Source: a virus
Virus genome (UHGV): UHGV-1488451
Reading direction: 5' to 3' (one strand)
Length of the DNA stretch: 38,329 bases
The notes under the pieces were generated by a model that did not search any database, was not told where the DNA came from, and worked only from the letters and a program-made list of their open reading frames with translations. The position numbers and the translations under genes are program-made. This document shows positions 1 through 38,329 of the stretch, in pieces (within the stretch, counting starts at the first letter, position 1; the number at the start of each line of letters is the position of its first letter).

Positions 1-75
1 GGACACCCACGCGTCGCCGGACACCCACGCGTCGCCGAACACCCACGCGTCGCCGGACACCCACGCGTCGCCGGA
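1..75. repeat. 18-bp tandem repeat array (4 units plus partial), unit ggacacccacgcgtcgcc with A/G variants; encodes hexapeptide repeats on minus strand
   Basis: Direct reading: units at 1-18, 19-36, 37-54, 55-72; same array family as 38008-38277. Confidence 0.9.
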
Positions 76-645
76 CAAGTTCGATTCCTTTTCAATGAAA
101 CCGCCGAGTTCGCCTTTATCCACATATCGGCTTGGGATGTTCTCGGTGGCTTGAATACGGTACAGCGTGCGGCCAAAGACCGTGATTGTTTCGTCAGTGA
201 GGCGGTACTTTCTTTCGCTCATTATTCTTTCCTTTTTGGTGAATCTTTCGATGCATCGGTTGATGTCGTCGATGGTGATGTTTCCCCAGGGTTCGTTGAT
301 GTCCCTGTCAAGTTGCGGGGTTCGTGCGGGGAGTGTTCCTCCTAATGCGTATGGACGTTGGTTGTTTTTTGGGGTGAATTTCATCGGGTGCGGCATGTTG
401 GATGCGCTGGCATGGTTGCTGAAAGTTCCTGGGATGATTTGCAGCAGCCCGACCCCGTGTTCTACTGGGGCGTTTTGGTCTCGAATAGGCGCTATTGCGG
501 GGCCTGATTCGGCTTGGATTTCCTCGAGCACCCGTTTTATGTGGATTGCGTTTAGGATTCTTTGGCAAATGAGAGCTGTTGCTTTGATTTTGAGAAGTTG
601 TTGCATTGCTGTTAGCGGCTCAAAACTGCGGATGGTGTTAGGCAT
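1..645 (-). CDS. N-terminal portion of SLT-like (lytic transglycosylase) domain protein fused to hexapeptide repeats; 3' end runs off window start
   Basis: Manual minus-strand translation is open from 819 down to position 1; in-frame ATG at 645 (also 765, 606, 222). Contains IQAESG...EHGVGLLQIIPGTF, closely matching the SLT motif inside the tape measure protein. Not in ORF track because no stop lies within the window. Confidence 0.5.
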   Translation of the reverse strand, partial: MPNTIRSFEPLTAMQQLLKIKATALICQRILNAIHIKRVLEEIQAESGPAIAPIRDQNAPVEHGVGLLQIIPGTFSNHASASNMPHPMKFTPKNNQRPYALGGTLPARTPQLDRDINEPWGNITIDDINRCIERFTKKERIMSERKYRLTDETITVFGRTLYRIQATENIPSRYVDKGELGGFIEKESNLSGDAWVSGDAWVFGDAWVSGDAWVS

Positions 646-910
646 GCTCCGTGGATGGTGCCGATGTTGGGGTTGGGGGTGAGGGCGTTTCGAATGGGGC
701 GGGCATTTTCTTTGGTCTTTCTTTGGTAGTGGTTTTGATGGTTTGAGGCCCCCTGTGTTGTTCATCCACTGTGGGGGCTTTGTGGCGTGGCGCGGGGTTG
801 CACCGCGCTTTTGTGCTGCTCACGCCTTTGCTGTGTTCTTTCTCGTGTTCGTTCCCTCCGGTTTTTGTCCGGGTTCCTGGTGTCCTTGCCGATGCTTTGC
901 GAGAGCTTCG

Positions 911-929
911 TCACGTTATCCCAACGTGA
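911..929. promoter_or_regulatory. Perfect inverted repeat TCACGTT-N5-AACGTGA in divergent intergenic region; operator candidate
   Basis: Seen directly; lies between leftward and rightward gene sets. Confidence 0.3.
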
Positions 930-1123
930 GGTAAGTATCTTTCACGAGGCAGCTAATTAAATTTTCACACATCATAAGGTTCTTTTTATCTTCCGCTTGT
1001 GTTGCTCTTAGCGGGCGATGACTTCATTTAAGACCAGCTGATCGAATCTTGCAACAGCCACCATCAAATGCCACCCCCGACCGCTACCCCCATTTGATTA
1101 AAAAACATTAATCTACCTGCCTC

Positions 1124-1154
1124 ATTGCATAGTGACCTCAAATGAGGTTACGCT
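1124..1154 (+). promoter_or_regulatory. Candidate promoter (TTGCAT, 18-bp spacer, TACGCT) with embedded palindrome ACCTCA-AA-TGAGGT (1135-1148); would give a near-leaderless transcript for the ORF at 1161
   Basis: -35/-10-like hexamers with 18-bp spacing ending 7 nt before the ATG at 1161; no strong SD upstream of that ATG. Confidence 0.3.
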
Positions 1155-1160
1155 GTAGGC

Positions 1161-1535
1161 ATGAGACACAAAGACTGGGTAGAAAACCTTATTGGCCCCG
1201 ACTCCATGCGCACAGCAGCAGCCAAACTTGGCCTATCCCCCGGCGCAGTGTCCCAGCAGATTAGCCGTGGAAGTTTGAAGCCAGACATGGTGATCGCGCT
1301 TTGCCGCGCTTATGGGCGGTCACCGATTGATGGGCTTGTAGAGACCGGGTTTCTTGAGCGGTTCGAGGCGGGCGCAGCTAGCCCTGCTTCGGCGCTTAGG
1401 GAGGCGACGAATCAGCAGATTCTTGGTGAGATTATGCGGCGTTCCGATGCTGATGCGGTGCGGCTATTTAGGGCTGAGGATGAGGATGTGGCGGTGTCGT
1501 CGCAGGTGAGGGCGGATGGTCCTTACAGTGATTGA
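1161..1535 (+). CDS. HTH DNA-binding protein, candidate immunity repressor/regulator
   Basis: 124 aa; HTH-like segment AAKLGLSPGAVSQQISRG; first gene of rightward arm next to palindromes. Confidence 0.5.
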   Translation: MRHKDWVENLIGPDSMRTAAAKLGLSPGAVSQQISRGSLKPDMVIALCRAYGRSPIDGLVETGFLERFEAGAASPASALREATNQQILGEIMRRSDADAVRLFRAEDEDVAVSSQVRADGPYSD

Positions 1536-1664
1536 CTGTAGTTACCCCTTTATTGGTGGGGTTGCTGAACTGCCATCTTGTTAATTGCAGAGTGGCGCTG
1601 TAATATAAATCTTGTAAGGCAAACAAGCCTCACGCCCACCTCAAACCCGAAAGGACCAAGACCA

Positions 1665-2000
1665 ATGACCACCATCACCCTCAACAACCTCGACTGGAAC
1701 ATCGCCCCCGCTGAATGGGGCATCGCATACGGCGAAATGGCAAGCCTCCCCACAGAAGAATCCACCCACAACGGCCCACAGTTCATTGTCGATTTCGATC
1801 TTGACGGCACCCGCAAAGCACGCCTCGCAGTAGACCCAACCATTGCTGGAATGAGCCGCGAAAAGGGCATGGCATTCAGCGACGACACCAACGATTGGCC
1901 AGTACTCGATGCACTGTTTGGGCGCGAACAATGGCAGCAATGGCTTGCTGACAAGACCGAGGAAATGCGCGCCCTAGACTCCGAAGACCTCGACGACTAA
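1665..2000 (+). CDS. Hypothetical protein
   Basis: ORF track 1578-2000; ATG at 1665 preceded by AAGGA at 9-nt spacing. Confidence 0.5.
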   Translation: MTTITLNNLDWNIAPAEWGIAYGEMASLPTEESTHNGPQFIVDFDLDGTRKARLAVDPTIAGMSREKGMAFSDDTNDWPVLDALFGREQWQQWLADKTEEMRALDSEDLDD

Positions 2001-2014
2001 CCACCATGCAAACC

Positions 2015-2034
2015 CCGGGGGCTTCGGCCCCTGG
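2015..2034 (+). terminator. Intergenic hairpin with UUCG-type tetraloop (GGGGC-TTCG-GCCCC)
   Basis: Seen directly; short T-run only, so may be an attenuator or stability element rather than a strong terminator. Confidence 0.3.
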
Positions 2035-2049
2035 ATTAAGGAACCAACA

Positions 2050-2346
2050 ATGAACACCCCCTACACCTTCAAGCACGTCATGTCAGGACGCTGGGAAGTC
2101 ATCCACAAAGGCAAAGCATTCGCAGTCATCGAGAGAAGCACCTGCTATTCCTCAAAAGACGGCATCATGGAATCAGCTGAATTGTGGGTAATCATTGACC
2201 CCGTAACTGAAATTCACCAGCAAGGGAAACTCCTGAACACCCTCTACCCGACTGAGTGGGGGCACCGCACCTACCGCGAGGCAGCAGCCACTGCCTGGGA
2301 AAACTACCAGAAATACGGCGCACCTGTTCCCATCGGACGAAACTAA
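2050..2346 (+). CDS. Hypothetical protein
   Basis: 98-aa ORF with AAGGAAC upstream of ATG. Confidence 0.5.
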   Translation: MNTPYTFKHVMSGRWEVIHKGKAFAVIERSTCYSSKDGIMESAELWVIIDPVTEIHQQGKLLNTLYPTEWGHRTYREAAATAWENYQKYGAPVPIGRN

Positions 2347-2392
2347 ACCAGACCCCCGCCACCATGCGGGGTTTCATGAAAAGGAAGCAATA

Positions 2393-2557
2393 ATGAACTG
2401 CGATATTCTTATCCTCGTTGTTATTATATCGAACTTAGCCATGCTGGCGGTATTATATCCGCGCGAAATGGATAGGGTACTCGATTCGTATATAGAAACT
2501 ATCCGCAATTGGATTCAGGCTATCTGCAAAATTTACAGGAAGGTGCACCGTGGATAA
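2393..2557 (+). CDS. Small hydrophobic protein (54 aa) in AT-rich islet
   Basis: ATG at 2393 preceded by AAAGGAAG; translation MNCDILILVVIISNLAMLAVLYPREMDR...; below the ORF-track length cutoff. Confidence 0.4.
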   Translation: MNCDILILVVIISNLAMLAVLYPREMDRVLDSYIETIRNWIQAICKIYRKVHRG

Positions 2558-2650
2558 TCAAACCCGAAACTCTGATGGTGTTTCTCGCCACAATCCCGCT
2601 TTGCCCACCAGTTCCCCGGCGGAGCGCGGGCGCATGGTTTATGATCAGGG

Positions 2651-2893
2651 GTGCCGCGTATGACCACCCCGCTCGTCGAAATCACGCTACCCGGCGGCGG
2701 GGTGGCCTGGTCCATCACCGCAGTGCTTGACCACACCGGCCTATCACAATCATCATTCACCGCATACGTTGCACGCGGACAAGCCCCCGCCCCCACCCAT
2801 CATGTTGAGCGCACTAGGCTATGGGACGCTAAGGAAATCAAAGCCTGGTGGGCAACCCGCCCCGGAAAACCCGGCCGCCCCGCACGAACCTAA
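2651..2893 (+). CDS. Excisionase-like HTH DNA-binding protein
   Basis: HTH-like core ITAVLDHTGLSQSSFTAYVARGQ followed by W-rich tail; directly upstream of integrase; start 2651 (GTG) or 2660 (ATG). Confidence 0.55.
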   Translation: MPRMTTPLVEITLPGGGVAWSITAVLDHTGLSQSSFTAYVARGQAPAPTHHVERTRLWDAKEIKAWWATRPGKPGRPART

Positions 2894-3010
2894 CCCAGCC
2901 CCCACCCCGCACGGTGGGGGCTTTCCGCATGACAAAACAATGCGGACACAAAACCCCCAATAATTAAATAAAAACCACATCTGACCTGCAACAATGCAAG
3001 GACAAAAACA

Positions 3011-4135
3011 ATGGCATCAATCAAACGATATGACACCGCCAAAGGAACAAAATGGCGCGTCCAATACCGCACCCCAGACGGCAAAAGCCGCACCAAAACC
3101 GGATTCCGCACCAAAAGCGAAGCCGAAAGATGGGTGGCCACACACACCACCTCCATCATCAATGGCACCTGGGTTGACCCCAACGCAGGCAACATAACCA
3201 TCCAGGCCCTCGGCACACGATGGATGGAAACCCGCACCCACCTGAAACCCTCAACAGCACGCGTCGAAGCCCTCGACTACAAAAACCACGTCCTCCCACA
3301 CTGGGGGCACCGGCGCATCAAAACTATCAAACCGTCGGAAGTGCAAGCCTGGGTGTCAGCCAGCGCCCAATCACCCTCAACCACCAGGCACCACCATGCG
3401 ATCTTGTCGAAGATTCTAGACATGGCCGTCCTCGACAACCTCATACCCGCGAACCCGGCTAAAAGCGTCACCCTGCCCCGCAAGAACAACCCAACAAAGG
3501 TGTACCTCACCATCAGCCAATTGAAGCGCCTAGCGGACGAGGCAACGGTTCGGGGTGAGCTGATCTGGCTGTTGGGAACCACTGGCCTTAGGTGGGGTGA
3601 GGCCGCTGGCTTGCAGGCGCAAGACTTGGACCCGCTGAACGGGCGCATCAGGGTGGCGAGGAACGCAGTAACGGTAGGGGGCGAGGTGGTTGTCGGAACC
3701 CCGAAAACTCATGAGCGGCGCACAGTGGCTTGCCCTGGGCATGTGATGGGGATGCTTGAAGATGCGGCACGTGGTAAGCCGCGCACCGGGTGGTTGTGGG
3801 AGTCGCCTGCGGGCGGGCCTATGCGGCTTCCGGGGAAGGGTTCTTTTTTTCATTCGGCGTTGGGGCGCGTGCGCGCCGAAGACCCGTCGTTTCCTTCGTT
3901 GACTATTCATGGTCTTAGGCATGTGGCAGCCGGACTTTTAGTTTCGGCGGGGGCGAATGTGAAGGTGGTGCAAAAGCAGCTTGGACACAAGTCTGCGGCT
4001 ATGACGTTGGATGTGTATGCGGAGTTGTTTGACGATGACTTGGATGCGGTGCGTGGGGCGTTGGATGCTTTGGTGGGTTCTTTGGGGAATGTCGTCAAAT
4101 TGTCGTCAAATCGGGGTTTTGGTGACGCGGTTTAG
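3011..4135 (+). CDS. int: Tyrosine integrase (phage integrase family)
   Basis: 374 aa; catalytic-domain motifs GLRWGEA, HGLRH, LGH...TLDVYAELF (R, H-x-x-R, H, Y); AAGGA before ATG. Confidence 0.9.
   Translation: MASIKRYDTAKGTKWRVQYRTPDGKSRTKTGFRTKSEAERWVATHTTSIINGTWVDPNAGNITIQALGTRWMETRTHLKPSTARVEALDYKNHVLPHWGHRRIKTIKPSEVQAWVSASAQSPSTTRHHHAILSKILDMAVLDNLIPANPAKSVTLPRKNNPTKVYLTISQLKRLADEATVRGELIWLLGTTGLRWGEAAGLQAQDLDPLNGRIRVARNAVTVGGEVVVGTPKTHERRTVACPGHVMGMLEDAARGKPRTGWLWESPAGGPMRLPGKGSFFHSALGRVRAEDPSFPSLTIHGLRHVAAGLLVSAGANVKVVQKQLGHKSAAMTLDVYAELFDDDLDAVRGALDALVGSLGNVVKLSSNRGFGDAV
4088..4110 (+). repeat. Direct repeat AATGTCGTCAAATTGTCGTCAAA (two TGTCGTCAAA half-units), copy 1; candidate integrase arm-type binding site
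   Basis: Exact 23-bp copy also at 4298-4320; the two copies flank the tRNA-like core. Confidence 0.45.
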
Positions 4136-4156
4136 GGGTTTGACCTTGGGTTTTTT

Positions 4157-4200
4157 TGGTGCCCCCAGTCGGACTCGAACCGACTTTCTGGGTTTTGTCC
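4157..4200 (-). other. attP-like core: 3' half of a tRNA gene (T-arm, acceptor 3' strand, discriminator, CCA) on minus strand
   Basis: Minus strand reads GTCGG-TTCGAGT-CCGAC-TGGGGGC-A-CCA; no matching 5' acceptor strand upstream, so not a complete tRNA. Confidence 0.55.
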
Positions 4201-4297
4201 ATACCGTTGTTTACCTGCATGTTTGCTGGTCAAGTGCGGTTTTTGCCGTGTAGCAACCCTGTTGAATTTGCGTGTATTTACGTGTGTTTTAGTGTGA

Positions 4298-4320
4298 AAT
4301 GTCGTCAAATTGTCGTCAAA
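4298..4320 (+). repeat. Direct repeat AATGTCGTCAAATTGTCGTCAAA, copy 2
   Basis: Exact match to 4088-4110. Confidence 0.45.
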
Positions 4321-4341
4321 AATGACCCCACCCCGAAACGC

Positions 4342-4384
4342 AAAAAACGCCCCCGCAACCACCAACAACGGTGGCGCGGGGGCG
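4342..4384 (-). terminator. Rho-independent terminator at end of leftward late/lysis operon
   Basis: 9-bp GC stem (CGCCCCCGC / GCGGGGGCG) followed on minus strand by a T6 tract (plus-strand A-run 4342-4347), just downstream of the last lysis gene. Confidence 0.5.
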
Positions 4385-4399
4385 CATCTTCACAAGGGG

Positions 4400-4912
4400 C
4401 TAAACCTCATCACGAGCCTGCTTAGCAAGCTCCCGAATGTCCGCCTGAATTATCTGCGGAATCACCGGCAAATCATCCGGACGCTTACCCGGCCACTTCC
4501 TCGACGCCCATTCCTCACGAGCCGCGATATGCTTCACAGCCGTGCGGTGACGTTGGTTGATGTCCGTCATGCGGGTGGTCAGGTCGGTGATCTGGGTGTC
4601 TTGATTGGTTAGCTTGGTGTGCATGTCTGTGACTTGCTGTGCGAGCCGGTCATGTTGCGCGGTCACGGTGTTCAGGGTGGTTTCCATCACCCCGACGGTG
4701 GCGGTTAGGTTGTTCACAATTTGTTGTGACTCGTCCAAGACTAGGCGTCTTTCCTCCACCTTCCCGTCAGCGTGCCCTTTGCGGTGCGCTGTCCACGCGG
4801 CAAGAATCACACTCACAGCGGTGGCGATGCCACCCACCCAGCCAACGATCTCACTGATGCTCACGGCCTCAGCCACCTGCGGTGGCGGCATTTGTGCCGC
4901 CAACCACCACAT
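4400..4912 (-). CDS. Membrane-anchored coiled-coil protein, lysis-associated
   Basis: 170 aa; one N-terminal TM segment (IVGWVGGIATAVSVILAAW) then heptad-like Q/T-rich region; last gene of lysis cassette. Confidence 0.45.
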   Translation of the reverse strand: MWWLAAQMPPPQVAEAVSISEIVGWVGGIATAVSVILAAWTAHRKGHADGKVEERRLVLDESQQIVNNLTATVGVMETTLNTVTAQHDRLAQQVTDMHTKLTNQDTQITDLTTRMTDINQRHRTAVKHIAAREEWASRKWPGKRPDDLPVIPQIIQADIRELAKQARDEV

Positions 4913-4915
4913 GGC

Positions 4916-5263
4916 TTACCCCTGGTGAGAGTCAAACGTTGGAAGCGGTGCCTCCTGAGAAGCCGCATCAACTGCGGCTGCCTCATCAGACACACGCTCC
5001 ACAACCGACGGAGTGATGCTGCCCTTCATGGAAGCCTGAATGACAACACCTGCGGCACCTGCGATGACAGCCACGACAGCGGCAACATCAGCGGGCAGCT
5101 GGCCAGCCATGAGGCCAACAACACTCAGCACCTGCAGCACCGCCTGGGCAGCTGCGACCAGGGTGTTCTTGCGGCGCGCGAACCACGGCTGCTCAGCAAG
5201 CAGGTTCGTTGCGGCCTCTTCGATGATCTGCACGGACTTGGAATTCAGGTTATGGCGTGCCAT
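4916..5263 (-). CDS. Holin-like protein with two TM segments
   Basis: 115 aa; hydrophobic segments LVAAAQAVLQVLSVVGLMAG and VAAVVAVIAGAAGVVI; immediately downstream of endolysin. Confidence 0.55.
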   Translation of the reverse strand: MARHNLNSKSVQIIEEAATNLLAEQPWFARRKNTLVAAAQAVLQVLSVVGLMAGQLPADVAAVVAVIAGAAGVVIQASMKGSITPSVVERVSDEAAAVDAASQEAPLPTFDSHQG

Positions 5264-5264
5264 T

Positions 5265-6749
5265 TTATTTTCCCTTCATGGTTTGGATTTGCTGTTGAAT
5301 GTTGGCGATGTCGCGCCGGGCGGCGGCGACACCATCCACGAGGGTGAGGTTTTCACCCTTCGAGTTCTGGCCCAACTGCGGCCAGGGGCCAAGCTGACCG
5401 CTGATGTATTCCACTTGTTGGATTAGTCGGTCAAGCTTTTTGTTGGTTTCCTGCGCCGCGACTTTGGCGTCGTTCAGCGCGGCGACTTGCTCATGTCCGA
5501 ATAGGGACACTGGTCCTCCTTTGATTTGGATGTTTGGGTTTGCGGGTGCGGTCGAGTAGGCGTAGCCCTTCGGCAGTATCAGCGAGGCCAGCTGGTCAAG
5601 GCTGATCCAGTAGCCGTATGGGCTGAACCATGAATCCGCTATCCACACGGCACGCCCCTGGTCACCGTCTCGATATCCCATTGCGGCAATGTAGTGGTAC
5701 ACCACGCCCCCGCCATAGGCTGGGGAGACGGAGCCGTACACGCCGCGCGGGTAGTTCGACGGTGGAGCAACGATGTTGCAGATGACACCATGACCAGCTT
5801 TGACTGAGGTTTTGATGTCGTTCCACAGGCGTTCCTGCTGGTCCGCCGTTGGTGGGTCATTAGGCATCTCTACTGACTGGTATTCAGCCCCTGGGATGTG
5901 TTTGTTCAGCACCTTCGGGAAGAACCCAATCCAGTCTGTGCCGTTGACTGTGGTGCCCAGCTCCACAGCGAAATCGCCTTCCGGCTTGAGAACACCGGTG
6001 GCGGCGAACACCACAGTCTGGGTGGATGCGGGCCCGCAATTGTAGTAGGTGTCCTGTACCACGGCCTCACGGCTGTAGGGGATTTCTACTTCTTCACCAG
6101 CCTGGTTGACCAGGGTTTCACCCGCGCCGCCGCCGGTTGAACCTTCAGGAAGCAGTGACTCCCCCAAGGTCAGGCAGAAGTCGAAGCGGCGTTGCCGGTC
6201 GTCGATTCCGTTGGTTCCTCCATTGATCGCGCGGGTTGCGGCTTTGAATCCTTCGTACCGCTGCCAGCCCTCTAGGTTCGGGTCTGCTGCCTGGTCAGCA
6301 AATTCATTGAGCAGTGGCCGAGCCACCACCCAGTACCAAGCAGCAGCCATGAATCCCCACTTCGGGGTGGCCACCAAATCCGGGTCATTCACAAACAGGT
6401 TCGGGTCGCTGGTGATTCCACGATCATGGCACCATCGACCGAACGACCCGTAGTTGTTCCGTCCCGTGAGCTGTATGGGGCCGCGACCATGGAAACGTGC
6501 ACCATCACCAGGGTAGACGTTGCCGAGATCGCCACGGCCCTCATAGTTGCTGGTGAAGTAGTCATACCCGCCAAGTTCCTGCATGAATTGCAGGCCCACG
6601 GACTCATGTCCGATCTGCGCGCACCACATTGCTGCGCGCGCCACGGTCGTGATGTCCGCGAACTTCATGGCTTCATTCATGGGTTGCACAAACGCCGAAT
6701 CGACGTTGGAACCCATTGCTCGGTTAAGTGTTCCTAGGTCCATATTCAC
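5265..6749 (-). CDS. Modular endolysin: N-terminal GH19 glycosidase domain plus central cysteine-peptidase-like domain
   Basis: GH19-like motifs FHGRGPIQLTGRNNYG and KWGFMAAAWYWV; YYNCGPAS with downstream His suggests a papain-like peptidase; likely start ATG 6743 after GAAAGGAG. Confidence 0.8.
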   Translation of the reverse strand: MNMDLGTLNRAMGSNVDSAFVQPMNEAMKFADITTVARAAMWCAQIGHESVGLQFMQELGGYDYFTSNYEGRGDLGNVYPGDGARFHGRGPIQLTGRNNYGSFGRWCHDRGITSDPNLFVNDPDLVATPKWGFMAAAWYWVVARPLLNEFADQAADPNLEGWQRYEGFKAATRAINGGTNGIDDRQRRFDFCLTLGESLLPEGSTGGGAGETLVNQAGEEVEIPYSREAVVQDTYYNCGPASTQTVVFAATGVLKPEGDFAVELGTTVNGTDWIGFFPKVLNKHIPGAEYQSVEMPNDPPTADQQERLWNDIKTSVKAGHGVICNIVAPPSNYPRGVYGSVSPAYGGGVVYHYIAAMGYRDGDQGRAVWIADSWFSPYGYWISLDQLASLILPKGYAYSTAPANPNIQIKGGPVSLFGHEQVAALNDAKVAAQETNKKLDRLIQQVEYISGQLGPWPQLGQNSKGENLTLVDGVAAARRDIANIQQQIQTMKGK

Positions 6750-6772
6750 TCCTTTCGCTGTTGTTTGTGCTC

Positions 6773-9700
6773 CTACCCGTATTCGATGGGGAGGATGTAG
6801 TTTCCTTCACGACGCACCCATGCGATGGTTTCGCGCAGTACATCGGGGTCCGGTGCGTTGTCCCACGGGTTGTTCCATTCGGATTCACTACCCAGCTCAC
6901 CGGTGAATGTGTCAGTGGTGAGCCAGATTTGCCCAACGTTCGATACGCTGGCACGCTTGAGTACTTGTTTGGCCTGCTCAACATCGTTTACGTTGTGTAC
7001 CGCGTGCCAGAACCTCAGCGGGTTATGCCCTCTGTAGTGCCCAGGACAAATAGTCTCGTCGTCAATGTAGCGTTGCGCGGATTGTTCGAAAGCCATGAGC
7101 GTATCCGCCGCACCCAGCATGCCCTCAACAGTGTTGCCGCCCGGGTTCGCTGTGATGTAGAAGGCGCTTCCGTACTTTTTGCGGAGTTCCTGGTACAGCG
7201 TTACATAGCCTTGCACTTTGTTTGCCTGGTCGCCCCAGCCATTGACAGCCTCATCAAGGAACACACCGTGAATACGGTGACGCCCGTACCAGTCTATGAA
7301 CTGGTCGATCTCCTTGATGATCTCGGAGTGGCTGCGACCGCCCCACTGGGTGAGCACGTAGGCGATGTTGACCATGCCGAGCGCCGCAGTGGTGGTTAGC
7401 GTCAACTCGTAGTCGTTCTCTTTCTTCGTGCCCACACCACTATGAGGGTTGGCGATGAACGGCCCTGCGATCTGCGGATTGTGAAGGTAGTTGGCGGTGA
7501 CGTCGCGCGCGTGCTCAACCGCCTCCCAATATTTAGGCCAAGAATAGGTGACCGGCGCAAGCCTGCGTGCCCCACGCGTCCACAACTGGAATGGGTGAAT
7601 ATGCAAACCAGGGGTAGGCCCCTCGCGGGTTTCCAACGCTTTCAACAAAGGCGAAGCCTCACTAGCCGCCGGAGCAGGCGCGGGCGCGGGAGGAAGTTTC
7701 TTCAACCGCTCATCAACAACCTCACCAGCCAAAACCCGAACACGCTCCTCATCAGGCTTATCAAGAAGCTTCTTCCACTCCTCAATCGTGATGATCATAT
7801 CCGGGCGCGCCGGGTTGAAATTCCCATTGAAGATGAAATCCTTCTTCACAGTGCCTTCCTGGGCGTTGTTACCAATGATGGTGTTGCCGCCAACCTGCTC
7901 CTTCTTCGTTCCCTTGCGCAACACAATCTTCACCATGTGCGCGCAGTCAGCCTTGGGGTTGTCCTGCGCGTAGCTGTTGCCAATGACGGTGCAGCCGATG
8001 GGGTCTTCCAGTGCGACGGCCGCCCAGTCTTTAGGGCCGTCTGCGGGTGGGCGTAGTTGGTTTTCAAGGCCCACGTTCCAGATGTCGTTGCCTTGGATTT
8101 TTGTGCCGTGCCCGGAGCAGGCGATGCCGTGGTTCCAGGTTTCGCCGATGGTGTTGGCCATGACCACGCTGTACCCGCCCACGCTGATTCCGTTGTCCTT
8201 GGACACGGGGAGCATGTTGCCGGTGATGTTCGTGCGGTAGCACTTGATGGTGAAGCCGATAGGCTCGAAAGCGATTGACTGGTTCTCGGCCATGACCACA
8301 CTGTTCCCAGACACGAGGGTGTCTTTCGGTGCGCCCTGAATCAATGTCTCAGGCCGCAAAGCCGGGTCGGTAGTATCACGCCCACCAATGCCCATGCCGC
8401 AGGATGCGCGGCGAATCTGGTTGCCAATGATCTGGTTGCGGTTCGACTCGTCTTTGATCATGATGCCGAACCCGGATGCACCCTCCTGCGCCGTGTTCTG
8501 CTTCAAACCGCTACCATCAGTCCAGCAGTTCAGAACCAGGGAATCGTTCGTTCCGTTGCCGGTTGGCTTCTCTTTCCGCACAAACCCCTGCAAAAGGAAC
8601 GCATTTGCGCCGGAGTTCATGACCCCGATCTGAACCATCTTCACGTAATCAGCGTTCGTGATCTGCAGCGCCGTGGCAGGCCGCTCACCCGTCACCCAGT
8701 CCATGTCGATAACAAACCCGGACATGTAGCCGCGCCGCAGATTGCCGCCACTGGTTGACTGCATGGCGTTCTTCCCGACGCCGCGTTTCATCTTCAACAC
8801 CGTGGCGTCACCCTGCCCCATCATGACCTTGCCGGAAAGCTTGTCGAGGTTAATCGTGTTCGACAACCCCCACTCACCAGCAGGCAACTGGATTACCTTC
8901 TTCGACGCGTCGTTAATGGCTGCCTGCAAAGCAGTGGTGATGTCAGTGCCCTCGGCTGGTTTGACGTTGATGACACCAGCATCACCTGCGGCTGTGACGA
9001 TTTCCTTGATCTGGGTTTCCACCAGCTTCGTAACAGCCTTGTTGACTTCCTCGGAGATCTTGTTTCCAACTGCCTGCTGGATAGCCTCAGGTGTGGGGGC
9101 CGCGCCACCGCCGCCTTGCGGGTGTTGCCGGAAGTATTCTTCCACGGCCTTGCCGATTTTCTCCGGGTCAACGCCTTCGCCTGCGGGGAGCTTCCCGATT
9201 TGCCTAGTGATCTCGTCACGCACCAGGCCGCTGAGGTCGTTCATTGCCTGCTGCACAGCGTCCTGGGAGGCTGCGCTTGCGGCTTGTTTCGCCTGGTTGA
9301 CGGCTTCGCGTGCTTCGTCTCGTGCGGCGATGGTGTCTTTCTTCACCTGCTCAACCGTGCTTGCCGCCTGCTGTGCTTGGGTGACGGCTTCTTCGGCTTT
9401 GCGTTTGCTTTCCGACGCGGCGGTGGCTGCCTGCTGCGCTTCACCCACGACAGCGGGCGGGTACTCTGTTTGCGCGCCGATCAGGTTGGCTAGGTTCGCC
9501 TCACCTGATTCAGGCAGTGTCACAGTCCACGAGGTTCCATGCACAGTGCCGCCTTCAAGCGTCACTGTGACAGGCCCGGGGAACATGTCAGGGCTGCGGA
9601 AAACCCCACCGGTGCCTTCCATGTGGATTCGCCGCAGTTCCCGCGTGACCACCGTTCCACCCTCGACACGTTCACCCGATGACTGCAGCACCACATAGCA

Positions 9701-9781
9701 GTCAGGGCCGTCAAAAGGTTGCTTGGTGATGCTCTTCAAATCACCAGTCAAAATAGTCATTAGCACCTTCCTAAAGCGCAT
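6773..9781 (-). CDS. Tail fiber/tailspike protein: coiled-coil stalk, beta-helix (pectate-lyase-like) domain, Pro/Ala linker, C-terminal putative glycoside-hydrolase-like domain
   Basis: 1002 aa; A/Q/E-rich stalk, G/N/S/T-rich beta-helix-like repeats, PPAPAPAPAA linker; likely true start ATG at 9760 after AGGAAGG. Confidence 0.7.
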   Translation of the reverse strand: MRFRKVLMTILTGDLKSITKQPFDGPDCYVVLQSSGERVEGGTVVTRELRRIHMEGTGGVFRSPDMFPGPVTVTLEGGTVHGTSWTVTLPESGEANLANLIGAQTEYPPAVVGEAQQAATAASESKRKAEEAVTQAQQAASTVEQVKKDTIAARDEAREAVNQAKQAASAASQDAVQQAMNDLSGLVRDEITRQIGKLPAGEGVDPEKIGKAVEEYFRQHPQGGGGAAPTPEAIQQAVGNKISEEVNKAVTKLVETQIKEIVTAAGDAGVINVKPAEGTDITTALQAAINDASKKVIQLPAGEWGLSNTINLDKLSGKVMMGQGDATVLKMKRGVGKNAMQSTSGGNLRRGYMSGFVIDMDWVTGERPATALQITNADYVKMVQIGVMNSGANAFLLQGFVRKEKPTGNGTNDSLVLNCWTDGSGLKQNTAQEGASGFGIMIKDESNRNQIIGNQIRRASCGMGIGGRDTTDPALRPETLIQGAPKDTLVSGNSVVMAENQSIAFEPIGFTIKCYRTNITGNMLPVSKDNGISVGGYSVVMANTIGETWNHGIACSGHGTKIQGNDIWNVGLENQLRPPADGPKDWAAVALEDPIGCTVIGNSYAQDNPKADCAHMVKIVLRKGTKKEQVGGNTIIGNNAQEGTVKKDFIFNGNFNPARPDMIITIEEWKKLLDKPDEERVRVLAGEVVDERLKKLPPAPAPAPAASEASPLLKALETREGPTPGLHIHPFQLWTRGARRLAPVTYSWPKYWEAVEHARDVTANYLHNPQIAGPFIANPHSGVGTKKENDYELTLTTTAALGMVNIAYVLTQWGGRSHSEIIKEIDQFIDWYGRHRIHGVFLDEAVNGWGDQANKVQGYVTLYQELRKKYGSAFYITANPGGNTVEGMLGAADTLMAFEQSAQRYIDDETICPGHYRGHNPLRFWHAVHNVNDVEQAKQVLKRASVSNVGQIWLTTDTFTGELGSESEWNNPWDNAPDPDVLRETIAWVRREGNYILPIEYG

Positions 9782-9788
9782 AAAAACA

Positions 9789-9816
9789 AGGCACCCAACT
9801 TGATTAGTGAGTGCCT
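9789..9816 (-). terminator. Hairpin (AGGCAC / GTGCCT) followed by T-tract on minus strand, upstream of tail fiber gene
   Basis: Seen directly; long loop, so weak or partial terminator. Confidence 0.3.
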
Positions 9817-9842
9817 AAAATAATGAGTAGAAACAATGCGGG

Positions 9843-10568
9843 CTAGCGCGTACGCCCCGTAGCCGTTCCTTTGCCGCCGTCAATCTCCCTATTCAGGTGC
9901 CACACCATCAAGTGGTTTCTGTCAGCACCACCGTAGAACTCACGAGACAAAGATATATTGTGCGTGATAACTACCTGTACCGTGTAGCCAACATCAGGCA
10001 CAGCCACCACGGTGGACAAGATGGAATGGTCCTTCTCACGCGACGTGATGTAGCCACGCTTGACGTGCCACATTTCGCCGGTGCGAGTTTTCACTTCGAT
10101 CTGCCATTCCACCACATGGGAAGATGCGATAGCGATAAGGCCAGACACGCTAATCATGGCATCGATACGCCACACGCCTTTATCCATGAGTCGGATAGCA
10201 TGGGGAATGCGCTCAAACTCGACGCCGCGCGAACCCACAAGCATTTCGTCAAAAGGAAAAACACCATGAATACTCTTCTCCCCGCTGGACATGAACAGCG
10301 TGCCGGTCTCCTCCAGAGGGGATTTGAGTTCTTCGATGCGGCTTTGCAGCGCAGCCTGTCCATCGCGGTAGACTTGCGAAGCGCTAACAATTGGCTTGAA
10401 AATCGCCCCGCCGATGCCGCGTAGGGCGTCGCCGATGCCTTTGATGAGGCCGTTAAAACCCTGGGCTAGCAGGTTGCCCATGTCGCCGCCTGCGTGTTCC
10501 AGGGCTTTGCCCATTGTTTGTGGGGAGCCGTCCCATTTGGGTTGGTACTTGTCTGGCGAAATGCCCAT
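9843..10568 (-). CDS. Minor tail protein (hypothetical)
   Basis: 241-aa ORF in tail module between tape measure and tail fiber. Confidence 0.5.
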   Translation of the reverse strand: MGISPDKYQPKWDGSPQTMGKALEHAGGDMGNLLAQGFNGLIKGIGDALRGIGGAIFKPIVSASQVYRDGQAALQSRIEELKSPLEETGTLFMSSGEKSIHGVFPFDEMLVGSRGVEFERIPHAIRLMDKGVWRIDAMISVSGLIAIASSHVVEWQIEVKTRTGEMWHVKRGYITSREKDHSILSTVVAVPDVGYTVQVVITHNISLSREFYGGADRNHLMVWHLNREIDGGKGTATGRTR

Positions 10569-10570
10569 GA

Positions 10571-11146
10571 CTATTCCTCGCTACCCTTTTCGTCACTGTT
10601 ATTTTTTTGCAGTTCCGCCAACAACAAAGCCCGCTGCTTCGCCGTCAACTTCGACACATCAATCGGAGCCGCAGCATCCTCCACAACCTGCACGGCACCT
10701 TGCCGCTCCTCCAAAGCACCAATCCAACGCCCATCCTCATTCGGGGAACCAACACCACCCAAAGCATCAAACTTGATCTGCGGCCCAACATGCACAGTCC
10801 ACGACCAAACCCCCTCAGGCAAAGTGCCCTTCATCAACCCAGTACGCGGGTCAAGCGACAACCCCGGAGGCAACACCGGACACCACACCGCAGCCAACGA
10901 ACCACCAGGAACCAACTCATCAACCTCACGCGAATCATCCCACCCACGCGAATACTCCACCGTAGTTGGCTCCTGATCATGCAACTTCACCCCCACAAGA
11001 TCAAACAAAAACCTGCACAAATCATTAATCAGATCAATGTCCATGTTGAACCCCAGGGGCTTAATCAACAAAGGCGCATACGGGTGCATGCCCTCAGGCA
11101 CCGGATAAGGCCACATGAAATCCAACTGCTTATTACCAGTAGACAC
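10571..11146 (-). CDS. Minor tail protein (hypothetical)
   Basis: 191-aa ORF in tail module, tightly packed with neighbours. Confidence 0.45.
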   Translation of the reverse strand: MSTGNKQLDFMWPYPVPEGMHPYAPLLIKPLGFNMDIDLINDLCRFLFDLVGVKLHDQEPTTVEYSRGWDDSREVDELVPGGSLAAVWCPVLPPGLSLDPRTGLMKGTLPEGVWSWTVHVGPQIKFDALGGVGSPNEDGRWIGALEERQGAVQVVEDAAAPIDVSKLTAKQRALLLAELQKNNSDEKGSEE

Positions 11147-11158
11147 AACAAAACCCTT

Positions 11159-12757
11159 CTAAGGAATCAAAGTCTTAATACGATCAGTCGCCGCCGCCAA
11201 AGTCTTCAACGACCGCTCCAACGACCGTGCCGAAGACTCACGCAAACGCGGGTCACCCAACCCAATATCAACATCATCACCACCACGACCAGGCTTAATC
11301 GTCACCGACTGAACAAACGTCGCAAAGTTCACACCACGCGAACGAAACACCGCTTGATCACCCACACGATAATCACGCCCAAACAAATACGGGGAACCGT
11401 CACCAGCCTCAAAAGCCACCGACACTTTCCCCTGCGTCTCCTGCAAAGCGGTAAACGCTTGCTGCAGCGTCGACAAGCTGAAACCCTCACCAGGCTTCAC
11501 CAAACCCCGGTACCGGTATTTACCTAGCGCGTCCTCACGTGACCACGCCCGGAACTCCGACCAAGCGAACAGTTTGTCCTTCAAAGCGTTAGCTTGCAAC
11601 GTGCCCAGGAACGCGCCACCAGCAGCAGACAACGCGGCAAACGGGGGGAACAACGCCCCAATCGCCGCGCCGATACCCTGCCACAACGCCTGCGAACCAG
11701 CCGCAATGAGACTGTTCACAATCTGCGGGGACTTGCCCCCCACGATCACGGCACTATCAGTGGCCTTGCGTAGAACAACCTTCGACGACACGCCCCGCAT
11801 GTGGTCACCATCCCACACGCACCAGGCTTTAGGGTTGTCACCATTGAATGCGGTGTCGTCGATAACAATGGCCTTTGACACATTGTCACCAGCGATTTTC
11901 TCCTTCACGCCCCTGATGACGTCGCCAACCCCGCCGGTGGACGACGCAAAGTTCCTGGCCTTCACGTCAATCACAATGGTGGGGTTCTTTAACGTGGCAT
12001 GGTTCCTGAACGGCTGCGGGTCACCGGGTAGCCAGAGTTCAGCGACCAGTTGCAGCCCGGCCGCATCCAACGTTGCTTTGAACATGTCCCCAGCAATATT
12101 GAATCGACTGTCAAGCACAGTCCATTCGGTGTTTTCCGACTCGTGCACAGGGTTCACAATCAACGGCCACCACTCAGGCCGCAGGTCACGCCATGTTGAC
12201 GCTGACCATACATCCCAGTTCTTCAGCAACTGCGGCTGAAAATCCTTAGCCAGGTTGCGGAACAGGTAGTTTTTGATAACCCTGAGCGAATCACCAGCCT
12301 GCACATCCGACCATTTCAGCTGAGCCACAATCGGCGCGCCTGGTGATGCCCACAACGGCAAGTGATTAAACAGCTCCCACAAGCCTTCACCATGCACTGT
12401 GAACACGTCACCGTCAGAATCTGAGTTGATCTCCACCTCAACGACACGGTATGCGAAACGATAGTGCTTCGTTTCAACAACCACCCAAAGGGATTCATTC
12501 AACACACGGTTCAGGTCAGGGGTGTTGGTGTCCTCATCCGCGAACATCAACGTCCGCACCGCCGGGTGAGTGCCAGGCAAATCAATCTGCATCTTGCCCG
12601 GCGCGTTGCACTCGTCGCCAAACTGCGTGCCCTCGAGAAACCCAGACAGCGACACCAAAGGCTCCATGTTCTTATCGAACAGCCACACAGTGCGGCCACC
12701 GGAATCATGCACGCTTTTCTGCGACTTGCCCCAAAGCTCCCATGCGAAAGCCACCAA
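11159..12757 (-). CDS. Minor tail protein, tail-tip (Tal-like) candidate
   Basis: 532 aa; second gene after tape measure, the position typical of tail-tip proteins in siphoviruses. Confidence 0.55.
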   Translation of the reverse strand: MVAFAWELWGKSQKSVHDSGGRTVWLFDKNMEPLVSLSGFLEGTQFGDECNAPGKMQIDLPGTHPAVRTLMFADEDTNTPDLNRVLNESLWVVVETKHYRFAYRVVEVEINSDSDGDVFTVHGEGLWELFNHLPLWASPGAPIVAQLKWSDVQAGDSLRVIKNYLFRNLAKDFQPQLLKNWDVWSASTWRDLRPEWWPLIVNPVHESENTEWTVLDSRFNIAGDMFKATLDAAGLQLVAELWLPGDPQPFRNHATLKNPTIVIDVKARNFASSTGGVGDVIRGVKEKIAGDNVSKAIVIDDTAFNGDNPKAWCVWDGDHMRGVSSKVVLRKATDSAVIVGGKSPQIVNSLIAAGSQALWQGIGAAIGALFPPFAALSAAGGAFLGTLQANALKDKLFAWSEFRAWSREDALGKYRYRGLVKPGEGFSLSTLQQAFTALQETQGKVSVAFEAGDGSPYLFGRDYRVGDQAVFRSRGVNFATFVQSVTIKPGRGGDDVDIGLGDPRLRESSARSLERSLKTLAAATDRIKTLIP

Positions 12758-12758
12758 A

Positions 12759-13550
12759 TCACCTCCACATCGACGTGAACAATGGGGTCACCATGCCGGT
12801 AGCCCCACCACCAAAAACCCACGTGGCCCTACCACCAGGGGGGATAGGCTGCGGAAACACACGCCCCCGCAACCTACGCCACAAATCCGGGGCGGGCTCA
12901 CCACCAACCGTGATCATTGAGGCTTTAGCCGGGTCAGTGTCCAACACCGCCACCCTGTTACCAGTGTGGGGCAATTCCACCTGCCCCACACCAGGGGCGG
13001 TCACCGTTGTAACCCCGTTGCCCTGCCACCTGACGCGCGGCCACAAAGGCAAATCACCAGGGTTATGAATCACAACCTCCCCAGTGTGGCGGGTAGTTTC
13101 ACCACGCCAACACCCCTCATAGCAGACAACAGGCACATCAACCGTGAACGACCGCAAACCCAACGTGGCGGGAGAAACCCCAGGGTCAGGCACACGGTCT
13201 TTCACCAACAACCTGCACGACAATGCTGTCTTACCGGGCACAACAACCCGCAAAACAGACTCATCAAACGGAGTCACATTCCGCACAAACAACCGCCACG
13301 ACTCCGCAAGCGGAGCATCCTCAGCATGGAAACCCAGTTTCAGGGTGCCCTCCATCTTGTCGATGCTCCACCCAATCGGCGTGGCACCCACCTGTGTTGT
13401 CGTTGCCCTGGTCTTCACGTCAACCTTCGCAGACAATTCAGGTGGCCCCATCAACCACATGCCCCTACGGCCATGCGCATACCGGGTGAGTGCCCACGTC
13501 ACCCCCGCACTATCGTCAAGTGAAACGTTGTACAGGGATTCCATGAACAC
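12759..13550 (-). CDS. Minor tail protein, distal tail (Dit-like) candidate
   Basis: 263 aa; immediately downstream of tape measure. Confidence 0.55.
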   Translation of the reverse strand: MFMESLYNVSLDDSAGVTWALTRYAHGRRGMWLMGPPELSAKVDVKTRATTTQVGATPIGWSIDKMEGTLKLGFHAEDAPLAESWRLFVRNVTPFDESVLRVVVPGKTALSCRLLVKDRVPDPGVSPATLGLRSFTVDVPVVCYEGCWRGETTRHTGEVVIHNPGDLPLWPRVRWQGNGVTTVTAPGVGQVELPHTGNRVAVLDTDPAKASMITVGGEPAPDLWRRLRGRVFPQPIPPGGRATWVFGGGATGMVTPLFTSMWR

Positions 13551-13560
13551 TCACTCCTTG

Positions 13561-16500
13561 CTATGTGAGAACAGTGGGCGCGCCACCAACATGACGCTCA
13601 CCCTTGATCTTTTTCAGGTCTTTGGTGTTCACCTCGACCTTGCCCTCCACAGCCTCCACACGCTGCCGCAGGACTTCCTCACCATCCACGTTCACCACCA
13701 GGGTTAGCTGACCACCATCGCCCTTATCGGCGATTTGTTTCAGCACACCCCACTGGTCGTTAGTGAGAATCGCTTCCGGCTTGCCGGACAGGTTCACCGC
13801 CGCACCCTCATGAGGCAGCACACCGCCCTGGTCATACAGGCGTGTACCACCACGGGCACGCTGACCAGCCCAACCAGCGAGGTTCACCAACCCGTGTGCC
13901 GCGTCGATGTCCTCCATCAGGCTAGCCAAACCACCAAACCCATCATCACCACCATTAAAAGCGGCACCGAGTTCACCCCACGCGGCACCAGCATCAGCGG
14001 CCTTGTTGACAAGGAACTTGGCGCGCTCCTCACCAACAACACCAGCTGTTGCGCCGTACCCGTAGTCGCCACCGTTGAAGGCGGTCGTGAACTCCTCGGC
14101 CACGTTCGCGGCCAGGCTGTTGCGCACCATGCGGCCGAAATTACCGGTGGCGTTCACCAGTGTTTTCGCGTGCGTGTCGCCGATCAGCTGGCCGAGCCCG
14201 CCGAAGCCGTCATCACCGCCGTGGAACGCTGTTGTGAGTTCTTCACGTGCAGCATCCACGGGGTTGATCTGCGGCCCTGTTGGGTTAATGTCCTGCGGGT
14301 TTTCCGGTTTTGCGTCGGCAACTGCGGCTGCGGCACCATCAACCCCGGAAGCAGCGGTGTTAGAATCGCCTGCCTGTTTGGCCTGCTCTTCTTCCTTCTT
14401 CTTCTGGTCGCGGGTGAACCAATCCGGTACAGGCGCAAGCTTGTCCGGTGGGGTTGTGGCCAGCTTCTTGATCAGGCCGTTTCCGCCGCCGATGAACTCG
14501 AAGAACGCGTCTTGTGCAAGTGCGTCCGGGGACTTGTTGCCAAGGGTTTTCCAGAACACTTCGTTGGCGATGCCAGCGCCGTAGGCCCCGGCGTCTTGCC
14601 AGCGTTTTACTTCGTTCTGGGCGTTGACGATTCCTTGGTGTGCGGCTAGTGCCGCGACTACTGCGGGGTGGTCTTCTTCGAGGTGGGTTGCGTCTGCGCC
14701 GAGGTATTCGCCGGTGTTGATGACGTGCATGAGTGCGTCTGCGGCTTGTTTCCAGGCTGCGGGGCCTTTGTTGCCGAGTTCGACGAGGGCTGGGATTGCG
14801 TTTCGGAGGTCTCCGAAGTTGCGTTCCAGCATGTCCCACTGTTCAGCGGTTAGGACAGCCTCTGGCTTTCCTGTGTGGTTCCAGTAGGTGCCGAACCCTC
14901 CTGGGGTGGGTTTGAGCCAGCCGCCGGAATCGTAGCCATGTCCATGACCCCACATTGTGGTCAAATCAGTGCCGTACCTGCTCTTGTAGTAGCGGAGCGC
15001 GGCGTTCATATTGGCCCACGGGTCACGCCTATCGTTCGGCAATTCGGGGTCACGGTTGGCTGCGAATGTGCCGGGGATGATCTGCAGCAAGCCAACGCCC
15101 GCACTGTCGCCAGTTCCGTTGACGTCGACAATCTGCTGTGCAATACCCGGGTTGCCACCAGACTCAGACTGAATCTGGGCCAGCATGGCGTTGACCTGCG
15201 CCGGGTCATCAGCATTAAAGCCTTGACGACGCATCGCGGCCATTGCCATTTCGCGCCACGACTCGGCATTACCAGCCACACCAGCGGCACCGGAGAAGGT
15301 GCCCACCTTCGACTTGATAAAGTCCCAAGCCTTGTCAGCGAGGGTTTTAGCGATAGCTCCGGGGAGCTTGCCGAAGTCGCCGTGCTGCTCCTTGCCTGGG
15401 AAGTCGCCGATCTTATTGATCGCCGCGTCCCACAGGCCCTTGACCATTGCTCCGAGGTTGAAGCCGCCACCGCCACCAGCGCCACCTGAAATGAACTCCC
15501 CAAGGAACTCCTTCAAAGTGTAGGTGTGGTTGAACAGGCTGTTATCGGAGCCACGTGCCGCACCGCCGATCTGCACGCCGTGATCGCCCGCCGATTCCAA
15601 GTTAACCCCGTCGATAGTGCCCGCCATGTGGCCGTTCTCGCCGCCGCCTTTGCCGGACAGCACGCCAATGGTCACGCGGCCAGACAAGCCGGGGACGAAC
15701 CCGAAGTTACCAAAGTTACTTTCGGTGTTGAAGATACGTCCTGCGCGCAGCGAACCGCCGTTCAGGAACTGCGTAATGCCTGACCACAGGCCCGAGCAAT
15801 CCCAGCTGGGGTTGCCGGTGCCCCCATACTGATAGGGCTTGCCGTGCTCAGATTTGAGTTCATTGAACAAGGCCGCAATGCGCTCAGTCAGGTGATCGCG
15901 CTGATCAGTGCCGCCATTAGGGAACACGCCGCCCTTAGCGAACGCAAGGGCACGGTACACGCCGCCGCGCGCGAACGCGGCACCCTCACCCAGCATCTTC
16001 TTGACGCGGCTCACGCCACCACCAATGGCGGCTTTGTTCAGCGCATCAACAGCAGGCTTACCGCCCATAGCCTTAGTGACCTCTGGGCGCATGATCGCCT
16101 CACCGCCGGACAAGCCAAGCAGCCCGCCAGTGGGGCTGTAGAAATGGTGAATATCCTTACCAGGACTGTAACCAGGCAGGACACCACCGGTTGCGAAATG
16201 ATGCTCTGGGAGTTCACCAAGGCCAACCAGCTTGGCCACCGTGTTCCAGGCTTTCCTGATGCCACCGTTGTAGACCGTGTTGACCACGAACTCAACAGGT
16301 TTTTTCGTCTTGTCCTTGATGCCGTCCCAGATGCGGCCGATATTATCGACGGTCTGACTGAACCAGTCTTTGACTTTCGTCAACCCGTCTTTCAGCCCGT
16401 TGAACACCGGGTGCACCACATTATCAGCAACCCAGCGTATGCCGTTGCCGAGGGCTTCCCACGTTGGTTTGATGTAGCCGTTCCAGATGCTGGAGAAGAA

Positions 16501-19500
16501 GTCCCCCAACGCCTGCAAACCGGCCTGCATCAGGTTCCACGTTGGTGTAACAACCGTGTCGAACACCCACTTGATGCCAGCGCCAAGACCGTTCCACACA
16601 GCCTTGATGAACTCGACCATCGGGTTAAACACATTGTTGGCCAGCCATGTGATTCCCGCGATCATTAAATCCCAGGTGGGTTTGATGATCGTGTCCCACG
16701 CGAATCGAATGGCAAGGCTCAGGCCGTCCCACTCGAATTTGATGAAACCGAAAATCGGCATGAGGACGTTGTTCCACATGAAGTTTGCCGCGCCTTGCAG
16801 CAAATCCCACGCGGGTTTAATCACGTTGTCCCAACCAGCTTTGATGCCCCATGACAGGGCTTCCCAGGCCAGCAGCAGCGGTGTCAGCACGATCGTTCCG
16901 ATCAGCGCCAGGCCAAACTTCGCCGCGTACTCCAACGCGTCCCACGCCGGTTTGATCAGCGTGTTCCACGCCCAGGCGATGCCAGCGGAAATAGCATTCC
17001 ACGTGTCACCCAGGAACTGGATACCAACACGCACAGCATCAGCCAAGTAGTTGCCCACCCATTGGATGACCACACCAACCACACTGATTAGCGGGTTGAA
17101 ACCATTGGTGATAATCCACGACAAAATGTTCGTGGCCTGCGACAAAATCCACGCTAATCCCTCAACGGCTTTCACCGCCCCAAGGATTGCGCCCACCACC
17201 ACGCCACCAACAATGATACCGATGGTTTGCAGCACCGGCATCAGCACCGGTTCAAGCAGGTTCCACAGCTGCACAAGCAGATTCCACAAGCCTTGCAGCG
17301 CACCCCACACAGCACCCGTGATCGTCTGGCCAAGACTATTCAAAGTCGTGGCCAAGGTCGTGACAGTGTTCCACAGGCTCGTGAAAGTGCCACTCAGCGA
17401 ATCCACAATTATGCCGCGAATCCACTCCATTGCATTACCGACGGTGGTGAAAGCATCAGCAATCATCTGCGCTTTGTCCGCGCCGAAAAGGGCGGTCAGC
17501 CCGCCGATGCCAGCATCATCGCCCTGGAACGCGGCGAACAGCTCACCAATGGATGCCTTCACATTCTGGAACGCAACGCCCATGCGCTCAGCAAAATCAA
17601 CAATCGCCTGGGCTTTATCAGCCCCGAAGATCGCCATGAGGCCACCAAACCCGGCGTCGCCGCCGTTGAAAGCCTCAGTGATTTCACCCCACGCGGCTTT
17701 CAGGTTGCTGAACAGAGTGAACACCGGCTGTAGGGCTTGCCCCATGAAGCTGGTGAACTCGCCCCAAATCCGCTTGCCCGTCTCGGTCTTCGTGAAGAAC
17801 AAGACCAGGGCACCAACAACGGCGGCTATGCCAGCGACAATCAAGCCTATGGGGTTGATCAGCATGGCTGTGTTCAAGCCCATTTGTGCGGCCGTGGCCT
17901 GCAAAGTGCCCGCGCGCTGCGCCGCAAGCAGGGCAGGCAAAACTTTCATCTGCGCTGCAAACGAACTAATCGCAGACACCGCAAACAAACCAGCCTGCGC
18001 CGCCCGCAAAGCAGCCATGCCAGCAACAACACCACCAACAGCGCCGCCAATAACAACCAGCAAATCCTTATTGCGGCCCAGCCACTCAGCCACAGCAGGA
18101 AGCTGATTAGTCAACGCGCCAATGGAGTTCCCCAGACGATCACCCCACGCCGAAAGCGTAGGCTCAGCCAAGGCGTACAGCTGCAGCTGCAAATCATCAA
18201 TCGCGTTTCCGATACGGTCCATCACACCATTCAGGCCAGCGAGCTTAGCCCCCGCAGTTTCACCAGCGGAGCCTTGCCGGTCGAGAGAAGCACGCAGCTT
18301 ATCAAACCCCTCGACACCACTGTTCGCCGCAGTAGTCGCAAACGATACAGCCTCACGCCCAAACGCGGTTGCAGCAGCGGCGGTAAACGCACTCTCACCC
18401 ATGCGGTCCTGCGCGGCCGCCAGCTGCGCGGTGATTTCCCGCATACCCACGAACTTGCCTTGCGCATCGAACGCATTGACACCCATCTCAGCAAGCGCCT
18501 TAGCGCCTTCTTTTGACGGGTTAGTAAGCGACAGCAACGCCGAACGCATCGCCGTACCAGCCTCGGAACCCTTGATGCCAAGGTTGGCGAACAAGCCAAG
18601 ATACGTACTCGCATCCTGCAAAGACACACCCAGAGTGGAGGCAATAGGTGCCGTGTACTTGATGGAGTCGCCTAGCTCAGTCAAGCCTGTAGCACTGTTA
18701 TTAGCGGTGTTAGTCAACACGTCAGCAACAAGTGACGCATCCTTAGCCGCCAGGTGGAAACCATTCAACGCCGCGATCTGAATATCAGCAGCAGTGCCAG
18801 CATCAACCTGAGCAGCACCCGCAAGCTGAATGGAACCCTTTGCCGCGTCCATAGCATCAGACACCGACAAACCACCCTTAGCCAACGCCAGCATCGCATC
18901 AGTAGCAGATGCGGCACTAGTGCCAGCCAGGGTTTCATCGTTGCCAAGGTCGCGGGCACGCTGCGACACCATCTTCATAGTGTCCCCAGTCGAACCCGTC
19001 ACAGCCTGCAACGACCCCATCACCTGCGACAGCTCACGGCCTTTACCAATGGCATCACCAAAAAACGCGGCACCACCAGCAACACCAAGACCACCAGCAA
19101 TAACCCCACCAAGACGACCAACCGTCCCCACAAGGGAACTAATCTTCCCGCCCACACTATCCACATCACCAGAAAGGCTCAGCGCCCAAGCCTTCGACTT
19201 CTCAGCCGCGCCAGTGAACGTGAAACCAGTCTTCTTAACCTGGTCCCCAACATGCCCAGCAGCCTCAGCAGCCTTACGCTGCGACGCTGCGGCGTCCTCC
19301 ATTGTGGCCTTGTACAGTTTCTCCTTGGCGCTCACCTGGTCGTTGGCGTTCGCTAAATCAACCTTAGCTTTCTTAAGCTCCCCCTCCGACTTCACCAAAG
19401 CAAGTGACGCACGGTCAGACTGGCGTTTAGCAGTCTCTAGCTCACGCTCCGCGCGCTGAACCTCCTTCGAGTCAGCGTCATTAGCGTTACGCGCGTCCTG

Positions 19501-20076
19501 AAGTTTCTTCTCCGCAGCCGCGACTTTCTCATTAGCTGCGGCGACTTTATCCCGCTGCTCCCCCACAGCAAGATCAGCGGCCTTTACCTTCCCCGATGCC
19601 TCAGCTGCGGCAATACGAGCCTTCCCAAGGTTATCCTCAGTACGTGCCACCTGAGCCGCGGTTGCGACGCCGCCCTCACGAATAGCCTTAAGGTCAGTCT
19701 CACCACGTGCGACCTGGGCGGTAGCCTGATCAAGCTTGGCTTTGGCCACTGCCGCATCAGACTCCGCGCGCGCCACCTGCGACGCCGTGGCCGTGCTGCT
19801 GTTACGCGCCTGCTGCAGTCGCTCCTCAGCCACCGCAACATCCTGCGCCGCCTGCGCCTCAGCCTTACGGGCCGCAGCAACCACGCGGGTTTGCTTCTCG
19901 ACGCCCTCAGCCAGCGCGGCACCGGCGTTCTGGCCGGACTTCTCAAAGCTCTTCTCGATCAGGGCGCCAGCATCATCAGCAGCCTTCGACGCGCCCTTCA
20001 CCACCTCAGCGGCGAAACCACGCATCGAAGCATTAACCGGAACCCACACAGTAGACGCCACCGCGCCACACTCCAA
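13561..20076 (-). CDS. Tail tape measure protein with embedded NlpC/P60-like peptidase and SLT-like lytic transglycosylase domains
   Basis: 2171 aa; N-terminal coiled coil, Gly/Ala TM-like stretches, W-rich periodic repeats, motif WDCSGLW (about 15784-15804) and QSESGG...GVGLLQIIPGTF (about 15071-15099). Confidence 0.9.
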   Translation of the reverse strand: MECGAVASTVWVPVNASMRGFAAEVVKGASKAADDAGALIEKSFEKSGQNAGAALAEGVEKQTRVVAAARKAEAQAAQDVAVAEERLQQARNSSTATASQVARAESDAAVAKAKLDQATAQVARGETDLKAIREGGVATAAQVARTEDNLGKARIAAAEASGKVKAADLAVGEQRDKVAAANEKVAAAEKKLQDARNANDADSKEVQRAERELETAKRQSDRASLALVKSEGELKKAKVDLANANDQVSAKEKLYKATMEDAAASQRKAAEAAGHVGDQVKKTGFTFTGAAEKSKAWALSLSGDVDSVGGKISSLVGTVGRLGGVIAGGLGVAGGAAFFGDAIGKGRELSQVMGSLQAVTGSTGDTMKMVSQRARDLGNDETLAGTSAASATDAMLALAKGGLSVSDAMDAAKGSIQLAGAAQVDAGTAADIQIAALNGFHLAAKDASLVADVLTNTANNSATGLTELGDSIKYTAPIASTLGVSLQDASTYLGLFANLGIKGSEAGTAMRSALLSLTNPSKEGAKALAEMGVNAFDAQGKFVGMREITAQLAAAQDRMGESAFTAAAATAFGREAVSFATTAANSGVEGFDKLRASLDRQGSAGETAGAKLAGLNGVMDRIGNAIDDLQLQLYALAEPTLSAWGDRLGNSIGALTNQLPAVAEWLGRNKDLLVVIGGAVGGVVAGMAALRAAQAGLFAVSAISSFAAQMKVLPALLAAQRAGTLQATAAQMGLNTAMLINPIGLIVAGIAAVVGALVLFFTKTETGKRIWGEFTSFMGQALQPVFTLFSNLKAAWGEITEAFNGGDAGFGGLMAIFGADKAQAIVDFAERMGVAFQNVKASIGELFAAFQGDDAGIGGLTALFGADKAQMIADAFTTVGNAMEWIRGIIVDSLSGTFTSLWNTVTTLATTLNSLGQTITGAVWGALQGLWNLLVQLWNLLEPVLMPVLQTIGIIVGGVVVGAILGAVKAVEGLAWILSQATNILSWIITNGFNPLISVVGVVIQWVGNYLADAVRVGIQFLGDTWNAISAGIAWAWNTLIKPAWDALEYAAKFGLALIGTIVLTPLLLAWEALSWGIKAGWDNVIKPAWDLLQGAANFMWNNVLMPIFGFIKFEWDGLSLAIRFAWDTIIKPTWDLMIAGITWLANNVFNPMVEFIKAVWNGLGAGIKWVFDTVVTPTWNLMQAGLQALGDFFSSIWNGYIKPTWEALGNGIRWVADNVVHPVFNGLKDGLTKVKDWFSQTVDNIGRIWDGIKDKTKKPVEFVVNTVYNGGIRKAWNTVAKLVGLGELPEHHFATGGVLPGYSPGKDIHHFYSPTGGLLGLSGGEAIMRPEVTKAMGGKPAVDALNKAAIGGGVSRVKKMLGEGAAFARGGVYRALAFAKGGVFPNGGTDQRDHLTERIAALFNELKSEHGKPYQYGGTGNPSWDCSGLWSGITQFLNGGSLRAGRIFNTESNFGNFGFVPGLSGRVTIGVLSGKGGGENGHMAGTIDGVNLESAGDHGVQIGGAARGSDNSLFNHTYTLKEFLGEFISGGAGGGGGFNLGAMVKGLWDAAINKIGDFPGKEQHGDFGKLPGAIAKTLADKAWDFIKSKVGTFSGAAGVAGNAESWREMAMAAMRRQGFNADDPAQVNAMLAQIQSESGGNPGIAQQIVDVNGTGDSAGVGLLQIIPGTFAANRDPELPNDRRDPWANMNAALRYYKSRYGTDLTTMWGHGHGYDSGGWLKPTPGGFGTYWNHTGKPEAVLTAEQWDMLERNFGDLRNAIPALVELGNKGPAAWKQAADALMHVINTGEYLGADATHLEEDHPAVVAALAAHQGIVNAQNEVKRWQDAGAYGAGIANEVFWKTLGNKSPDALAQDAFFEFIGGGNGLIKKLATTPPDKLAPVPDWFTRDQKKKEEEQAKQAGDSNTAASGVDGAAAAVADAKPENPQDINPTGPQINPVDAAREELTTAFHGGDDGFGGLGQLIGDTHAKTLVNATGNFGRMVRNSLAANVAEEFTTAFNGGDYGYGATAGVVGEERAKFLVNKAADAGAAWGELGAAFNGGDDGFGGLASLMEDIDAAHGLVNLAGWAGQRARGGTRLYDQGGVLPHEGAAVNLSGKPEAILTNDQWGVLKQIADKGDGGQLTLVVNVDGEEVLRQRVEAVEGKVEVNTKDLKKIKGERHVGGAPTVLT

Positions 20077-20867
20077 TCAGATTTCAAGACTCTTCAAATA
20101 CGCAAGTGCCTCCTCCTGGGTGTGATCACCCAGGGAACCAATGCGTGAAGAATTAGCGTTCTTAATCTCCGACCACGGATAGGCAGGTGTTTCTTCGGCC
20201 GGCATTTTTGCTTTGCTGTTTCCGTTCACGCGGGCCAGCAAAACCTGTGTTTCCCACGTCGCCCACAACAGCCGCCACAACAGGGAGTCGGTAATGCCGT
20301 AGGGCTTGCCGTCGGTTTGATGCCAACGCGCCGGGGAATCCTTAGGCAGGTTCTCAACAAGGACGCGGAGTTTCCGCAAGGTGATCTCACCCCGCCAGAA
20401 CTCCGCCATAACATCCCTGTGGTACGCCTGCTCTAGTGACGCTTCGAGGACTTCCGCGCCACCGCACGACGCTGCAAGCGATTCAACGGTGAAGATTTTC
20501 CCTCACTGTTGACAGCCTCCATAGCTTTGCGATGCTCAGCGAACACCAAGCCCCACAGAGACGACGAGCCACCAGCCTCGAGGAACCGGTCGTACTCTTC
20601 CTCACCCATGAACCAGGCACACAAATCAGGCCCGTACTCTGGCAGGTCATTCAGCTCATCCAACTGGGCATCATTCAGGAACATCGGGTCAGCGAAAGTA
20701 AAGGTTTCACCCTTGAATGTGAAGGCGATACGGTCACCCTCAATGCCGGTGGCTTCCTTCCGCTGAGCGATCAAAGTATCCAAATCATAGGACATGGCAG
20801 ACCCCTTCCAAAGTCTCACAAGCAGGCCAAACAACAAAAGGTTGGTGGGGGCGGGCCTGCCAAACAC
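20077..20867 (-). CDS. Tail assembly chaperone GT-type fusion product made by programmed -1 frameshift at 20496-20502
   Basis: Zero frame ends ...NSEGKSSPLNRLQRRAVARKSSKRH at 20433; the -1 frame opens right after a TGA exactly at heptamer G_GGA_AAA and runs to the tape measure start. Confidence 0.6.
20433..20867 (-). CDS. Tail assembly chaperone (G-like, zero-frame product)
   Basis: 144-aa acidic protein immediately upstream of tape measure. Confidence 0.7.
   Translation of the reverse strand: MFGRPAPTNLLLFGLLVRLWKGSAMSYDLDTLIAQRKEATGIEGDRIAFTFKGETFTFADPMFLNDAQLDELNDLPEYGPDLCAWFMGEEEYDRFLEAGGSSSLWGLVFAEHRKAMEAVNSEGKSSPLNRLQRRAVARKSSKRH
20496..20502 (-). promoter_or_regulatory. Slippery heptamer GGGAAAA (X_XXY_YYZ) for -1 ribosomal frameshifting
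   Basis: Plus strand reads ttttccc; on minus strand the zero-frame codons are gaG GGA AAA. Confidence 0.6.
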
Positions 20868-20888
20868 TCCCCCACCACCACCTAAAAT

Positions 20889-20915
20889 GCTGGCCTTTGA
20901 TAACCCGGGGCCAGC
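20889..20915 (-). terminator. Stem-loop (GCTGGCC / GGCCAGC) followed by a T-run on minus strand, downstream of major tail gene
   Basis: 7-bp perfect stem, 13-nt loop, then ATTTTA on minus strand. Confidence 0.4.
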
Positions 20916-20947
20916 AAGAAACCGGGGATTCGAACAACAATCAGACG

Positions 20948-21895
20948 CTAAGCATCAGCAATGACAAGCTGCAGTTTCTGCGTCGCAGTGCGCTTTTTAC
21001 CATCCTCCACCTTGAAGGTGATCTCAGTGGTACTAGCAGCCGTCGGGCTGCCCGTGATCTTGCCGTCCTTGTTCAGACTCAGGCCAGCGGGCAGGGCGGG
21101 CGTGCCGTCAACAGACCAGTTGTAGGGGGCCTCACCACCAAGTGCAGCAAGGGTGACGGAATACTCCTGGCCCTTCGTGCCAGCAGGCAGCTGCTGGGTC
21201 TGCACCTTAAGCGGCACAGCACCATCATCAGATGAAGACGTGGCGCCCTTAGCGCCGGAACCATCCCAGCCAGCGGAGAACAGCCACCGCGCGGTCTTGC
21301 CGGACAGCTGCTGATCTGCGTATTCCTTGCCAGCGGGGAAACCAGTCAGGGTGATTTCCAGGCCGATAGCGTCTTCACGCTTGAACGTCATGCCGGAGCG
21401 GCCGGTAACCTGAGCATCAAGCAGGGTGATGCGCATGGCCTTGTCGCCGTCAACGACGTCGAGCACGCACTGTTGGTGCTCAAACTCAGGCAGGTTGCCT
21501 TCATCGAAGTACCAGGAACCGTCGTCGTTGACCTTGATCTGACCACCGGGGACACCAAAGTACAGGCTCGCGTTGTCACGCGTGAACTGCCACAGAGTGA
21601 CCTTGATTGCCTTCACAGACTTCGTGATGTCACGACGAATAGGCAGGGCCTCCTGCCACGGAATGAACTCGTTAGTGTCCTCGTCGAAACTGATTTCCAC
21701 ACCATCCGGGCTGATGTAACCACGGTTCAGGTAGATGCTGGTGTCGTACTTTTCCTTGAAATCGGTCATGACTTTGGTGCCGATTGCTGCGGTTCGCAGC
21801 GCACCGGTGACACCGACGCGCAGGGCGGCGGCTTCGAATCCTTCGAGGGTTGCCTGTTCGGCCATTTGTTTTCCTCCTGTTGCGGAATGCCCCAC
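20948..21895 (-). CDS. Major tail protein with C-terminal Ig-like domain
   Basis: C-terminal LPAGTKGQEYSVTLAALGGEAPYNWSVDGTPALPAGLSLNKDGKITG resembles putative bacterial Ig-like domains; likely start ATG 21865 after GGAGG. Confidence 0.75.
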   Translation of the reverse strand: MGHSATGGKQMAEQATLEGFEAAALRVGVTGALRTAAIGTKVMTDFKEKYDTSIYLNRGYISPDGVEISFDEDTNEFIPWQEALPIRRDITKSVKAIKVTLWQFTRDNASLYFGVPGGQIKVNDDGSWYFDEGNLPEFEHQQCVLDVVDGDKAMRITLLDAQVTGRSGMTFKREDAIGLEITLTGFPAGKEYADQQLSGKTARWLFSAGWDGSGAKGATSSSDDGAVPLKVQTQQLPAGTKGQEYSVTLAALGGEAPYNWSVDGTPALPAGLSLNKDGKITGSPTAASTTEITFKVEDGKKRTATQKLQLVIADA

Positions 21896-21932
21896 CCGGG
21901 TTTCGGATGGGGCGTAGATTTGCTTACTTTCT

Positions 21933-22337
21933 CTATGTGGGCACGTGAAGTGTCACTGTGACACCAAGGCGGCGTATGTGCGGGTTGTAGTCAGGCCGCG
22001 TCGAGAACCCGGGGCAATCAACATAAGTCACATTCGCCCCTGCATAGTTCGGGAGATTATGCATCAACTGCCTAATCAAAACCCCAGTGGGATGAGCCAA
22101 CGCCCGCGACGCCGCGAACACGTCAATGTCCAACACGACGAAATCCCGAACGGGCCCACGCCCACCCCACGCGACAACCTCCTCACCTGGGAGCAGGTCA
22201 ACCATCACATACGGCAACTGCTGGTCAAGCTCCCCAGGCGGGGGCATACGGTCAGCCACAGTCACATCAGGCAAGGTGGAGGAAAGCATCTCAATCACCA
22301 TGCGCAAAGTATCTGACCAGGCGCGATCATTCATCAA
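21933..22337 (-). CDS. Head-tail joining protein (tail terminator candidate)
   Basis: 134-aa ORF between connector genes and major tail gene. Confidence 0.45.
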   Translation of the reverse strand: MMNDRAWSDTLRMVIEMLSSTLPDVTVADRMPPPGELDQQLPYVMVDLLPGEEVVAWGGRGPVRDFVVLDIDVFAASRALAHPTGVLIRQLMHNLPNYAGANVTYVDCPGFSTRPDYNPHIRRLGVTVTLHVPT

Positions 22338-22338
22338 C

Positions 22339-22629
22339 TTACTTCACCTCCCTTGCCGCACGCCGTAAGGCGCGTATGCGCTTCTTCTCCGACGTGCCGT
22401 ACTCTTCATCGCTTTCGGAAACCACGTCGTATGAGGCACGGCCGTTCGCGTGGTATCGACGCCGAACATCAATGACGGCTTCACCGCCTTCACGCAGGGT
22501 TATTTGCCTAGCGCGCGCCGCGATCTTCGCTGCCTGCTGCTCAGTGCCACCCACAACCTGATCTGTATCCATGACCTGCTTGAACAGGTCATCTAGGTCA
22601 AGCTCAACCCGGGTTGATTCCCTACCCAT
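22339..22629 (-). CDS. Head-tail joining protein (hypothetical)
   Basis: 96-aa ORF in neck-gene block. Confidence 0.4.
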   Translation of the reverse strand: MGRESTRVELDLDDLFKQVMDTDQVVGGTEQQAAKIAARARQITLREGGEAVIDVRRRYHANGRASYDVVSESDEEYGTSEKKRIRALRRAAREVK

Positions 22630-22978
22630 GAATCACCTTCAACCTGGCCTCCACATGATGCACCCGGCCAGTAAACGGGTCAGGCCATTTCATCGGAGTG
22701 CCGTCGACATCCAACACCAGTGAGCCACCAACCCGCACACGGTCACCCGCCCGCAGGTCAATATCAAACCCAATCTGGGTGTACAGCATGAACACCGTTG
22801 TCAGAGTGCCAGCACGGCCAGAATCCTCCGACGTGGAAACCGGCTGCACACTCACCAAATGCGGATACGCGATAACCTCCGGGTCGTCAAACGACGCGGT
22901 TCCACGCTTCGGGTTATAAGGGTCTCGCACCAACTTGGGGCGCAGAACCTCCACCGACTGATTGAAAATCAAGCTCAT
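22622..22978 (-). CDS. Head-tail joining / head closure protein candidate
   Basis: 118-aa ORF, overlapping stop/start with neighbours. Confidence 0.45.
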   Translation of the reverse strand: MSLIFNQSVEVLRPKLVRDPYNPKRGTASFDDPEVIAYPHLVSVQPVSTSEDSGRAGTLTTVFMLYTQIGFDIDLRAGDRVRVGGSLVLDVDGTPMKWPDPFTGRVHHVEARLKVIHG

Positions 22979-23478
22979 GGCAACGGCCCCAACTTATACA
23001 GGTCAACGATGCGCCACTCCGACGACTGCGGCGTCGCACCAGTCGCAGCACCAACACTGATACTGCCAACACTGATGTTCCCCGCAGGGCGCATGGACCT
23101 AGCTGCCATTTCCAACGCCACAGCTGCTAAATCAGGTGCCGCATCATGACCGTGCGTAATCGTCACGGCGACATTCCTGAACCCACATGGGAAACCCCCA
23201 CGCCGATGCAGCAGACCATCATCCGACCAGCCGATCTTATCGATGCCAATCTGTTCACCATTCACAGTGAGCGCCGTGACGTCGACGAGTCGTTTCGTTG
23301 GGAGAATCATGGTCTCATCCCCAGTGCCGTCTAAGCGCAGGGTTTCCGTTCGGCGTGGCCACACATGCCAGCCGCAGAGTTGCCGGATGGTGGCCACGGC
23401 CTTGTCGATCTGGTCTTGTGTGGGGCGTTCACCGCCAACAGCCGTGGCCATGCTTGGGATTAGACCGTGGTCATTCAC
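22975..23478 (-). CDS. Head-tail connector (adaptor) protein candidate
   Basis: 167-aa ORF following capsid gene. Confidence 0.45.
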   Translation of the reverse strand: MNDHGLIPSMATAVGGERPTQDQIDKAVATIRQLCGWHVWPRRTETLRLDGTGDETMILPTKRLVDVTALTVNGEQIGIDKIGWSDDGLLHRRGGFPCGFRNVAVTITHGHDAAPDLAAVALEMAARSMRPAGNISVGSISVGAATGATPQSSEWRIVDLYKLGPLP

Positions 23479-23489
23479 CCCACACCTCC

Positions 23490-23723
23490 TTACTCGGCGG
23501 CCTCAGCCTCAGCATCAGTAGTGTCTGCGGCTGCGGCTGCTTTCTTGGTTGTACGTTTCGGGGTTGCCTCCACTGGCTCAGTAACCTCAGCCTCCGCCGG
23601 TGCCGCAGAGGAATCATCCTCAACCAGCACAGCATCAGGGAAATCACGCTGCTGGTGAATCTCAGTCAGCAGCAGCACCGTCTCAAACCCATCATGAAAC
23701 GTCACACGATACGGACGCAACAT
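23490..23723 (-). CDS. Small acidic protein (hypothetical, head-associated)
   Basis: 77 aa, A/E/T-rich C-terminus, directly downstream of capsid gene. Confidence 0.4.
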   Translation of the reverse strand: MLRPYRVTFHDGFETVLLLTEIHQQRDFPDAVLVEDDSSAAPAEAEVTEPVEATPKRTTKKAAAAADTTDAEAEAAE

Positions 23724-23725
23724 GA

Positions 23726-24940
23726 CTACGCACCCGCCGTCAGCGTCACCTTGACGAAAGCCGAAGGCAGCGGAACCATCAGACCGATACGCTCCTCAGC
23801 ACGCAAAGTAACAAGGTTCTTCTCGAAATCATCAGCGTTGGTGTTCGAGGAATCCACACGCAAACCACCCTTGCGGAGGATGGTGGAACCCTGACGGAAC
23901 GCACCCACAAGGGCGGTACCCTTCGGAATGTTGTTCGTCACAACAGTACGGTAGCCCCACACCGGCGGGTCAACCAGAATGCCACCAACACCGTACTGAC
24001 CCTGGAACGGGCCACCAGCAATGTACTGGCCGTTACCGTCCTTAGCGAGACGCAGAACCTCATAGTCAGCGGTGTTCATGATGATGCCGTCAGCAGTCAG
24101 CGGGGTTGCCTGAGCAACCTTAGAGATCGCACTGTACAGGTCATCAAACCAATTGGCTTTCTTAGCAGACGTCACCGTCTGAATGCCGGAGCGGTTCAGG
24201 ATGCCACGCACATTGCTGCCCGTGCCGTCGCCGCTGATCAGCTGCTTTTCCTCCACAACGGAAAGCTCGTAGATGAGCTGGTTGTTAATCCAGTCAGCCA
24301 CGAACCCGAAGTCCGCGATCATCTCGTCGGAAAGCTTCGTCAACGCGGCGATCTTCGACAGAGATTCAGTCACAATGTCAAGATCAGCGAACCGGACATA
24401 GGGTTTCTGCGCCCCCTCAGCCACAGACGCAGGCGCACCCTCGGCGATGCGGTTGGCCTTCTCCACCAAATATTTGATGGTGGGGAGGTCCACATTCGCG
24501 GAACCCATCAGGTCAGCGGCAACCAGCTTCTCACGACGCTGGTTAACAATGCTGCGCTGGTACATGGTGCCGAAACCATCAACCAGCGGGGTTGTCTTAG
24601 CCGGGTCGCCAGCGGCCTTGAACTCAGGTGCGGAAATCTCCAGGCGTCGGGAACCTTGCTGCTTAAGGCTTTCGCCAGCAGACTTCACGAAATGCTCACC
24701 CAGGGATTTAGCCTCAGGCTGCAGCGGGGTTTCACCGGTGTCGATGTTGCGCAGCTTCTCGAAAACCGAGTTGGCTTCCTTCACCTTTGCAAGTTCAGCG
24801 TCGAGGGCTTCGGCCTCGTGGAGGGCTTCTTTCAGTTCGGCGAGCTGCGCATCTGTCACCTCCTCGCCAAACTGCGAGTAGAGGCTTTTTGCATGGTCAA
24901 ACGCGGCGTCACGACGCTTACGCAGGGTTTTGTTACCCAT
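23726..24940 (-). CDS. Major capsid protein (HK97 fold) with N-terminal coiled-coil delta-like region
   Basis: 404 aa; position after protease; N-terminal coiled coil AQLAELKEALHEAEALDAELAKVKE; AAAGGAG before ATG. Confidence 0.85.
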   Translation of the reverse strand: MGNKTLRKRRDAAFDHAKSLYSQFGEEVTDAQLAELKEALHEAEALDAELAKVKEANSVFEKLRNIDTGETPLQPEAKSLGEHFVKSAGESLKQQGSRRLEISAPEFKAAGDPAKTTPLVDGFGTMYQRSIVNQRREKLVAADLMGSANVDLPTIKYLVEKANRIAEGAPASVAEGAQKPYVRFADLDIVTESLSKIAALTKLSDEMIADFGFVADWINNQLIYELSVVEEKQLISGDGTGSNVRGILNRSGIQTVTSAKKANWFDDLYSAISKVAQATPLTADGIIMNTADYEVLRLAKDGNGQYIAGGPFQGQYGVGGILVDPPVWGYRTVVTNNIPKGTALVGAFRQGSTILRKGGLRVDSSNTNADDFEKNLVTLRAEERIGLMVPLPSAFVKVTLTAGA

Positions 24941-26088
24941 TAGTGTTTCTCCTTTTCCAAGATCATGAGGCGGGCACCCAGCTTGTTCAGGGCGCCCTGG
25001 TTATCGCCGCTCTTCTTGGCGGCATGAGAAAACCCCGGGGGTGGTGTTCCCTCGGGGCTAGTGTCGTTTCCGGTCAGCGCGTCACGCATTGATTTCAGCA
25101 TCAACGCCATTGCCTTCGACATTTCCGCGCCGGACTCGGCGGCTTTCACCGCGAGCACTTCGGTTTCCTGGTTCGCGCCGATAGGAACGACACTGACCTC
25201 GTACAGGCGCACCTTGCGAATCTCGAAAACCCAATTGTCGTTGTCTTTCATTTCCGCGCCTTCGACAACATCAAACGCGAAACTCATTTGCGACAAGCGG
25301 CGCTCTTTCAGCAGACGGTAAACCTGGCTAGCTTTCTCATTATCCAGGTCAAGCTTCGCACGGATTTTCAAACCATGATCATCCTCAACAGCCTCAACCA
25401 CCGTGCCAATATTGCTGAACGGGTCTCGGAAATCATGGCCATACAGCAAAGGCAGCTGATTACCGGATTCCTCCCACTCCTTCAACGTGTCCGCAAACGC
25501 GCCCTTACGGATAACATCACCGTAAGAATCCACATTATCGAACACACTTGCATAGGCGACAATCTCGCCCGCCTCAACCTCAACATCATCAGGCTCTTTA
25601 ACCCGAACCTTCAAATCCTTCAACTTCATAAGGGCAACACCTCCTTTCTCACCCCCAGGCAACTCCGGGGGATTCTCATACCAAGCATCAATCCGCGCCA
25701 ACACATCATCAGACGCGCCAGCCTCAGTAGCACGCTCCACACAAACATCGCGCCCAGGGTCAACCAAATGGAACACCGCACCAGCCCCCTCAAACTTGCT
25801 GACAAGCGCAGCAGGTGGATTCTCCGACACAAACCACAACTCATCAACAATCGTCTCAGGGTCAAGCAGCCACCCCACCAAGCCCCTACGCATAGCCAAC
25901 ACCGCATCAACAACACCAGGCGGAACATCAGCCTCCGGCTTGTCGACGCCCCCCACCACCGCAGCAACCGCATCAAAATCAAAACGCGGCACCCCAGCGC
26001 TAGCATTCTCCGCAACAAACACAGACTTGCCAGCAAACGGGGGGCCAACCACAACGTTAACCGCCACCGTCATCACCTCCATCAACAC
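24940..26088 (-). CDS. Prohead protease (HK97 family) with N-terminal P-loop (Walker A) domain
   Basis: Protease motifs AYASVFDNVDSYGDVIRKGAF, LLYGHD, SVVPIGAN; N-terminal roughly 150 aa has GPPFAGKS and VFHLVD in the same frame; GGAGGAG before start. Confidence 0.75.
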   Translation of the reverse strand: MLMEVMTVAVNVVVGPPFAGKSVFVAENASAGVPRFDFDAVAAVVGGVDKPEADVPPGVVDAVLAMRRGLVGWLLDPETIVDELWFVSENPPAALVSKFEGAGAVFHLVDPGRDVCVERATEAGASDDVLARIDAWYENPPELPGGEKGGVALMKLKDLKVRVKEPDDVEVEAGEIVAYASVFDNVDSYGDVIRKGAFADTLKEWEESGNQLPLLYGHDFRDPFSNIGTVVEAVEDDHGLKIRAKLDLDNEKASQVYRLLKERRLSQMSFAFDVVEGAEMKDNDNWVFEIRKVRLYEVSVVPIGANQETEVLAVKAAESGAEMSKAMALMLKSMRDALTGNDTSPEGTPPPGFSHAAKKSGDNQGALNKLGARLMILEKEKH

Positions 26089-27310
26089 TAGGGGGCTCCT
26101 CCCCCGGGTCCACCGCAGTGTTCAACGGCACCAACAAATCATCCCCACCGTCAACCGAAGGCAGGTTGTTCATCGCACGCGCCTCATTACGTGTCATCCA
26201 CGGGCCACCAACAGCGGTACTGGTGACCTGCGCCTTTTCCTCAAACGAGGCGCGCAGCTTCTCCTCAATGTTGAACTCAAAGTAAACGTCGTCTTCAACG
26301 CCGAGCTTTTCCAGCAGGAACACGTTCAGCGTGTCCTCAATCTGTTTGATGATCGGGCCGAGGGAATCCCCGTAGAGACTCTTCCGAAACTCCCTGACGT
26401 TTGAATAGTTCGCATTATCCAGCAAACCAACCATCGTCGGATTGACCTGGAAAACACTAGCCACCGTCGCAAGGGACAACTTGGCCACATCAACGACATC
26501 CTCATCAGACGCTTTAAGATGCATCGACTTGAAAGACATGCCGTCCTCAAGAATCGGAGTGCCACCCGCACCAGAACCACGCCCCGAATACTGCGACTGC
26601 CAAGCCGCCTTAAACCGGCGACGGTCCATACCCTCCCAACGCGGAGCACCCGCAGGACGCTCAATCACACCACTAATACGCGGCCCGTTCTTCCACAACT
26701 GACCACGATACGCAGCAGATTCCAACTGCTCCTTAAGCAAGTCTTTCAGCGTGCGCACCTTCGAAGCACCACGTTTATAACTCCCCGGGGAATAGCCATG
26801 CACACGAATGATCTTCTCCGCCGGAATCTCCAACGGCTCACCAGTCTTATCATCCGTAATCACAATGGATTTCAACGTCCATTTATCTTCCCACCGCAGA
26901 CGATGAACCCACGTCGGAGAAACAGGGTAAATCTCCGGGCCGTCACCAGCGTCACTGATCACCCAAATGAACTCGTCATACAGGCACAGGTCCATGACAG
27001 ACGCATACAGCAGATCATAGAAAACCTGCCCCGCATTGGCCTTCTTCACTAGCCTCGCCAGCGGGCCGGTTCGCACACGCTCACGCCCACCATCCTCAGC
27101 ATGACGATAAACATGAACCCCAATCGACGCGATATTCCGGGCAATGAAATCCGTGACCGTCCGAAGGTGCGGTTGGGAATCCCAAAGCTGCTCCACACTG
27201 AAACCATCAATCGACGCCGCCAACGATTCAAGAATCGGCAACGCCAAACCCTCAGGCTCAGGAACAGACACCGCCGTCGGAAGAAACCCCAAACGCTGCA
27301 AAATCCCCAC
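26057..27310 (-). CDS. Portal protein
   Basis: 417 aa between terminase and protease; acidic C-terminus. Confidence 0.85.
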   Translation of the reverse strand: MGILQRLGFLPTAVSVPEPEGLALPILESLAASIDGFSVEQLWDSQPHLRTVTDFIARNIASIGVHVYRHAEDGGRERVRTGPLARLVKKANAGQVFYDLLYASVMDLCLYDEFIWVISDAGDGPEIYPVSPTWVHRLRWEDKWTLKSIVITDDKTGEPLEIPAEKIIRVHGYSPGSYKRGASKVRTLKDLLKEQLESAAYRGQLWKNGPRISGVIERPAGAPRWEGMDRRRFKAAWQSQYSGRGSGAGGTPILEDGMSFKSMHLKASDEDVVDVAKLSLATVASVFQVNPTMVGLLDNANYSNVREFRKSLYGDSLGPIIKQIEDTLNVFLLEKLGVEDDVYFEFNIEEKLRASFEEKAQVTSTAVGGPWMTRNEARAMNNLPSVDGGDDLLVPLNTAVDPGEEPPSVDGGDDGGG

Positions 27311-27323
27311 CAGAAATCACCTC

Positions 27324-28943
27324 CTAAACAATCAACAAATAATCATCATCACTATCATCTTCACCAGCGTAAATATCATCGAAATCAGGCTCCTCACCCC
27401 CAAAGAAATCCTCATCCGCATACGCCGAACGCCGCTCCTCAGGCTCATGCCCAAGCAACCACCACGCCACATTGCACGCCACCAAAGGCGAAACATCATT
27501 ACGACTACCCGACCTATCCCAAATGAACAGGTCACCAGCCTTCTTATCCTGCGCACCCTCAACAGCCAGATCAAGAACAGGCTGCGAACGATGCCGAAGC
27601 TCACCAGTCGCAATCGCATCAAAAAACCCAAGCACAGACGAAGACATATCCCCACCCTGCCAAGGCACCACCGTCAAACCAGCCTCCTCCAACAACGGAG
27701 CCAAACCAGCAGCCGGAGCACCCTTCACCTGCATTGCTACACGACCATCAAACCAATCGACGGCCCCAACACGAGCTGCGAACCACTCGGCAACCCATCT
27801 AAAACCGGCTCGTTGGGCGACGACTTCAACGTGCGTTCGCCCATCATCACGAACACCAGCGACCGCGACATAGGCGAACTTGCCGTCCACCGCGACATCA
27901 ACCGCCGCCGCCACAGGATTCCCCTCCGCAACACGGGAACCAGCATCAGCGCAAGCACCCCACACGTCAGCAGGAATCTTCCCCGGCTCCAGGGACTCCA
28001 CCCACACACACATTTTCTCAGTGCGGAAACCATCGGGATTCTTCGTCTCCTTCGCCTCAGCCAACAAATTCTTCAAAGTGATGCCGCCCCAACCCATCGA
28101 CGGGTTAGCCTGACGCAGCGCATCAACGTCCGTTATCTCCGCGTCCTGCGACGCTGACCACGAGAACAACGCCGTGGCCATGTCCTCAGTGTCCCCAAGG
28201 TTGATGCGCTCAACCGCTGAATCACGCAGGGATTTCAGCACAATCGAGCGGGCGTCACCAGCGTTGGAGAACCCCCACAATTGCGACTCTGGGCGCGCCG
28301 CAATGGTTGGCTCAATCGAGTTCCAGCCGTCCCACGTAAGCAGCTCACGCATCTCATCAATGAATGCCGTGTCAGCCGAAGCTGAACGCCCACCTTTACG
28401 GTCAGCAGTAGTCACCGACCATGTGGGCAAAGTGCCGAACACATCCAAGCGGCCAGGCACAGGAACCTTGCACAACTCAATCTGCTTGCTACCGTTCGTT
28501 TCCCGCATCCAAGCGCCGTTGAACTCGTTGTCCTTCGGCCTCGGGTCGTTCGGCAAGTACTCACGTAGCACCTCATTATGAGCGGCGATCTTAAACGCGT
28601 CTTTCAACGTGTCCTCAGCAACAGTAAGTTTCTGAGCTGCGGAAACAATCTCCGATGCGCCGAACACAAACAAACGCCACAAGCCGATCACAACCATCAG
28701 CGTTGTCTTGCCGTTCTGGCGGGCCACCTCAACTATGACGCGCTTAAACCGGAAGTCAGTGCCGTCGAGGTTCAGTTCCAGGCCGTGAATCAACAGCCAT
28801 TTTTGCCACGGGTACAGGCGAATACCTAGGAACTCCGCAAACTCAATGGCCTCAAACCCCTTCGACGTCTCCGGGGTTAGTGGGCGCAACGGCGGGGGAA
28901 ACAGGCGCGGCTGCTCGAAGCCCTTAACCTGCTCGACCACCAC
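27324..28943 (-). CDS. Terminase large subunit
   Basis: 539 aa; Walker A VARQNGKTT; acidic C-terminal tail. Confidence 0.9.
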   Translation of the reverse strand: MVVEQVKGFEQPRLFPPPLRPLTPETSKGFEAIEFAEFLGIRLYPWQKWLLIHGLELNLDGTDFRFKRVIVEVARQNGKTTLMVVIGLWRLFVFGASEIVSAAQKLTVAEDTLKDAFKIAAHNEVLREYLPNDPRPKDNEFNGAWMRETNGSKQIELCKVPVPGRLDVFGTLPTWSVTTADRKGGRSASADTAFIDEMRELLTWDGWNSIEPTIAARPESQLWGFSNAGDARSIVLKSLRDSAVERINLGDTEDMATALFSWSASQDAEITDVDALRQANPSMGWGGITLKNLLAEAKETKNPDGFRTEKMCVWVESLEPGKIPADVWGACADAGSRVAEGNPVAAAVDVAVDGKFAYVAVAGVRDDGRTHVEVVAQRAGFRWVAEWFAARVGAVDWFDGRVAMQVKGAPAAGLAPLLEEAGLTVVPWQGGDMSSSVLGFFDAIATGELRHRSQPVLDLAVEGAQDKKAGDLFIWDRSGSRNDVSPLVACNVAWWLLGHEPEERRSAYADEDFFGGEEPDFDDIYAGEDDSDDDYLLIV

Positions 28944-29232
28944 CGGCCGCCTTCATACGCTCCATCACCGAAACAACCGCCACAGGGCGGTCACGGTCCT
29001 CAGGAATTCCCCGCGCCTCCGGCGTGCACCCCAACGCCCCCAACGCCTTCAACAAATGAGGCCCCAAATACAACGCCTTTGTGCGGTCATACCCAGCATC
29101 AACAGGCACGAAATCAATCTGCCGAGCATACGACAGCGCCAGCTCCTGCAATGCCTTATCTGCACCGGTGACGTTCTCGCCACGCGCCTCAATTGAATCA
29201 AGTACAGCCTGTTCAAGCGGCCCAACAGTCAT
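28924..29232 (-). CDS. Putative terminase small subunit
   Basis: About 103 aa from ATG 29232 (GGAAGGAG upstream); overlaps start of large terminase; assignment by position only. Confidence 0.4.
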   Translation of the reverse strand: MTVGPLEQAVLDSIEARGENVTGADKALQELALSYARQIDFVPVDAGYDRTKALYLGPHLLKALGALGCTPEARGIPEDRDRPVAVVSVMERMKAAGGGRAG

Positions 29233-29364
29233 GATTAAAGCTCCTTCCAGAAACCAGGTCTTGCGCGCGCGATACCCCCAAAAACGAGTGGGGGGAGAGG
29301 ACAGGCCCACCCGGCTCAAATGTCCTGGTCAGGTGTGCTGGTGATTTGCTACCCCCTACCGTTG

Positions 29365-29649
29365 TTACCAGGTTTGGCTGGGTTGTCCGAGGGTTGGTTG
29401 GGGTGGTTGGTTGTGGCGTGCGCGGTTGCAGTTGGTGTGTGTTGGTTTGATGTTGTTGGGGTCGTTTTCGAGGTGTGGGTGTGTGCTTGTGGGGTGGATG
29501 TGGTCGAGGTCGCATGCGTTTGGGGTGTGTGGTGGTGCGGTGTAGTCGATTGGTTGGCCGCAGAGGTAGCAGGGGGTGTTGTTTTCTGCGTGTTGTTGGC
29601 GGAGTTGTTGGCGGAGTTTTTTGTTTGCGCGGGTTTCTTTGAATGGCAT
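29365..29649 (-). CDS. HNH endonuclease
   Basis: CYLCGQPIDY...CDLDHIHP...HLENDPNNIKPTHTNCN (two Cys pairs, H-N-H); adjacent to terminase genes. Confidence 0.8.
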   Translation of the reverse strand: MPFKETRANKKLRQQLRQQHAENNTPCYLCGQPIDYTAPPHTPNACDLDHIHPTSTHPHLENDPNNIKPTHTNCNRARHNQPPQPTLGQPSQTW

Positions 29650-29676
29650 GGGGTTTTGGGGGTTGATATGGGTAAA

Positions 29677-29700
29677 CCCCCATGCTTTTTGGCATGGGGG
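29677..29700 (-). terminator. Strong GC hairpin (CCCCCATGC / GCATGGGGG) upstream of HNH gene
   Basis: 9-bp perfect stem, 6-nt loop; only short T-runs flank it, so terminator versus attenuator role is unclear. Confidence 0.3.
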
Positions 29701-29740
29701 TTGTCTGCGACTGAGTTTAGCAGTGTGGTTGCCCGTTTTG

Positions 29741-30310
29741 TCAATGTGACAGTTTTTTATCTATGTCTGTTTGTGAGTATTTGAGTGTGCCGTCGAGGCT
29801 GTGGTGTGCTCTGATGTGTCCTCGTGCTCTCCAGTGGTGGATTTGTTTGCGGGTGATGTTGTGGCCTTGTTGCCATGCGTGGTCGATGGCTTGTTGGATG
29901 GTGAGCCATTGGCCGTGGGGGTTGATGGGTGGTTCGCGGTGGTGGCGTTGGGTGAGGTCTTGTTCGATGGTGCGTAGTCCTTGTTCGATGGTGTCGGGTT
30001 CGGGGTGGTGGTTGATGAGGTGGGTGTTGTGGCTGAGCCAGGTGCACCAGCGTGAGAGTGGTTGGTTGGCTGCGCTGGCTGGGAGGTGGATGTTTGCGTG
30101 TTTGAGGATTTGGTGGATGATGTCGCGGAGTTCGTCTTCGGTGGTGATTTTGTTTTCGAGTTGGGTGAGGTTGAGGGGTGGGCGTGGTCCGGGGGTGGTG
30201 TGGCCTCCTTCTTTGGGGATGGTGGAGTCGATGTGTGTGGGGTGGAGGTCGGTTTCGAGTTCGTGGGTGAGGGTGGCGAGGTTGGTGAGGATTTTGTTGA
30301 TGGTGATCAT
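29741..30310 (-). CDS. Hypothetical protein, possible DNA-binding
   Basis: 189 aa; strongly A+C-biased codons (T/H/N/Q/P-rich protein). Confidence 0.4.
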   Translation of the reverse strand: MITINKILTNLATLTHELETDLHPTHIDSTIPKEGGHTTPGPRPPLNLTQLENKITTEDELRDIIHQILKHANIHLPASAANQPLSRWCTWLSHNTHLINHHPEPDTIEQGLRTIEQDLTQRHHREPPINPHGQWLTIQQAIDHAWQQGHNITRKQIHHWRARGHIRAHHSLDGTLKYSQTDIDKKLSH

Positions 30311-30474
30311 GGTTTGGGTTCTTGGAGTTCTTTGGTGGCTTTGGTGGTGAGGATGATGGAGCCGTAGGTGTCGAAGGCTAGGTATCCGTGGTCGATGAGG
30401 ATGTTGGTCATGGTGTGGTTGATGCGTTTGCCGGAGGCGAAGCGTCGGAGGGCGTTGATGTGGTTGGGGGTCAT
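30307..30474 (-). CDS. Small hypothetical protein
   Basis: ATG at 30474 (MTPNHINALRRF...); the His-rich extension to 30558 in the ORF track is probably compositional artefact. Confidence 0.35.
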   Translation of the reverse strand: MTPNHINALRRFASGKRINHTMTNILIDHGYLAFDTYGSIILTTKATKELQEPKP

Positions 30475-30574
30475 TGGTTTGTGTCTTTCTTGGTGGTGAG
30501 GTGGGTGATTGTTCCGGGGTGGGTGAGGGTGCTTATGGCGGTGGTGATGATGATGCACGCGATGATGGTGAGGG

Positions 30575-31108
30575 TCATTGTTCGTCTTTCTGGATTTCGT
30601 ATCGTTCTTCTTGGTGGTCGCGTTCGAGCCTGTCTGCGCGTTCCCAGTCTGGGAGGGTGTCGTCGTTGGTGTCGTCGTGGGGGTAGGGGTGTGCCATGTG
30701 GGTTTCTTTCTGGGTGAGGTGGATGTGTGCGCCGGGTGTTTCGCCGGGGTGTGCGTAGCGTTTGTGGGTTATCCAGGTTGTGATTTGGCTGTCGTCGTTG
30801 ATTGCTCCTGATTGGGTGAGGGCGTCGCCGAGGGCGCGTTGTAGTTTGTCGAGGTCGGGGGTTTTGGTGTGTGGTTCGGTTTTGTTTTTGAGGCGTTTGG
30901 GGCGGGGGAAGATGAAGATTGCGGTGATGGTGATTGGTCCTTGGATTGGGGGTTTGTGGTTGTGGGTGAGGGTTGCGGTTTGGGTGAGGGCTTTGCGCCA
31001 GGCGGGTAGGTGTTTGCTGGATTCGATACTGCGGCCGCCGCCGATGTAGCGTTTGGAGCCTTGGGGTCTGGGGGTGCCTGGGGTGAAGAATGTGAGCGTT
31101 TGGGTCAT
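30575..31108 (-). CDS. rusA: RusA-like Holliday junction resolvase
   Basis: Motif TPDLDKLQRALGDALTQSGAINDDSQI...K matches the RusA Asp-rich catalytic core. Confidence 0.75.
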   Translation of the reverse strand: MTQTLTFFTPGTPRPQGSKRYIGGGRSIESSKHLPAWRKALTQTATLTHNHKPPIQGPITITAIFIFPRPKRLKNKTEPHTKTPDLDKLQRALGDALTQSGAINDDSQITTWITHKRYAHPGETPGAHIHLTQKETHMAHPYPHDDTNDDTLPDWERADRLERDHQEERYEIQKDEQ

Positions 31109-31238
31109 TGGAACATGCTTTCTATGTGGGGGTGGTGGTTTGTTTTGGGTTGGGGGTGGGTGTTATTTTCGCGCGTGAGGCTTGGGGCGGGTTGGTGGCG
31201 CCTGGTGGCCTGTTGGGCGGAGCGTGGTCACAACAGTC

Positions 31239-32426
31239 TCAAAACGGGGGTTTTGCGGCGTTGGAATTGCCGAACCATACACGACTACCCGCCGAGGGGT
31301 TTTCGGGCGTGTGAGGCGGCAATGAGGGCGGATTTGGGGCATTCTCGTTTCGTCTGGCCGCCCGGAGTTGAGCGTATTCCGGTGGGAGGTCCACCGGCTC
31401 GGGGGGTGTCCGATGGTCGCATTTGCGGGCTACGCTGCGGTTTTCCGGCGAATCCGGGTCGATTCCTCGGGTCGGGACCAGGACAAAACCCCGCTCGTCG
31501 CACCACGGGCAAGCGTCGATTTCGGCGCGTCGTGCCTGCTTGGCTTGGGTTTTCTGGTCCTGGAACCAGCGTCTGGCGGCTGCGCAGGCCCCGCAGGGTG
31601 GCACCTGGTCGCGTGGCAGCCCGGCGTGTTCGCGGCATCGGGGGTCATCCGGCGTGGACCAATCGGCGGGTGTGTCGCCGGTCACGGTTGGGGTGTTGGG
31701 GGGCGGCGCGTCAGCGGCCGCCGAACCCTGGTCGAAACTCGGGGCGGGGGCGTGTGCGCTTGCGCTCTCGCTCGGAAGATTTTCTCTCTTAAGCTCCCCT
31801 TTATTGGTATTGGTCGGGCGCAGGTCCGGGCGCGCGCGTCGCGCGCGAGGAGTGGACATGCGGGTGGCGTCCGGGGTGGACATTTCGGCGTTTTCGCTGG
31901 TAGAGGAAAAATCGCTCGACCTATTCGGATTCATTTCGTTTTCATTTCGATTTCGATTCGCGTTCGATTCGGATTCATTTCGATTTCGATTCGGATTCAT
32001 TTCGCGTTCGGATAGGTCGAGCCTCCCTGTTTCAGTATCGGCGTTGCAGCCCCTCCTGCGGGCCTTTGACTCGCGTTCAATACGGCGTCGATTCGAGCGT
32101 TGTTCGCGGGTCTGCTGATAGTCCCCCCAGTCCCTAAAAGTGAACACGATCACACCATTTTCATTGACTGATTGCGTCCACAACCCCGCATCAACAAGCG
32201 CCTGAATCTGAACCGCGCTCCCCCGCAAAGCCCGCACCTGCTGACGAGGAATCACCCCATCAGTCTCAAATTCAGCGCACCAACTCCCAGCCTTCGCCCA
32301 TAAACCCACCGCAGCATTAGGAAGGGAGGAAATCTTAGGATGCGCATGAAAACGGTCGTCAATCATGAACCAGCTCATTACGCACCGAGTCCAACATTCA
32401 AGCAGACAACACTGATTGACCTGCAC
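31239..32426 (-). CDS. Replication initiation (O-like) protein candidate with internal iteron-encoded low-complexity linker and C-terminal Cys cluster
   Basis: N-terminal folded-looking domain, central NPNRNRNESESNANRNRNENEMNPNR linker encoded by the tandem repeats, C-terminal CGAC...CPWC; start uncertain (32426 GTG, 32378 or 32366 ATG). Confidence 0.5.
   Translation of the reverse strand: MQVNQCCLLECWTRCVMSWFMIDDRFHAHPKISSLPNAAVGLWAKAGSWCAEFETDGVIPRQQVRALRGSAVQIQALVDAGLWTQSVNENGVIVFTFRDWGDYQQTREQRSNRRRIERESKARRRGCNADTETGRLDLSEREMNPNRNRNESESNANRNRNENEMNPNRSSDFSSTSENAEMSTPDATRMSTPRARRARPDLRPTNTNKGELKRENLPSESASAHAPAPSFDQGSAAADAPPPNTPTVTGDTPADWSTPDDPRCREHAGLPRDQVPPCGACAAARRWFQDQKTQAKQARRAEIDACPWCDERGFVLVPTRGIDPDSPENRSVARKCDHRTPPEPVDLPPEYAQLRAARRNENAPNPPSLPPHTPENPSAGSRVWFGNSNAAKPPF
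31914..32020. repeat. Iteron-like array: about 8 tandem copies of an 11-bp unit (nnTTCnnTTCG family) flanked by imperfect inverted repeats; candidate origin of replication
   Basis: Seen directly: GATTCATTTCG / TTTTCATTTCG / ATTTCGATTCG / CGTTCGATTCG ...; 11-bp period; flanks CTCGACCTATTCGGA and TTCGGATAGGTCGAG. Confidence 0.5.
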
Positions 32427-32545
32427 GTTTCCTTATCCAGGAACAAGCCGTACCGGCGAACAGCGAAAATGGCGATGCCTTGCGGCGTGAACAAATTCAC
32501 CCATTCAGGTTTCGGGGCATTCATTTCCCTTATCTTTCATCAAAA

Positions 32546-32573
32546 CCACCCCCACAACACACGCTGCGGGGGT
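32546..32573 (-). terminator. Stem-loop (CACCCCC / GGGGGTG) with T-run on minus strand downstream of SSB gene
   Basis: 7-bp G/C stem; plus-strand AAAA at 32541-32544 gives UUUU after the hairpin on the minus transcript. Confidence 0.4.
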
Positions 32574-32590
32574 GGCAAAAACAAATACTG

Positions 32591-33028
32591 TTAGAACGGA
32601 GGTTCGCCCGTATCCTGCGGGGTGGCCGGGGGTGAAGAACCCCACGCGCCCCCCTGCTGAGAAGGCGCATACCCAGGGCGCGCCTGCGAACCAGCAACCT
32701 CAACATCAGCCACAGACTGCAACGCATCAACCGCCATGACCTTAATCATCGACCGTTGACTACCGTCCTTGGCTTCCCACTCCTCAGTGACCAGCTTTCC
32801 AACCACCGTGACCTTAGAACCCTTCCTCAGGTAGGACATTGGTTCAGCAGCCTCACCCCACAAGGTGACTTGGATGAACAACTGGTTTGTGGTCTCCCAC
32901 TCACCAGTCGGGGTTTTCCTGCTGTCGGAGCACGCGAGGCGGAAGGTGCTGCATGGTTTGCCGTTGGAGGTGAACCGGAGTTCAGGGTCGCTGACCAGTC
33001 TTCCGGGGAAATGCTGGTACGGAATCAT
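32591..33028 (-). CDS. ssb: Single-stranded DNA-binding protein
   Basis: N-terminal GRLVSDPELRFTSNGKPCSTFRLA (OB-fold SSB signature), Gly/Gln-rich tail ending in acidic-aromatic tip EPPF. Confidence 0.85.
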   Translation of the reverse strand: MIPYQHFPGRLVSDPELRFTSNGKPCSTFRLACSDSRKTPTGEWETTNQLFIQVTLWGEAAEPMSYLRKGSKVTVVGKLVTEEWEAKDGSQRSMIKVMAVDALQSVADVEVAGSQARPGYAPSQQGGAWGSSPPATPQDTGEPPF

Positions 33029-33894
33029 GGCATGCCTCCCTCGGCTTCGGCCGCGAGGGCTTCCATCTCAGCAAGGGTGTTGTAGCGCTCACTGTAGGCG
33101 TGCTCTGCGGCTTCGCGCTGCGGGTGATCGGCGGGGATTCCCCTGGCTTGCTCGGCCACCGTGTTCAGGTCGTCGATGCTGGCTGCGGTGTTGAATGCCG
33201 CGATGATGCTGTCAACGTCGATCTGTGGTGCCTGCTTGGATTCGAGGGCGGCTTTCACGCCTGAGGCGCCGCGCTGCTGGCGGGGCTTGTCGAGGCGTGT
33301 GGCCTTGGCCTGCACGCGGCTTTCCTCGAGCTGCAAATCCTCAGCCGTGTAGGTGATTCCCAACAACACGTCGGGGGCCAGTTTGCGGCACACCTCGGAT
33401 AGTGCCTTGGCGTAAAGCATGGCTTGCGGGTCGCTTTGGTACTTCTTGTTTGAGGTGTAGCCTGCACGCTTTGCCCGGTCGATGGTCCATGTACTGGTTT
33501 CCTGCTCACCCTTCGGCGAGGTTCCAGTCACCGTGACGCTTTCATCTGTGGACTCAATGGTGTCAAACCTGTAGCCGCGCGCCTTCAAAAGCCCAGACAT
33601 AGTGCGCGCGTAGATCGCGGGTGTGCCGTGCACAACGAAAATCTGCTGCAGGGACTGCAGGGGCTTCAACCCCAATTCAGCACCGTAGAGTATTGCCGCT
33701 GCTCCGTTTTCCGGCTTGCCCTTGTAGGTCTGTGGCACCATGTCGGTGCTGCACAATGCCACCGCTAGTTTGTGGGCGGTTTCCATTGCCTGTGCTTGCC
33801 GCATTAGCAGGTCTATGGCGTCGTCACTGACGTCGCCGGTGGGCATTACCTCAGCCTCGGCGGGTGGGGTGATGCGGTCGATTTCCTGGCTCAC
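33025..33894 (-). CDS. recT: RecT-like single-strand annealing protein
   Basis: NGAAAILYGAELGLKPLQSLQQIFVVHGTPAIYA resembles the RecT family core; paired with YqaJ-like exonuclease. Confidence 0.7.
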   Translation of the reverse strand: MSQEIDRITPPAEAEVMPTGDVSDDAIDLLMRQAQAMETAHKLAVALCSTDMVPQTYKGKPENGAAAILYGAELGLKPLQSLQQIFVVHGTPAIYARTMSGLLKARGYRFDTIESTDESVTVTGTSPKGEQETSTWTIDRAKRAGYTSNKKYQSDPQAMLYAKALSEVCRKLAPDVLLGITYTAEDLQLEESRVQAKATRLDKPRQQRGASGVKAALESKQAPQIDVDSIIAAFNTAASIDDLNTVAEQARGIPADHPQREAAEHAYSERYNTLAEMEALAAEAEGGMP

Positions 33895-34322
33895 TGGTTG
33901 CCCTCCTTATTGGGGTTTACGACGTAGATTTCGTAGCCTCGGCCGTAGAACCCGTTGTCTTCGTAGCCTTTGGCGGTGATGATTTCGGTGGCCTTGACTT
34001 CAGACTCTGCCCACACGAACACTCGAACGATGTGGTCGCCGATTGCGTTGTAATCCTGGGTGAGGTCTTCTTCGGCGATCTTCACGCCGGTGATTGCATG
34101 GTCGTAGGGCGCAAGGCGGCTTATCCACCAGTTCCCCGCGCTGCAGCCTCCGCAGCCCTCGTTGCCTACGGTGTAAAGTCGGACACCGTTGTCGAGGATG
34201 AGGGCTTCATCGTCGTCATCGACTTCAACGATTTTACGGCCGATGAGAAGTTCTTTGAGGTCTTCGAGGCTTTCACCATCGATTTTCTTATCCCAGTCGC
34301 CTTCGTAGTGGTTGAAGGTCAT
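33891..34322 (-). CDS. Hypothetical protein
   Basis: 143-aa ORF; contains GCGGCSAGNWW; no recognised family. Confidence 0.45.
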   Translation of the reverse strand: MTFNHYEGDWDKKIDGESLEDLKELLIGRKIVEVDDDDEALILDNGVRLYTVGNEGCGGCSAGNWWISRLAPYDHAITGVKIAEEDLTQDYNAIGDHIVRVFVWAESEVKATEIITAKGYEDNGFYGRGYEIYVVNPNKEGNQ

Positions 34323-34579
34323 TGTTCAAGCTCCTTTGCTTCCGTAATGCCGTCTTTGGTGAGCAGGTGGGTTACACCACGGGGGTGGTTGTCCATGTTG
34401 ATTGCGGCGGGCTGGAAAATCCCCACCCATTCGCCGCTTATGTGCTTTTTCACCAGGTCTTGGCACTGCATGTACGTTTCGGCCTGCACCGCCAAGATCA
34501 TGTCAGGGTGGGCGGGCGCCCACTCAGGGTGCGTGTTTTTACGGTACTTCTCGTGAAATATCACGTAAAGGGTTTTCAT
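34319..34579 (-). CDS. Hypothetical protein
   Basis: 86-aa ORF, translationally coupled to neighbours. Confidence 0.4.
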   Translation of the reverse strand: MKTLYVIFHEKYRKNTHPEWAPAHPDMILAVQAETYMQCQDLVKKHISGEWVGIFQPAAINMDNHPRGVTHLLTKDGITEAKELEQ

Positions 34580-35586
34580 AGCTTTGCTTTCAGGTTCGGG
34601 CGCAGCATGACCCCACCGCGTGAGGTTGCTGCGCGGGTAGCGATGGTGGTTTCACCCATGAGGGCTTTTTTGGCGTTGCCCATGCGGTCAAGCAGCCTGG
34701 TTTTCGCCGCTGTCGCTGCCTGCGCGGCGGCTTTCTCCATGCGCAGGGCGGTGAGGATTTCTTCGGCCTCGGCAGGGGTGAGCTGCACTTCCTCATCCGG
34801 GTTGATGTCCGTATGCAGGCCCCGCACTGTTTGGTAGGTGCTGGTCGTGTCATCAAGCGGCGGCGGAGTGTCTTCCTGCAGGGATGCCCACCAGCCTTTG
34901 GCCACGTCCACCAGCCCGTCGAACAGGTCAGCGTCCCAGGGGATTTCATGTTCCTCGGCTTGGTGGAACGGCCCCAGCACAAGAACACTTGCCTGGTGAA
35001 TGCCGCTGACTCCCATTTGCCACACCACTTGCGTGTGGTAATCCGCTGGCACACTGTCTGGTTCGCCGGGTTTCCCCCAGTCGTCGAGGCTTCTAGCGGT
35101 TTTGCATTCCAGGATTCGGAATGCCCTGCCCCTGCGTGCCCTGCGGTCGAGTGTGGCCAGGTTGGGGAATGGCAGGTCATCACGGGTGTAGGCGACTTCC
35201 CCGGCGTTTAGTTGCCATGTTTTGGGTTGGCGGCGTGCCCACCAGTCAGCTAGCGCCAACTCGGCGGCGTGCCCCCAGTCCGCAATGTCTTGTTTCATCG
35301 GGGTTGGCGGGATTCGGCCGGCCATTTCGTGCCACAGGGTGTATTGGCTGGTGAATCTGCTGACTCCGAGGATTGCTGGGATTTTCGACGCGGTGATCAT
35401 TCCCCGCCATTCGTCGGAGCCTGGCGGCGGGGGATTCTTGACGGTTCGGCTTGTCATCGTCACAGCACCAGGATTAGCGACAGTGTGAAGATCAGGGTGC
35501 ATAGCGCACCGAGGATTGCGATGCTGATGACTGGTGGTGGTTCTTGGAATCGTTGTGGGGGTTTGCGGTGGGTCATAGTAGTTCAC
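34576..35586 (-). CDS. YqaJ-like (lambda-exonuclease-type) recombination exonuclease
   Basis: ITASKIPAILGVSRFTSQYTLWHEM and ILECKTARSLDDWG...QVVWQMGVSG match the YqaJ PD-(D/E)XK pattern; true start probably an internal Met. Confidence 0.7.
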   Translation of the reverse strand: MNYYDPPQTPTTIPRTTTSHQHRNPRCAMHPDLHTVANPGAVTMTSRTVKNPPPPGSDEWRGMITASKIPAILGVSRFTSQYTLWHEMAGRIPPTPMKQDIADWGHAAELALADWWARRQPKTWQLNAGEVAYTRDDLPFPNLATLDRRARRGRAFRILECKTARSLDDWGKPGEPDSVPADYHTQVVWQMGVSGIHQASVLVLGPFHQAEEHEIPWDADLFDGLVDVAKGWWASLQEDTPPPLDDTTSTYQTVRGLHTDINPDEEVQLTPAEAEEILTALRMEKAAAQAATAAKTRLLDRMGNAKKALMGETTIATRAATSRGGVMLRPNLKAKL

Positions 35587-35848
35587 CTACTTCGAATGTG
35601 CGGTCAATGTATTTGGTGGGGTTGAGTACGACATCGGCTAGGGTGTCGTGAAAGCCGCAGAGGAACAGGTCACTGTCCGGGGCTTGTTTGCGGTCGCAGC
35701 CGGTGTAACAGCATGTCTTCTCCTCTGCCCCTGGTTTTGGGCAGGGGTTGGGGGCTAGCATGAGTTCGATTTTCCGGCGGATTGCGGCTACCCTGCTCGG
35801 GGCTATTACCCTGCGCCCTGGGCGTTGGGGTGCCTCGTCGTCTAGCAT
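35573..35848 (-). CDS. Cys-rich small protein (hypothetical)
   Basis: 91 aa; CPKPGAEEKTCCYTGC...LFLCGFH suggests a metal-binding motif. Confidence 0.35.
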   Translation of the reverse strand: MLDDEAPQRPGRRVIAPSRVAAIRRKIELMLAPNPCPKPGAEEKTCCYTGCDRKQAPDSDLFLCGFHDTLADVVLNPTKYIDRTFEVGELL

Positions 35849-35985
35849 GCTGTGAGGTCTTCCATGTGCAGCACGTCTATGAGGTTAACCAGGGCGTTTT
35901 TGATGTTCTGGTTGCTGTCGATCTCCGGCTGGTACACCTTGTGGAGGATGTGCACGGCGTCTTGGAGCTGTTCGAGTTTGCTCAT
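35842..35985 (-). CDS. Small hypothetical protein (47 aa)
   Basis: Manual translation MSKLEQLQDAVHILHKVYQPEIDSNQNIKNALVNLIDVLHMEDLTAC; its stop overlaps the ATG of the next gene; below ORF-track cutoff. Confidence 0.3.
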   Translation of the reverse strand: MSKLEQLQDAVHILHKVYQPEIDSNQNIKNALVNLIDVLHMEDLTAC

Positions 35986-35988
35986 CAC

Positions 35989-36249
35989 TTATCCCACCCA
36001 CTCCCTGGCCATGAGGCCGAGCATGAACGCGACCAGCACCATCGCCCCGATGCTGAGTGCCCCGAGGATTTCCCCCACGGTCATTTCCTCATTGGTGGAG
36101 CCGTGTTTCGGTGCGCGGCTTTCGCGTTCGGTGAGCACCCCAACCGCGCGGGCAAGCGCGGTTTCCGGGTCGTTTTCTTTCGCCCTCATGGCTTGCCCCG
36201 CAGGGTGCCGAAGACGGGCAAGCTCATACTCAAACTGCTTATCGGTCAT
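35989..36249 (-). CDS. Small membrane protein (hypothetical)
   Basis: 86 aa; C-terminal hydrophobic segment VGEILGALSIGAMVLVAFMLGLMA. Confidence 0.4.
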   Translation of the reverse strand: MTDKQFEYELARLRHPAGQAMRAKENDPETALARAVGVLTERESRAPKHGSTNEEMTVGEILGALSIGAMVLVAFMLGLMAREWVG

Positions 36250-36473
36250 GCTGTTTCCTTCATGTATTCAATGGCTGTGCGGTAGCTGATCAGGATGCGC
36301 GCTCCGGGGCGGCGTTGGCTTGCGGGGAGTTCGCCGGAGCGAATCAGGTTGCGGATGGTGCTGTGGTGGAACCCGGTTAGCCTGCAGAACTCTCCGACGG
36401 TGAGCCATGTTTTCTTTTCCCCGAACAGGGCTTCAATGTCGTCGAGGGTTTGCTTTTCGATTTGGTCTAGCAT
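36246..36473 (-). CDS. HTH DNA-binding protein, excisionase/MerR-like family
   Basis: LTVGEFCRLTGFHHSTIRNLIRSGELPA...GARILISY matches the excisionase-family HTH pattern. Confidence 0.6.
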   Translation of the reverse strand: MLDQIEKQTLDDIEALFGEKKTWLTVGEFCRLTGFHHSTIRNLIRSGELPASQRRPGARILISYRTAIEYMKETA

Positions 36474-37390
36474 TAGTTGCTCTCCTCAAACATGTCGTTG
36501 ATTGCGAAGAAGCCTTGGTTGCGTTCGATTGGGAGGTTTTTGCGTTCCCCGATGTTTTCCCGCCGGACTGTGACCGTGCCGAAGCAGTCGCCGTTGTTGG
36601 CGACGAATGGTGTGAGGGTGCTTTCGGTTGAGGTGGTGAGGATGGTGGCGTCTTTGATGTGCTTGATGCGTGTGGTGTTGATGCGCATTGGGGGCACAAT
36701 ATCGGGGGCTTTGGCGTTGAATGCGGCTTGCGCTCGGTGGATTACACCATCAATCCAGTCGTGTTTGCTTGCCCGGAACACGCGGTATTTCATTTGGTGT
36801 TTGGTTGCGGCGATGAGTTTACGGCGCGTGACGAACAGGGTGATTGACTGTTTTGATTTGGGGATTTTCGCCACCCATGTGTTGAGGATGTGCAGCTCTT
36901 CGGCGGGTAGCAGGATTTCCGTGTCGTGTGGGAGGCTGTCGTCAAGCATCCCCACCCTGTGTGTCACTGTGACGTTTTTATCTGTGGCGATGATGAACGC
37001 CTCGGAGTCCTTCACTATGAGCTTCATCTGCTGAACTTCATCATCCCCGTCGGTTTCCTTCGACGTCGCAACCGGATACACCGCAGCCAAAGCCTGCTTC
37101 AAAACCGGCTGCTCGCACCGCACAATCGCAAACCCGCGATCAAGGTTCTTGTCCTCCAGATCGCCCCGGAGAACCGCCCACTCGAACACCCCTTGCAGGT
37201 GCTCGAAGCGCGCGTCGATGAACTGCTTGCACTCGTCAGGCAGCATGCCGCGTTCAATCAGTTTGCCGGGGTTGTTCATCACCCATTGTTGAATGATCTT
37301 CTCGATGTCTTCGGTTTGGATGTTGAGCTTTGGGTATGCGCTTCGGAAGGCTTCGAGTGTTTCTTCGGTGGTGTAGGTATAGTGGGGCAT
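36473..37390 (-). CDS. Hypothetical protein (305 aa), no recognised family
   Basis: ATG at 37390 with strong SD AAGGAGGAG; the ORF-track N-terminal extension to 37495 overlaps a terminator hairpin. Confidence 0.5.
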   Translation of the reverse strand: MPHYTYTTEETLEAFRSAYPKLNIQTEDIEKIIQQWVMNNPGKLIERGMLPDECKQFIDARFEHLQGVFEWAVLRGDLEDKNLDRGFAIVRCEQPVLKQALAAVYPVATSKETDGDDEVQQMKLIVKDSEAFIIATDKNVTVTHRVGMLDDSLPHDTEILLPAEELHILNTWVAKIPKSKQSITLFVTRRKLIAATKHQMKYRVFRASKHDWIDGVIHRAQAAFNAKAPDIVPPMRINTTRIKHIKDATILTTSTESTLTPFVANNGDCFGTVTVRRENIGERKNLPIERNQGFFAINDMFEESN

Positions 37391-37409
37391 TGTCTCCTCC
37401 TTGGAGTCG

Positions 37410-37456
37410 AAAAGGGCACCTGAACCAGTGATTGGCGTTACAAGTTTCAGGTGCCC
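37410..37456 (-). terminator. Rho-independent terminator/attenuator between small HTH gene and 305-aa gene
   Basis: Perfect 11-bp inverted repeat GGGCACCTGAA / TTCAGGTGCCC followed by TTTT on minus strand. Confidence 0.5.
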
Positions 37457-37481
37457 GCGTTTGTGTGTGAAGGGTTTTAGG

Positions 37482-37727
37482 TTAGATGTTGACAAGATCG
37501 AACCACCCGACCAGGTAGTCTGAGTCGCCCATCATGGTTGCAATGCGGAGGGCGTCGGCGGCGGTGACGTATTTCCGGCCATGCCTAAAAAGCTCCAAAT
37601 CCGATACCTGGTATCCGAGTGTGGCCGCCAACCGTTCATCGGTGTTCAGGTTCAGCATGTGCGCAATGTTTTCTAGCGCGCCGCGCCGGAATCGGTATTT
37701 AGGCGCGGTCATTGTCATCACTGTCAT
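37482..37727 (-). CDS. Small HTH DNA-binding protein (Cro/XRE-like candidate)
   Basis: 81 aa; HTH-like segment RLAATLGYQVSDLELFRHGRKYVTAADALRIA. Confidence 0.5.
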   Translation of the reverse strand: MTVMTMTAPKYRFRRGALENIAHMLNLNTDERLAATLGYQVSDLELFRHGRKYVTAADALRIATMMGDSDYLVGWFDLVNI

Positions 37728-38329
37728 TGGCTTCTCCTTTGTCTTCCTTCTCTGGTTTCCATGATTCGGCGCGAATGGCGATCATGTCGTGGATTGCTTG
37801 GTATTCGGCTTGCCAGCGTTCTTGTGTGGCTTCGTCGTGGCGCTTCCAGTAGTTGGCGCGGCGTTCGGCGACGGCTTGCATCATTGTGGTTAGGGTGCCT
37901 TCCCAGCATCCGATGCAGACGAATATTTCATCGGTTCCGGTGTGCGCCGCAGTTACCCAGCGGCTTTCTACTCCTGCAGGGCCAGCAACGAAGATGTGTT
38001 GTTTTTGGAACACCTCCGCGTTGCCGGACACCCGCGCGTTGCCGGACACCCACGCGTTGCCGGACACCCGCGCGTTGCCGGACACCCACGCGTTGCCGGA
38101 CACCCGCGCGTCGCCGGACACCCACGCGTTGCCGGACACCCACGCGTCGCCGGACACCCACGCGTCGCCGAACACCCACGCGTCGCCGAACACCCGCGCG
38201 TCGCCGGACACCCACGCGTTGCCGGACACCCACGCGTCGCCGAACACCCGCGCGTCGCCGGACACCCACGCGTTGCCGGACAAGTTCGATTCCTTTTCAA
38301 TGAAACCGCCGAGTTCGCCTTTATCCACA
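37699..38329 (-). CDS. C-terminal portion of hexapeptide-repeat protein (about 15 repeats plus about 95-aa C-terminal domain); 5' end continues beyond window end
   Basis: ORF-track GTG at 38328 is an edge artefact; the frame remains open to the window edge and matches the N-terminal part at window start. Confidence 0.6.
   Translation of the reverse strand, partial: VDKGELGGFIEKESNLSGNAWVSGDARVFGDAWVSGNAWVSGDARVFGDAWVFGDAWVSGDAWVSGNAWVSGDARVSGNAWVSGNARVSGNAWVSGNARVSGNAEVFQKQHIFVAGPAGVESRWVTAAHTGTDEIFVCIGCWEGTLTTMMQAVAERRANYWKRHDEATQERWQAEYQAIHDMIAIRAESWKPEKEDKGEANDSDDNDRA
38008..38277. repeat. 18-bp tandem repeat array, about 15 units with A/G and C/T variants, encoding [W/R]V[S/F]G[D/N]A hexapeptides
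   Basis: Direct reading; protein NAWVSG DARVFG DAWVSG ... NARVSG. Confidence 0.9.

What the first reader, a model, noticed from the sequence alone, without database searches (positions are those of the whole stretch)
29320..31200. Strand-asymmetric composition island: plus strand strongly G+T-rich over about 2 kb
Across the HNH-to-RusA genes the plus strand is visibly dominated by G and T, so the minus-strand genes use almost only A/C-rich codons. Their proteins are T/H/N/Q/P/K-rich yet still carry clear HNH and RusA motifs. The rest of the genome is balanced. Because stop codons are rare on both strands here, the ORF track over-calls long ORFs. The cause could be foreign origin or a strand-specific mutational process; this is a by-eye observation with no computed skew values.
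Basis: seen in the sequence. Interest (0 to 1): 0.65.

Follow-up and report, generated by a model that had tools for sequence, protein, structure and literature searches.

The report
Two-letter-coded right end of a phage
The last 1.9 kb of this human-oral phage chromosome, up to its packaging cut site, encodes working genes almost only in A and C on the sense strand, and comparison of 16 related genomes shows the bias is being actively kept, which no described process explains.

Summary
On window 29319-31238 the plus strand is 77% G+T (keto skew 0.49-0.63; rest of the genome -0.04 +/- 0.18). Third codon positions of the minus-strand genes are 86-98% A/C.

The island is not foreign. A relative (L063, TerL 76% identical) carries normal-composition orthologues in the same order.

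The island's left edge is the cos site. Homology to the mapped BFK20 cos predicts 29306-29318, and two independent contigs end at 29319 and 29305. The island is therefore the right-terminal 1.9 kb of the virion DNA, and its A/C strand ends 3' at the terminus. Late genes beyond cos carry a weaker mirror bias, and related phages show graded versions.

In 16 genomes, island synonymous sites change almost only by A<->C swaps (60, against 22 transitions). Flanks show 170:38 and 297:95 (p about 1e-17 to 1e-19). Island transitions are mostly singletons. A selection-like force therefore maintains the bias, which argues against raised deamination.

My best mechanism is inferred, not shown. The phage's YqaJ exonuclease would expose this 3' strand for RecT annealing. 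Host NucS/EndoMS erases incoming G or T alleles that form G.T, G.G or T.T mismatches, which would make {A,C} an absorbing alphabet.

The parts
29319..31238 (-). Composition island. The sense (minus) strand is 77% A+C and the plus strand 77% G+T. It is the right-terminal 1.9 kb of the virion chromosome.
   Evidence: Searches give composition. One search gives codon positions. One search shows sense RNA MFE of -14.6 against -48.2 kcal/mol per 150 nt. Searches show the substitution pattern switching at these edges.
29306..29318 (-). Predicted cos site: a 13-nt 3' overhang, 5'-TGAGCCGGGTGGG-3' on the minus strand.
   Evidence: It is homologous to the mapped 3'-protruding cos of BFK20 (TGAAGGGGGCGAA), and is followed by the shared motifs CTCTCCCCAC and ATCGCGCGCGC. 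Logan contig L140 ends at 29319 and L147 starts at 29305. L060 starts with a fold-back of this end.
29365..29649 (-). HNH endonuclease, 94 aa, the last gene before cos. Third-position A/C is 0.98.
   Evidence: Pfam PF01844 3.3e-6. phrog_338 1e-23. 45% identical to the normal-composition L063 HNH.
29675..29702 (-). The only strong stem-loop in the island: an 11-bp stem and 6-nt loop between the 189-aa gene and HNH. It may be a terminator.
   Evidence: -26.8 kcal/mol for the 96-nt stretch, z = -4.3. The loop is inverted in L049/L057.
29741..30310 (-). 189-aa protein of unknown function (phrog_12885). Third-position A/C is 0.95.
   Evidence: phrog_12885 4.6e-22. The L063 199-aa orthologue hits the same family at 2.3e-40. 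Alignment.
30307..30558 (-). 83-aa ORF. The real gene is probably its last 55 codons (30307-30474), as called in public contigs. The His-rich N-terminal extension is doubtful.
   Evidence: An orthologous ORF is present in L063 after HNH.
30471..30578 (-). Small hydrophobic ORF of 35 aa (MTLTIIACIIITTAISTL...), called as 35-37 aa in related contigs.
   Evidence: No family match.
30575..31108 (-). RusA Holliday-junction resolvase, 177 aa. Third-position A/C is 0.94.
   Evidence: Pfam PF05866 1e-14. phrog_140 5e-31. Homologues at 61-65% identity have normal composition.
31109..31238 (-). Intergenic leader of the island, with a 40-nt run of pure A/C on the sense strand (31125-31164). The inner edge of the island lies at the stop codon of the initiator gene.
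   Evidence: L143 shares the initiator C-terminus but has different genes downstream, so this is a mosaic junction.
31239..32426 (-). Replication initiator gene, with an intermediate-skew shoulder. Third-position A/C is 0.5-0.7 in its last two thirds and about 0.2 in its first part.
   Evidence: phrog_2447 1.8e-41. Sliding third-position profile.
31908..32032 (.). Likely origin of replication: 8-9 iterons of 11 bp flanked by a 14-nt inverted repeat, inside the initiator gene.
28924..29232 (-). Terminase small subunit, the first gene after cos. It has the mirror bias (third-position A/C 0.26).
   Evidence: Pfam PF23931 2e-17.. The 102-aa start is taken from public calls.
27324..28943 (-). Terminase large subunit (third-position A/C 0.26).
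33025..33894 (-). RecT single-strand annealing protein.
   Evidence: Pfam PF03837 7e-6.
34576..35586 (-). YqaJ-type (lambda-Exo-like) 5'->3' exonuclease.
   Evidence: Pfam PF09588 5e-13.
32591..33028 (-). Single-strand DNA-binding protein.
   Evidence: Pfam PF00436 2e-20.

Best explanation
Shown:
- The island is the right-terminal 1.9 kb of a cos-type temperate siphophage from human oral metagenomes. The host is probably a Corynebacterium-like actinobacterium.
- Ordinary genes (RusA, two small ORFs, a phrog_12885 protein, HNH) have been recoded in place so that the strand ending 3' at cos uses almost only A and C.
- The bias is anchored on cos. It is mirrored more weakly on the other side of cos, and related phages show weaker, graded versions.
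- A selection-like force holds it in place today. A<->C changes pass freely, while changes that put G or T on the sense strand are about 5-fold under-represented and stay rare.

Inferred mechanism:
1. After terminase cuts cos, the right end is the free double-strand end, as in lambda.
2. The phage's own YqaJ 5'->3' exonuclease would leave exactly the A/C strand as a 3' single-stranded tail.
3. RecT anneals that tail to sibling genomes.
4. The actinobacterial mismatch endonuclease NucS/EndoMS acts only on G.T, G.G and T.T mismatches and erases the incoming allele. A tail allele that replaces a resident A or C with G or T is therefore removed. A<->C swaps, G<->T swaps and every change away from a resident G or T survive.
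5. Repeated over many cycles, this biased conversion makes {A,C} an absorbing alphabet for the invading strand.
For: - Composition and codon data.
- In-place origin: orthologues with normal composition, in nearly the same order, in L063.
- cos at 29306-29318: homology to the mapped BFK20 cos and contig termini at 29319 and 29305.
- Mirror bias and graded relatives. In L051 third-position A/C rises from 0.5 to 0.72-0.89 over the last 2.6 kb, then flips to 0.20-0.26. In L063 it goes from 0.60-0.68 to 0.19-0.31.
- Maintenance. At third codon positions of 16 genomes, the island shows 22 transitions, 60 A<->C and 2 other transversions. Early flank: 170, 38 and 16. Late flank: 297, 95 and 17. Fisher odds ratios are 12.2 (p=4e-19) and 8.3 (p=8e-17).
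- The change of substitution pattern coincides with the island edges.
- Island transitions are 69% singletons, against 46% in the flanks (p=6e-5).
- Against orthologues, G is replaced by C about as often as by A, and T by A nearly as often as by C. The mismatch filter predicts this.
- The phage encodes YqaJ, RecT, SSB and RusA.
- Literature. NucS cleaves only G/T, G/G and T/T (PMC6159521). RecT-annealed oligos that make these mismatches are erased more than 500-fold while all others escape (PMC11551767). Only the right end of lambda is free after cos cutting (PMC2082072).
- Exonuclease polarity, the free right end and NucS specificity together predict the observed sign.
Against: - No step of the mechanism was tested here.
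- The host, and its possession of NucS, are inferred only from relatives.
- The inner edge is a step, with third-position A/C falling from 0.95 to about 0.65 within about 150 nt at a gene boundary. A resection-length model predicts a gradient. I can only appeal to a mosaic junction there.
- A<->C changes are about twice as frequent per site as class-preserving transversions in the flanks. The model does not predict this.
- Whether conversion among sibling genomes is strong enough to reach a 95% bias is unknown.
- The population data fit direct selection on composition as well as biased conversion.
- BFK20 and LGCM-VI show no island. Whether they lack RecT-type recombination was not checked.
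Confidence: 0.35

Rival explanations
1. Direct natural selection for a sense strand that cannot fold, acting on the mRNA. An RNA made of A and C cannot form any Watson-Crick or wobble pair. Candidate benefits are Shine-Dalgarno-independent or helicase-free translation, escape from G- or U-specific endoribonucleases, or a long C-rich, G-poor Rho-loading zone. Such a zone would insulate the late genes from early read-through.
For: - Sense RNA is almost structure-free: -14.6 against -48.2 kcal/mol per 150 nt.
- The sense strand has about 3.3 times more C than G.
- The inner edge coincides with a stop codon, and the untranslated leader holds a 40-nt pure A/C run.
- No Shine-Dalgarno sequences are visible before the island genes.
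- The population data show selection-like maintenance.
Against: - The bias ends within a few bases of cos, not at a recognisable transcription signal.
- The weaker mirror bias in the late genes and the gradient toward cos in L051 are not predicted.
- A single G or U in an A/C background has almost no structural effect. Strong per-site suppression is therefore hard to get from selection on folding.
- Rho loading does not require loss of U.
- The island probably spans a terminator-like hairpin, so it may cover two transcription units.
Confidence: 0.2
2. Direct selection on the DNA of the terminal segment rather than biased repair. One version is a 3' single-stranded tail that cannot fold and so anneals better with RecT. 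A second is a strand free of the G and T targeted by ssDNA-modifying defences such as DarT. A third is a first-injected segment free of palindromic restriction sites.
For: - The bias is anchored on cos and sits on the 3'-ending strand.
- YqaJ, RecT and SSB are present.
- 6-bp palindromes number 3.1 per kb against 10.2 elsewhere.
- Maintenance is selection-like.
Against: - Palindrome avoidance over 5% of the genome protects nothing unless early anti-restriction genes lie there. None was recognised, and the genes point toward the end.
- The per-site effect on folding is tiny.
- The DarT idea rests on my own knowledge and was not tested.
- The step-like inner edge is unexplained here too.
Confidence: 0.15
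3. Strand-asymmetric mutation pressure of the kind seen in mitochondria or adenovirus. The strand whose 5' end lies at cos would be repeatedly left single-stranded or resynthesised, for example by displacement synthesis from the cos nicks. It would then accumulate C->T and A->G changes until it is G+T-rich.
For: - The bias lies exactly on the amino/keto axis expected from deamination.
- It is symmetric about the genome ends and graded in L051.
- Non-coding parts are biased too.
Against: - If raised G->A and T->C rates on the sense strand caused the bias, synonymous transitions should be at least as frequent as in the flanks. They are about 5-fold rarer (0.040 against 0.21-0.22 per site), and A<->C changes dominate.
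- Island transitions are kept at low frequency.
- Against orthologues, G->C is as common as G->A.
- The known phage enzyme here, a 5'->3' exonuclease, would expose the opposite strand.
- The sign at the iteron origin is opposite to a leading-strand pattern.
Confidence: 0.1
4. Foreign origin: a module imported from a donor phage whose DNA has this composition.
For: - The inner edge is a mosaic junction.
- There is no nucleotide match in the phage collection.
- The 189-aa protein has no relatives beyond near-identical copies in the large protein search.
Against: - Gene order matches L063 for the 189-aa gene, HNH, TerS and TerL, and L063's versions have normal composition.
- No donor lineage with such composition was found among 139 loci fetched.
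- Relatives show weaker versions at the same place.
- Import would not explain the ongoing maintenance.
Confidence: 0.04

Closest known systems
Vertebrate mitochondrial heavy/light-strand asymmetry, and the end-anchored skew of strand-displacement replicons such as adenovirus and phi29 (own knowledge)
   Same: One strand is G+T-rich and the other A+C-rich. Sense-strand third positions are almost free of G and T. Protein composition is pulled toward Thr, His, Pro and Asn. In linear replicons the polarity is tied to the genome ends.
   Different: Those biases are mutational, driven by deamination of the exposed strand, and they span the whole genome. Here the bias covers 1.9 kb and is more extreme (third-position G+T 2-6%). 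Transitions are suppressed rather than elevated.
Biased gene conversion, such as GC-biased conversion at eukaryotic recombination hot spots (own knowledge)
   Same: It is a fixation bias that mimics selection. It acts on all site classes, including non-coding and amino-acid-changing sites, it is localised, and it skews the frequency spectrum.
   Different: The axis is amino/keto and strand-specific, not GC against AT. The proposed agent, NucS acting on RecT-annealed tails, has never been linked to conversion bias in the papers I could search.
NucS/EndoMS non-canonical mismatch repair of Actinobacteria (PMC6159521, PMC11551767)
   Same: Its substrates are mismatches made only of G and T. That is exactly the pair of bases missing from the strand that would act as incoming ssDNA. 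It is known to erase RecT-delivered alleles.
   Different: It is described as a replication-error and recombineering filter in the host, not as a shaper of phage genome composition. Its action on this phage was not tested.
HNH-cos-terminase packaging module of HK97-like phages; Corynebacterium phage BFK20
   Same: HNH is the last gene, cos lies about 45-80 nt after it, TerS and TerL follow, and conserved motifs lie next to cos.
   Different: BFK20 has no composition island at its right end.
Replication-associated GC/keto skew with a polarity switch at the origin
   Same: There is a sharp sign change of skew along the chromosome, with the cumulative GC-skew minimum near 28.5-29.5 kb.
   Different: The switch lies at cos, not at the iteron origin. 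The sign at the iterons is the reverse of an origin. The magnitude is 3-10 times typical values.

Membership tests
HNH-associated cos packaging module (HK97/BFK20 type) | An HNH endonuclease gene lies directly upstream of TerS and TerL, with cos between them. | tested here: met
   HNH 29365-29649, TerS 28924-29232 and TerL 27324-28943. cos is predicted at 29306-29318 by homology to BFK20 and by contig termini.
HNH-associated cos packaging module (HK97/BFK20 type) | HK97-type portal, S78 protease and capsid lie downstream. | tested here: met
   PF04860 8e-74, PF04586 5e-37 and PF05065 6e-39.
Horizontally acquired genomic island | A break of synteny, meaning the genes have no orthologues at the same place in relatives. 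| tested here: not met
   L063 has the phrog_12885 gene, HNH and the small ORF upstream of TerS/TerL, with normal composition. The small ORF lies after HNH there rather than before the phrog_12885 gene.
Horizontally acquired genomic island | The composition matches an identifiable donor. | tested here: not met
   No locus outside the phage's own lineage reaches comparable skew for the same reason.
Replication-driven strand asymmetry (leading strand G+T-rich) | The polarity switches from minus to plus at the origin. | tested here: not met
   The minus-to-plus switch is at cos. At the iterons (31908-32032) plus-strand skew goes from plus to minus.
ssDNA-deamination asymmetry (mitochondrial or adenovirus type) | The bias is produced by an excess of C->T and A->G on the G+T-rich strand, so transitions at neutral sites are frequent. 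| tested here: not met
   Island third-position transitions are 0.040 per site against 0.21-0.22 in the flanks. A<->C is 0.110 per site.
ssDNA-deamination asymmetry (mitochondrial or adenovirus type) | The bias grades with exposure, that is with distance from the end. | tested here: inconclusive
   A gradient is seen in L051. In the window there is a plateau and then a step.
One-off deaminase hypermutation | Differences from close relatives are almost only one class of transition. | tested here: not met
   Against orthologues, G->C is about as common as G->A, and T->A nearly as common as T->C. The island is shared by all 16 population genomes.
Biased gene conversion | The favoured and disfavoured allele classes differ in fixation and in frequency spectrum at synonymous and non-coding sites. 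| tested here: met
   This cannot be told apart from direct selection on composition.
Biased gene conversion | It is confined to a recombination hot spot, and the bias arises in heteroduplex repair. | not testable with these tools
   The free right end as a recombination entry point is known for lambda (PMC2082072). NucS specificity comes from PMC6159521 and PMC11551767. Neither was measured for this phage.
Rho-utilisation (rut) region | C-rich, G-poor, unstructured RNA of about 80 nt or more. | tested here: met
   Sense strand is C 0.43 and G 0.13. MFE is -14.6 kcal/mol per 150 nt.
Rho-utilisation (rut) region | Rho-dependent termination occurs there. | not testable with these tools
   No transcript data are available.

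The most novel reading that the evidence does not exclude
A new evolutionary force in phage genomes. The host mismatch endonuclease NucS filters strands annealed by the phage's own RecT at the free cos end. This produces a strand-specific amino/keto biased gene conversion strong enough to rewrite 1.9 kb of functional genes into a two-letter alphabet. If true, it should act on every recombining DNA end in Actinobacteria, including prophages, plasmids and recombineering substrates.
Probability: 0.3. Interest if true: 0.9.

Novelty: new variant of a known kind. Interest (0 to 1): 0.78.

Why it matters
Strand skews are normally weak, genome-wide by-products of replication or transcription. This one is confined to the last 1.9 kb before a packaging site, is close to the coding limit, and is demonstrably held in place in a natural population of a common human-oral phage.

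It shows that nuclease and resolvase genes can stay functional when written almost entirely in A and C. That bears on how far coding sequences can be recoded.

It offers a directly testable link between an actinobacterial repair enzyme of known mismatch specificity, phage end recombination and genome composition.

There is also a practical consequence. Gene callers annotate the wrong strand across this segment in public records, so HNH and its neighbour are missing from annotations of this phage group.

Tried and rejected
- Nucleotide search of 27000-33000 against the phage collection found no match.
- The RusA query in viral contigs matched no pattern.
- The broad protein search with the 189-aa protein returned only near-identical copies.
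- I first took negative skew upstream of TerL in Bifidobacterium and Alloscardovia prophages as the same phenomenon. In L041, the one I inspected, it comes largely from a Thr/Pro-rich LPXTG-type surface protein. I did not inspect the Bifidobacterium loci. I did not count any of these as the same phenomenon.
- The three- and five-genome polymorphism counts were underpowered, and one run had a frame error. The 16-genome analysis replaced them.
- The enriched motif GGTGAGG (12 copies against 1.2 expected) falls in frame as Leu-Thr codon pairs in the copies I checked (four in RusA, one in the small ORF). It is probably a by-product of the restricted codon set, not a Chi-like signal.
- There are no G-quadruplex motifs (four runs of three or more G) in the island.
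- There is no sigma-70-type promoter match in 28800-32600, and terminator-like hits are at chance level.
- There are no Rfam families and no tRNAs.
- Pure G/T runs are too short (40 nt at most) to scan collections for other islands by pattern.
- Literature searches for keto skew in phages, for cos-centred asymmetry and for NucS-linked biased conversion found no earlier description.
Full report
**1. The observation**

The window is a complete, circularly permuted temperate siphophage genome of 38.3 kb.
- It encodes an integrase, an endolysin, an HK97-type portal, protease and capsid, TerS and TerL, HNH, RusA, a replication initiator, SSB, RecT and a YqaJ exonuclease.
- Nearly all of these genes lie on the minus strand.
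- It matches a public 'MAG TPA: Caudoviricetes sp.' record. Its exact TerS protein is listed in 361 blocks of the assembly collection, including human oral metagenomes.
- The closest cultured relatives by TerL are Corynebacterium phages at 54% identity. The closest named RusA relatives come from Corynebacteriaceae.

The reported island is real.
- Over 29320-31230 the plus strand is G 0.433, T 0.341, C 0.133, A 0.093.
- In 1-kb windows GC skew reaches +0.57 and AT skew -0.55.
- The 300-nt keto skew is 0.49-0.63 inside. Outside it averages -0.04 with sd 0.18 and never exceeds 0.43 in absolute value.
- Among 84 loci encoding related terminases, the skew change across the terminase ranges from -0.11 to +0.33. 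Here it is 0.70.

**2. Anatomy**

The genes in the island are, in order: RusA (30575-31108), a 35-aa hydrophobic ORF, a 55-aa ORF nested in the 83-aa ORF, a 189-aa protein of phrog_12885, and HNH (29365-29649).

| Measure | Island genes | Elsewhere in the genome |
|---|---|---|
| Third-position A/C | 0.94-0.98 (0.86 for the 83-aa ORF) | 0.22-0.61 |
| First-position A/C | 0.67-0.76 | about 0.36-0.56 |
| Second-position A/C | 0.64-0.74 | about 0.50-0.62 |
| Valine | 0.2% | 7.6% |
| Histidine | 10.4% | 1.4% |

Non-coding parts are biased as well. The leader before RusA contains a 40-nt run of pure A/C on the sense strand.

Three consequences follow.
- The sense RNA is almost unable to fold: -14.6 against -48.2 kcal/mol per 150 nt.
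- Six-base palindromes are three times rarer.
- Stop-free ORFs appear on the wrong strand. Public gene calls pick them in place of the 189-aa and HNH genes.

The one strong structure is an 11-bp hairpin at 29675-29702. Its loop is inverted in a relative.

**3. The left edge is cos**

In Corynebacterium phage BFK20, HNH is the last gene. A mapped 13-nt 3'-protruding cos (TGAAGGGGGCGAA) follows it, and then come the motifs CTCTCCCCAC and ATCGCGCGCGC before TerS.

The window has TGAGCCGGGTGGG followed by the same motifs. This places cos at 29306-29318.

Two independent Logan contigs support this. One ends at 29319 and the other starts at 29305, bracketing those 13 bases. A third contig starts with a fold-back of this end.

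The island therefore ends at the last base pair of the virion's right end, and its A/C strand is the one that ends 3' there.

**4. The inner edge and the origin**

The inner edge lies at the stop codon of the replication-initiator gene (31239).
- That gene carries 8-9 iterons of 11 bp at 31908-32032, a likely origin.
- Its last two thirds have intermediate third-position A/C (0.5-0.7), and its first part about 0.2.
- A relative, L143, shares the initiator's C-terminus but has different genes downstream. The edge is therefore also a mosaic junction.

**5. Not foreign**

L063 (TerL 76% identical) carries a 199-aa phrog_12885 protein, HNH (45% identical) and the small ORF upstream of TerS and TerL. 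The small ORF lies after HNH there, not before the phrog_12885 gene, but the rest of the order matches. All have ordinary composition. RusA homologues at 61-65% identity are also ordinary. The island genes are thus orthologues recoded in place.

Against these orthologues, G has been replaced by C about as often as by A, and T by A nearly as often as by C. This is not a transition-only pattern.

**6. A pattern centred on cos**

Beyond cos, TerS, TerL, portal and protease carry the opposite bias (third-position A/C 0.22-0.28). It fades to 0.4-0.5 by the tail genes. Related phages show milder forms.

| Phage | Third-position A/C before cos | After cos |
|---|---|---|
| Window | 0.94-0.98 | 0.22-0.28 |
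| L051 | rises from about 0.5 to 0.72-0.89 over the last 2.6 kb | 0.20-0.26 |
| L063 | 0.60-0.68 | 0.19-0.31 |
| BFK20, LGCM-VI | no island in the keto-skew profile | none |

At both virion ends the strand ending 3' is therefore the A+C-rich one. The effect is strong at the right end and weak at the left.

**7. The bias is being maintained**

I aligned 9.3 kb from 16 non-identical genomes of this phage population. Variable third codon positions were classified as follows.

| Region | Sites | Transitions | Class-preserving transversions | Other transversions |
|---|---|---|---|---|
| Island | 544 | 22 | 60 (all A<->C) | 2 |
| Early flank | 772 | 170 | 38 | 16 |
| Late flank | 1408 | 297 | 95 | 17 |

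- Fisher odds ratios are 12.2 (p=4e-19) against the early flank and 8.3 (p=8e-17) against the late flank.
- Transitions are about five times rarer per site in the island. A<->C swaps are as frequent as class-preserving transversions elsewhere, or more so. The island is therefore not simply younger.
- The change of pattern coincides with the island edges.
- Island transitions are singletons in 69% of cases. The figure is 46% in the flanks (p=6e-5) and 51% for island A<->C changes (p=0.02).

If the bias came from raised deamination, synonymous transitions should be at least as common as in the flanks. The data instead show a selection-like force, either selection or biased conversion, against G and T on the sense strand.

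**8. Mechanism (inferred)**

Three pieces of established knowledge fit together.
- YqaJ/lambda-Exo-type nucleases digest 5'->3' and leave the 3'-ending strand (own knowledge of the family). That strand is the A/C strand here.
- Actinobacteria lack MutS/MutL and use NucS/EndoMS, which cleaves only G/T, G/G and T/T mismatches (PMC6159521). In M. smegmatis it erases RecT-annealed alleles that form these mismatches more than 500-fold, while all other mismatches escape (PMC11551767).

Working through the twelve possible replacements on an incoming strand gives a simple rule.
- A resident A or C can be replaced only by the other of the two.
- A resident G or T can be replaced by anything.

{A,C} is therefore absorbing for the invading strand. 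This predicts the amino/keto axis, the strand, the free A<->C exchange, the contribution of both transitions and transversions, and the anchoring at cos with a weaker mirror at the other end.

The model leaves three things unexplained or unchecked.
- It does not explain the step at the inner edge, other than by the mosaic junction.
- It does not explain the roughly two-fold excess of A<->C changes.
- None of its steps was tested here. I give it 0.35.

**9. Rivals**

- Selection for an unfoldable, C-rich and G-poor mRNA (translation, RNase escape or Rho loading) explains the inner edge at a stop codon. It does not explain the precision at cos, the mirror bias or the loss of U (0.2).
- Direct selection on the terminal DNA (an unfoldable 3' tail, defence avoidance or palindrome avoidance) remains possible (0.15).
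- Mutational asymmetry is disfavoured by section 7 (0.1).
- Foreign origin is disfavoured by section 5 (0.04).
- Assembly artefact is excluded, because many independent assemblies share the island.

**10. Novelty**

Full-text searches found no description of a cos-anchored composition island, nor of NucS-linked biased conversion. Strand asymmetry as such is well known. A local, near two-letter, actively maintained recoding at a phage terminus appears to be a new variant of it, and the candidate mechanism would be new.

Noticed in passing
window 31908-32032: There are eight to nine 11-bp iterons (consensus about TTCATTTCGAT) flanked by a 14-nt inverted repeat (31914-31927 / 32009-32022). They lie inside the replication-initiator gene and encode an Asn/Arg/Glu-rich linker. 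This is probably the phage origin, 0.7 kb from the island.
   Followed up: partly
window 29675-29702; L049/L057 equivalent: An 11-bp G+C-rich hairpin is the only strong structure in the island. Its 6-nt loop (TTTTTG on the plus strand) is replaced by its reverse complement in a 95%-identical relative, which indicates a loop inversion.
   Followed up: partly
window 38017-38282 and 1-77: About 19 copies of an 18-bp tandem repeat run across the window's ends, so the window is circularly permuted. They lie in an ORF (37699-38328, minus strand) with YdcK beta-solenoid/bactofilin-like repeats.
   Followed up: partly
L144-L146, L149-L158 (public gene calls): Automated gene calls in public assemblies replace the 189-aa gene and HNH with reverse-strand ORFs of 57-154 aa. 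HNH is therefore missing from annotations of this phage group.
   Followed up: yes
L140, L142/L065, L060-L062, L147, L148: Assemblies often break at the island's two edges. One Logan contig (1845 bp) is essentially the island alone. Another 34.8-kb contig runs from inside TerL around to the end of the initiator gene and so lacks the island. The cause could be physical ends at cos, coverage loss in extreme-composition DNA, or both.
   Followed up: partly
window 30965-30989 (RusA codons about 41-48): A short, highly divergent patch (12 differences in 25 nt) separates two allele groups, KALTQTATLTHN and KALTTSAETAHN. It looks like a recombination tract, and both versions stay A/C-rich.
   Followed up: partly
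window 29951-30989, plus strand: GGTGAGG occurs 12 times in the island, against 1.2 expected from a first-order model. In the copies I checked (four in RusA, one in the small ORF) it reads in frame as CTC ACC (Leu-Thr) on the sense strand. In RusA these arose from different ancestral dipeptides, which looks like convergence under the restricted codon set.
   Followed up: partly
window 23726-29232 (late genes): TerS, TerL, portal and protease have G/T at 72-78% of third positions, with T3 above C3. The bias decays toward the tail genes. BFK20 and LGCM-VI late regions show no such skew, so it is not generic host codon usage.
   Followed up: partly
window 30475-30558: The upstream part of the 83-aa ORF encodes a His-rich stretch (MHHHHHRHKHPHPP...). 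It overlaps the 35-aa hydrophobic ORF in another frame. Relatives vary here (35 or 37 aa). Which frame is translated is unclear.
   Followed up: no
L041 3871-4998: An Alloscardovia prophage carries a 375-aa secreted protein with a Thr/Pro/Gln-rich stalk and an LAHTG sortase-like motif next to RusA. This moron-like surface protein produces a local A+C skew of -0.5 by itself.
   Followed up: no
L010 (CAVCBD010000009.1): A contig binned as Acutalibacteraceae has exactly the window's length (38329 bp) but only a 36%-identical TerL and no nucleotide similarity. This appears to be a coincidence.
   Followed up: yes

Follow-up and report, generated by a model that had tools for sequence, protein, structure and literature searches.

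A candidate replication origin in the linker-coding DNA of a putative initiator gene from a Corynebacterium-type phage

The putative initiator gene and its product

The stretch of DNA analysed here (UHGV virus genome UHGV-1488451, 38,329 nt; hereafter the window) belongs to a temperate, Corynebacterium-type siphovirus. Its minus strand carries a gene whose product matches the profile of phrog_2447, 'replication initiation protein', over residues 17-345 (Table 1). This match (E of about 4e-41) and the predicted winged-helix fold of the N-terminal domain bear out the view of the first-pass annotation that the gene encodes a putative replication initiator, with the proviso that the function label of PHROG 2447 is itself an annotation made from homology. 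The length of 395 amino acids given by that annotation has to be corrected to 379. Homologous proteins begin M[ST]WF, and both the homologues and the gene calls place the start of the window protein at MSWF (ATG at 32378); the mechanically defined open reading frame runs on to a GTG at 32426.

Several searches around the gene returned nothing. The protein has no Pfam or NCBIfam match at threshold, and a PDB sequence-profile search with it gave nothing significant. A comparison of the DNA of the gene with 50,697 phage records, conducted at about 65% sensitivity, found no match, and a protein-pattern scan of genome contigs found no relatives. Rfam yielded no match at E<=1 between 31000 and 33000, the promoter scan found no promoter, and the two terminator-like matches are within chance expectation.

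In the predicted structure, the folds nearest to the N-terminal domain are the winged helices of ORC and RepA_N initiators, the match to RepA_N initiators being no better than that to generic winged helices. The long basic helix that follows leads into a linker (aa 120-235) predicted by AF2 to be disordered, and then into a confidently predicted Cys/His-rich domain. Outside this last domain is a C-terminal tail that ends in PPF, as does the tail of the phage SSB. Neighbouring genes encode a YqaJ exonuclease, RecT, SSB and RusA, and there is no helicase or primase gene among the genes of the phage.

Table 1. Features of the putative initiator gene and of the repeats within it (window coordinates; a dot marks features given without strand).
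Feature	Coordinates	Strand	Basis or remark
Putative replication initiator gene, 379 aa	31239..32378	-	phrog_2447 'replication initiation protein', E 3.7e-41
N-terminal winged-helix domain, aa 1-90	32109..32378	-	Predicted structure
Long basic helix, aa 91-119	32022..32108	-	AF2 helix; RKSRERK-like stretch conserved in the family
Inverted repeat, right arm, 14 nt	32009..32022	.	Brackets the array
Array of 11-bp units, 8 copies	31923..32010	-	YGAANNCGAAW, 40% GC
Inverted repeat, left arm, 14 nt	31914..31927	.	93% complementary to right arm
Anchor box CGAAATGTCCAC	31876..31887	-	Family motif GAAA(A)TGT[CT]
Second ATGTCCAC box	31852..31859	-	24 bp from first; direct repeat D3
Alternating-CG near-palindrome, (CG)4 A (CG)4	31825..31851	.	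Inverted repeat I2
Degenerate (CCCGW)n pentamer remnant (CGCCCGGACCTGCGCCCGA)	31814..31833	-	Family comparison
A/T-rich patch and G-run (AATACCAATAAAGGGGAGCTTAAGAGAGAAAATCTT)	31776..31813	.	Relatives arranged alike, judged by eye
C-terminal Cys/His-rich domain, aa 236-350	31329..31673	-	AF2 pLDDT 84-96

Repeats and strand composition in and around the linker-coding DNA

About eight tandem 11-bp units bracketed by imperfect inverted repeats had been described at this locus on first pass, and their presence is confirmed. Tandem Repeats Finder reports 31923-32010 as 4.0 copies of a 22-nt period (score 106) and 31930-32004 as 6.8 copies of an 11-nt period, and a repeat search resolves the array into eight copies spaced by exactly 11 nt. 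On the coding (minus) strand, units 1-4 read CGAACGCGAAA, TGAATCCGAAT, CGAAATCGAAA and TGAATCCGAAT, and units 5-8 read CGAACGCGAAT, CGAAATCGAAA, TGAAAACGAAA and TGAATCCGAAT. When up to two mismatches are allowed, a two-unit pattern has seven matches in the window, all of them within the array, against 0.02 expected from shuffles, and the array pattern occurs nowhere in the window outside 31923-32010. The arms of the inverted repeat are separated by 81 nt. The claim that the array encodes the interdomain linker also holds, in that the encoded peptide, SEREMNPNRNRNESESNANRNRNENEMNPNR (minus-strand ORF 31239-32426), falls in the disordered segment and has a pLDDT below 50.

The array has a layered periodicity. 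Autocorrelation is 0.70, 0.74, 0.76 and 0.84 at lags of 11, 22, 33 and 44 nt, and a value of 0.62 at lag 6 reveals a sub-period of 5/6 nt, such that CGAA cores recur about every half turn of the helix. Compared with iterons taken as direct repeats of about 17-22 bp at whole-turn spacing, the array offers an 11-bp unit, a 22-bp higher-order period repeated four times, and in addition this shorter sub-period. None of the eight units varies in columns 2-4 (GAA) or 7-10 (CGAA). The 18 deviations among the units are all confined to columns 1, 5, 6 and 11, a pattern matched by none of 200,000 random permutations, and the seven differences between the two 44-mers that make up the array likewise fall in these four variable columns [(4/11)^7 = 8e-4]. 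The heptamer CGAAATG occurs five times on the minus strand in 31881-31998; four copies lie in the array, spaced 22, 33 and 11 nt apart, and the fifth is in the anchor box.

The array is also poor in GC (40%, vs 61% in the gene as a whole), and as duplex it ranks with the least stable 1-2% of window segments. It is the least stable 100 bp of the surrounding 2 kb or so, and the 100-nt segment that starts at 31901 ranks as the eighth least stable in the window at that scale; the genome thus holds DNA that is less stable still. Because its A-runs span just 2-4 nt and come at intervals of 5-6 nt, strong intrinsic bending would not be expected. The bracketing inverted repeat confers no exceptional single-strand fold on 31900-32035 (z of -0.45 and -0.99 relative to shuffles), and we rejected a structured-RNA or cruciform reading of it, as both DNA and RNA folds of this segment are no better than those of shuffled sequences. 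A MITE-like insertion bounded by the inverted repeat is unlikely as well, given that the element would be 109 nt without a target duplication and that relatives carry older insertions at the site.

Other repeats lie 35-70 bp downstream of the array, where two ATGTCCAC boxes (31852-31883) are conserved in the family; the window contains exactly these two copies. They are followed by the alternating-CG tract, the degenerate pentamer remnant and an A/T patch with about 37% GC (hand count). To place these elements, we compared homologous genes collected as eight loci by protein identity and 66 viral contigs via the N-terminal domain, which after filtering gave a non-redundant set of 54 genes of at least 200 aa. 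In almost every homologue, the DNA for the basic helix is directly followed by clustered short boxes, the first of which is usually GAAA(A)TGT[CT]. Next comes a tandem repeat with a 5-bp period, usually (CCCGA)4-5 or (CCCGT)n, which encodes PDPTRPDPT; these pentamer arrays, (CCCGW)3-6, then give way to an A/T-rich patch and a G-run. Other members have 5-bp-period forms different from (CCCGW)n. Box sequences vary with the lineage (GTGAC/TGTCAC; AAATGTCCCC with GGGAGTCCCC; GGACG/CGTCC; palindromes of GAACGTTCGC).

These elements are concentrated in the linker. Local repeated 8-mers cover 0.48-0.50 of the interval +350 to +450 from the start codon, vs a background of about 0.09 (n=54), and the coverage is still 0.47 and 0.32 when pentamers are masked. 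Throughout 292 kb of family loci, 34/44 anchors in coding orientation lie within the linker, as do all 33 arrays of (CCCGW)>=3 found in a search of both strands, each of them on the coding strand. Depending on the strictness of the pattern, the pentamer array is intact in 33 to 42 of the 54 relatives, and the template strand of 39/54 genes has a short-loop G-quadruplex motif made up by (CCCGW)4-6.

Codon usage suggests that it is the DNA that is maintained. Within P[TS]RP[DGV], arginine is encoded by CGA 25 times, CGT 10 times, CGG once and CGC never. CGA and CGT thus make up 35/36 of these codons vs 28% elsewhere in the same genes, where CGC accounts for 45% of arginine codons. In the xNV boxes, asparagine is AAT in 26/28 cases vs 29% elsewhere, and glutamate is GAA in 14/15 vs 54%. 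Moreover, the boxes occur in direct and inverted orientation and in two reading frames (for example GNV vs EMS). From the codon bias, the two frames, the two orientations and the specificity for strand and position, we conclude that the boxes and pentamers are constrained, or continually regenerated, as DNA and not as peptide, as would fit an origin embedded in the initiator gene. We excluded the covariation of box type with N-terminal-domain clade as evidence, since physical linkage alone would yield it. Two initiators, P0019 and P0023, share the C-terminal domain of the window protein (84-88% DNA identity) and have an unrelated N-terminal domain; their similarity to the window gene at the DNA level starts only at gene nt 656. 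They carry linker repeats of their own, CGGCGGGTTCCGCCGG twice and (GGAACAGG)3 followed by TAATAAGGGGG, which shows that N-terminal domain and linker repeats are inherited as one module.

The distribution of the array itself is much narrower. It is an insertion that is missing from 16/19 aligned homologues, and two Corynebacterium-type relatives have other, irregular insertions in its place. Scans of viral, genome and metagenome collections for the array pattern recovered it only from near-identical relatives (L012, L151, L163 and L001/L002; 95-97% DNA identity to the window), the remaining matches being unrelated perfect 11-mer repeats. The window phage itself is present in the public metagenomes ERZ28636951 and ERZ773044. 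The number of units is eight in 5/5 relatives. Comparison of the five relatives shows the array to be the least polymorphic segment of the gene, with 2 polymorphic sites in 88 nt (2.3%) vs 14 in 130 nt (10.8%) of the immediate flanks (Fisher P = 0.018), a test that is weak because the array is present only in such close relatives; the folded N-terminal domain has 11 sites in 270 nt. The commonest variant, P0001 (158 member sequences), has a change in a core, CGAA to CAAA in unit 2. Invariant cores despite rotation of the reading frame, together with low polymorphism, suggest that the array too is constrained as DNA, the case being weaker than that for the family boxes.

Strand composition changes along this part of the genome. 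Across 29,250-31,250 the plus strand is 76-79% G+T, and homology-supported minus-strand genes there have A or C at 94-98% of third codon positions. The corresponding value is 22-26% in the terminase and portal genes, also on the minus strand, and in the initiator gene it climbs from 24% in the N-terminal domain to 54% in the linker and 64% in the C-terminal domain. This gradient indicates that a change of compositional regime, from 24% to 94-98%, runs through the initiator gene; the other boundary, at about 29,300, is sharp. Deamination is a candidate explanation for such extreme composition. Coding-strand GC skew is lower downstream than upstream of the gene in 41/48 family loci (mean -0.117, sign test 6e-7), so throughout the family the gene marks a boundary in composition. 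Cumulative keto skew peaks locally at 32,120; its global minimum, like that of cumulative GC skew, is at about 29.3 kb. A skew minimum of the origin type is not located at the gene, where the polarity, in the window and in the family average, is terminus-like by the bacterial leading-strand rule. The skew evidence is ambiguous, and we counted it neither for nor against an origin.

A candidate origin and the alternatives

We consider 31776-32022 a candidate cis-acting replication origin contained in linker-coding DNA, with the array as a functional part of it, and assign this reading a probability of roughly one half. Comparative anatomy gives good support to the placement of such an origin inside the initiator gene. 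Array, boxes and other repeats lie in the DNA for the disordered residues 120-235, between two confidently folded domains, and DNA of low stability (the array and the A/T patch) adjoins the candidate binding sites. The arrangement of lambda O and its origin, which had been invoked for this locus on first pass, thus stands with respect to the linker position and the family-wide repeats at the DNA level; the polarity of the skew is not that of an origin.

The anatomy, the conservation of the neighbouring elements as DNA throughout the family and the joint inheritance of N-terminal domain and linker repeats are observed; origin activity, the pairing of the protein with its sites and the place of unwinding we infer. 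The winged-helix N-terminal domain and the basic helix would bind the anchor CGAAATGTCCAC and the second ATGTCCAC box, and the initiator would then oligomerise on the boxes and open nearby DNA of low stability. As the phage encodes no helicase or primase, the Cys/His-rich C-terminal domain may recruit host replisome proteins. The array is probably a lineage-specific accessory of this origin. It would add four more CGAAATG half-anchor sites, at intervals that are multiples of 11 bp, and may provide additional weak binding sites for the initiator, a tract that melts easily, or the two together.

Counting against this explanation are the many family members, the greater part, that have no array-like insertion of any kind, the degeneracy of the window's own pentamer element, the restriction of the array to close relatives, the core change in the commonest variant, the unexceptional fold of the inverted repeat and the existence of less stable DNA elsewhere in the genome. 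In addition, a disordered linker can gather repeats neutrally, and slippage can keep short repeats perfect without selection.

Neutral slippage may indeed be the source of the array, and one alternative, possible if on balance unlikely, makes this its whole explanation. The origin would lie in the gene as proposed, with its functional parts limited to the ATGTCCAC boxes, the pentamer remnant and the A/T patch, and the array would be a product of slippage or duplication, outside origin function, in a disordered and dispensable linker. Such a history would agree with the confinement of the insertion to near-identical relatives and its absence from most aligned homologues, with the predicted disorder of the encoded peptide, with a 22/44-nt higher-order duplication of the kind typical of recent amplification, with the differing irregular insertions at the array site in L003 and L006, and with the one natural variant that has a changed core position. 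It does not readily explain why every difference between units, and likewise between the 44-mers, avoids the GAA and CGAA cores, why polymorphism in the gene is lowest here, or why five relatives all have the same number of units; nor can protein-level selection account for the conserved columns, as the reading frame shifts from each 11-nt unit to the next. The opposite extreme, in which the N-terminal domain binds primarily to the eight 11-bp units, arranged on one helical face, is close to what the first-pass annotation had claimed. Regular 11-bp phasing, a higher-order period of 22 bp (a usual length for iterons), the invariant cores and the CGAAATG heptamer common to the array and the family anchor box all speak for it. 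We nevertheless find it improbable, as the boxes inherited along with the N-terminal domain lie downstream of the array and differ from it in sequence, and relatives whose N-terminal domains are 50-60% identical have no array. The units are a lineage-specific insertion and the family-conserved boxes lie elsewhere, so the annotation's assignment of initiator binding to the units is not upheld, and the single helical face, which had been deduced and not observed, conflicts with a 5/6-nt sub-period that puts CGAA cores on alternating faces.

The linker repeats might instead have no role in an origin but be bound by a host protein, act in regulation or mark a hotspot of module exchange, with the origin elsewhere, for example near 29.3 kb. 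TGTCCAC agrees at 7/9 positions with the actinobacterial DnaA box, TTGTCCACA, and would be a candidate host-protein site. The cumulative GC and keto skew minimum near 29.3 kb, the terminus-like polarity at the gene, the mosaic junctions in or after the linker and the sharp difference in third-position composition between the N- and C-terminal domains could all be accommodated in this way. We regard it as very unlikely all the same. The boxes vary by lineage (TGTCAC, ATGTCCCC, GGACG, GAACGTTCGC), a poor fit to one conserved host factor; phage skew is often set by factors besides fork direction; and the repeats are placed as in two precedents established by experiment (PMC7466680, PMC5703833), between the DNA-binding domain and the C-terminal domain of an initiator-like protein. 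The other repeat candidate, an 18-bp array at the window ends, encodes a hexapeptide repeat, and we rejected it as a set of iterons: its 15 copies are in frame and encode (GDAWVS)n, with the two ends of the window overlapping.

A more far-reaching version of the candidate origin would have three parts jointly true: the short-period repeats of the family would be an essential, hitherto undescribed origin element, the CGAA array with its 5.5/11-bp period would replace decayed pentamers in the window phage, and the composition break would reflect replication-linked mutational asymmetry. Taken together, these seem improbable. On the replication-asymmetry reading, the mutational asymmetry would begin or end at the candidate origin.

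Relation to known origins

An origin embedded in the gene for its initiator is already known as an arrangement, that of the lambda type. In lambda and Stx phages, the central part of the O gene holds iterons and an A/T tract, and Stx phages, whose iterons have been recoded synonymously, have two extra iterons and an O linker that is 13 aa longer (PMC7466680). As in these phages, the repeats in the window's initiator gene encode an interdomain linker and an A/T-rich tract adjoins the sites; as in Stx phages, extra repeats specific to a lineage lengthen the linker. The module further resembles that of lambda in lying beside recombination genes and in its presumed need for host replisome proteins. 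Differences from lambda are the actinobacterial host, the lack of a P-like helicase-loader gene and the elements themselves, which are anchored short boxes, pentamers with a 5-bp period and an 11-bp array in place of four 19-bp iterons. Also unlike lambda, the window protein has no match to Phage_rep_O (PF04492), for which one homologue gave an E of 0.032, below threshold.

The RepA_N initiators of plasmids such as pSK41 and pTZ2162, with the origin located centrally in rep, provide an arrangement like the one proposed for the window. In pSK41 there are four Rep boxes in the centre of rep, the protein can do without the origin-encoded linker and the C-terminal domain binds DnaG; in pPR9 the N-terminal domain and origin have been swapped as one module (PMC5703833). 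The iterons of RepA_N plasmids are semi-palindromic around a poly-A tract (PMC7145576), and in this they differ from the elements in the window. RepA_N plasmids belong to Firmicutes whereas the window is from an actinophage, and 19/19 family members scanned have no match to RepA_N (PF06970).

The closest comparison is with the PHROG 2447/SEA-PHAGES group from Gordonia, Mycobacterium, Microbacterium and Arthrobacter phages (536 phage records), whose N-terminal domain is homologous and whose members are annotated on the basis of homology. Cultured members have the box-plus-pentamer layout, with (CCCGA)5 in Gordonia phages Zitch (gp59) and GMA1 (gp64), (CCCGT)4 in Microbacterium phage Appa (gp42) and (CCAAC)5 in Mycobacterium phage Cerasum (gp68); the 11-bp array is in none of the cultured members examined. 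To our knowledge, origins of lytic replication have hardly been mapped in actinobacteriophages, and in the literature searched we found no paper on origin mapping in the PHROG 2447 family or on its pentamer repeat. The chief addition made here is the family-level evidence for repeats in the linker, and a family rule that would make actinophage origins testable. If the linker is an origin, one sequence rule (winged-helix N-terminal domain, then anchored boxes, then a repeat with a 5-bp period, then an A/T patch) would find candidate origins in hundreds of sequenced actinophages, with a scope extending over phages of Mycobacterium, Gordonia, Microbacterium, Arthrobacter and Corynebacterium. The idea is directly testable with the cultured GMA1, Zitch, Appa and Cerasum, and new replicons for actinobacterial genetics could follow if it is true. 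The array would then show an embedded origin in the course of gaining accessory repeats, at the price of a longer initiator linker, as in Stx phages.

An origin within or right beside repA has been proposed, by analogy with lambda, for the cluster A extrachromosomal prophages Miko and Jeeves, in whose repA the authors found no repeats (PMC7157519). This mycobacteriophage RepA belongs to a different family, of the pMSC262 type, and Miko and Jeeves are plasmid prophages, whereas the window phage has an integrase-like gene.

Repeats and strand composition in the initiator linker

Among the family loci, which are contigs fetched for initiator homologues, the DNA of the linker carries pentamer repeats of the form (CCCGW)4-6 at +380 to +470, where they code for PDPTRPDPT. 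All 33 pentamer arrays found in these loci lie within the linker and on the coding strand, and on the template strand the pentamers form a short-loop G-quadruplex motif in 39 of the 54 genes. Different repeats with a 5-bp period occupy the same place in the linkers of other lineages: the unit is CCAAC in Mycobacterium phage Cerasum, for instance, and the family locus L006 has AATCC/GATCC. The linker is also the site of a step in composition: in a comparison drawing on loci L001-L009 and L016-L081, 41 of 48 family loci show a fall in coding-strand GC skew across the initiator gene (mean -0.117; sign test, 6e-7), with the step located at approximately +200 to +400 relative to that gene.

Two further initiators (L082 3001-3996 and L083 3001-4032) have the C-terminal domain in common with the window initiator, with DNA that is 84-88% identical from nt 656 of the gene onward, and carry an unrelated N-terminal domain (MARIRTIKPEFW...) together with linker repeats of their own, namely two copies of CGGCGGGTTCCGCCGG and (GGAACAGG)3. 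Judged from these sequences, this arrangement indicates that the N-terminal domain is exchanged as a module along with its linker repeats.

Surroundings of the initiator gene

The SSB and initiator genes are separated by a 212-nt non-coding gap (window 32379-32590). This gap contains a hairpin that was missed by the scan because its loop exceeds 8 nt, and the initiator gene may therefore be its own transcription unit. The initiator ends in ...AAKPPF (window 31239-31260) and the phage SSB in ...GEPPF (32591-32610); PF is also the C-terminal end of several initiator homologues. The ...PPF end may be an SSB-tail-like tip that recruits host SSB-interacting proteins.

A block of extreme strand composition extends over window 29250-31250, with boundaries at approximately 29300 and 32050-32120. 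G+T makes up 76-79% of the + strand in this block. Third codon positions are A or C in 94-98% of cases in the minus-strand, homology-supported genes for HNH, phrog_12885 and RusA. On that same strand, the figure is 22-26% for the terminase, the portal and the N-terminal region of the initiator. This is the pattern expected from C>T changes combined with A>G changes on the + strand. In the near-identical relative L001, the collection's gene calls at 7383-8786 (corresponding to approximately window 29300-30700) are on the strand opposite the homology-supported HNH and phrog_12885 ORFs; these are probably spurious long ORFs, as that strand has only ~10% A and hence few stop codons.

Other repeats in the window and in unrelated contigs

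Repeats TGTCGTCAAAT and ATTTACGTGT (window 4090-4320) all occur just downstream of an integrase-like ORF (3011-4135), a position that makes them candidate attP arm sites or operators. The window ends (1-124 and 38206-38329) overlap by ~124 nt, and the assembly is therefore circular, at ~38.2 kb. An 18-bp array was considered as a set of iterons and rejected, because it encodes (GDAWVS)n hexapeptide repeats in frame and is thus coding sequence.

Repeats located outside the 11-bp array
Feature	Position	Remarks
TGTCGTCAAAT, two copies	4090-4111 and 4300-4320	
ATTTACGTGT repeats	4266-4296	
Hairpin CCACCCCC(13 nt)GGGGGTGG, then TTTTGATG	~32548-32580	minus strand; found by eye
18-bp tandem array	38017-38282	14.8 copies; minus-strand ORF 37699-38329, continuing at 125-223
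Pentamers, L004	430-459	linker
Pentamers, Gordonia phage GMA1 (L224)	gene nt 431-455	linker

Unrelated viral, genome and metagenome contigs (L010, L011, L013-L015 and many of L084-L180) also contain tandem 11-bp repeats, perfect and in 3-6 copies, TTGAACACGAA and CGAAAACGAAA among them. These matched the degenerate pattern but bear no relation to the initiator gene; in the viral contigs inspected they seem to be mostly intergenic.

Follow-up and report, generated by a model that had tools for sequence, protein, structure and literature searches.

In the left-handed beta-helix, one hexapeptide forms one side of a triangular coil, and three hexapeptides complete a turn. The helix of pentapeptide-repeat proteins (Qnr, MfpA) is right-handed, has four sides, and mimics DNA. 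TAL effectors consist of helical repeats of 33-35 aa, for which a code of one repeat to one DNA base has been demonstrated. Their arrays are composed of DNA units that are nearly identical even at synonymous sites and vary in a few fixed codons (the repeat-variable di-residues); the units also vary in number and evolve by inter-unit recombination. In hyvI/hyvII of Liberibacter prophages, where the hyv repeat unit is 132 bp, and in the BACON-domain repeats of crAssphage, intragenic repeat number reportedly differs between strains and is said to serve as a diversity marker. YdcK of Salmonella and E. coli (PDB 2F9C, 2PIG) is a chromosomal beta-solenoid protein with a fixed length of ~326 aa and diverged rungs. 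NeuO, the O-acetyltransferase of E. coli K1 prophage CUS-3, contains a 5' VNTR (the poly-psi motif), the copy number of which varies among natural isolates and alters the protein (PMC3046976).

Here, we analyzed the UHGV virus genome UHGV-1488451, a stretch of 38,329 nucleotides that we refer to as the window. The phage, a temperate siphovirus of the human mouth, probably infects a Corynebacterium. We consider it likely, with good confidence, that an in-frame coding minisatellite in this genome builds the beta-solenoid of a YdcK-like early protein and that gain and loss of unit blocks by slippage or recombination yields an allelic series.

Results

An array of 18-nt units in a solenoid gene

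The minus strand carries 15 in-frame units of 18 nt at 38011-38280, arranged head-to-tail without gaps, and four further units at 4-75. Tandem Repeats Finder reported a period of 18 with 14.8 copies, 92% matches, and a score of 427 at 38017-38282, and 4.3 copies at 1-77. The degenerate unit TYCGGCRACGCGNRGGTG had 19 exact matches in the window, on the minus strand only (15 at 38011-38280 and 4 at 4-75), against 0.01 matches expected in shuffled sequence. The unit product is the hexapeptide V[S/F]G[D/N]A[W/R/E], and the array is in frame with a minus-strand ORF. Near-identical units joined head-to-tail and in frame are the hallmark of a coding VNTR, or in-frame minisatellite.

The units read SGNAWV SGDARV FGDAWV SGNAWV SGDARV (units 1-5), FGDAWV FGDAWV SGDAWV SGNAWV SGDARV (units 6-10), and SGNAWV SGNARV SGNAWV SGNARV SGNAEV (units 11-15). 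Within the array, nt 2 toggles between C and T (S/F), nt 7 between G and A (D/N), and nt 13 between T and C (W/R). An earlier note, made from the sequence alone, had described about 15 in-frame 18-bp units at 37968-38329 that differ only by transitions toggling D/N, W/R, and S/F. The number of units agrees with the 15 contiguous units found here. Transitions account for nt 2, 7, and 13 but not for the final unit (SGNAEV), in which GAG (Glu) requires a transversion. The array lies inside the proposed span, which is too wide: 14 codons from the start of the C-terminal domain and 16 from the N-terminal domain fall within it as well. The gene and the contig ends comprise the following features.

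1-75, minus strand: variant second copy of the array start (units SGDAWV SGDAWV FGDAWV SGDAWV at 4-75, plus 3 nt)
76-222, minus strand: N-terminal cap, 49 codons (MSERKYRL...GGFIEKESNL), with the ATG at 222-220
223-765, minus strand: upstream ORF in the same frame as the solenoid gene, 181 codons from MNNTG or 128 from MQQLL at 606
37699-38010, minus strand: C-terminal domain, 103 aa plus stop codon, with four strands, two helices, and a conserved IGCW-x-GTL motif
38011-38280, minus strand: 15-unit array, the beta-solenoid core, one hexapeptide per 18-nt unit
38206-38329: contig-end overlap with 1-124, three mismatches, from a circular or permuted assembly

The gene, on the minus strand, spans the end junction of the circularly assembled 38-kb contig, and reconstruction across this junction gave a protein of 242 aa. 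A Shine-Dalgarno-like AAGGAAAG motif is located immediately upstream of the ATG, and the cap is partially duplicated at the other contig end (38281-38329). The N-terminal pattern K-Y-x-L-T...GG-x-IE is conserved throughout the family and in YdcK. For the C-terminal domain, no solved structural relative was found.

No stop codon separates the upstream ORF from the solenoid gene. Variable sites in this ORF favor codon position 3 (46/128, vs 26/128 at position 1 and 21/127 at position 2). Of eight genomes compared, seven have the ORF in frame with the solenoid gene and one, L169, does not; some gene callers fuse the ORF to the solenoid gene (P0243, P0250). The upstream ORF may encode a long isoform of the solenoid protein or may be a separate cistron.

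The solenoid gene is located upstream of YqaJ/RecT/SSB/RusA and is divergent from a repressor-like HTH gene; owing to the latter, we place it at the head of the early operon. Pfam hits in the recombination module were precomputed for L001, a 99.9%-identical locus, and transferred to the window via alignment and the ORF list. The neighboring features are as follows.

1161-1535, plus strand: HTH, repressor-like gene, divergently transcribed (PHROG 16278, 3949, 19579)
3011-4135: integrase
32591-33028: SSB, following the RecT-like annealase
33025-35586, minus strand: phage recombination module (Pfam hits on L001 mapped onto the window)
33025-33894, minus strand: RecT-like annealase
34576-35586, minus strand: YqaJ-like exonuclease, with two small genes between YqaJ and RecT
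37482-37727, minus strand: 81-aa gene resembling a transcriptional regulator (PHROG 638), downstream of the solenoid gene and overlapping its 3' end

A tRNA scan found none, and neither the Rfam nor the PADLOC search returned a match. Among species-representative genomes there was no close prophage, the best match being 49-63% identical.

Fold and family of the protein

The protein belongs to Pfam family PF18836 (YdcK beta solenoid repeat), with 65.3 bits against a cut-off of 30 and six matched stretches. An AlphaFold2 model of the 10-unit allele P0001 had a pLDDT of 83 and short strands with a 6-residue period. When this model was searched against the PDB with Foldseek, the top four matches were YdcK structures (2PIG/2F9C, probability 1.0, best E 4e-4), with TM scores that were low (0.23-0.43) because the alignment covers just part of each protein. 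The hits after YdcK were hexapeptide-repeat acyltransferases and were weak (E about 1 or higher), and a search against BFVD returned solely uncharacterised or generically auto-named proteins. The YdcK equivalog model NF040481 gave 42.8 bits against a cut-off of 350, over model positions 25-141 of 326. Judged from these sequence matches, the solenoid protein is related to YdcK and is not a YdcK equivalent.

The hexapeptide periodicity, an aliphatic residue at i (here Val) and a small one at i+4 (here Ala), is present in all units; it is a signature of the fold and not evidence for enzyme activity. PF00132 (Hexapep) was absent among Pfam matches at E up to 1, and NCBIfam acetyltransferase models scored 16-18 bits against cut-offs of 160-440. 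A transferase identity is thus not supported. Nor is bactofilin (PF04519) supported, at 19.7 bits against a threshold of 27.9. The unit list gives a near-neutral charge, so that mimicry of DNA, known from Ocr and pentapeptide proteins, is not supported either. None of the PHROGs related to the protein has a known function, and nothing was found in the literature on the YdcK-like solenoid family in phages.

Copy-number alleles among near-identical genomes

Genomes nearly identical to the window (flank identity of at least 99.8% or an identical flanking protein) carried 9, 10, 11, or 15 units. L001 has 10 units, and its flanks are 99.94% and 99.89% identical to those of the window over 10.5 and 10.2 kb. 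L178 has 11 units with flanks that are 99.8-99.9% identical, and P0245 has 9 units with a flanking protein sequence identical to that of the window. The alleles differ by clean blocks: the L001 array consists of window units 1-5 plus 11-15, and L178 units 3-11 correspond to window units 7-15. In relatives at 89-95% identity, arrays of 2, 3, 4, 5, 6, 8, 9, 12, 15, and 16 units were observed. Every complete lineage allele examined stays in frame. An exact 27-nt flank pattern had no match in IMG/VR or JGI metagenomes, where a degenerate flank pattern did find matches.

These results show the copy-number polymorphism among near-identical genomes that is expected of a coding VNTR, and they support the array as a fast-changing region, seen here as standing variation between sequences. 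The variation in repeat number predicted by the earlier note was therefore found, and the identical arrays across isolates that would have counted against it were not; arrays differ in both unit number and unit order.

The 15-unit count of the window is itself not secure. The window is the SPAdes contig NODE_83_length_38329_cov_8.3186, assembled at k=55 with 8x coverage, and the exact repeats inside its array (57 and 59 nt) are longer than k. Positions 1-124 match 38206-38329 except for mismatches at 15/38220, 45/38250, and 69/38274. The exact overlap of the ends is just 55 nt (70-124 = 38275-38329), and nt 1-55 are identical to 38134-38188 inside the array. Because the exact overlap is 55 nt in a SPAdes contig, the end "copies" are k=55 graph branches, not two loci of one genome. 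The three differences noted earlier between the window-end copies are thus real, but they separate a second allele or assembly-graph branch. The end branch at 1-75 matches the 11-unit allele of L178 but for one base, and the branches match two different alleles, a hint of two alleles within one sample. A true terminal repeat of the phage is ruled out by the overlap being equal to k and by the gene being mid-contig and intact in relatives. An exact look-up of the truncated product of the window returned no record.

Restriction of the variation to four nucleotides

Across 146 units compared, only nt 2, 7, 13, and 14 were commonly variable, and three synonymous changes were found. Nine of the same genomes showed synonymous-only polymorphism in 22 of the 49 codons of the N-flank and in 28 of the 97 of the C-flank. 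Positions 1 (Val), 3 (Gly), and 5 (Ala) of the hexapeptide are invariant, and all common variation falls at positions 2 (S/F/Y), 4 (D/N), and 6 (W/R/E/K); by the left-handed-helix rule and the strand periodicity of the model, these residues are expected to point outward. The substitutions (C/T, G/A, and T/C/G, with two to four states per site) are not adenine-specific. CpG/methyl-cytosine deamination hot spots were rejected as an origin of this pattern, as synonymous CpG transitions at nt 3, 9, and 12 were available but essentially never seen. As a side observation, the 18-nt unit is open in several frames, and nt 7 and nt 13 are third codon positions in the +1 frame.

The near-identity of units at synonymous sites suggests recent or ongoing amplification. 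Synonymous sites in the array were also undiverged between genomes with 5-11% flank divergence. Slippage plus concerted evolution accounts for the uniformity within an array but not for the synonymous identity between genomes; that requires, in addition, either gene flow through the array or nucleotide-level selection.

Homologues in other phages and bacteria

With at most 8,000 candidates considered, the search with the YdcK-like solenoid gave more than 7,900 proteins with E <= 0.001; such genes abound in phages and prophages. The number of rungs in the family ranges from 2 to more than 40, and the xGxAxV pattern is maintained across phyla. In temperate phages and prophages whose context was seen, the gene is near lysogeny or repressor genes; the homologue in a Liberibacter phage is placed likewise, downstream of the C2 repressor and in divergent orientation. 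Many other phage lineages have their own synonymous codon set with the same variable nucleotides.

The repeat number of homologues, the alignment of which had been proposed as a check, varies in cultured Vibrio and Edwardsiella phages as it does in the lineage of the window. In Vibrio breoganii phages, product length is 200, 255, or 260 aa and flank identity is 97-100%, although two of the five Vibrio phage homologues have a frameshift or stop inside the array, the authenticity of which is uncertain. Edwardsiella Kafunavirus KF1 isolates have 8-10 units in differing orders. Conversely, Mycobacterium phage Boilgate gp64 and Bartonella chromosomal copies have diverged units with synonymous differences.

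Homologues are named transferase, glycerol kinase, cytoskeletal protein, and CRISPR spacers in public records, and the NCBI annotation pipeline often labels them "polymer-forming cytoskeletal protein". The array thus misleads annotation.

Discussion

The anatomy of the array, its fold family, the polymorphism in copy number and unit order, the restriction to four nucleotides, and the recurrence in other phage lineages are documented above; slippage or recombination is the inferred mechanism. Each 18-nt unit encodes one hexapeptide. By the left-handed-helix rule, this corresponds to a single face of the triangular coil, and a full turn takes three units. With so little DNA difference between units, blocks of them could be added, deleted, and reshuffled through replication slippage or unequal homologous recombination, whether inside a single genome or among genomes that infect the same cell. 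The YqaJ/RecT module encoded by the phage is a candidate engine of recombination between units and may assist in their exchange. The outcome would be an allelic series in which the length and surface pattern of the helix change and the N-terminal cap and C-terminal domain stay constant. The surface may be under diversifying selection if, as we suppose, the early protein binds a variable factor of the host or of a competitor.

All of the lineage alleles come from short-read assemblies, and such assemblies are broken or scrambled by the array. Both ends of this contig lie in or beside it, and at least ten related contigs end inside it (L084, L085, L093, L180, L181, L183, L184, L187, P0241, and P0242). 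A single shared array could accordingly have been collapsed, expanded, or mis-threaded to give the differences in number and order, and the low coverage, k=55 end junctions, and long exact repeats of the window would fit such an artefact. We nevertheless regard it as unlikely. L001 was assembled with MEGAHIT at k119 and L178 at k127, and because the longest internal exact repeat is 59 nt, their arrays are uniquely set by k-mers and are not collapse artefacts. Arrays of 2-6 units (36-108 nt) fit within single reads, the first 12 units of one allele are identical in two samples (L187 and L189), alleles differ in unit sequence as well as number, and independently sequenced cultured phages vary likewise. 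If the alleles are genuine, the array might still be an ordinary structural repeat, with purifying selection on the fold and copy number as a slow lineage trait, as the diverged units of Boilgate gp64 and the Bartonella copies and the fixed length of YdcK would suggest. Four length alleles among genomes that differ by ~0.1% elsewhere, together with the recent or ongoing amplification implied by synonymous near-identity, make this very unlikely.

A repeat that varies at a few nucleotides, is constant elsewhere, and shows hardly any synonymous change is also what programmed diversification would produce, for example by a diversity-generating retroelement that copies a mutagenised template into the array. 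We consider this highly improbable and rejected the array as such a target: the window has no template-like copy besides the two end copies, no reverse transcriptase was among the Pfam hits in the 20.6 kb around the gene in L001 (a scan that stops short of the structural module), and the substitutions lack adenine specificity. The same positions vary in unrelated phages with no sign of a shared retroelement, these genomes lying beyond that scan. A non-coding or differently read element has next to no probability, even though arrays in MG592579, MG592510, and related Vibrio phage records are annotated as "CRISPR spacers" and the unit can be read in other frames, with nt 7 and nt 13 as third positions in +1. 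The units abut without spacers within a conserved ORF, there is no Rfam match, and the "CRISPR spacer" features are misannotations. Coding in another frame or strand was rejected because in all homologues the frame runs on into conserved N- and C-terminal domains, and because the xGxAxV pattern is kept family-wide. The locus is not a phase-variable on/off switch, as the unit is 18 nt and the complete lineage alleles examined are all in frame.

A further and quite unlikely idea, drawn by analogy with TAL effectors, is that the array acts as a modular "reading head" in which each rung would present three outward residues to a periodic ligand. The residues concerned (S/F/Y, D/N, and W/R/E/K/Q) allow about a dozen combinations per rung, and the ligand might be a glycan, a host protein of repetitive sequence, or a strand of nucleic acid. 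Cassette recombination would then let phages retarget the protein. Such a role would explain why units are DNA-identical and recombinogenic, with three polymorphic positions, in dozens of unrelated phage lineages, and the array does consist of DNA-identical units whose common variation is confined to fixed codons. If this were true, a widespread early-gene family would be a programmable binder in the arms race between host and phage or between phages.

For the preferred reading, a coding minisatellite that builds the solenoid, a conserved core with a helix variable in length and surface is what is expected of a protein that binds a fast-evolving partner. The family is a reasonable candidate for functions in host takeover, anti-defence, or exclusion. 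It is also a natural experiment in which a left-handed beta-helix gains and loses rungs over the range of 2 to more than 40 and remains in use. In addition, the array could be a VNTR-type marker that separates phage strains otherwise 99.9% identical.

Comparison with known systems

YdcK is the best structural match to the phage protein, which passes the PF18836 repeat model, and both have the same arrangement of a K-Y-R-L...GG-x-(I/V)-(E/D) cap followed by a hexapeptide beta-solenoid. In contrast to the chromosomal, fixed-length YdcK with its diverged rungs, the phage protein has rungs made from DNA-identical cassettes in variable number, along with a C-terminal domain unlike that of YdcK. NeuO resembles the phage protein as a prophage-encoded protein of a left-handed beta-helix family with a slippage-prone coding tandem repeat. 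However, the NeuO unit is 7 nt, its copy number switches the frame on and off (phase variation), and its repeats encode an N-terminal heptad extension rather than the helix, whereas in the phage array the 18-nt unit is always in frame, the helix itself is made of the repeats, and acetyltransferase features were not detected.

Among the repeat arrays, hyvI/hyvII and the BACON repeats differ in that they are whole domains or long repeats in different proteins, and the Liberibacter homologue of the phage solenoid family, downstream of the C2 repressor, is a gene other than hyvI/hyvII. Pentapeptide-repeat proteins and bactofilins are likewise beta-solenoids made from very short sequence repeats, but the phage array differs from the former in its near-neutral charge and does not pass the bactofilin Pfam model. 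TAL effector arrays share the near DNA-identical units, the fixed variable codons, and the varying number of units. The phage array, however, is built of 6-aa beta rungs, and the likeness is one of pattern.

An in-frame minisatellite within the gene for a YdcK-like solenoid protein

Tandem Repeats Finder detected an 18-nt array at 38017-38282 (14.8 copies, 92% matches, score 427) and a second, shorter one at 1-77 (4.3 copies). The degenerate unit TYCGGCRACGCGNRGGTG matched the window exactly 19 times, on the minus strand only, compared with 0.01 matches expected by chance (100 dinucleotide-preserving shuffles):

38011-38280, minus strand, 15 contiguous units
4-75, minus strand, four units

The array units were in frame with a long minus-strand ORF, bearing out the earlier note's estimate of about 15 in-frame hexapeptides. 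Their order was SGNAWV SGDARV FGDAWV SGNAWV SGDARV FGDAWV FGDAWV SGDAWV (units 1-8) and SGNAWV SGDARV SGNAWV SGNARV SGNAWV SGNARV SGNAEV (units 9-15). The claim that transitions toggle D/N, W/R, and S/F held with one exception, the last unit, whose Glu codon (GAG) needs a transversion. After joining of the window ends, the solenoid gene, with its ATG at 222-220, encoded 242 aa:

minus strand, N-terminal domain, 49 aa (MSERKYRL...GGFIEKESNL)
minus strand, array part, 90 aa
minus strand, C-terminal domain, 103 aa, ending at 37699

The protein passed the cut-off of Pfam PF18836, 'YdcK beta solenoid repeat' (65.3 bits vs 30), fell below that of the bactofilin Pfam model, and had no Hexapep among its Pfam matches. 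The NCBIfam YdcK equivalog scored 42.8 bits vs 350, with the N-terminal third of the model alone covered. The three PHROG matches (7964, 5070, and 20532) are all of unknown function, and a PADLOC search gave no match. An AlphaFold2 model of a 10-unit allele (pLDDT 83) had short strands with a 6-residue period. Its closest solved structures were YdcK 2PIG and 2F9C (probability 1.0), followed by hexapeptide-repeat acyltransferases at only E ~1 or higher; the viral structure matches were uncharacterised proteins or had just generic automatic names. The array is thus a coding minisatellite within a YdcK-like solenoid protein, a family on which we found nothing in the phage literature.

Unit number and order differ between near-identical genomes

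The proposal that the array is hypervariable was supported by window-like genomes (99.8-99.94% identical, or with the same flanking protein), which carry 9-11 units vs 15:

L001, MEGAHIT k119 contig, 99.94% and 99.89% identical to the window over 10.5 and 10.2 kb: 10 units, window units 1-5 + 11-15
L178, k127 contig, 99.8-99.9% identical to the window: 11 units, of which units 3-11 are window units 7-15
P0245, flanking protein identical to the window's: 9 units

The arrays of L001 and L178 are fixed by reads because their longest internal exact repeat, 59 nt, is far below k. Relatives at 89-95% identity had 2, 3, 4, 5, 6, 8, 9, 12, 15, and 16 units, and two samples (L187 and L189) gave the same first 12 units for one allele. 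Many related contigs stop within the array, as would be expected both of such a repeat and of samples in which alleles are mixed.

The window is a SPAdes contig (ena:ERZ772978 NODE_83_length_38329_cov_8.3186) with ~8x coverage. Its two end copies, 1-124 and 38206-38329, have the three mismatches noted before; their exact overlap is just 55 nt (70-124 = 38275-38329), and bases 1-55 equal 38134-38188, inside the array. The ends are therefore k=55 assembly-graph junctions on a circular or permuted genome. A phage terminal repeat was ruled out because the gene is intact mid-contig in related contigs. The unit count of 15 is not secure, since exact repeats within the window array (57 nt, units 1-3 = 4-6; 59 nt, units 11-12 = 13-14) exceed k=55. 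The start-of-window branch (SGDAWV SGDAWV FGDAWV SGDAWV S...) is one base off the 11-unit L178 allele and is not noise.

Cultured phages also differed. Five Vibrio breoganii phages (GenBank MG592579, MG592510, MG592418, MG592419, and MG592511; loci L162-L166) with flanks 97-100% identical had products of 200, 255, and 260 aa; in two homologues the gene was split by a frameshift or stop within the array, which may be genuine or may come from sequencing error. Four isolates of Edwardsiella Kafunavirus KF1 had 8-10 units in differing orders. Arrays identical throughout, which by the earlier note would refute hypervariability, were clearly not what we found.

Variation is concentrated at three codons

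In 16 contigs of the lineage, with 146 units between them, common variation occurred only at nt 2 (S/F/Y), nt 7 (D/N), and nt 13-14 (W/R/E/K), and each of the 12 possible S/F, D/N, and W/R/E combinations was present. Synonymous changes affected 3 of 730 third-codon positions able to change silently. In nine of those genomes, synonymous-only polymorphism was found in 22 of 49 N-flank and 28 of 97 C-flank codons. By a rough count of mutational types, non-synonymous to synonymous changes were 8:1 in the array vs 36:50 in the flanks (Fisher p = 0.011). By the usual rule for left-handed beta-helices, Val (i) and Ala (i+4) point into the core; the hexapeptide's positions 2, 4, and 6, Val being position 1, are therefore predicted to face outward.

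Homologous arrays in other phages and bacteria

Family-wide, arrays at 156 other loci had 4-43 units, with an upper quartile of third-position identity between units of 0.98-1.00. Many lineages among the loci examined in detail had their own synonymous codons and the same variable nucleotides. Older arrays, such as those of Boilgate gp64 and the Bartonella chromosomal copies, are degenerate; this degeneracy suggests that the Bartonella copies are older, domesticated, or decaying. Bartonella genomes hold many copies (L012-L081 loci), with at least 8 loci in Bartonella sp. B1099 and one homologue of Bartonella sp. WD12.1 on a plasmid-assigned contig, pVbh_WD121.

In the five Vibrio breoganii phage records, the hexapeptide arrays carry the ncRNA label 'CRISPR spacer'. 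Two tandem YdcK-like genes are present in Edwardsiella phages vB_EpP_ZHX and IW-1 (L173 and L175), a short first copy that stops after 1-2 rungs and then a full copy; KF-1 and ETP-1 have a single annotated copy at the corresponding place. Locus L167 (ERZ21615918 NODE_52_length_75825) is ~2x phage genome length, with tail genes directly upstream of the integrase, and resembles either a concatemer of two copies or a serial assembly of two variants.

Genomic context

According to precomputed Pfam hits on the 99.9%-identical L001 and PHROG hits on the window, the solenoid gene heads an early operon. An HTH repressor-like gene (1161-1535) and an integrase gene (3011-4135) are transcribed divergently to it, and HTH and excisionase-like genes, YqaJ, RecT, SSB, RusA, and terminase lie downstream. 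A position beside the lysogeny switch is also seen in a Liberibacter phage homologue. Named integrase homologues are all from Corynebacterium (50-60% identity) and a human oral metagenome is the source of one near-identical genome, so the host is probably an oral Corynebacterium. Among cultured phages, DNA matches were confined to short stretches of tape-measure sequence in Gordonia and Rhodococcus phages. Across the whole window, GC content was 54-61%, no tRNA genes were found, and no Rfam family reached the gathering threshold.

Upstream lies a further frame:

223-765, minus strand, ORF of 128-181 codons sharing the solenoid gene's frame, with no stop codon ahead of that gene's ATG

Its codon position 3 is enriched in variable sites, and it is in frame with the solenoid gene in seven of eight relatives, L169 being out of frame. 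Depending on the caller, it was fused to the solenoid gene (P0243, 393 aa; P0250, 318 aa) or left out. An 'AES...GVGLLQIIPGTF' stretch resembles a lytic-transglycosylase motif, and the sole matches were weak, to tape-measure PHROGs (E 0.013).

Other repeats were also observed. ATTCGGATTCATTTCG-like repeats of period 11 nt (and 22 nt) at 31912-32032, in a 395-aa minus-strand ORF (31239-32426) between SSB and RusA, resemble replication-origin iterons situated within a replication gene. A 56-nt segment in four diverged copies (13931-17697), within a 2171-aa tape-measure ORF, represents ordinary internal repeats of that gene.

Array turnover and comparison with known systems

Alleles differ by blocks, at identical units; the array contains exact duplications (36 and 54 nt) within itself, and its units show DNA-level uniformity. 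These three observations fit slippage or unequal recombination, accompanied by concerted evolution; the phage-encoded YqaJ/RecT pair could plausibly assist in the turnover. Between genomes with flanks 5-11% different, the array shows no divergence at its synonymous sites, and it is the only long perfect-identity stretch between diverged genomes. This missing synonymous divergence could be accounted for by frequent exchange through the array, and also by selection on the DNA sequence. Four other readings were rejected after consideration: deamination hot spots as the source of variation, a CRISPR array, a DGR, and alternative reading frames.

Early expression, the place by the lysogeny switch, and a conserved core with variable surface and length fit a candidate binding protein under diversifying selection. 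The TALE-like confinement of variability to three predicted surface positions and the recurrence of the pattern in many phage lineages are of moderate interest. The closest documented analogue is NeuO, a left-handed-helix family gene that is carried by a prophage and contains a VNTR (PMC3046976). The NeuO repeat is 7 nt long, switches on and off, and is located outside the helix (PMC3046976).
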